DNA of 29,601 nucleotides from positions 1-29,601 of IMG/VR virus record IMGVR_UViG_3300044952_001073. One strand, 5' to 3'. This DNA comes from a virus (lineage: Duplodnaviria; Caudoviricetes). Each line of letters begins with the position of its first letter. Position 1 is the stretch's first letter. Made by a program: the position numbers and the translations under genes. The notes under the pieces were generated by a model. The model saw only the letters and a list, made by a program, of their open reading frames with translations, was not told where the DNA came from and did no database searches. This document shows, in pieces, positions 1 to 29,601 of the stretch.

Positions 1-2
1 AA

Positions 3-557
3 AAGCACGACCTTTGCCGGCCTTGCCACCTGGTTGCTGAGCGCGCCGAAACTATGCAAATAATGGAGGCTATTCAGGAAAAGAAAGCCGCCGCGGGCAT
101 TGAGCAAATTGACCTCTTTGACCTTGAAGAGCTGGCCAATACTGAGGAGGCGGAAAAACGCCACAAGGCTTTGGCCGAGGCCCTGAAAGCTCAGGAAAAG
201 AAAAAGAGCAAGCTGGTGGACCCGCTTTTGTTGGGGGTCATAATTAACGACTCAGATTTAAGCGATTACGAGCCCACAATGAAATGGGAACGCGCCGCCA
301 TGACAGACGGGCAAAGGGCATGCCTGCCCCGGTTTGGCATCAATCCGGACCTGGTCAAATGCAAGGGCCACGCCACCATGCTGATTGGAAAAATGATTGA
401 ACGCCGAAAAATGAACTTGGCTTCTTTGGGGAAAATCGCTATTCTCGCAAAATATGGCTTTGAGGATGTGGGCGGCATGACAGACAAAGCGGCTAATATT
501 GCCATTGACCGGATAAAGGAAAACCGCTGGAACGGGCCCGAGCGCTGGTTTGATTGA
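3..557 (+). CDS. C-terminal part of phage SF2 (DEAD/DEAH-like) helicase, 5'-truncated by the window
   Basis: The frame is open from base 3 (KHDLCRPCHLVAERAETM...). The tail LVDPL..DLSDYEP..WE..G(H/K)A..LI..RR..L...RI..N.W resembles the C-terminal extension of phage helicases encoded just upstream of AAA_25 primase-helicases. The helicase core motifs lie outside the window. Confidence 0.65.
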   Translation, partial: KHDLCRPCHLVAERAETMQIMEAIQEKKAAAGIEQIDLFDLEELANTEEAEKRHKALAEALKAQEKKKSKLVDPLLLGVIINDSDLSDYEPTMKWERAAMTDGQRACLPRFGINPDLVKCKGHATMLIGKMIERRKMNLASLGKIAILAKYGFEDVGGMTDKAANIAIDRIKENRWNGPERWFD

Positions 558-582
558 GTAAAAGGAAAAGGAACGAAACACC

Positions 583-615
583 ATGGAAAACACATTGACA
601 AAAGGGGGCAAATAA
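583..615 (+). CDS. 10-aa mini-ORF (MENTLTKGGK) upstream of the primase
   Basis: Purine-rich RBS-like AAGGAAAAGGAA before ATG 583. TAA 613-615 lies one base before the primase ATG 617. Confidence 0.3.
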   Translation: MENTLTKGGK

Positions 616-616
616 T

Positions 617-2776
617 ATGCCCCAAAACAGAGTGCCAAAGTTTCTCGAGGACGCCGTATTTGCCGGCGCCGGCGAAGGTCAAAGAAACGACCGCGCCTTT
701 TGGGTTGCGGCTCAGGCCCGCGACGCGCGCATACCGCGGCATGAAGCCGAGGCCATGATTGAGCAGTTTGCCGCGCGTTGCAATCCGCCGCTAAACATGG
801 GGGAGGCCTTGAACGCCGTGGCCTCGGCATACCGGGCCGCCCCTCGGGAAGAGGCGAAGAGCCCCGGGGGCCCAAAGAGCGGCGGCGCATACAAGCCCCG
901 GGCGCCGTTTACCGGGTCCGACGACGTCATTGACTGGGAGGGCGTCATTGGCCCGGCCGCTGAGAAGCGCGCCGCCGCTGAGGCCGCCGGCTCAGGCGCC
1001 CCGGATTTTGTGGAAGAGGTCCCGCCGCCCTCAGGCAACCCGGCCGCGGATTTGCGCGCCTGGCTTGCGGCCCTCTATCAGCCCGACGACCTTCTTAATT
1101 ACATGGTGACAAGTTTTAAAGACGAGGACGGCAAGTATAAGCCGCTCGGCAAGGGCGCCACCCGCTCCCGCTCAGACATAGAAGCCGGGCTTGACAAATA
1201 CGAGGCCAAAGGCTACAAGGGCGACGAGCTGTTGCGGATGGTGTTGGGGGATTGGCAACCGGACGCCGGCGTTTGGGCCCGGATAAACCCGCTTGACGGC
1301 GAGGGCGTTTTCAATACCAACGTGGTCCGCCTTGACCATGTCCTCGTCGAAGGTGACGAGCAACCCATAGAGAAACAGCTTGCAATCATTAAGTCTTTGC
1401 GGCTCCCTTGCGCGGCAATAGTACACTCGGGCGCAAAGAGCGTCCACGCCATTGTAAGGGTCGGGGCCGGTACTGATAAAGCCCTTTATGCCGAGCGCGT
1501 GGCGGCCCTGTTTAAGACGTTGGAAGAGGCCGGGCTAAAGGTTGACGTAAAATGCCGCAACTCTTCCCGGCTTTCACGTTTGCCGGGCCCGAGCCGCGCG
1601 GGCAAGCCCCAGTATTTAGTTGCGGGCCCTTGCGGGGCTCAAAGTTGGGATAGTTGGCAGGCTGAGCGCGAGGCCTCAGACTTCCGGTCCGACGCCATGG
1701 GGCCGGATGAACTAGACGAAGCGCCCGCCCCTGATAGCCTTGTCGGGGACCGCTTTCTTTGCCGCGGCGGGGCCTGGGTGGTTGTTGCTCAGTCAGGCGC
1801 CGGCAAGTCTGTCCTGGCCATGCAGGCCGCCATGTCTTTCTCGGCCGGCCGGCCCTTTTTCGGATTGGCTACTGCAGGCGCCACCCGGAACCTTATGATA
1901 CAAGCGGAAAACAACCGCGGGGACATGCACGAAACTTTTGTGGGGATAAAAAAGGGGCTACTTTTTGACCTTGACGAAAAGGCCCTGCTGAGGGAAAACT
2001 TCAGGACGGTCCATTGCTCGCGCTATACCGGGGCGGTCTTTTGTGAATTTTTGGCGCATCAATGCCGCCTATTCAAGCCGGATATTGTGTGGGTGGACCC
2101 GCTGTTGGCTTTTCTAGGGGGTGAAATATCGAAAATGGGTGACACCGCCCGCTTTTTGAGAAACCAGCTCCAGCCGGTCATTGAGGACAACAATATCGGC
2201 GTGGTGGTTATTCACCATACCGGCAAGCCGCCGAAAACTGAGGAGGGCAAATACAAGGGCGCCGACCTTGCTTATTTAGGCATAGGGTCCTCGGATATAA
2301 CTAACTGGGCCCGGGCAACGTCAACCCTGCTCCGGATGGAAGGCGCCGACAATCGCTTTATTTTTGAGCATGCCAAGCGCGGCGGCCGGGCCGGTTGCAA
2401 GCGCGCGACGGAAATCATGCACGCCTCAGGGGGCGGCATTTACTGGGCTGAGGCCCCTGGCAAGGTGACAGAGGCGGACCGCCGGGATATTGAGGCCCGG
2501 AAACACGGCCGGGACCCGAGCCACAAAACCTATTGCCAGCCCTCAAAGTATGACGGGCTCGGCTTTGAGCAAATGCCGCCGCTTAAGGGCGGGCGGGAGG
2601 CTGAGTCAAGCCCGGCGGTCCTTTGGATTGCCGAGGTACTTGAAAAGCGCGGTTTCCCTGAAAGCCCGGCAAAGGTCAAAAACATAATGAGAACGCTCGA
2701 GCGGCTCGGCTTTATCCATTTTGACACCGACCGCCTCGTTTGGCACGGGTCAATGCACGATTTTACACAAGGATAA
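617..2776 (+). CDS. Primase-helicase (PriCT-like + AEP-like primase + RepA/AAA_25 helicase)
   Basis: N-terminal EGQRND..F..A...R....CNPPL...E....V.SAY (PriCT-1-like). Central INPLDG..HVLVEGD..HSGAKSVHAIVRV..SRLSRLPG (primase-like). Walker A AQSGAGKS, Walker B IVWVDPL, and VIHHTGK and GSS motifs of the RepA/AAA_25 family. Confidence 0.85.
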   Translation: MPQNRVPKFLEDAVFAGAGEGQRNDRAFWVAAQARDARIPRHEAEAMIEQFAARCNPPLNMGEALNAVASAYRAAPREEAKSPGGPKSGGAYKPRAPFTGSDDVIDWEGVIGPAAEKRAAAEAAGSGAPDFVEEVPPPSGNPAADLRAWLAALYQPDDLLNYMVTSFKDEDGKYKPLGKGATRSRSDIEAGLDKYEAKGYKGDELLRMVLGDWQPDAGVWARINPLDGEGVFNTNVVRLDHVLVEGDEQPIEKQLAIIKSLRLPCAAIVHSGAKSVHAIVRVGAGTDKALYAERVAALFKTLEEAGLKVDVKCRNSSRLSRLPGPSRAGKPQYLVAGPCGAQSWDSWQAEREASDFRSDAMGPDELDEAPAPDSLVGDRFLCRGGAWVVVAQSGAGKSVLAMQAAMSFSAGRPFFGLATAGATRNLMIQAENNRGDMHETFVGIKKGLLFDLDEKALLRENFRTVHCSRYTGAVFCEFLAHQCRLFKPDIVWVDPLLAFLGGEISKMGDTARFLRNQLQPVIEDNNIGVVVIHHTGKPPKTEEGKYKGADLAYLGIGSSDITNWARATSTLLRMEGADNRFIFEHAKRGGRAGCKRATEIMHASGGGIYWAEAPGKVTEADRRDIEARKHGRDPSHKTYCQPSKYDGLGFEQMPPLKGGREAESSPAVLWIAEVLEKRGFPESPAKVKNIMRTLERLGFIHFDTDRLVWHGSMHDFTQG

Positions 2777-2777
2777 T

Positions 2778-3413
2778 ATGGAAACATATAAAACTGATTT
2801 ACTAGACCTCAGGAACATTGATTGCATGGAACTATTGAGGGTGACTCCCGACAAGGCTTTCGACCTTGCAATCGTGGACCCTCCTTATGGAATAGGTGAG
2901 GACGGAGGAAAATTCCGAGACAGGAAAGGCGGAGGACATAGAGTTCTTGCCAAAAAAAACTGGGACAATGAAAAGCCCGGAATTGATTACTTTAAGGAAC
3001 TATTCAGGGTTTCCAAAAACCAGATAATATGGGGCGGGAATTATTTTGCAAACTTGCTCCCGGCTTCCAGATGCTGGCTTTTTTGGGATAAGCTAATGGG
3101 AGGAGATTTTTCAGACGGCGAGCTGGCGTGGACCAGCTTCGACTCTGTTGTTAAAAGGTATACAAAATGCAATAAAGACCGTGGCCATATTCACCCAACG
3201 CAGAAGCCTGTTTCCCTTTACAGTTGGATTATTTCTATCTATTGCAAGCCTGGAGACAGGATTTTAGATACACACCTTGGCTCCATGTCTATTGCCGTGG
3301 CTTGTCATTTTTCTGGCCTCCACCTGACTGGAGCAGAAAAAGATAAAGACTATTTTTTGGAGGCCGTCGAAAGAGTGAAACGAGAAACTATGCAACAGGA
3401 ATTTATTTTTTAA
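2778..3413 (+). CDS. Orphan DNA N6-adenine/N4-cytosine methyltransferase (beta class)
   Basis: DLAIVDPPYG (motif IV), IIWGGNYF, HPTQKP, ILDTHLGS (motif I). Likely start is ATG 2778, just after the primase stop, rather than 2721. Confidence 0.9.
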   Translation: METYKTDLLDLRNIDCMELLRVTPDKAFDLAIVDPPYGIGEDGGKFRDRKGGGHRVLAKKNWDNEKPGIDYFKELFRVSKNQIIWGGNYFANLLPASRCWLFWDKLMGGDFSDGELAWTSFDSVVKRYTKCNKDRGHIHPTQKPVSLYSWIISIYCKPGDRILDTHLGSMSIAVACHFSGLHLTGAEKDKDYFLEAVERVKRETMQQEFIF

Positions 3414-3434
3414 AAAAAAAGGAAACGAAACACC

Positions 3435-4280
3435 ATGAAAGCCAAAATTACAAAAGCAACAAACTGCCCCGCCATTGAGGGCCTCGTCGGGGAGCTTGAA
3501 ATCTCAGCAGGCGGGACTTGCAACTTTGCCCCCGATAGAATACCGGCCGGCTGGCCCTTCCCGAGAAACTATGTTTTCATTTCAGACGGGCGCACCGTTT
3601 CTTATGATGTCTTGCCGGATTATGAACCCACCCAGGATGAAATAGAACGAGATGCTATGCTTCATAACCGCTTAATGAAACACTATGACGCCACGCGCGC
3701 TCAGGTTGCGGCCGGGCGCGCCACCCCTAGAACGGACGCGGTTATAATGGCCTCGCGCGCCGGCGGGGTTTCAGAGGCCGAGCTATGCAAGACGGTTTCA
3801 GCCTTCGCCGCTGAGCTTGAAAGGGAAAACCGGGCCCTCCGGGATGAACTGAGGAAAGCCAACAGCAAAGAGGAGCTTATTATTTGCCCCAGTTGCGGCT
3901 CAATCCAACAGGCCGCCGTCGAAGCCGGCTATCCCTTCGCCATAATGGTCCATACTTGCGGCGCTTGCGGCTTTGACATAACCGAGTCGGATTGGCAACC
4001 CGTCGCCGCCATTACCGAGGCCAAAATTGAAAGCGCCCTGCAGTATGCCGGCTTTGTTGACGTTTGCATGAAAGAGCGGGCAACCGTAAAGGGGTGCAAA
4101 ACTTGCCACCTCTTTCTTTCCAAAAAATGCCTGCGCCGCCGCGGGGTTGCTAAAATGTTTCCCAAACAGGCCTGGACCTTCCTTTTGCCGGACTCTGAGC
4201 AACCGGACCGGTTCCACGCCTATATCAAACGGGCCGCGGCCGCCCTTGAAAAGAAAGTGTGGGCAATCAATGCCAATTAA
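3435..4280 (+). CDS. Hypothetical protein with coiled coil and Zn-ribbon
   Basis: RBS AAGGAA. CPSCG...CGACG and CKTC motifs, and a heptad segment ELERENRALRDELRK. Confidence 0.65.
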   Translation: MKAKITKATNCPAIEGLVGELEISAGGTCNFAPDRIPAGWPFPRNYVFISDGRTVSYDVLPDYEPTQDEIERDAMLHNRLMKHYDATRAQVAAGRATPRTDAVIMASRAGGVSEAELCKTVSAFAAELERENRALRDELRKANSKEELIICPSCGSIQQAAVEAGYPFAIMVHTCGACGFDITESDWQPVAAITEAKIESALQYAGFVDVCMKERATVKGCKTCHLFLSKKCLRRRGVAKMFPKQAWTFLLPDSEQPDRFHAYIKRAAAALEKKVWAINAN

Positions 4281-4554
4281 ACCCGAAAACCGCCGCCGCT
4301 ATCCGCAAGACTGGCCGGCCGTTTCAAAGTCTGTCAGGGCCCGCGCCGGCAACGTTTGCGAAGGCTCCCCGGACTTCCCGGATTGCCGCGCCGTCAACGG
4401 CCAGCCCCACCCGGTGACGGGTTCAAGGGTCATTTTGACCGTCGCCCACCTTGACCATACCCCCGAAAATTGCGCGCCGGAAAACCTCAAAGCATGGTGC
4501 CAGCGTTGCCACTTAAACTATGACAGGAAAACAAGAAAGGCCCCCCGGAAATGA
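4270..4554 (+). CDS. HNH-type endonuclease-like phage protein
   Basis: MPIKPENRRRYP..W...RAGNVCE...LTVAHLDH.PENC..ENLKAWCQRCHLNYD is a typical small phage HNH pattern. Start re-set to ATG 4270. Confidence 0.8.
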   Translation: MPIKPENRRRYPQDWPAVSKSVRARAGNVCEGSPDFPDCRAVNGQPHPVTGSRVILTVAHLDHTPENCAPENLKAWCQRCHLNYDRKTRKAPRK

Positions 4555-4865
4555 GAACCTTTGTCTATTCAATGCTGGCAATAAGCGCGCTCGCCTGCGC
4601 CGGCGTCTTTGTCTATGTTGCGGCCCTTGAAATCATAGCGTGGCGCCGGGCACCGCGCGTTTGCGGCCGTTGCTCAGGCGCCGGGCCCCGGTTTTATGTC
4701 AGGCGGCTCGGATGGTGTGTCCGGTGTGAAAGGGCCCCGGAAACTTGCCCCGACGATATGGTTTTGAGAGTCAACGCCCCGGCATGCGTATTTTTTAAAC
4801 ACCGGCCGCCGCCTAATAAATACGGTGGGCCCGGCTGTTCGTTTGAAGTGAAAGGGATAAAATAA
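4551..4865 (+). CDS. Hypothetical protein, N-terminal TM helix and Cys-rich domain
   Basis: ATGA overlap with the HNH stop, hydrophobic N-terminus, CGRC and CVRC motifs. Confidence 0.55.
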   Translation: MRTFVYSMLAISALACAGVFVYVAALEIIAWRRAPRVCGRCSGAGPRFYVRRLGWCVRCERAPETCPDDMVLRVNAPACVFFKHRPPPNKYGGPGCSFEVKGIK

Positions 4866-5044
4866 TGACCTGCAGAAAAAAATGCTGTTGCGATTGCAAA
4901 CGCGGGGCGGTTGAATGTTTCCGCCTTGCCGCTGAGGGGAAGGCCCTCGGCTATTGCGTCAAGGGCCCCCCGTCGAAGGATTGCAACGGGGAAAGAAAAA
5001 CGCGCGGCCTTTGCCCCTCTTTTGAGAAACAGGGGGCCAAATGA
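4865..5044 (+). CDS. 59-aa Cys-rich hypothetical protein (not in ORF track)
   Basis: TAATG overlap upstream and ATGA overlap downstream. Sequence MTCRKKCCCDCKRGAVECFR...YCVKG...DCNG...LCPSFEKQGAK. Confidence 0.6.
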   Translation: MTCRKKCCCDCKRGAVECFRLAAEGKALGYCVKGPPSKDCNGERKTRGLCPSFEKQGAK

Positions 5045-5178
5045 TTACTAAACTTTTCCCGGTTTGCCTTATAGCCCTCGACATTGCCGCCGCCGCCGTT
5101 TACCTTTGCCATGGTGACGTGAAGCGGGCAATCTACTGGGCCGCCGCGGCAACCTTAACCGCCACCGTGACGTTTTAA
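5041..5178 (+). CDS. 45-aa small two-helix membrane protein (not in ORF track)
   Basis: MITKLFPVCLIALDIAAAAVYLCHGDVKRAIYWAAAATLTATVTF. Translationally coupled by ATGA, and resembles a recurrent small phage protein. Confidence 0.7.
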   Translation: MITKLFPVCLIALDIAAAAVYLCHGDVKRAIYWAAAATLTATVTF

Positions 5179-5193
5179 AAAGAAGGAAACAAT

Positions 5194-5454
5194 ATGCAAT
5201 ATCAGACCATGAAAAGACTGAAAGAACAGGACCAGACCATTGCCAGCTTGCGGGCCGCTTTAGAGGGGCTCGTCGGCGCCTCAGCCCGGGAGGACCTGCT
5301 CGGCATGCGCGAGCTTTTCTTGCCGGGCGCCCTTATGGACCGGCTCGGCCGCGGGGCGCATAATGCCGCAAGCCTTGCCGCTATTGACGCCCTCCTGGCG
5401 CTTATGCCGCCGGCCCCTGAGCAAGAAGACCCCCCCTACCAGGAAGAGCCATAG
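5194..5454 (+). CDS. Hypothetical protein
   Basis: RBS AAGGAA before the ATG; 86 aa, helical. Confidence 0.6.
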   Translation: MQYQTMKRLKEQDQTIASLRAALEGLVGASAREDLLGMRELFLPGALMDRLGRGAHNAASLAAIDALLALMPPAPEQEDPPYQEEP

Positions 5455-5463
5455 CCCTCGCGT

Positions 5464-5718
5464 GCGCGCGCGCGTTGGGACATGCTCAGCCGGAAAACCC
5501 CGTTTTTTGACGTAACTCGATACCCCAGGGACATGCTTTTATGACTTTTTTTGACCTCAGAGAAAACCCATGTCCCAACGCGCGCGCGCGAGGCCGTATG
5601 TCCCAGGGACATGATGTCCCACGCGCGCGTATGTCTTAAAAGACATATAGGGGAATACCTTAAAAGATATTCCCCCCTGAAAAGAAAGCCCCTCGCCTTT
5701 GGCGGGCCCTTTTCAGGG
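5464..5718. repeat. Palindrome/iteron cluster, candidate replication origin
   Basis: Perfect 21-bp inverted repeat 5464-5484/5569-5589, six GGGACAT heptamers (three per strand), and four further palindromes between 5598 and 5718. Confidence 0.7.
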
Positions 5719-5738
5719 AATACGAAAGAGAAGGAACC

Positions 5739-6203
5739 ATGAAATACAGACTCGACCAGCTACCCCCCGCCCTCAGGGCTCAGATTGAAAAACAGATTGC
5801 CAAAGAGGACGCCGCCGCCTCAGGCAACCCGGGGCCCTGCTCCGGACCGCTTGTCACCCCTGAGCAACCCAACAGCAAAAAGGAAAGAAAGCTGGCCCCC
5901 AAAGCTCAGACGAAAACCGAGGCCGACTTTAACCGGCGCTATTTAGCCGGCGCCGGGATGTTTGAAGCCATGGCCTTTAAAATGCCGGGCGGCTCCCGGT
6001 ATACCCCGGACTTTGTCACCTATGACGAAAAAAATAAAATTTATTCTTGCTATGAGGTCAAGGGCTCGTTTAAACTCTCTTCTCATGGTCGAGCTTTAAC
6101 GGCGTTCAAGGAAACCGCCGCCGCTTTCCCGGGCATTAGGTTTTTTTGGGCCACAAGGCAAGACGACGGAACCTATACGCTCAGGGAATACGAAAGGGAA
6201 TAA
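5739..6203 (+). CDS. PD-(D/E)XK nuclease, DUF1064-like (possible resolvase)
   Basis: SRYTPDFV...CYEVKG motif; RBS AAGGAA. Confidence 0.75.
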   Translation: MKYRLDQLPPALRAQIEKQIAKEDAAASGNPGPCSGPLVTPEQPNSKKERKLAPKAQTKTEADFNRRYLAGAGMFEAMAFKMPGGSRYTPDFVTYDEKNKIYSCYEVKGSFKLSSHGRALTAFKETAAAFPGIRFFWATRQDDGTYTLREYERE

Positions 6204-6207
6204 ACAC

Positions 6208-6609
6208 ATGCCGGAGTGCCATAACTGCCCCAAAAACGGAAAACGCGACCGGGCCTGTCTCAAATGCAAGGGCCCCGCGGATACGAACAACAAAAGCCAA
6301 AGCATGCTCCATTATCAGCAGGCCGAGGATATTGAGCTGGAAATGAAACAGCCCGCCAGAACCCCCGAGTTGAATATTGCCCCCTGTTGCGCAGACACCG
6401 CCAGGCGGCTAATTTCAGAGTTTAGGGGCCTGAATTGTGAACAAATAGCCCTTCTATGCTCAGCCCTTGACGGTCAATCACTGTCAGACTTTGCAAGGGC
6501 CCGCGGCGTTTCAAGGCAGGCCGCGTTCAGCGCAAAAAAAATATTGATTGAAAAGCGGCCAATGTTGGCAGTGGTTTTCAGGCAAAACGAAACACCAGGG
6601 GAAAAATAG
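6208..6609 (+). CDS. Putative transcription regulator: N-terminal Zn-binding motif + sigma70 region-4-like HTH
   Basis: CHNC...CLKC, then LNCEQIALL....GQSLSDFARARGVSRQAA. Lies between the replication and packaging modules. Confidence 0.65.
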   Translation: MPECHNCPKNGKRDRACLKCKGPADTNNKSQSMLHYQQAEDIELEMKQPARTPELNIAPCCADTARRLISEFRGLNCEQIALLCSALDGQSLSDFARARGVSRQAAFSAKKILIEKRPMLAVVFRQNETPGEK

Positions 6610-6612
6610 ACA

Positions 6613-7905
6613 ATGAAAACGAAAAAAAAGCCCGTTGTAAGATTGGCCCCATTATTGCACGCTATAAAAACCCGCTCCGGACTCGAAGTCAAGACCTGCG
6701 CCTTCAATCCCCGGTCCATTACACCGGACGCCCTTGCTAAGCTGGCCGAGTCAATCAGCCGGGACCCCGCCTTTATGACCCTGCGCCCCATTGTCATTGA
6801 TGAAACCGGCACCGCCCTGGGGGGGAACCAGCGCCTGAGGGCTTGCGTCGAGGTGTTGGGGTTGACCGTTTTACCCGACGAATGGGTCAAACCGGCGCCG
6901 GCGCTTACTGAGGACCAGAAAAGGCGGTTTATGATTATTGACAACAGCCCGGAGGGCATGTCAGGCGAGTGGGATTTTGACGCCCTCAGGGAAGGGTGGT
7001 CCGGGATTAGCATATCCCTCGGGGATATTGGCATAAACATGCCGGACCTTTTCAACCAGGGCAAGGGCGACCCCGACGCGGCGCCTGAGCCCGAGGCCAG
7101 GATTGTTTCACGCCCAGGGGATATTTGGCAACTCGGGCCGCACCGGGTGATTTGCGGGGACTCAACCAGCGCGGCAACGGTTACGCGCCTCCTGGGCTTT
7201 GAAACCCCCGGCCTTATGGTTACGGACCCCCCCTATGGCGTTGACTATGACCCCACCTGGCGTGATAATGCCGGCGGCCAGTTTGGCGACGGGCTGACAA
7301 AGGCCCGCGGCCTGGTTGCCAATGACGACCGCGTCGATTGGCAGGCGGCCTGGGACCTTTTCCCCGGGGATATTGCCTATGTTTGGCACGCCTCTTTAAA
7401 GTGCGCCGAAGTTTGCAACTCTTTGACGGCCGCCGGGTTCATCCCGCGGGCTCAGATAGTGTGGGCAAAATCCCATTTTACCCTAATGCGCACCGGTTAT
7501 CACTGGGGGCATGAACCCTGCTGGTATGTTGTCAGGGCCGGCGGCAAGGCTGACTGGGCCGGGGATAGGAAACAGCAGACAGTTTGGGAAATTCAGGGGA
7601 TGAACCCCGCGGGGCGCAACCGCTCTTCAGGCAATGAAAAGACCGGGCACGGCACGCAGAAACCCGTTGAATGTATGGCCAGGCCAATGCTAAACCATGC
7701 CCCGCGGCTTGTGTATGACCCCTTCCTGGGCTCAGGGACCACGCTTATTGCGGCCGAGCAGACCGGGCGCCGGTGTTTTGCCGCTGAGCTTATGCCGGTT
7801 TATGTTGACATGGCGGTCCGCCGCTGGCAATACTACACCGGAAACAAGGCGGTCCGGGAAAGCGACGGGACCCTGTTTGACGCATTAACACCGACGGAGG
7901 CTTAA
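6613..7905 (+). CDS. ParB-like N-terminal domain fused to DNA methyltransferase
   Basis: NPR...L.ESI....RPIVID....GGNQRLRA...DN...GEWD (ParB/Srx). GDIWQLGPHRVICGDST, TDPPYG, HGTQKPVE, YDPFLGSGTT (N6/N4 MTase). Typical position upstream of terminase. Confidence 0.92.
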   Translation: MKTKKKPVVRLAPLLHAIKTRSGLEVKTCAFNPRSITPDALAKLAESISRDPAFMTLRPIVIDETGTALGGNQRLRACVEVLGLTVLPDEWVKPAPALTEDQKRRFMIIDNSPEGMSGEWDFDALREGWSGISISLGDIGINMPDLFNQGKGDPDAAPEPEARIVSRPGDIWQLGPHRVICGDSTSAATVTRLLGFETPGLMVTDPPYGVDYDPTWRDNAGGQFGDGLTKARGLVANDDRVDWQAAWDLFPGDIAYVWHASLKCAEVCNSLTAAGFIPRAQIVWAKSHFTLMRTGYHWGHEPCWYVVRAGGKADWAGDRKQQTVWEIQGMNPAGRNRSSGNEKTGHGTQKPVECMARPMLNHAPRLVYDPFLGSGTTLIAAEQTGRRCFAAELMPVYVDMAVRRWQYYTGNKAVRESDGTLFDALTPTEA

Positions 7906-7906
7906 A

Positions 7907-8302
7907 ATGACCACGAACACTCCAAAATTTGCAAGAATAACCGAGGCCCAGATTGCTGAGGCCCTGCAAAATAGCGCCGGCCTGTTTTCCGCCGCGGCTC
8001 AGAAGTTGGGGGTTGACGCCTCCACCGTTTCACGCCGCGTGGCTAAGTCTGAAAAACTAAAGGCCGTCGTCATTGAAGCCCTTGACAAGCGGCTCGACGT
8101 TGCCGAGTCTGAATTGTTGCTTGCAATCAAGCGCGGCGAGGCCTGGGCAATCTGTTTCTTCCTGAAATGCAAGGGCAAAAGCCGCGGTTACGTCGAACGG
8201 ACCGAGGTGACAGGCGGCAACGGGGCCCCGCTCGGGGCGGCCGCCGCGGTCCCTGAGGATGAACTGGACCGGATTATCGCAGACGGTGAAAAGGGCAAAT
8301 AA
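7907..8302 (+). CDS. Probable terminase small subunit (HTH protein)
   Basis: HTH AAAQKLGVDASTVSRRV, then LDVAES.L...I..G...AI.FFLK.KGK.RGYVER. Upstream of the large terminase. Confidence 0.7.
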   Translation: MTTNTPKFARITEAQIAEALQNSAGLFSAAAQKLGVDASTVSRRVAKSEKLKAVVIEALDKRLDVAESELLLAIKRGEAWAICFFLKCKGKSRGYVERTEVTGGNGAPLGAAAAVPEDELDRIIADGEKGK

Positions 8303-8490
8303 TGACAGGCATTGACAAAAAGGGGCTTGCTTTAGAGCTTTCCCGGCTTGTCTATGAAGAGGGCATGTCGGCGGCCCTGTTTGCCGTTTGCATTGAGGGC
8401 GCCATTTTTGAGGTAAACGTGCGCATGACGGAAGAGGCCGGCAACAAAAGGCCGGAAATCTTACCCACCGAGGGGTTTAAAGCTCAATGA
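8302..8490 (+). CDS. Hypothetical protein
   Basis: Overlaps both neighbours (TAATG, ATGA) and exactly fills the gap between the terminase subunits. Confidence 0.55.
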   Translation: MTGIDKKGLALELSRLVYEEGMSAALFAVCIEGAIFEVNVRMTEEAGNKRPEILPTEGFKAQ

Positions 8491-9935
8491 CCTTACAAGA
8501 AGCCAAAGCTGAGAAAGCCCGCCGGATTGCCAGCCGGGACCTTTTGGCTTTCATGCGTTGGAATTGGTGGCAACCCCACGAGTTCATAGCCGGGCGCCAT
8601 ACCGAGGCTATTTGCGGCCGCTTGACAAAGGCCTCCCAGGATTGGCGCGCGGGAAAATCGACTTATTTACTGATTGCCGTCCCTTTCCGCCATGGCAAAA
8701 GCGATATTGTGTCGCGCGCCTTCCCCGGTTTCTTTTTGGGGGCCAATGCAGACCGCCAGCCCGACGTTATCATGTCAGGCTATGGGTCCTCCCTGGTCAA
8801 AGGCTTTTCAAAGCGCGTCAAGCGGATAATGGAAGCCCCGCGATACCAGGCCCTTTTTCCAGGGGTCAAGCCGGTCCGCGGCTCAAACAAGGCGGAAGAG
8901 TGGCAAGTGGAAGGGTCCGCGGGTACGGTGACGGCTCAGGGCCTGGGCGGCGCCTTGACGGGCAAGGGCGGGCATTTACTGATTGTCGACGATTATTGCA
9001 AGAACCGGGCCGAGGCCGCCTCGCGGGCATACCGGGATAAAACGTGGGACTCTTTCCGCAATGACTTAATGACCCGGCAAAACAGCCCGGCCGCCATTGT
9101 CATAGTATGCGCCACCCCCTGGCATATTGACGACTTGCGGGGCCGGATACGAAAGGCCATGAAAGAGGACCCGGAATTCCCGGCTTTTGAGGAGCTGAAT
9201 TTCCCGGCCCGGAAACCCGGCGAGTGGGAGTATCTATTCCCCGAGCGCTTTACGCCTGAATGGTACAAAGCCCAAAGGTCCTCGCTACAGAAACAAGCCG
9301 CCGCCCTGTTGGATTGTGAACCGGTGACGGAAGGCGGAAACCGCTTTGACATATCCGCGGTCCGGGTGCATGCAACGCTCGAGGGATGGCCTCAGGGCCG
9401 GGAAACCCGCGGGTGGGACCTTGCAAGTTCGACGGCTGAGCGCTCAGGGGATGACCCGGACCGGACCTGGGGGGTCCGCGGGCTGGTCAAGCGTATTCAG
9501 ATTGCCGCCGGGATTTACCAGAACGAGCTTTGGATACGGTCCGCCGCTTGCATACGGGCGGAGGCCCCCGCGCGCGACGCGCTAATCAGGGCCACAGCTC
9601 AGGCAGACGGGCCCGGCGTTGCTCAGCATGTCGAGGCCTTTGGCGGATACAAGGACGCGTATACAACCCTGCAGGCGGTCTTGCGGGGCGTTTCAATAGT
9701 CAAGGCCTCCCGCCTGCCGGGTGACAAAAGCGCAAAGCTGGCGCCGCTGGAGCCGTCTTTCCAGGCCGGGCTTGTCCATGTTTACGGTCCCGGCTTTGGC
9801 CCGTGGCTTGATACCTGGCTGGCCGAGTTTGCGGCTTTCCCCGAGGGCGGGCATGACGACGGGCCCGACGCCACCGGTGTTATGTTTCACTCTCAGGCGG
9901 GCAAAGCCTCAGGCGGCTCGGGGCTTCTCTGTTGA
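8487..9935 (+). CDS. terL: Terminase large subunit
   Basis: Walker A PFRHGKS, GGALTGKGG, Walker B LLIVDD, ATPWHIDDL, nuclease GWDLAS and FPEGGHDDGPDA. Confidence 0.93.
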   Translation: MTLQEAKAEKARRIASRDLLAFMRWNWWQPHEFIAGRHTEAICGRLTKASQDWRAGKSTYLLIAVPFRHGKSDIVSRAFPGFFLGANADRQPDVIMSGYGSSLVKGFSKRVKRIMEAPRYQALFPGVKPVRGSNKAEEWQVEGSAGTVTAQGLGGALTGKGGHLLIVDDYCKNRAEAASRAYRDKTWDSFRNDLMTRQNSPAAIVIVCATPWHIDDLRGRIRKAMKEDPEFPAFEELNFPARKPGEWEYLFPERFTPEWYKAQRSSLQKQAAALLDCEPVTEGGNRFDISAVRVHATLEGWPQGRETRGWDLASSTAERSGDDPDRTWGVRGLVKRIQIAAGIYQNELWIRSAACIRAEAPARDALIRATAQADGPGVAQHVEAFGGYKDAYTTLQAVLRGVSIVKASRLPGDKSAKLAPLEPSFQAGLVHVYGPGFGPWLDTWLAEFAAFPEGGHDDGPDATGVMFHSQAGKASGGSGLLC

Positions 9936-9954
9936 CAAAAGGGCCTATATCATG
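9932..9954 (+). promoter_or_regulatory. Conserved late-module motif copy 1 (TTGACAAAAGGGCCTATATCATG)
   Basis: Matches TTGAC-N5-GGCCTAT-N3-ATG; the ATG is the portal start. Confidence 0.75.
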
Positions 9955-11601
9955 GCAAACGATACAATCTTTAAGCGCAAGCACAAAGCGGTGGCGGAAA
10001 GAGCCCACCAGCTTGAATTAAACACCCTCGCGGCCAAAGGCGGCCGCCGCTATGTGGACCGCCGGCTATGGCGCGCGCCGAATGAAAGCGACCTTTCATG
10101 GTTTGGCACCTATGGCCCCGGCGTAAAGGCAAGCGCAACCACCGCGGCGGACGCCGGCACCGTGGGCCGCAAAGAGCGCGCCGCCCTTGTCAATGACGCC
10201 GGCCGCGTTGTCTCAAAGATAACCCAGTATCTTTTCAAGGTTGACGCCCAGCGCCCCGGGGTTGACGAAGAGTGGGCCGGCAACGTGACAGGCCGCGGGT
10301 CCAGCCTTCTTTCTTTTTGGGTTGACGCCTCGGAAACGTTGACGGCCAGCCAGTGGCTTTGGCTGAGCGTTGACCGGCTCGCCGCCCTGAAAGACGAAAA
10401 CGGCAACCCCCGCCTGCGCACCCTTGCGGAAAAGGCCCGGGACCGGGATGTTGTAAAGTGGACAGTTTGGCCGGCAAACTCGGTGCCAGATTGGAATTTT
10501 TCGGAAACCGGAGCCCTGCTTTGGCTAATCACCCAGGACACCCGGTACGATAACGCCGACCCGCTTGCTGAGGCCAAAGAATTCATAGTGCGCACGCTAT
10601 GGCGCAAGACCGCGGCCGGCGTAACCTTTCAGGAATTCCGCCTTATGGACGGCGTGGTTACGGCGCTCGCGGATGAAACGCCGGTGCCGGGCCTGTCTGA
10701 AATCCCCTTCGTTCTTGTCGGGACCCCAAAGGCTGAGCCCTGGTGGTTTGATGACGTCGAGGCCTTGCAAGCTCAGCTTTTAAACCTTGACTCCCTGCAC
10801 GCCGAAAATCTTGTCCGGTGTGTTTTTCCCCAGTTGGTTATCCCTGAAACTTGCGTTTCAAGTATGGAATTGAAGCTCGTCGAGCGCATGGGGCCCAATA
10901 ACGGCGAGGCCGTCATGCAGGTCATACGCGAGCTGGTCCGCGGCCTTGATACCCCTATCATGGAAACCTCAGAGGATAAGGGCATAACCCGCTTTATACA
11001 GCCGAGCGCCTCAGACCTCAAAGCCATACCTGAGGAAATCAGCCGCAAGCGCTCCCTGCTGTTTGATATGGTGGGCCTTTCCCTTTTCAACCGGGAAAGC
11101 CGGCAGATAGCAAGCGCCGAAAGTAAACAGTTTGACCAGTTGGACACCGAGTCAACGCTGAAACACCGGGCCCGGATATTAGAGGCCGCGGAATTGCGCC
11201 TGGTTGAATTGTCAAAGCTGGTGGACCCGCTCTTCAAGGCTTACAACCCCGCCTGGCCGTCCTCTTTTGACGTGGTTGACACCGCCGGGGATACTCAGGC
11301 CTTGACGTTGCTCGGGAACCTGCCGGATATGCCGCCCGCAATGCGCCGCATGGTCTTAATTGCGGCCCTGAGGATACTGGGCGAAGTTTCCGGGCAAGAC
11401 AAAGACCTAATCGAAGCCGCCAGGGGTGAAATTGATTTAATGGACTTTACTGAGCAAGGCGTCGCCGCGGATAATACCGGGAAAATCCCGCTCGCTATCC
11501 AACAGCTCGCCCTGGCAAAGCAAAGGGCCATTGAGGACGGCGACCTTCAAACCGCCGAAACCATAAAGCAAAAAATAGACAGCCTCCTGCAGTCTGTCTA
11601 A
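9952..11601 (+). CDS. Portal protein
   Basis: 549 aa directly after terL, with IPFV and ASAESKQFD-like segments as in portal proteins. Start re-set to ATG 9952, since the 9721 start overlaps terL. Confidence 0.8.
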   Translation: MANDTIFKRKHKAVAERAHQLELNTLAAKGGRRYVDRRLWRAPNESDLSWFGTYGPGVKASATTAADAGTVGRKERAALVNDAGRVVSKITQYLFKVDAQRPGVDEEWAGNVTGRGSSLLSFWVDASETLTASQWLWLSVDRLAALKDENGNPRLRTLAEKARDRDVVKWTVWPANSVPDWNFSETGALLWLITQDTRYDNADPLAEAKEFIVRTLWRKTAAGVTFQEFRLMDGVVTALADETPVPGLSEIPFVLVGTPKAEPWWFDDVEALQAQLLNLDSLHAENLVRCVFPQLVIPETCVSSMELKLVERMGPNNGEAVMQVIRELVRGLDTPIMETSEDKGITRFIQPSASDLKAIPEEISRKRSLLFDMVGLSLFNRESRQIASAESKQFDQLDTESTLKHRARILEAAELRLVELSKLVDPLFKAYNPAWPSSFDVVDTAGDTQALTLLGNLPDMPPAMRRMVLIAALRILGEVSGQDKDLIEAARGEIDLMDFTEQGVAADNTGKIPLAIQQLALAKQRAIEDGDLQTAETIKQKIDSLLQSV

Positions 11602-11602
11602 C

Positions 11603-11624
11603 TTGACAAAGCGGCCTATATTAT
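11603..11624 (+). promoter_or_regulatory. Conserved late-module motif copy 2 (TTGACAAAGCGGCCTATATTAT)
   Basis: Intergenic, upstream of scaffold/capsid. Confidence 0.75.
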
Positions 11625-11704
11625 CTTCGCCGTCTTTGCGGGCGTTTAAACGCAATGAAACAACCGCCGGGGCGGTCAATCCCTGAGTTCAAAGAGGCTA
11701 AACT

Positions 11705-12394
11705 ATGACGTTGAAAGAGTTACTGGCAAAGGTTGCAAGGGGTGAAACGTTGACGGACGCGGAAAAGGCGTTCGTCGCCGGCGTTGACCCGGACAAAGAG
11801 CGCGACGAAGTTGCCGCCGCCGCCCGCCGCAAGGCTGAGGGCGAGCGCGACACGTTGAAGGCTCAGCTTGATAAATTAACGGCCGACGCCGCTGAGCTGA
11901 AACGCCAGGCGGATGAAAAGGCGGCCGCCGGTATGACGGAAAGCCAAAAGCAAACGGCGGCCCTCGCGGCCCTTTCTGCTCAGGTTGCCGCCCTTACCAA
12001 AGGCAAAGAAGAGGCGGAGGCCCGGGCAAACCAGGCAAGCCGCTCGCAGGCAATCCGGGAAAAGGCAAAGGCGGCGGGCATTATCCTCGCCCCCAAAACG
12101 GTAAATGAAGGGCTATTCAATCAGCTTTTAGAAACCCACCTTGCGGGTATTGACGTGGCCGACGAGGCAACGTTGAAAACAGCCCTCGAGCGGTTTAAGG
12201 CTGAGAACGCAGGCGTAATTCTGGCCCCGGGTTCCGGCGCCGGATTTAAAGCTGGCGAGCCCGGCGTTATCCCCTCAGGAAAAAACCCTTTCCACAAGGA
12301 CTCGTTTAATCTCACTGAGCAGGTTGACTTGTTAAACAAGGACCCGGCGGCGGCTAAGGCTTTGGCTGAGCAGGCTGGCGTTAAAATTGACTAA
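11705..12394 (+). CDS. Capsid scaffolding protein
   Basis: Ala/Glu/Lys coiled coil, GSGAG linker, C-terminal KNPF.KDSFNLTEQ..L...DP..A..LA typical of scaffolds. Precedes the capsid gene. Confidence 0.8.
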   Translation: MTLKELLAKVARGETLTDAEKAFVAGVDPDKERDEVAAAARRKAEGERDTLKAQLDKLTADAAELKRQADEKAAAGMTESQKQTAALAALSAQVAALTKGKEEAEARANQASRSQAIREKAKAAGIILAPKTVNEGLFNQLLETHLAGIDVADEATLKTALERFKAENAGVILAPGSGAGFKAGEPGVIPSGKNPFHKDSFNLTEQVDLLNKDPAAAKALAEQAGVKID

Positions 12395-12423
12395 AAAGCC
12401 AACAGAGAAAAGAGGGACACAAA

Positions 12424-13413
12424 ATGGCGGCTATTCGTTTATCAGATATTCAGATTAATAATGCTTTTTTGCAGTATGTCATTGCAAAAACGGCTACACT
12501 TTCCGCTTTGATGAAGAGCGGCATTGTCGGCGTCGACGCGGCGGTTGCGGCGGCGGTCAAGTCTGCGGGCTTCGGCGGTAAGATGGTCAACCTTCCTTTT
12601 TGGAATGATATTGCCGGCGACGACGAGGTTTTGAGTGATAACCCCGAGGCGCCTTTGACGGCCGGCGGGATTAATTCAGGGCAGGACGTTGCGGTCATTT
12701 TGCGCCGCGGCCGCCTGTTCTCTTCGAGTGATTTGAACGCCGAAATTGCCGGCAATGACCCCATGATGGTCCTGGGCGACCTGATTGCTGAATACTGGGC
12801 CCGCCGCAAGCAGGCCGCCGTATTCGCAACCCTGCAGGGCATCTTTGCAAGCAACGCGGCCAACAACGACGGCGACCTGATTTTGGATATTTCAGGGGAA
12901 ACCGGCGACGACGCTATCCTCGGCAAAGATACGCTCCTTTATGCCGCCCAGTTACTGGGTGACGCGAAGGGCGCATTGACCGCCGTGGCTATGCACAGCC
13001 AGGCTGAAACCCTGTTGAATACCCTCGGCGGGACCGGCTCGCTTTACAAGCCCGCGGAAACCGCCGCGCAGTTGCCTAGCTATAACGGGCGGCCAATCGT
13101 GGTCGACGATAGTTGCGGCTATGACCCGGCAACCCAAAAGGCGACCATTTACCTTTTCGGCCAGGGGGCTGTTGCGGTCAACGACGCGCCTGTCAAGACG
13201 CCGTTTGAAATGCAAAGAAAGATTGAGACTTCCTCGGACCAGATGGCAACCCGCGCCGGGTTTATCGCCCACGTTCGCGGCTTTAAGTTTCTCAATGTTG
13301 GTGTTACAACCCCGACCCCGACAAACGCAAACCTGGCCGCGGCCAACAACTGGGAGCGCGTTTATGAGAAAAAGCAGGTCCGCGTTGTCAAGCTGGTGGC
13401 AAAGCTCGGCTAA
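12424..13413 (+). CDS. Major capsid protein
   Basis: 329 aa with GG..VNLPFWND..GD.EVL, DPM..I....YW.R, AMHS, YLFG.GA, PTNA.LA...NWERVY..K. Strong RBS and a downstream hairpin. Confidence 0.9.
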   Translation: MAAIRLSDIQINNAFLQYVIAKTATLSALMKSGIVGVDAAVAAAVKSAGFGGKMVNLPFWNDIAGDDEVLSDNPEAPLTAGGINSGQDVAVILRRGRLFSSSDLNAEIAGNDPMMVLGDLIAEYWARRKQAAVFATLQGIFASNAANNDGDLILDISGETGDDAILGKDTLLYAAQLLGDAKGALTAVAMHSQAETLLNTLGGTGSLYKPAETAAQLPSYNGRPIVVDDSCGYDPATQKATIYLFGQGAVAVNDAPVKTPFEMQRKIETSSDQMATRAGFIAHVRGFKFLNVGVTTPTPTNANLAAANNWERVYEKKQVRVVKLVAKLG

Positions 13414-13418
13414 ACCCA

Positions 13419-13459
13419 CACCGGCGGCCGCCTGAAATATGGCGGCCCCGGTGGCCTTT
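13419..13459 (+). terminator. Hairpin/probable terminator after the capsid gene
   Basis: CACCGGCGGCCGCC-TGAAATAT-GGCGGCCCCGGTG followed by a short T tract. Confidence 0.55.
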
Positions 13460-13507
13460 CAAGGGATGAAACCTAAACACAAAAACCCTATTGAGGATTA
13501 AGAGAAA

Positions 13508-13945
13508 ATGAAAAAGAAAAACTTTGTTTCTATGATTTTGATGGCGGCCCTTTGCGTCGCCGTTGCTTGCCCCGTATTCATGCCCACAAGCGCTCAGGCG
13601 CAGGCGGTCGTGTCTTTGGATATTCCGTTCGCAAACCCCGAGGGCACGGCTTTTGTGACGACTAACGACCTGAGCAACGCGGCCGGCCAGGAGTTGTCTT
13701 TCATCAAGTGTTGGGGCGTAACCCCGGCCGATACGGCGTTAAACGTATACCTGCGGCATAAAGACGCCGGCGGGACATGGCGAGAAACGGCGCTCCCCAC
13801 GCTGACTTTGGCCGGTGGTGTAATTTCAACCAATCTCGTGAACCTTGCCGCGCCGCTTGTCGGGGCAAAGGGTGACAAATACCGGATTGTCTTTTCCACC
13901 GGAACGAACGGATTTATCCAGGTCCTCGGCAAGATTTACCGATGA
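13508..13945 (+). CDS. Hypothetical beta-rich protein with Sec-type signal peptide
   Basis: MKKKNF + hydrophobic core + AQA. Position normally held by head decoration genes. Confidence 0.7.
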   Translation: MKKKNFVSMILMAALCVAVACPVFMPTSAQAQAVVSLDIPFANPEGTAFVTTNDLSNAAGQELSFIKCWGVTPADTALNVYLRHKDAGGTWRETALPTLTLAGGVISTNLVNLAAPLVGAKGDKYRIVFSTGTNGFIQVLGKIYR

Positions 13946-14001
13946 CCGCGGCCGGTCCGTTTTCATGTTGACGTTTTAACCTAAAAAGAAAGGGTTACAC
14001 A

Positions 14002-14310
14002 ATGCCAGAAGCAACCAAAAAAGCGCCCCCGGTCAATGACGCCCTGCGCCTATACCGCGCGTCGCGCACGCGCCTGAATGAACGCCGGCAGGCTGAGCTT
14101 ACAGCCGCCGTCGCGTCCCTGTCAGGGGCCCAGGCAAAGGAGCCGGCAAAGCGCGGCCGCCCGCCTAATCAGCCGCCTCCGGTGACGCCGCCGCCTCCGG
14201 TGACGCCGCCGCCTCCGGGCAACCCGCCTCCGGCCGGAAACGACGCCCCGCCTCCGCCGCCCCAGGGCAATGACGCCCCGCCTCCGGACGGTGAAACTAT
14301 CACGGAGTAA
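14002..14310 (+). CDS. Proline-rich hypothetical protein
   Basis: RBS AAAGGG; KRGRP motif followed by PPPVTP/PPPGN repeats. Confidence 0.65.
   Translation: MPEATKKAPPVNDALRLYRASRTRLNERRQAELTAAVASLSGAQAKEPAKRGRPPNQPPPVTPPPPVTPPPPGNPPPAGNDAPPPPPQGNDAPPPDGETITE
14173..14218 (+). repeat. 18-bp tandem repeat x2.5 (CCGCCTCCGGTGACGCCG)
   Basis: Direct copies at 14173 and 14191, partial copy at 14209; encodes PPPVTP. Confidence 0.85.
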
Positions 14311-14332
14311 GACGAAAGCGAAAAATCAAACG

Positions 14333-14369
14333 CCCCCGGTTCCGGTCAATCCGCGGCCGGGGGTTTTTT
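14333..14369 (+). terminator. Rho-independent terminator
   Basis: CCCCCGGT...GCCGGGGG stem followed by TTTTTT. Confidence 0.7.
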
Positions 14370-14386
14370 ATTGAGGAAAAAATAAA

Positions 14387-14782
14387 ATGGCAATCACTTT
14401 TGAAAACGCCCAGGCTTATTTTGCCCCCGACAACCACCACCGCGCGGCCGTTTGGGCCGGCTTCCAGGAGACACATTGCCGCGGGGCCATAGCCTCAGCC
14501 CGCCGCGGGCTCGCGCGCCTGTTAGGCCGGGGCATGAAAGAAAACGAAGCCGCCTATAAAGAGGGGGACCGGATACGCGACGAGTTCGCGGTTTACGAGC
14601 AGGCCCTCTATTTGCTTGAAACAGGGGTGGTGGCCAACGGCTCAGCCTCGGACCCGGTGCCAATCATTGCCGGGAATGAAGAGGCGCAAAAGGCCGCGGG
14701 TACTAAGGGCCGGCCGAGCGTGGTGGGGCCTGAGGCCTTGCGGTGGCTCGGGTGGGGCGGGGTTGAAATCATAAGGGGCTAA
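14387..14782 (+). CDS. Head-tail adaptor-like protein
   Basis: ITFENAQAYF...W...A...AVYEQALYLL...PEALRWL resembles gp15/DnaT-like head completion proteins; RBS GAGG. Confidence 0.65.
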   Translation: MAITFENAQAYFAPDNHHRAAVWAGFQETHCRGAIASARRGLARLLGRGMKENEAAYKEGDRIRDEFAVYEQALYLLETGVVANGSASDPVPIIAGNEEAQKAAGTKGRPSVVGPEALRWLGWGGVEIIRG

Positions 14783-14785
14783 ATT

Positions 14786-17700
14786 ATGGCAAGGAAACCA
14801 AGCCAACTGCCGCTCCCTTTGCGCAAGTTGCAATCGTTTAAGACGGAAACCACCGACGAGCTTATTGCGGCCCTGAAGAAAGCGCGCCGGGATATTGCCG
14901 CAAAGATTGCCCTCGCCGCAAGCAACGCAAAGGCCGCCGGCTCGTCAAAGACCCGCGACGAGCTTTACGCTGAAATAGGCGCCCGGTATGCAACCCTTCA
15001 AGAAGGCATCGACGCCCAGCTTGCGGCCTTGACCTCAGCCGCGGCGAAGGCCGGGCATGAAACGGCGCTCGGGGAAATCTCAGCCGCCGGCGCCGAGGCC
15101 TTTACAAAATACGACCCGGAAAGAAACAAGCGATATTTTGACCTAATAAGACCGGCCAACGGCAAAAGCCTCGCGGCCGTATTCACTGAAAGCATGACCG
15201 GGTCCGCTATCCGGGCCCTCCGGACCGCAACTGTTGACGCCCTCAGGCTTGCCCAGGTCGAGGGGTTGACGGCAAACCAGACGCAAAAGGCCCTGCAGGA
15301 GCGTTGGGATAAATTAGCCGGCGACGAAGGCGCTTTCCGCTTTCAGGATAAGAGCGGCCGGGCCTGGGATAATGCGCGCTATTTGCAAATGTTAGTCCAG
15401 ACAACCGCCCAGCGCGTTTCCGTTGAAAGCCATATTGACACCATGGCGGCCAACGGCTCAAAGTTTGGCCGGATTAGCAACGACGGCGACTCTGATTGCC
15501 CTATTTGCGCGGCATGGGAGGGCCGTATAATCTTGACCGTCGGGGTCAATAAAAACTGGCCGACCTATGAAGACGCAAAGGTCGCCGGCGTATTCCATCC
15601 CAACTGCAACCACCGGCTTGAATACGTTGACCCGAAGGCCGACGCCGCTGAGCTTGACAGGCAACGCAAGGCCGGGGTCCCGGAGGGCGGTTTCACGCCT
15701 GAGGCCATGCAAGCGCAAAAGGATAATTTAGACCTCGAGCGGTTTAAGGCTGAGGGCATGACGCCCGCGGACGCCGCGCGCGCGGTTACGGCGGACCGCT
15801 TGGAAAAGGCAATCCGCCTGGGCACCCTTTCAGACTCAGCCGCGGCCGCGGTTAAAATGATGGCGCCTGCAGACCTTGACGCCATACGGGCCGCCGGTAT
15901 TCCTTCCTTCTCACTTGTCAAAGACAAGAAAACGGCCGGCTATAACAAGGGCGTCGCCGGCGGCATAGTACACGTCGCCAGGACGGCAACGGCTCAGGAC
16001 GTACTAAATGCCATGGGAATAAAGCCGGCCGCGCCTGAGGGCCCTGCGGCACCGTTGCCGGCGAAGCAAGCGGCCGCCCCGGTCAAGGCCCCGGAAAAGA
16101 AAGCGGAGCCGCCGGCGCCGCCGCCTAAACCGATAAACCCCTTCCCGGAAAACGTCGACGGGCTTGAAATAGTCAAAAGCCTCGGCGGGTCAACCGGGGC
16201 AAAACTTGTCCGTGACAAAGACGGCCGGCTTTTTGTTATGAAAAAGGGCGGGACCCCGGGGCATGTTGAAAGCGAGCTGGCCGCGGACAACGCATACCGG
16301 GCCGCCGGCGTTGCGGTCCCTGAGGGGCGGCTTTTCAAGACACCGGACGGGCCCGTCAAGCTGACAAAATACCTGCCGGACGCGGTTTCCCTTGCAGACT
16401 ATTTAGCAAGCGCCACCCCTGAGCAAAAGAAAAACTGTACTGCTCAGCTCGAGGCCTCTTATCACATTGACGCCATACTGGGGAACATTGACGTTATAGG
16501 CCTGGGGGCTGATAATGTAATGGTTGACAAGGCCGGCAAGGTTTGGCGCATTGACAACGGGAGCGCGCTCGGTTTCCGGGCCATGGGGCAACCGAAGGCA
16601 TACGGTGACTGGGGCGAGGGCGCCTCTGAGCTTTTCAGCCTTTGCCGCTATCAGAGAAAATACTTTCCCAACATGAACGGCCGCCGGGCCTCTGTTGCGG
16701 TCATGGCGCAAGACTGGGAGCCGGTCATTGCGGCCCTGCCTGAGGCTGAGGGCGAGCTTGTCAGGATACGCGTGCGCGAGGCCGCGGCCCACCATGACAG
16801 GGCGGTCCGGTTTATCCGCGAGGGCTTTTCCGAAACATACGCAGACAGTATGGGGGAGTTCGGCGCAAAAATCGTTTCATGGGGCGGTCATTATTTTATC
16901 CCCGGCGCCGTCGGGCCAGCCGGCAATACCGGCGAGTTTGACTGGTGCGGCGGGCTCAGGACCGGCGGCCACCCCGACAAAGCCATGGTCCAGACCATTA
17001 CAAAGGGCGCAACAATCGACCCGGATATTAACGGGTGGGCCTCTGTTGTCAAGACCGCGGCAATGTCAATAAACCACCACGTCGATATTCAGGACGGCGC
17101 GCAAAGCGGCCCCAAACTGAAAGCCCTCGAGGACATTTTGCCGGATATATTAGCAAAGGCAAACAAGACCGCGAGCCCCGACGCGCTATACCTTGCGGAA
17201 TACGCAAAAAAGGTTCAAGCGGCTTATATGACATACACGGCCGTCGAGTTCTTTGACCAGAAACAGATTGAAAAACAGCCGCCAGCCCAGGCAAAGGCCG
17301 CGGCAAAGATTGGCGCAACCGCCGCCGCCGCCGCTGAGGCCCGCCGCAAAGAGGCGCTTAAAAGGTTTACGTCATACAAGGACCTGGAGTATAAGATGGC
17401 GGAGGCGCTAAACCCGGCGGACCCTGATTACCCGGCCGCGGTTCCTAGCTATGCCACCCAGTATATGTCAAGCCAGGGCGGTGACAGTTGGAACCCTCAG
17501 GCCTGCGCATGGAAGGGCCTGCTGAATTTAAACGTTTCAAGGCCTCAAAAATTAACGTGGTATAATGCCATAAGTTGCGCAGACCAGGCCGAGGCCCTGA
17601 AATTCGTAACCAATAGCAAGTGGGATTTACAAAAGGCAAAAACAGCCCAGGCAATTAACCACGCCTCGGTTCAGCTTATCCTTGAAAGGTCAACGTTTCA

Positions 17701-18157
17701 CGGCAACCAGCCGGAGTCAAAGACAACCCGGCTTTTGAGAACTGAAAACGACGTGAACGTCAAAGCCCGTTATAAAATCAAGCTAAATTCGATAATGCCG
17801 GAAGGCTACCCCATGGGGATGAACGAAAGCGCGTCCAACATTTCACCGGTGACGGGCGTGGCGGGAAAACTTGAATGTACAACGGTCCGCAATGTTCCGT
17901 GGCCGCGGATATATGGCCTTCATTTTGTAGAGGGCTCCCCGGGCAAAAACGATACCGGATACATGACAGACGGCGAGCAGGAGTTTGACTTTGACGGCCG
18001 CGGCCTTCCCGCGGTCATGGTAAACATGGCCAACATGTACACCTATGACTCGAAGGCAAACAAGCACCGCGGCTTCGATTTAGATAAAATCAAAAAGGCG
18101 TGCGATATTTTACCGGTGCCCCCCAAAGCCCCCTTGACTTCCGGCGCCGAAAGGTGA
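14786..18157 (+). CDS. MuF/minor capsid protein fused to putative kinase and ADP-ribosyltransferase domains
   Basis: N-terminal F.DKSGRAW...Y..M..CPICAAWEGRI..AGVFHPNCNHRL (minor capsid/MuF). Kinase-like GGSTGA, VMKK, ESELAA, DAILGNIDV..DN, RIDNG. ART-like LLRTE, ESAS, EQEF. Confidence 0.85.
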   Translation: MARKPSQLPLPLRKLQSFKTETTDELIAALKKARRDIAAKIALAASNAKAAGSSKTRDELYAEIGARYATLQEGIDAQLAALTSAAAKAGHETALGEISAAGAEAFTKYDPERNKRYFDLIRPANGKSLAAVFTESMTGSAIRALRTATVDALRLAQVEGLTANQTQKALQERWDKLAGDEGAFRFQDKSGRAWDNARYLQMLVQTTAQRVSVESHIDTMAANGSKFGRISNDGDSDCPICAAWEGRIILTVGVNKNWPTYEDAKVAGVFHPNCNHRLEYVDPKADAAELDRQRKAGVPEGGFTPEAMQAQKDNLDLERFKAEGMTPADAARAVTADRLEKAIRLGTLSDSAAAAVKMMAPADLDAIRAAGIPSFSLVKDKKTAGYNKGVAGGIVHVARTATAQDVLNAMGIKPAAPEGPAAPLPAKQAAAPVKAPEKKAEPPAPPPKPINPFPENVDGLEIVKSLGGSTGAKLVRDKDGRLFVMKKGGTPGHVESELAADNAYRAAGVAVPEGRLFKTPDGPVKLTKYLPDAVSLADYLASATPEQKKNCTAQLEASYHIDAILGNIDVIGLGADNVMVDKAGKVWRIDNGSALGFRAMGQPKAYGDWGEGASELFSLCRYQRKYFPNMNGRRASVAVMAQDWEPVIAALPEAEGELVRIRVREAAAHHDRAVRFIREGFSETYADSMGEFGAKIVSWGGHYFIPGAVGPAGNTGEFDWCGGLRTGGHPDKAMVQTITKGATIDPDINGWASVVKTAAMSINHHVDIQDGAQSGPKLKALEDILPDILAKANKTASPDALYLAEYAKKVQAAYMTYTAVEFFDQKQIEKQPPAQAKAAAKIGATAAAAAEARRKEALKRFTSYKDLEYKMAEALNPADPDYPAAVPSYATQYMSSQGGDSWNPQACAWKGLLNLNVSRPQKLTWYNAISCADQAEALKFVTNSKWDLQKAKTAQAINHASVQLILERSTFHGNQPESKTTRLLRTENDVNVKARYKIKLNSIMPEGYPMGMNESASNISPVTGVAGKLECTTVRNVPWPRIYGLHFVEGSPGKNDTGYMTDGEQEFDFDGRGLPAVMVNMANMYTYDSKANKHRGFDLDKIKKACDILPVPPKAPLTSGAER

Positions 18158-18163
18158 TATTAT
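18134..18163 (+). promoter_or_regulatory. Sigma70-type promoter for the genes downstream of muF
   Basis: TTGACT (18134) - 18 nt - TATTAT (18158) with an extended -10 TG at 18155. Confidence 0.6.
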
Positions 18164-18193
18164 TAAACCGTAACAAGGGAAAGAGGTGCAACC

Positions 18194-18586
18194 ATGAACA
18201 GAAAATTCGACGAATATTTCCGGGACCCCGGGCGGCTTTACACTGAGCGGTGGCCGTGGAAGTTGACAAGCGCCCGCCTCGTTGGGAACCCCGGCGGCAT
18301 TTTTGTAAAGCTATACGGCGAAGAAGTGGACCTTTGGAATAATCCGCTATGCTATACGCTACACGGCGCCGTCCCTATGACTTGCCGGGATTGCCCCACC
18401 GCTTTCCCGGATTATGACGACGACCCGCGGTTGCTTATGATTGCCCACAAGGGATGGACCGCAATTAACAACTTCACGAACGAAGGCGGCCCGGACCCGA
18501 CTGGCCCTGTTGAAATCCCAACAGAAGAAGAGGCCGTCAAATATTGCAAGGCAAACGGAATACCGGTGCCTGATTGGATTGAATAA
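18194..18586 (+). CDS. Hypothetical protein, candidate immunity protein
   Basis: 130 aa, RBS GAGG, immediately downstream of the MuF toxin gene. Function inferred from position only. Confidence 0.6.
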   Translation: MNRKFDEYFRDPGRLYTERWPWKLTSARLVGNPGGIFVKLYGEEVDLWNNPLCYTLHGAVPMTCRDCPTAFPDYDDDPRLLMIAHKGWTAINNFTNEGGPDPTGPVEIPTEEEAVKYCKANGIPVPDWIE

Positions 18587-18967
18587 ATGTGGCTATTTAC
18601 AAAGAGCGGCTTTTTCTCAGCCGTCCAACATAGAGAAGCCCCGGACCTGGTCATTGTCAGGGCCCGGTGGCGCAAAGACCTGCAGGCGCTTTTGGTTGCC
18701 AACGGAAACCCGCACGGCGTTGTCATACATTCAAGCCCCTGCGCCGACTATCCATACCGGGCAACCATGAAAAAGGAAACCTGGGCGCGCATGGTTGCGG
18801 CCGAGGCTGAGCGCGTTGACTATGACAACTTCAAGGACGCGGCGCATGACGGGACCGCGCGCGACGCCGCCCTGCTGAAATGCTGGGCCGCCATGCGCGC
18901 CGCCGAGGACCCCCGCAAGGCGGTGGGGGCTTTTCTTCAGCATGACTATTTAGCCAGCCACCGCTGA
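18587..18967 (+). CDS. Conserved hypothetical protein (MW.FT..GF.S..VRAR..DY.YRA..DY.NFK pattern)
   Basis: Abuts the previous stop (TAAATG). The motif pattern recalls a widespread uncharacterised bacterial/phage family. Confidence 0.7.
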   Translation: MWLFTKSGFFSAVQHREAPDLVIVRARWRKDLQALLVANGNPHGVVIHSSPCADYPYRATMKKETWARMVAAEAERVDYDNFKDAAHDGTARDAALLKCWAAMRAAEDPRKAVGAFLQHDYLASHR

Positions 18968-18970
18968 GCG

Positions 18971-18993
18971 TTGACTTTCCGGCCTATGTCATG
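18971..18993 (+). promoter_or_regulatory. Conserved late-module motif copy 3 (TTGACTTTCCGGCCTATGTCATG)
   Basis: Consensus match; the ATG is the start of 18991. Confidence 0.7.
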
Positions 18994-19482
18994 GCAAGCG
19001 ATTACATAAAAGGCCTTCCCGAGTTGGTTGACGCGCTAAACTCCCTCCCTCAGCAATGCCGCGACGCGTTTAATAGGGGCATTGCGCGCGGCACTATGCT
19101 TATACACCGGGAGGCGGTCCGCAACGCGCCACGAAGCCCCACGCAGGGCATGAAAACGACGGCAAGGAAAACAACCCGCAAGACAACGCGCAAGCCGCGG
19201 GCGACTTCCCGGGCAAAGCGCGGCGGCCTGGAACGGTCAATCCAATTCGCTCTCGAGCCCGCTCAGCTAAGGGGCCTCGTTTACGTTGCGGCCAACTCTG
19301 AGGCCGGGCAATACGCGGCAAAGATGCACGACGGCAAGGGAAAGAGCTGGAGCAAGCGCGGCCCCGGCACCGTCGTCAAGGGCCCGCGGGCCGACGACAA
19401 GTTTATCGAAAGGGCGCAAACTGACAACGCCGACAAAGTGAACGGTTTTTGCGCGGATGAAATGAAAGGGGTCCAATTATGA
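18991..19482 (+). CDS. HK97 gp10-like neck/tail completion protein
   Basis: IKGL.EL...L, A..NAP, G.LERSI, YA..MH.G, KFIERA; basic protein. Confidence 0.7.
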   Translation: MASDYIKGLPELVDALNSLPQQCRDAFNRGIARGTMLIHREAVRNAPRSPTQGMKTTARKTTRKTTRKPRATSRAKRGGLERSIQFALEPAQLRGLVYVAANSEAGQYAAKMHDGKGKSWSKRGPGTVVKGPRADDKFIERAQTDNADKVNGFCADEMKGVQL

Positions 19483-19940
19483 AACCGGCAACCTATGAAA
19501 ACTCGTGGGCCGACGCCGAGGCCGCCATTATGCGCCGCCTTGCAACGGCAACAGCTACAGAACTAAACAAGACCGCTTTTGTGGGGGAGCCCGGTATTGT
19601 CAACGCCTGGTGGCTTGAATGGGGCGCCATTACGGACACCTTTGCGCCGCTGTTAGTCGGGGACCTTTTCACCATGCACCTGCCGGCGGTCATAACATGC
19701 CAATTTTTAAGCCGGGCCGCGGCTCAGGCCTGGGGCATGCGCGTAATTGCCGGGCTCCCGGCCAATCTTTCCGCCGACTCAAACGTGACAACCCTGCGGG
19801 TCCGCAACATGGGGGCGCTCGCGCCTGAGCTTGTGAAAATCGCAAACGAAACGAAGGAGGTCCGCGTTTGGGTTTTGGATATAACGCTCGACGTGGTCTT
19901 TGAAACCGGCGGCCGGGCTAACTCAGGGGTTGAAATTTAG
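19479..19940 (+). CDS. Probable tail terminator/completion protein
   Basis: Size and position between the gp10-like and tail tube genes; ATGA overlap. Confidence 0.5.
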   Translation: MKPATYENSWADAEAAIMRRLATATATELNKTAFVGEPGIVNAWWLEWGAITDTFAPLLVGDLFTMHLPAVITCQFLSRAAAQAWGMRVIAGLPANLSADSNVTTLRVRNMGALAPELVKIANETKEVRVWVLDITLDVVFETGGRANSGVEI

Positions 19941-19959
19941 CCCACTTTTCTTGCCCCGC

Positions 19960-19981
19960 TTGACAAAAGGGCCTATAGTAT
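19960..19981 (+). promoter_or_regulatory. Conserved late-module motif copy 4 (TTGACAAAAGGGCCTATAGTAT)
   Basis: Intergenic, upstream of the tail tube gene. Confidence 0.75.
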
Positions 19982-20013
19982 AAGTTCAAGAACTGAAACT
20001 ACAGGAGAACACT

Positions 20014-20754
20014 ATGGCCAGCACAGTATCTTTTTTCAACCCCGCGGACCCGCTCAATATCAATACTCTTTTGAGTTTGACCGGCGACGCTATGTGGATA
20101 CACCAGACGAACGCCCCCGCAAAGAGCGCGGACCGGGCTCAGGGCTTGAAGGCCAACGGTGACGAAGCCGCCTGGCGGGCTCATAACCTGAAAGGCTCAG
20201 GGTCCGTCGTCTATAAGTGTTTCCTCGCCTCCGGAACGCTGACAATACCGAAGGCCGGCATTGTTACGAATACAAACCATATTGACAGCGTGAAGCTGAG
20301 CTATGACGCGGTGGGATGGCCCACGCTTACTATCCCTTATCACAAGCACCTGGGCGCCGCGACCCACCTTGCAACAGGGGACAAGATTTGCAATTCGTTT
20401 GCAACCACGCTCGCCTTCCCGGCCGGCTTCGGTATTCCGTCAAAACTTGACGACCTTACAACCCCGACGGCGGTGACTCAATTTGAGATTACCTCGGCGG
20501 CGGTCGGTATGAAATCGCTCGAGTATACCCTTTCTTGCACCCATGTTGACGAAAACGCCAACGGGGACTGGCTTGCGGGTGACAACCGCGACGGCGTCGA
20601 GCAAATTGACGCTGAGACAACCGGCGTGCCGGATGACGGCGACGTCGAAGTTGACGCCACCTGGCATAACGCCAGCGACGGCCAAAGCGAGGGCAATACA
20701 ACCGCCAACTCGCGGAAAATGTCATATTCCCGCCACGTTGCGCGCGCAACATAA
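20014..20754 (+). CDS. Probable major tail (tube) protein
   Basis: 246 aa, Thr/Ala/Gly/Asp-rich, strong RBS AGGAG, own promoter motif, two genes before the tape measure. Confidence 0.55.
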   Translation: MASTVSFFNPADPLNINTLLSLTGDAMWIHQTNAPAKSADRAQGLKANGDEAAWRAHNLKGSGSVVYKCFLASGTLTIPKAGIVTNTNHIDSVKLSYDAVGWPTLTIPYHKHLGAATHLATGDKICNSFATTLAFPAGFGIPSKLDDLTTPTAVTQFEITSAAVGMKSLEYTLSCTHVDENANGDWLAGDNRDGVEQIDAETTGVPDDGDVEVDATWHNASDGQSEGNTTANSRKMSYSRHVARAT

Positions 20755-20766
20755 GGGGCCGGCAAA

Positions 20767-21495
20767 ATGATAAAATGCCCGGATATACACCCCCTGGCGC
20801 TTTCCCATTTAAAAGAATTGAGGGAGCGCTGGGGCGTCGAGCCTTCCCTTGCCGAGAGTCTTTGGATAGTCAGGCTATGCGACAGGGTTTTAAACCCCAA
20901 CGAGGGCGAGCGCGCGGACCTTTGCGGCTTCCCTCAGCGCGCCGGCGTTTCCGACGTTTGGCTTTGGCAGATTACCATAGGCGCCAGCGTTTGGGTTCAA
21001 GACAAGGCGAGCGCATGGTTTGGCGAGCATGATGAAAAAATGTTCATGGCCTTTTGTTTTGCTTTGGCGAACGGCCGTGATAAAAATATCATGCACGCCG
21101 CGGGGCTCAGCAAGGCCGCGGCCGAGCGCATGGTGAAAGAGTGGTGCGAGGGGCTGACATGCACCCGGGAAGAGCTGGCGGCCGCCTTTGATGAAGTCTG
21201 CCCCTCAAAGCTACCAAGCGAAAAGGAAAACACCCAAACAAAAATAAACTGGGGCATGATTGTCGGGGAATTGGAGGCCGCCTCAGGCATACCGAAAGAC
21301 CGCTGGCTTTGGGATGTTTCCAAAGATGAAACAGTCAGGGCCTGGCACCGGTCAAGAATGGTACTGCTGGCCCGCTCAGGCGGCGGGCTATCCGATGGCA
21401 TAGGCGACCCGCTTACTGAGGCCCTGCAAGAATTGGCGACGGTCAAGGCGGCAATAATCGAAGCGCATAAACGGGAGGCCCCGGCAAATGAATAA
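20767..21495 (+). CDS. Probable tail assembly chaperone
   Basis: Helical protein between the tail tube and tape measure genes. Confidence 0.45.
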   Translation: MIKCPDIHPLALSHLKELRERWGVEPSLAESLWIVRLCDRVLNPNEGERADLCGFPQRAGVSDVWLWQITIGASVWVQDKASAWFGEHDEKMFMAFCFALANGRDKNIMHAAGLSKAAAERMVKEWCEGLTCTREELAAAFDEVCPSKLPSEKENTQTKINWGMIVGELEAASGIPKDRWLWDVSKDETVRAWHRSRMVLLARSGGGLSDGIGDPLTEALQELATVKAAIIEAHKREAPANE

Positions 21496-23248
21496 AGTTT
21501 TGCAATACATTATCCAGGCCCTTGACAATACCGGGCCAGGGACAAAGAGCGCGGAGGCCAACGCAAAGGCAACCTCGCAGGGCCTAATGCAAAACATGGC
21601 CAACATTAAAGCGGCGTGGGATATGGCCGCCGGGGCCGTAATTGCAACGGCTCAGAAAATGTGGAGCGCGGTCCAGGAAAGTTTCAAATTTGAAACGCTT
21701 ACCACTCAGTTCTCCGTTTTAATGGGTGACATGGGGAAAGCAAAAGACCGCATGGCTGAGCTGGGGGAATTTGCGGCAAAGACGCCTTTTAAATTAGAGG
21801 AAACCGTTGTGGCCAGCCGGCAGTTGCACGTCTTTTCAAACGGGGCCCTCGGGGCAATGGGGTCCCTGAAAATGGTGGGCGACGCCGCGGCGGCCGTGGG
21901 CGGCAATATTCAAGAAGTTTCATTTTGGGTGGGCCGGGCTTATTCTATGATTGCCGGCGGTAAACCGTTTGGCGAGGCCGCCATGCGCCTGCAAGAATTA
22001 GGCATAATCACGCCTGAGGTCCGGACAAAGATGGAAGAGCTACAAGCCGCCGGCGCCACGAACGCTGAGGTTTGGGCCGTATTAGAGGGGCGGCTCGGAA
22101 CCTTTAAAGGCGGGATGGAACAGCTAAGCAAGACCGGCGACGGCTTAAAGTCAACAATGGAAGACAACTGGACCGCCGTTGTCCGGACCTTTGGCGACGC
22201 CTTTCAGTCAACCGCAAAGGATGGCATTAAGGCGTTATCAGACCAGCTCGACAACCTCGTCAAAAATGGCGACGTGGCCGTTTGGGCAAGCAAGGCGGTG
22301 CGCGCCTTTGAAGACGTAAAGGCAACGGCGAGCGGGCTTGCAACTGTTGTCGGGTGGGCCGGCAAGGCTTTAAAGTTTGGTTATGAAAAGGGTGGCGTTT
22401 CCGATTTTGTCGGTGGGGTCCGCGGATTTTCAAGGGCGGCCGGCGCTTTGTCAACCGGCGACTTTAGCGGAGCCGGGACCGCGTTTCTTTCAGGGATAGC
22501 GACGGGCCATTATGGCGGACGGGCTTTAAAGGCCGTCGGGGACCCCGGCGGCGGCGTTGCAATGAACGACGCGTGGGTCAAAGCAGACGCCGAGCGCGAG
22601 GCCGGTGTAAGGGCTAAGGCAATATCAGACGCGCAAAGTAAAAAAGACCCGGCGAAGGCCGCCGAGGATGAAAAAGCAAAACTGACAAAGGCCCTCGCCG
22701 CTGAGCAGGCCGCAACAGACGAACGCAAGAAAAAAGAGCTACTCGCCAAAGAGGCGGAAGAGCGCGCAAAGTTGGAAAAGAAGGCCGAGGAGGACCGGAT
22801 TAAGGCGGCCGAGAAGGTTGCGGAAGCTCAGCGCAAAGCCAACGAGGCCGCAATTAAAGACGAGCGCGACGCGCGTATTGAGGCCGCCCGCGACGCGGCT
22901 AAGGCCGGCTCGGATGAAGAGCGCGCCGGGCAAGACCGCCTGCAGAAAGCGAAGGCCGCCGCTGAGCAAGCGTGGGGCTGGTATAGGGACCCCGCCTCTT
23001 TCAAGAAACAGCTTGAAGAGGAAAAGGCCCAAAAGGCCGCCGAGAAACAGTTTGAAAAAGACGCGGACCGGCTTTCCCGCCGCGGGGATTGGCGAAGCAC
23101 CACGCGCCTCAGCGACAGCGAAGAGGCGGTGCGCCGCGTTGTATTGGCCCGGGAAGAGCAAAAGGCGGCCGAGCGCGCGTTGCTTGCAATCGAAAAAAAC
23201 ACCGCCGGCCTCGAGGCCATGTTAAAAGAGCTTCTAAGCTCAAAATAG
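21488..23248 (+). CDS. Tail tape measure protein
   Basis: FE.L...F..LMG....A...M.EL..FAAKTPF.L.....A.RQL and LK.VGDAAA tape-measure motifs; Ala/Lys/Glu helical C-terminus. Confidence 0.88.
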   Translation: MNKVLQYIIQALDNTGPGTKSAEANAKATSQGLMQNMANIKAAWDMAAGAVIATAQKMWSAVQESFKFETLTTQFSVLMGDMGKAKDRMAELGEFAAKTPFKLEETVVASRQLHVFSNGALGAMGSLKMVGDAAAAVGGNIQEVSFWVGRAYSMIAGGKPFGEAAMRLQELGIITPEVRTKMEELQAAGATNAEVWAVLEGRLGTFKGGMEQLSKTGDGLKSTMEDNWTAVVRTFGDAFQSTAKDGIKALSDQLDNLVKNGDVAVWASKAVRAFEDVKATASGLATVVGWAGKALKFGYEKGGVSDFVGGVRGFSRAAGALSTGDFSGAGTAFLSGIATGHYGGRALKAVGDPGGGVAMNDAWVKADAEREAGVRAKAISDAQSKKDPAKAAEDEKAKLTKALAAEQAATDERKKKELLAKEAEERAKLEKKAEEDRIKAAEKVAEAQRKANEAAIKDERDARIEAARDAAKAGSDEERAGQDRLQKAKAAAEQAWGWYRDPASFKKQLEEEKAQKAAEKQFEKDADRLSRRGDWRSTTRLSDSEEAVRRVVLAREEQKAAERALLAIEKNTAGLEAMLKELLSSK

Positions 23249-23262
23249 AAAGGGGCTAATTT

Positions 23263-23613
23263 ATGGCGCTTTTTTCAGGATGGCTTACAACAGCCCCCGC
23301 CGGGGTGATTACCTCGGTCCGTTCTGTTGTTTCCGTTGACCGGGTAAACACATACTGGGTGGCTCAGCCTATTTATTACCTGGTGACAAAGACCTCGACG
23401 ACGACGGTCACGCTTTATAAAGCTATGACATACGCCTGCGCCTCTGGCCTTGCGGCCGGGGCCGGATGGAACGCGCAGACCGTTGACGCGAACGGAAACA
23501 TTACGGCAAGCTCGACCGCCGAGGTTTCACTTGCAAACGAGGCCGGGGCCTATAACGTGACGCGGACGCAATTTGCCTGCTCCATTGTTGTCTATGGACC
23601 GTATAATGCCTAA
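23263..23613 (+). CDS. Hypothetical tail-tip protein
   Basis: Thr/Val beta-rich ORF after the tape measure gene, with RBS. Confidence 0.55.
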   Translation: MALFSGWLTTAPAGVITSVRSVVSVDRVNTYWVAQPIYYLVTKTSTTTVTLYKAMTYACASGLAAGAGWNAQTVDANGNITASSTAEVSLANEAGAYNVTRTQFACSIVVYGPYNA

Positions 23614-23624
23614 AAGGGGGTTGC

Positions 23625-24206
23625 ATGTCTTTTCCTTTGAAAAATGATTTTATACCTGGCGGCCCCGTCAACCAATACGACGCGGACTGGCACAATACCG
23701 TTTCAAATATCCTCAATTTTTTGAGCGGCGACGGTATAAATATCATAAAATCCCCCGTCCCTTGTCAGGCCTCGCCGTGGAAATTTGTTATTGACTTTGC
23801 CCGCGCCTTTCAGGGCTTCTTAAACCCAACAGGGTCCGCCATACAACCGGTGGGCGACGCCAACTCAGCCGGCGGTGCCCTTACAAGCTCAGCCGCAAAG
23901 GCGGACCACGTCCACGCTGACAAGAGGGCCCGCACGAGCGGCTATACCGTGACGGATTTGTCTTTGGGGGCTTCACCGACGCCGGGAACCTTAAACCCGT
24001 ATACTACATCCTGGAACGTTACGAATAACACCACCGGGGTAAAGATTAGCGAATTGACGCGCGTGCGCTATTCTGAGACAGACGCGACGCCAACGCTCCA
24101 TTTTTACTACAGAACCAAGACATACGACCCCTGCGGCCGTCTTCTTGAGGTTTCGGCGGAGGGCCGCGTTGCTTTCCACATTCCCATTGCTGTTACAATA
24201 GGATAA
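23625..24206 (+). CDS. Hypothetical tail protein
   Basis: SAAKADHVHA resembles a tail-fibre-associated motif; tail module position. Confidence 0.6.
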   Translation: MSFPLKNDFIPGGPVNQYDADWHNTVSNILNFLSGDGINIIKSPVPCQASPWKFVIDFARAFQGFLNPTGSAIQPVGDANSAGGALTSSAAKADHVHADKRARTSGYTVTDLSLGASPTPGTLNPYTTSWNVTNNTTGVKISELTRVRYSETDATPTLHFYYRTKTYDPCGRLLEVSAEGRVAFHIPIAVTIG

Positions 24207-24212
24207 TAAAAA

Positions 24213-25043
24213 ATGCCACTAGCAAGAAAAGCCGGCTCCGGTCTTTGCAGAGACACTGTCCAAAAAAAGCTACTTCGTATTCAAAGCGGGTGGTATACCC
24301 TTTCATTATTGGCCGGGGCGTATTGCGCAAAGGCGACTGTTAGTCAGGTTAAAAACAATCAATCAGACTTCAGCGGCATGCAAACCTATAACTGGAACCT
24401 TTTTTGGCCGTTGGGGACGGGCGCCTGGGTTTCAACCGGGGCCGTGACGGCGACTCCTTTATATGGCATAGGACGCGGACGGGCTATAACTTATCAATAT
24501 CCGTGGCTTAATGAGTGCCTGCAAATTCACTCAGCGAATCAATACCAATTCGGAATTTCAACCGGCACCATTTCAGGGGTCCGGCTATACCTTGAAAGCC
24601 CGGGGGAAACTGAAAGGGATTTTTTAAGGACCTCCGGGGATGTCTTATACAGCGACGAGTCCTATGCCCTTGACCCGCCCAGCATAGGCGGCGCTTTAAA
24701 TATCCGCTTTGCCAGCGCTCTTCAGGCGCCTAGATACGCGTGGGACGGCGCCGACCTTTCACTTTCAATAGATACACTCTCAGACAACTCGGCCGCCGTT
24801 GTGGGGGTCGAGCCGTGGCAACCGTTTTCAAACGCCGGGCTTTCCCGGTTTTCAGCAGGCGGGTGGGCGTATTATGACCTTCCGGCGGCAATGGTGACAT
24901 GGATAAACACGAACCGGACTTTTTTCATGCACACCAACTGGACAACGGGTTACGCCCCCTGGTTTTACATTTCCGGGTATAGTAATTACACCTACACCAG
25001 AACCATTAGAGGCATTGCCCTCCAGGTCTATTGCGAATTTTAA
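24213..25043 (+). CDS. Hypothetical tail-associated protein, aromatic-rich
   Basis: 276 aa, W/Y-rich beta composition, tail module position. Confidence 0.6.
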   Translation: MPLARKAGSGLCRDTVQKKLLRIQSGWYTLSLLAGAYCAKATVSQVKNNQSDFSGMQTYNWNLFWPLGTGAWVSTGAVTATPLYGIGRGRAITYQYPWLNECLQIHSANQYQFGISTGTISGVRLYLESPGETERDFLRTSGDVLYSDESYALDPPSIGGALNIRFASALQAPRYAWDGADLSLSIDTLSDNSAAVVGVEPWQPFSNAGLSRFSAGGWAYYDLPAAMVTWINTNRTFFMHTNWTTGYAPWFYISGYSNYTYTRTIRGIALQVYCEF

Positions 25044-25049
25044 AACTTT

Positions 25050-25220
25050 ATGGCTGATGAAGACTATGCAAGCGGCGATTTTGAGGCCCCCGAGACAACA
25101 GACGGGAGCGCCGCCTATTTATTTGAGGGCGAGCTTTCCGACCCTGTTGACCCTCCTGAAGACCCGGTACCGCTTTCAAATGTGTGGGCTGAGGAGTTTT
25201 ATGAATTGGAAGTCGAATAA
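25050..25220 (+). CDS. 56-aa highly acidic protein (not in ORF track)
   Basis: MADEDYASGDFEAPETTDGSAAYLFEGELSDPVDPPEDPVPLSNVWAEEFYELEVE. Fills the gap from 6 nt after the previous stop to the base before motif copy 5. Confidence 0.65.
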   Translation: MADEDYASGDFEAPETTDGSAAYLFEGELSDPVDPPEDPVPLSNVWAEEFYELEVE

Positions 25221-25243
25221 TTGACAAAGGGGCCTATATTATG
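25221..25243 (+). promoter_or_regulatory. Conserved late-module motif copy 5 (TTGACAAAGGGGCCTATATTATG)
   Basis: Consensus match; the ATG is the tail fibre start and there is no Shine-Dalgarno. Confidence 0.75.
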
Positions 25244-28210
25244 AAAACTCTTTTTTTTGCCGTCGCCCTCGCCGCTTGCTCAGCTTTTGCCGGGGCAAGA
25301 ATTGAAACCCTGGAAAATGACCTTTCAAAGAAACTGGTCCCGGGGTCCCTTGAAATTACGGCCGACGCAGATACAACGGTCCGCGGCCGCTTTTTATTCG
25401 CGGGCGGGGAATATAACACCGCCGGGTGGACGGGGCTTCTTTTTGTGGGTGTTTCAGGCGAGGGGGTCACGTTTACCAACAGCGCCGCCGGCCGCGGGTT
25501 CATGTCATGGGATATACCCGCAACAATGACGCCGACGAACGGGCGCTATGCCTTCCAAATTTTCGGCGCTCAGGGCGCGCGCATGGAAGAGTGGGCCCGC
25601 GGGGCAGTGACGGTCCGGGGCAACCCGGGGAAAACGGCGCTCCCTGTTGAATGGGTTAAAATGAACCCGGTTTATGTCATAGCCACAAACGCGCTTAAAA
25701 TCGCTCAGGACGCGTCGGGCGCCGCGGCCGGGGCAATACAAGCGGCAGGCGTTGCGGACGCAATAGCGCGCGCGGCAAGCTATACCGGCGGCCTCGCCTA
25801 TGCTCAGGCATTAAGCGCGACGGCCGCAAGCGAAGCAAACGCCTCCGCAATAACCGGCAAGGCCTCAGCCGCCCGGACAAATTACTGGGAGGCGGCATAC
25901 GCGCACGCCCTTGCAACAGGGAACCCCCATTCTTTAACGCTTGAAATTTTGGGGGCCATGCCGGCGGCGGCCGGGGCCGGTTTTTTCACCATTGACCAGA
26001 CCACGCCGCAGACCATTTCAAACGGGCCGCTTGACATAACGGGCAAAATGAACCAATACACCGTGGGCGACCCGTCCGGCGGCCTTTCCCCTTCCTATGG
26101 CGCCGAGTATACCCTTTATGGGTGCTATGATAACGGCTCCTATATTGACACCTCAGCCGGCGGGCCTTTTTACAATCAAGATATTTCAATATATGTCTGC
26201 CAGGCCTATGACCTGCCGGGCGGCGGGACCCTATACAGCTCGCAGGGGTCCGCGTTTTTTTCGGATTATAACGGGGCGTCCTTTTCTATCATGCTACAGT
26301 TTGCCGACTCGGGCAGTACATGGGGCGGCGCCGGCGTTTATTATATCGCCGTTTTATATGACGGGTCCAGCTACTATTGGAAAAATCTAGGGGCCTCGCC
26401 GGCCGTTTTAATTGATAGCCTGAGTTCATGGAATAGCGGCAACCCCGACCCGTATTCAAACACTCCATATTTTATGCAGGCCGGCACCCTTATGGGGCAA
26501 AATGAATGGTATGTTTATTCAGTTGACACCGCCTCCGGTGCGAACGTTGTTTCTTATTTCCCCATGTATTTGTGGGATTACGGCGACAACTATGGGTGGA
26601 AGGCGGACCTCTATTGGTTTGAAGACGCCGCGGCCGACTTTTATATCGTTTGGAATTACACGACGGGCTATTGGAAAGGGACCACCAGCCTGTCATTGAC
26701 AGACGACGGCAACTATTCGACGTGGACCTATGGAAGCCCGCCGCTTGACTATCCCTCGCCGCGAAGCGTGGCGCTTGACTTTCTGAGCGCGCATAATGAC
26801 GCGGTCGCAATGAAACTAAACAAGGACGGCCAATTTGAAACAAGCGTGGCCACCGGCCTGAGCCCTCTAAAAGTTGCGTCGACGACGGTCAATGAAAATT
26901 TAAACGCGGACCTTTTAGACGGCCAACACGCGAGCGCTTTTCAGCCGGCCGGAAGCTATCAGCCGGCGGGCTCGTATGTATCCCCGGCCGCGGCCACGCA
27001 GATTGTTGCGGCCGTCGCCATTACCAACATGACAAGCGCCTCGAGCGGCTTGACGGTTACAAAAAACGGCGCCACCGTTTCACTGTCAATCAGTGACGCA
27101 ACAGCCCCGGCCGTCGCGCTTGCATCTTCAAACGGAATGTTCAGCGCCGTTTTAAATACGAACGGATTTATCAGCGTGGCCGGCCGCACGCCGACCCCCG
27201 CGGTCTTTGCATATTCTAACAGGGTAAACGCCGGGCTCAGCCAATACACCCGGCTCGGAATTGCCAACGGAACGAACTGGATAGCGGGAAGATACGCGCC
27301 CGGCACCGGCGGATTGGATTATAGTTTTGACTATGGCACCAACTGGGCAAACAATGCAAGCGTGCCCAATACGCTCGCCATGATTGGCGTGGCTTATAAC
27401 GGGTCCCGCTATGTTGCCATGATGGGGAGAAGCCAATGGTCGGACCTTTATTATTCTGACACATTAAACGGGACCTGGACCCTTGCTTTGTCTATTCCGA
27501 ACGGCTACAGTTACGGGGAAATAAAATTCGACAATGGAATTTTCGCCGCCACCGTTTATGGCGTCATAACTACAAGCGCGGACGGAATAAATTGGACCAC
27601 GCGCTCTTCAGTTTATGGCGGGTCCAGCCTTCAATATCTGTCAGGCGGCACCTGGGTTTGCGGCAATGCTAATTATATTTCACGCCCGCGGCTCGTTGTA
27701 AGTTATGACAACGCCGCCACCTGGAATACCACGACGGTCTTTGAGTCTTTAACTCAGCGCATACTTGCCCTCGGGAAAATAGGGTCCACGCTCCTTGCGG
27801 TTTCCGGCGACGGCATTTACCGGCTCCCGTTTGACCTTTCAACATTTACAACGGTCCAGGCTTTAAACCCCGTAACTACATACGCAACCGTGGCGGTCCA
27901 TGGTGATAATGTTTGGGTTACAACAAACGGCACGGACTACAGAAGCACCGACGGCGGCTTTACGTTTGCCGACGCGGGTATTGTATCCGGGGCAATAACA
28001 GGAATAACCGTGGCGCCGGACGGGCTTTTCTTGCTTTTCGGTTCCTCGGCATATATCCACCGGTTTAGGGTTTTCAATTCGTTTAATTACTCAGCCCTGC
28101 CGGATAACGGGCTGACAAAAACAAACTGGTGGACCGACGCGTCAAGCGTTGTCCATACTCAGATTTTTAATAAAGGCGTTCTTACCCTTTGGACAAAGAA
28201 CGGGCTATAA
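25241..28210 (+). CDS. Tail fibre/receptor-binding protein with signal peptide and C-terminal Asp-box beta-propeller
   Basis: Tail-fibre motifs HA..TGNPH, NLNADLLDGQHASAF, QPAGSY x2. Asp-boxes YSFDYGTNW, TSADGINW, VSYDNAATW, RSTDGGFTF. N-terminus MKTLFFAVALAACSAFA. Confidence 0.78.
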   Translation: MKTLFFAVALAACSAFAGARIETLENDLSKKLVPGSLEITADADTTVRGRFLFAGGEYNTAGWTGLLFVGVSGEGVTFTNSAAGRGFMSWDIPATMTPTNGRYAFQIFGAQGARMEEWARGAVTVRGNPGKTALPVEWVKMNPVYVIATNALKIAQDASGAAAGAIQAAGVADAIARAASYTGGLAYAQALSATAASEANASAITGKASAARTNYWEAAYAHALATGNPHSLTLEILGAMPAAAGAGFFTIDQTTPQTISNGPLDITGKMNQYTVGDPSGGLSPSYGAEYTLYGCYDNGSYIDTSAGGPFYNQDISIYVCQAYDLPGGGTLYSSQGSAFFSDYNGASFSIMLQFADSGSTWGGAGVYYIAVLYDGSSYYWKNLGASPAVLIDSLSSWNSGNPDPYSNTPYFMQAGTLMGQNEWYVYSVDTASGANVVSYFPMYLWDYGDNYGWKADLYWFEDAAADFYIVWNYTTGYWKGTTSLSLTDDGNYSTWTYGSPPLDYPSPRSVALDFLSAHNDAVAMKLNKDGQFETSVATGLSPLKVASTTVNENLNADLLDGQHASAFQPAGSYQPAGSYVSPAAATQIVAAVAITNMTSASSGLTVTKNGATVSLSISDATAPAVALASSNGMFSAVLNTNGFISVAGRTPTPAVFAYSNRVNAGLSQYTRLGIANGTNWIAGRYAPGTGGLDYSFDYGTNWANNASVPNTLAMIGVAYNGSRYVAMMGRSQWSDLYYSDTLNGTWTLALSIPNGYSYGEIKFDNGIFAATVYGVITTSADGINWTTRSSVYGGSSLQYLSGGTWVCGNANYISRPRLVVSYDNAATWNTTTVFESLTQRILALGKIGSTLLAVSGDGIYRLPFDLSTFTTVQALNPVTTYATVAVHGDNVWVTTNGTDYRSTDGGFTFADAGIVSGAITGITVAPDGLFLLFGSSAYIHRFRVFNSFNYSALPDNGLTKTNWWTDASSVVHTQIFNKGVLTLWTKNGL

Positions 28211-28267
28211 TTTCCCGCAACCGGGCGGCGGTCGCCTGAGCGGTTAAAAAAGAGAAGAGGGCATAAA

Positions 28268-28657
28268 ATGAAAAGAGTGTTTATTATTGCGGCAATCATG
28301 GCGGCGGCCTGCGGCTCAGCGCTCGCGGACATTACTGTCACGAACGCGGCCTTGAATATTCAGGTGGTGACGGTTTCAACAAACACCGTGGTGGTGAAAA
28401 ATGCAAAGGCAATCTGGACCGGTTTCTCAATCCAATACTTTGCACCGGATTATAAGCGGTTCGCGGTTACTTTCAGCTCGTTCTGGAAAGACCTCGACAC
28501 CGGTATTGAAATCCCCAACACCCGAAAAACGGAATACATAAAGGACGTCGATTTTGCAAAGACGCTCGCCGCTATGGGGATGGATTTAAACGCATTGGCC
28601 ACCGGCATTACCCCCATGATGGACAAATACATGGAATTTAAGAGCAAGCAAAAGTAA
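28268..28657 (+). CDS. Hypothetical protein with signal peptide
   Basis: MKRVFIIAAIMAAACGSALA-D; RBS GAGG. Confidence 0.7.
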   Translation: MKRVFIIAAIMAAACGSALADITVTNAALNIQVVTVSTNTVVVKNAKAIWTGFSIQYFAPDYKRFAVTFSSFWKDLDTGIEIPNTRKTEYIKDVDFAKTLAAMGMDLNALATGITPMMDKYMEFKSKQK

Positions 28658-28666
28658 GGGAGCCCC

Positions 28667-29164
28667 ATGTCTAAAGAGGAGTCCTTTATTGAAATTCTTT
28701 TGAAAGACCTGGAAACGACGGCGGAAAAGCTGAGGGCCGGCGCCGTCGTTACCCAGGAAGAGCTTTTAAAATATCACGGCCAAAGCGGCCTAATTTTGGC
28801 GCGCTCGGTGCGGTCACTGTTGACCCGCGAGCAGATGGTTTCCATGATGCGCACGGAAATCAAGGCCAACTGCTCAGCATGCGAAGGGGCCCGCCGCTCT
28901 TTGCTTGCGGCAATCCATACGGACGCCATGAACGGCGCGCCGCGGGATGAAGGGCCGGGAACATTGAAAGCCGCCTTTGCCGCTAATTTCAGGCTGGTGG
29001 TTTTTCTGTTTTTCGGCGTTGTTTTGATTTTGGGCATTTTCACCATTGCCACCGGTCAACTCAAAGAAGCCGGCGTATTCACCAGAAACGCCGGGGAGGC
29101 TATCAGGAGCGCCCACCTGGGCTCGCTTGATAGTGACGGGCAAAACCACACGGCCAACAATTAA
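28667..29164 (+). CDS. Single-TM membrane protein (possible holin/lysis-module protein)
   Basis: TM segment LVVFLFFGVVLILGIFTIA; RBS GGAG; lies after the tail genes. Confidence 0.55.
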   Translation: MSKEESFIEILLKDLETTAEKLRAGAVVTQEELLKYHGQSGLILARSVRSLLTREQMVSMMRTEIKANCSACEGARRSLLAAIHTDAMNGAPRDEGPGTLKAAFAANFRLVVFLFFGVVLILGIFTIATGQLKEAGVFTRNAGEAIRSAHLGSLDSDGQNHTANN

Positions 29165-29182
29165 ACCCCGGGAGGGTCAATT

Positions 29183-29601
29183 ATGAAGCGTTTATGTGTC
29201 ATGGCGGCCGCGGCCGCTTTCATCGTTTGCACCGGTTGCCAAAGCACCGGCATTATCCACAAAGAGTATAACGAAAAAGGCGAGCTTACCAAAAAGGTGG
29301 CCGTATACCGGGGCTCGGTTGCAACCATTACGGAAACGAGCGGCTTGAAAGTTGACTATCAGGGAGTCAAGGCTGAGCTTGACGTATACAGCAACAAAGG
29401 CGACGTCGAGCTTGTCAATGCAATTTCCGCCGGCGTCATTGGCGGAATGATAGCATACGGGACCGGCGGGGCGAGCGCGGTCCCTGCGGGCGTTGCGGCG
29501 GCCCTGAGCGCGGCAAGGAAAAAAGCGGCCCCCGCAACTGTTGACGGCGAGGCCCCGGAAACGGGCCAGGCGGGCCCTCAGGCGGCCGGGGCTGAAAAGA
29601 C
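29183..29601 (+). CDS. Putative lipoprotein, 3'-truncated by the window
   Basis: RBS GGAGG; MKRLCVMAAAAAFIVCTG-C lipobox-like; frame open to the window end. Confidence 0.7.
   Translation, partial: MKRLCVMAAAAAFIVCTGCQSTGIIHKEYNEKGELTKKVAVYRGSVATITETSGLKVDYQGVKAELDVYSNKGDVELVNAISAGVIGGMIAYGTGGASAVPAGVAAALSAARKKAAPATVDGEAPETGQAGPQAAGAEK

Follow-up and report, generated by a model that had tools for sequence, protein, structure and literature searches.

The locus described here raises the question of what a single phage head protein could do with two further enzyme-like domains and two small downstream genes. The window, meaning the whole stretch of DNA analysed (29,601 nucleotides), is a 29.6-kb viral record that is 47% complete. 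Its genes run from a primase and methylases to the terminase, portal, major head protein and tape measure, as identified with Pfam and PHROG, and the gene of interest lies downstream of the terminase, portal and major head genes and upstream of HK97-gp10-like and tape measure genes (Table 1). On balance, we lean towards a MuF-anchored, head-packaged and injected kinase plus arginine-type ADP-ribosyltransferase (ART) that would serve host takeover or anti-defence, with small proteins restraining both enzymes. Elsewhere in the window, two N6/N4 DNA methyltransferase genes (2721-3413 and 6613-7905, the second with a ParB-like N-terminus) precede the terminase. A 989-aa late gene (25241-28210) probably encodes a tail or receptor-binding protein, and its aa 818-911 give a weak match to a glycosylhydrolase family (E 1e-5, far below cut-off).

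Table 1. Features of the MuF2-kinase-ART locus, in window coordinates.
Feature	Position	Strand	Basis or content
MuF2-kinase-ART gene	14786..18157	+	1123 aa; virion gene block
MuF2 (Phage_min_cap2) capsid-targeting region, aa 1-300	14786..15685	+	Pfam, PHROG
Ala-rich region and Pro/Ala/Lys linker, aa 301-446	15686..16123	+	Composition; varies in distant relatives
Atypical protein-kinase-like domain, aa 447-700	16124..16885	+	G467-G471 loop, K486, E497, D562, N567, D569, N577, D590
Optional inserted domain (aa ~745-825) and Ala-rich linker	16886..17362	+	Gap lengths among relatives
Predicted R-S-E ADP-ribosyltransferase, uncatalogued family, aa 860-1123	17363..18154	+	Q897, S901, W902, K910, R985, S1015-x-S1017, E1064-x-E1066
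130-aa gene, candidate ART immunity protein	18194..18586	+	Co-occurrence and co-exchange with ART
126-aa gene (N-terminus MWLFTKSGFFS), candidate antidote or partner of the kinase	18587..18967	+	Co-occurrence with kinase
Exchangeable cassette: kinase C-terminal part, insert, ART, most of 130-aa gene	16560..18500	+	Window vs L002, 4-fold-degenerate sites

A sequence-only reading of the window had placed a minor-capsid/MuF domain in the N-terminal part of the protein, and this is borne out. Pfam Phage_min_cap2 (PF06152, MuF2) matches aa 163-277 above cut-off (E 1.8e-12), and PHROG minor head protein families cover aa 24-278 (phrog_581, E 4e-18; phrog_4611, E 2e-17). Among 24 related module proteins scanned, 20 gave a MuF1 or MuF2 match; the fusions are to MuF1, MuF2 or portal plus MuF, with a portal added in two. 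Intein-like insertions (Pfam Intein_splicing, below cut-off) occur inside the MuF domain of two module-bearing proteins, P0005 and L079 (2189-8536). One MuF protein, Gp7 of SPP1, is present at 1-2 copies per capsid according to the available text of PMC5576092. By analogy with known MuF proteins and with one distant kinase-plus-ART relative, gp129 of Yersinia phage fHe-Yen8-01, which is annotated as "phage particle associated", the effector is likely packaged in the capsid and injected.

The motifs cited in the same reading sit where it had put them: CPIC at aa 238, HPNC at 271, SLGGSTGA at 465, VMKK at 484, ESELAA at 495, DAILGNIDVIGLGADN at 562-577, RIDNG at 588, LLRTE at 983 (R985), ESAS at 1014 and EQE at 1064-1066. 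Beyond the head region, aa 447-1123 match nothing in Pfam, PHROGs or NCBIfam, and PDB sequence searches with single domains and profiles gave no match.

The first of the two domains, aa 447-700, is strongly supported as a predicted CtkA/HipA-like atypical kinase. It has the elements of the PKL fold (Gly loop, Lys, αC Glu, catalytic Asp, metal Asn and Asp), its structure model shows C-terminal helices, and its key residues are kept among 120 relatives (K486 in 119, E497 in 120, D562 in 120, D569 in 118, N577 in 120 and D590 in 118). The claim of a kinase-like domain thus has strong backing in predicted fold and conservation; its motif detail stands as well, with the lysine of VMKK now refined to K486, the conserved one. 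D569 is taken here to be the catalytic base and D590 a metal ligand. Identity to kinases of the CtkA, HipA, PI4KII and actin-fragmin types is 9-18%. No Pfam HipA_C or PI3_PI4_kinase match above cut-off was obtained for the window domain, and weak HipA_C hits appear only in distant relatives (E 0.024 and 6.6e-4). In contrast to these kinases, the window domain sits in a phage head protein and has a longer loop, with seven residues between D569 and N577. The usual spacing between the catalytic Asp and the metal Asn is shorter. In its setting, the domain resembles Kinase-PolyVal, a kinase found within virion-linked multidomain proteins of Verrucomicrobia phages. However, as described in the available text of PMC5512222, Kinase-PolyVal has lost its C-terminal subdomain and carries a His...Asp motif, whereas the window kinase has C-terminal helices and a catalytic loop without His; the Kinase-PolyVal Pfam profile does not match it.

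Between kinase and ART, the gap is 13-36 aa in 106 of 121 relatives and 99-148 aa in the other 15. What had been called a second Ala linker is indeed Ala-rich in part, but the stretch is no pure linker, as it also holds an optional domain of ~80 aa (aa 745-825, window 17018-17260). This insert is missing in many relatives, occurs with other ART partners too, and has no Pfam or PHROG match.

The C-terminal region, aa 860-1123, is moderately supported as a predicted ART of the R-S-E clade, belonging to an uncatalogued family of 736 clusters without an existing profile. In 150 relatives, R985 and S1015 are kept in all, and S1017, E1064 and E1066 in 149 each. With kinase residues retained in at least 118 of 120 relatives and ART residues in at least 149 of 150, the motif reading is not due to chance. 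Further conserved positions are Q897, S901, W902, K910 and H959. The ART assignment of the earlier reading therefore gains moderate support from the conserved R-S-E residues and from fold neighbours in VIA, about 48 of 50 rows being ART-fold proteins (for some six rows the fold class is presumed), while Foldseek against the PDB gave nothing significant. Other searches were null as well. Neither PF03496 (Alt/VIP2) nor PF01129 (ART) appears among the matches listed for 89 members at E<=1 (best 25 of 46 families), and neither matches the window ART domain. An Atlas search with the ART returned rows at 0.80-0.81 only, which is chance level, and PHROG and NCBIfam scans of the kinase, the ART and both small genes gave no match. 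DraT (PF07357) has no HMM match and an hhalign E of 0.12, with 18 of 60 shuffles scoring as high; R, SxS, VP and ExE align in register over ~190 columns, an alignment that is not significant and serves as a lead only. The power of hhalign here is low, with DraT and VIP2-type proteins, both true ARTs, aligning at E 0.34. This ART domain was not found in cultured phages, and a word-index search that also missed known fragments of that length returned no stand-alone forms.

Two doubts about the domain may be weighed against this evidence. It is very improbable that it is no ART and that its motif match is convergent. No significant Foldseek, HMM or HH match to any named ART was found, as such a view would predict, but R (on strand 1), SxS (on strand 2) and ExE (before strand 5) follow the order known from ARTs along the predicted strands, and no other residues of catalytic type are invariant across 89 sequences; the VIA neighbours are overwhelmingly of ART fold, and the domain fills the slot of bona fide ARTs in sister kinases. 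An NADase or nucleic-acid ART, rather than a protein-arginine transferase, is less far-fetched, though still quite unlikely. The core is very divergent (6-13% identity to solved ARTs), the additional conserved residues are specific to the family, and lower VIA rows include pierisin, scabin, DarT and Tne2; against this, E-x-E is almost invariant, and the best VIA rows have the VIP2/C2/SpvB/C3-type architecture. The E-x-E motif is a mark of arginine specificity in ARTs, and by this motif arginine may be the target residue.

All loci compared were found via the kinase or the 126-aa gene. Scans of viral, genome and metagenome data (metagenome, 80 of 211) gave 194 kinase loci, of which 148 are non-redundant and 127 remain after removal of 21 that are cut by contig ends. 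In 115 of the 127, the kinase protein carries an ART or a similar domain, drawn from at least five classes, although 36 of these are weaker calls. The partner is the ART of the window in 79 loci, VIP2-type in 13 (eight above the Pfam cut-off), OspC/DarT-like in 12 (weak matches to DarT and Atlas leads of 0.83-0.87), a cluster whose motifs are presumed to be PARP-like in eight, and another in three (ART-PolyVal above cut-off, DUF3626 and one called by eye); 12 loci have none. On the topology of a FastTree of the kinase core, the partner class switches at least 22 times, and VIP2-type and OspC/DarT-like partners are nested among lineages with the window's ART. Conversely, a kinase core lies upstream in 120 of 120 ART relatives with at least 300 aa upstream (from the best 150 of 736, the remaining 30 being too short to judge), a figure biased by an ART profile that was built from kinase-bearing loci.

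Such constancy could point to coupled chemistry, in which the kinase would act on the ART pathway and not as a free host-protein kinase; its substrate might be the adduct of ADP-ribose, a metabolite derived from NAD, the host enzymes that remove ADP-ribose, or else the ART, which phosphorylation would switch on or off. This is possible but rather unlikely. Apart from the range of ART classes that accompany the kinase, three of the 12 loci without an ART encode a VIP2-type one in an adjoining gene and a fourth has a broken ART, and Nudix domains occur in 5 of the 24 module proteins and in neighbouring genes of two cultured phages. On the other side, the ART calls for two of the partner clusters (of 12 and 8 loci) depend on Atlas leads below 0.9, weak DarT hits and presumed motifs, and a single protein target shared by both enzymes is hard to square with one kinase that pairs with R-S-E as well as H-Y-E-like ARTs. 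Moreover, some co-occurrence is expected because no other modifying enzyme is as common as ARTs among polyvalent virion proteins, as far as the available text of PMC5512222 goes.

Several sister loci are of note in their own right. In L029 (8543-9292) and 9-11 related loci, a second uncatalogued C-terminal domain takes the place of the ART, with conserved H74, Y124, R128 and N196-E197 and Atlas leads to OspC, PARP/DarT and Arr (0.81-0.87). In L043 (7496-8995) and seven related loci, the kinase is joined to a PARP-like-motif domain that is split by a long helical insertion and has no Pfam match. Nudix domains that share a polypeptide with kinase-ART modules or lie two genes away from them (L015, L016, L031, L032, L036, P0007, L201:8251-9099 and L202:8230-9048) could trim ADP-ribose to phosphoribose. 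Finally, kinase and ART occupy distinct, overlapping reading frames or are cut short in L024 (6020-8523), L036 (4431-7678) and L089 (2-1813), be it through frameshift, assembly error or decay.

Both downstream partner genes, as well as a cassette exchange, had been overlooked in the sequence-only reading. The exchange is seen with the close relative L002, to which the window protein is 98-100% identical over aa 1-600 and 32-60% over aa 701-1123; the 130-aa gene is 63% identical and the 126-aa gene 100%. At 4-fold-degenerate sites, 3-8% differ outside ~16560-18500 and 40-56% inside, with a graded left edge at ~16560-16880. This jump indicates recombinational exchange, and faster evolution of the C-terminus is rejected as its cause, since synonymous sites jump too. 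A second variable spot lies at 13508-14310, after the major head gene, where a 145-aa gene whose start resembles a signal peptide reaches just 68% identity to L002, versus 97-99% for its neighbours, and is accompanied by a Pro-rich 102-aa gene.

The 130-aa gene was exchanged together with the ART. Its family, built from a seed hand-picked from 21 ART loci and also recovering loci beyond the seed, adjoins 56 of 79 loci with this ART and none of 48 without it; this ART is present in 77 of 77 loci with a match to the family. The protein is thus a candidate immunity protein for the ART. The polymorphic-toxin reading proposed earlier is strengthened by this exchange and by the co-varying small gene.

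The 126-aa gene tracks the kinase instead. Its family, in which 21 sequences share 14 invariant columns, was searched for independently (80 of 137 matches retained, 71 non-redundant viral records). A kinase lies within 6 kb in 34 of the 71, accompanied by ARTs of three classes or none, and elsewhere in 11 of the other 37, including six of eight near-complete ones, so that 45 of the 71 carry it. The reverse link is looser, with the gene found in 6 of 43 further kinase records and in one of seven near-complete ones. The protein has no family match (Pfam, PHROG, NCBIfam) and no structure match (PDB). A role as ART immunity was rejected, given that a detected ART without a kinase occurs in 0 of the 71 loci and that the gene is 100% identical where the ART has been exchanged. 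Its likely role is to counter or regulate the kinase. In L061 (6953-8030) and L074 (6630-7588), short stand-alone kinases (~225-240 aa) with no ART detected adjoin a gene of this family, an arrangement like a two-gene toxin-antitoxin pair.

The host of the phage may be a PVC bacterium, a weak guess from the closest named MuF2 match (48%), which is from a Lentisphaeraceae bin. Among 37 genome hits, 21 are in PVC bacteria, with the rest including Chloroflexota (4), Acidobacteriota (3) and cyanobacteria (2). The earlier suggestion that the effector kills non-lysogens finds no support, as relatives that are 95% and 100% complete have no match to tyrosine integrase (PF00589) or serine recombinase (PF07508); host takeover or anti-defence is likelier. 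A phrog_95 integrase match on the scaffold gene (E 3e-4, coiled region) was dismissed as a sign of lysogeny. With no integrase or recombinase match in these two relatives, a classical MuF polymorphic toxin of a temperate phage, with immune lysogens and virions that poison competitors or bias the lysis-lysogeny decision, is unlikely. Cassette exchange with a cognate small gene would fit it, as would distant relatives on long bacterial contigs, and the model is the one proposed in the available text of PMC5576092. However, both small genes belong to the late block, and their arrangement gives no hint that they are expressed separately. A distant kinase homolog is also present in 20 cultured-phage records. 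In two of three inspected phages the kinase is fused to an ART of VIP2 type and a Nudix gene lies close by, and one of these fusions carries the particle-associated annotation; Pseudomonas phage Jeremy (P. putida) has the kinase with a VIP2-type ART, and Gordonia phage Forza has an ART two genes away.

With its N-terminal MuF domain, exchanged C-terminus and co-varying small downstream ORF, the gene shows the testable features of MuF toxins other than lysogeny, and its product would act in the manner of a MuF polymorphic toxin or of an injected enzyme such as Alt. MuF polymorphic toxins, in the available text of Jamet 2017 (PMC5576092), share the N-terminal MuF domain, variable C-terminus, downstream ORF of <150 aa and location in the virion block. 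The window gene differs in having two enzymes in tandem, in not directly following the portal, in the lack of any integrase found, and in a MuF2 from outside Firmicutes/Actinobacteria, its relatives being mostly PVC. A kinase is not mentioned in the main text of PMC5576092; its table S5 holds four MuF1 proteins from Deltaproteobacteria that are labelled "Kinase" and lack a toxin domain. In the Bxa-Bsi-BAH system of a Bacteroides stercoris prophage, an arginine-modifying MuF-fused ART is likewise followed by two small protective genes. However, the available text of PMC11699363 describes no kinase for Bxa, and its second immunity protein is an ADP-ribosyl hydrolase that counters the same toxin, whereas the second gene of the window tracks the kinase and has no known family. 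T4 Alt and MuF-fused Alt/VIP2 ARTs are similar as head-packaged R-S-E ARTs that modify host proteins on entry (PMC5512222 and PMC9503650, available text, where a different kinase family is described as well). VIP2-type ARTs even stand in for the window-type ART in 13 sister loci; in contrast to the Alt/VIP2 group, the window ART has no PF03496 match, a cognate small gene and a near-obligate kinase. The kinase-ART pairing is absent from the available text of PMC3482391 and PMC12419801, and the module is undescribed in the mostly open-access literature searched, although the supplements of PMC5512222 and PMC9503650 may list it.

Under the favoured reading, the MuF domain would load the protein into the phage head, from which it would enter together with the DNA. 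Early in infection, the ART would ADP-ribosylate and the kinase phosphorylate bacterial proteins, and both activities are likely directed at a common end, be it host takeover or, in the manner of T4 Alt, the disabling of defences, because the kinase retains an ART alongside it through many changes of ART class. During late expression in the producer cell, the 130-aa protein would bind and block the ART, with which it is swapped as a toxin-immunity cassette, and the 126-aa protein would restrain or regulate the kinase. Two domains and two small genes that each track one of them point to a likely two-enzyme injected weapon with separate likely antidotes. At longer odds, the kinase would define a phage module for ADP-ribosylation chemistry, a modification in two steps in which it phosphorylates the ADP-ribosylated target, ADP-ribose or host erasers. 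If so, the marks set by ARTs of at least five classes could no longer be erased, the 126-aa protein would be a novel enzyme undoing the kinase reaction, and the 130-aa protein would represent a novel family of immunity proteins that block ARTs.

MuF-ART virion effectors are already known, and the kinase of T7 is reportedly the subject of an anti-defence paper. Apparently undescribed are the pairing of the two enzymes, this ART family and both partner families; the papers searched contain no kinase that travels with interchangeable ARTs, no large ART family of this kind that lacks a profile, and no partner families split cleanly between the enzymes. The kinase can be tested now in cultured phages that carry it with a VIP2-type ART, and the two natural ART/130-aa alleles of the window and L002 permit a test of specificity. 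More broadly, the system allows direct tests of the role of MuF effectors on injection, and of whether phages combine phosphorylation with ADP-ribosylation against host defence.
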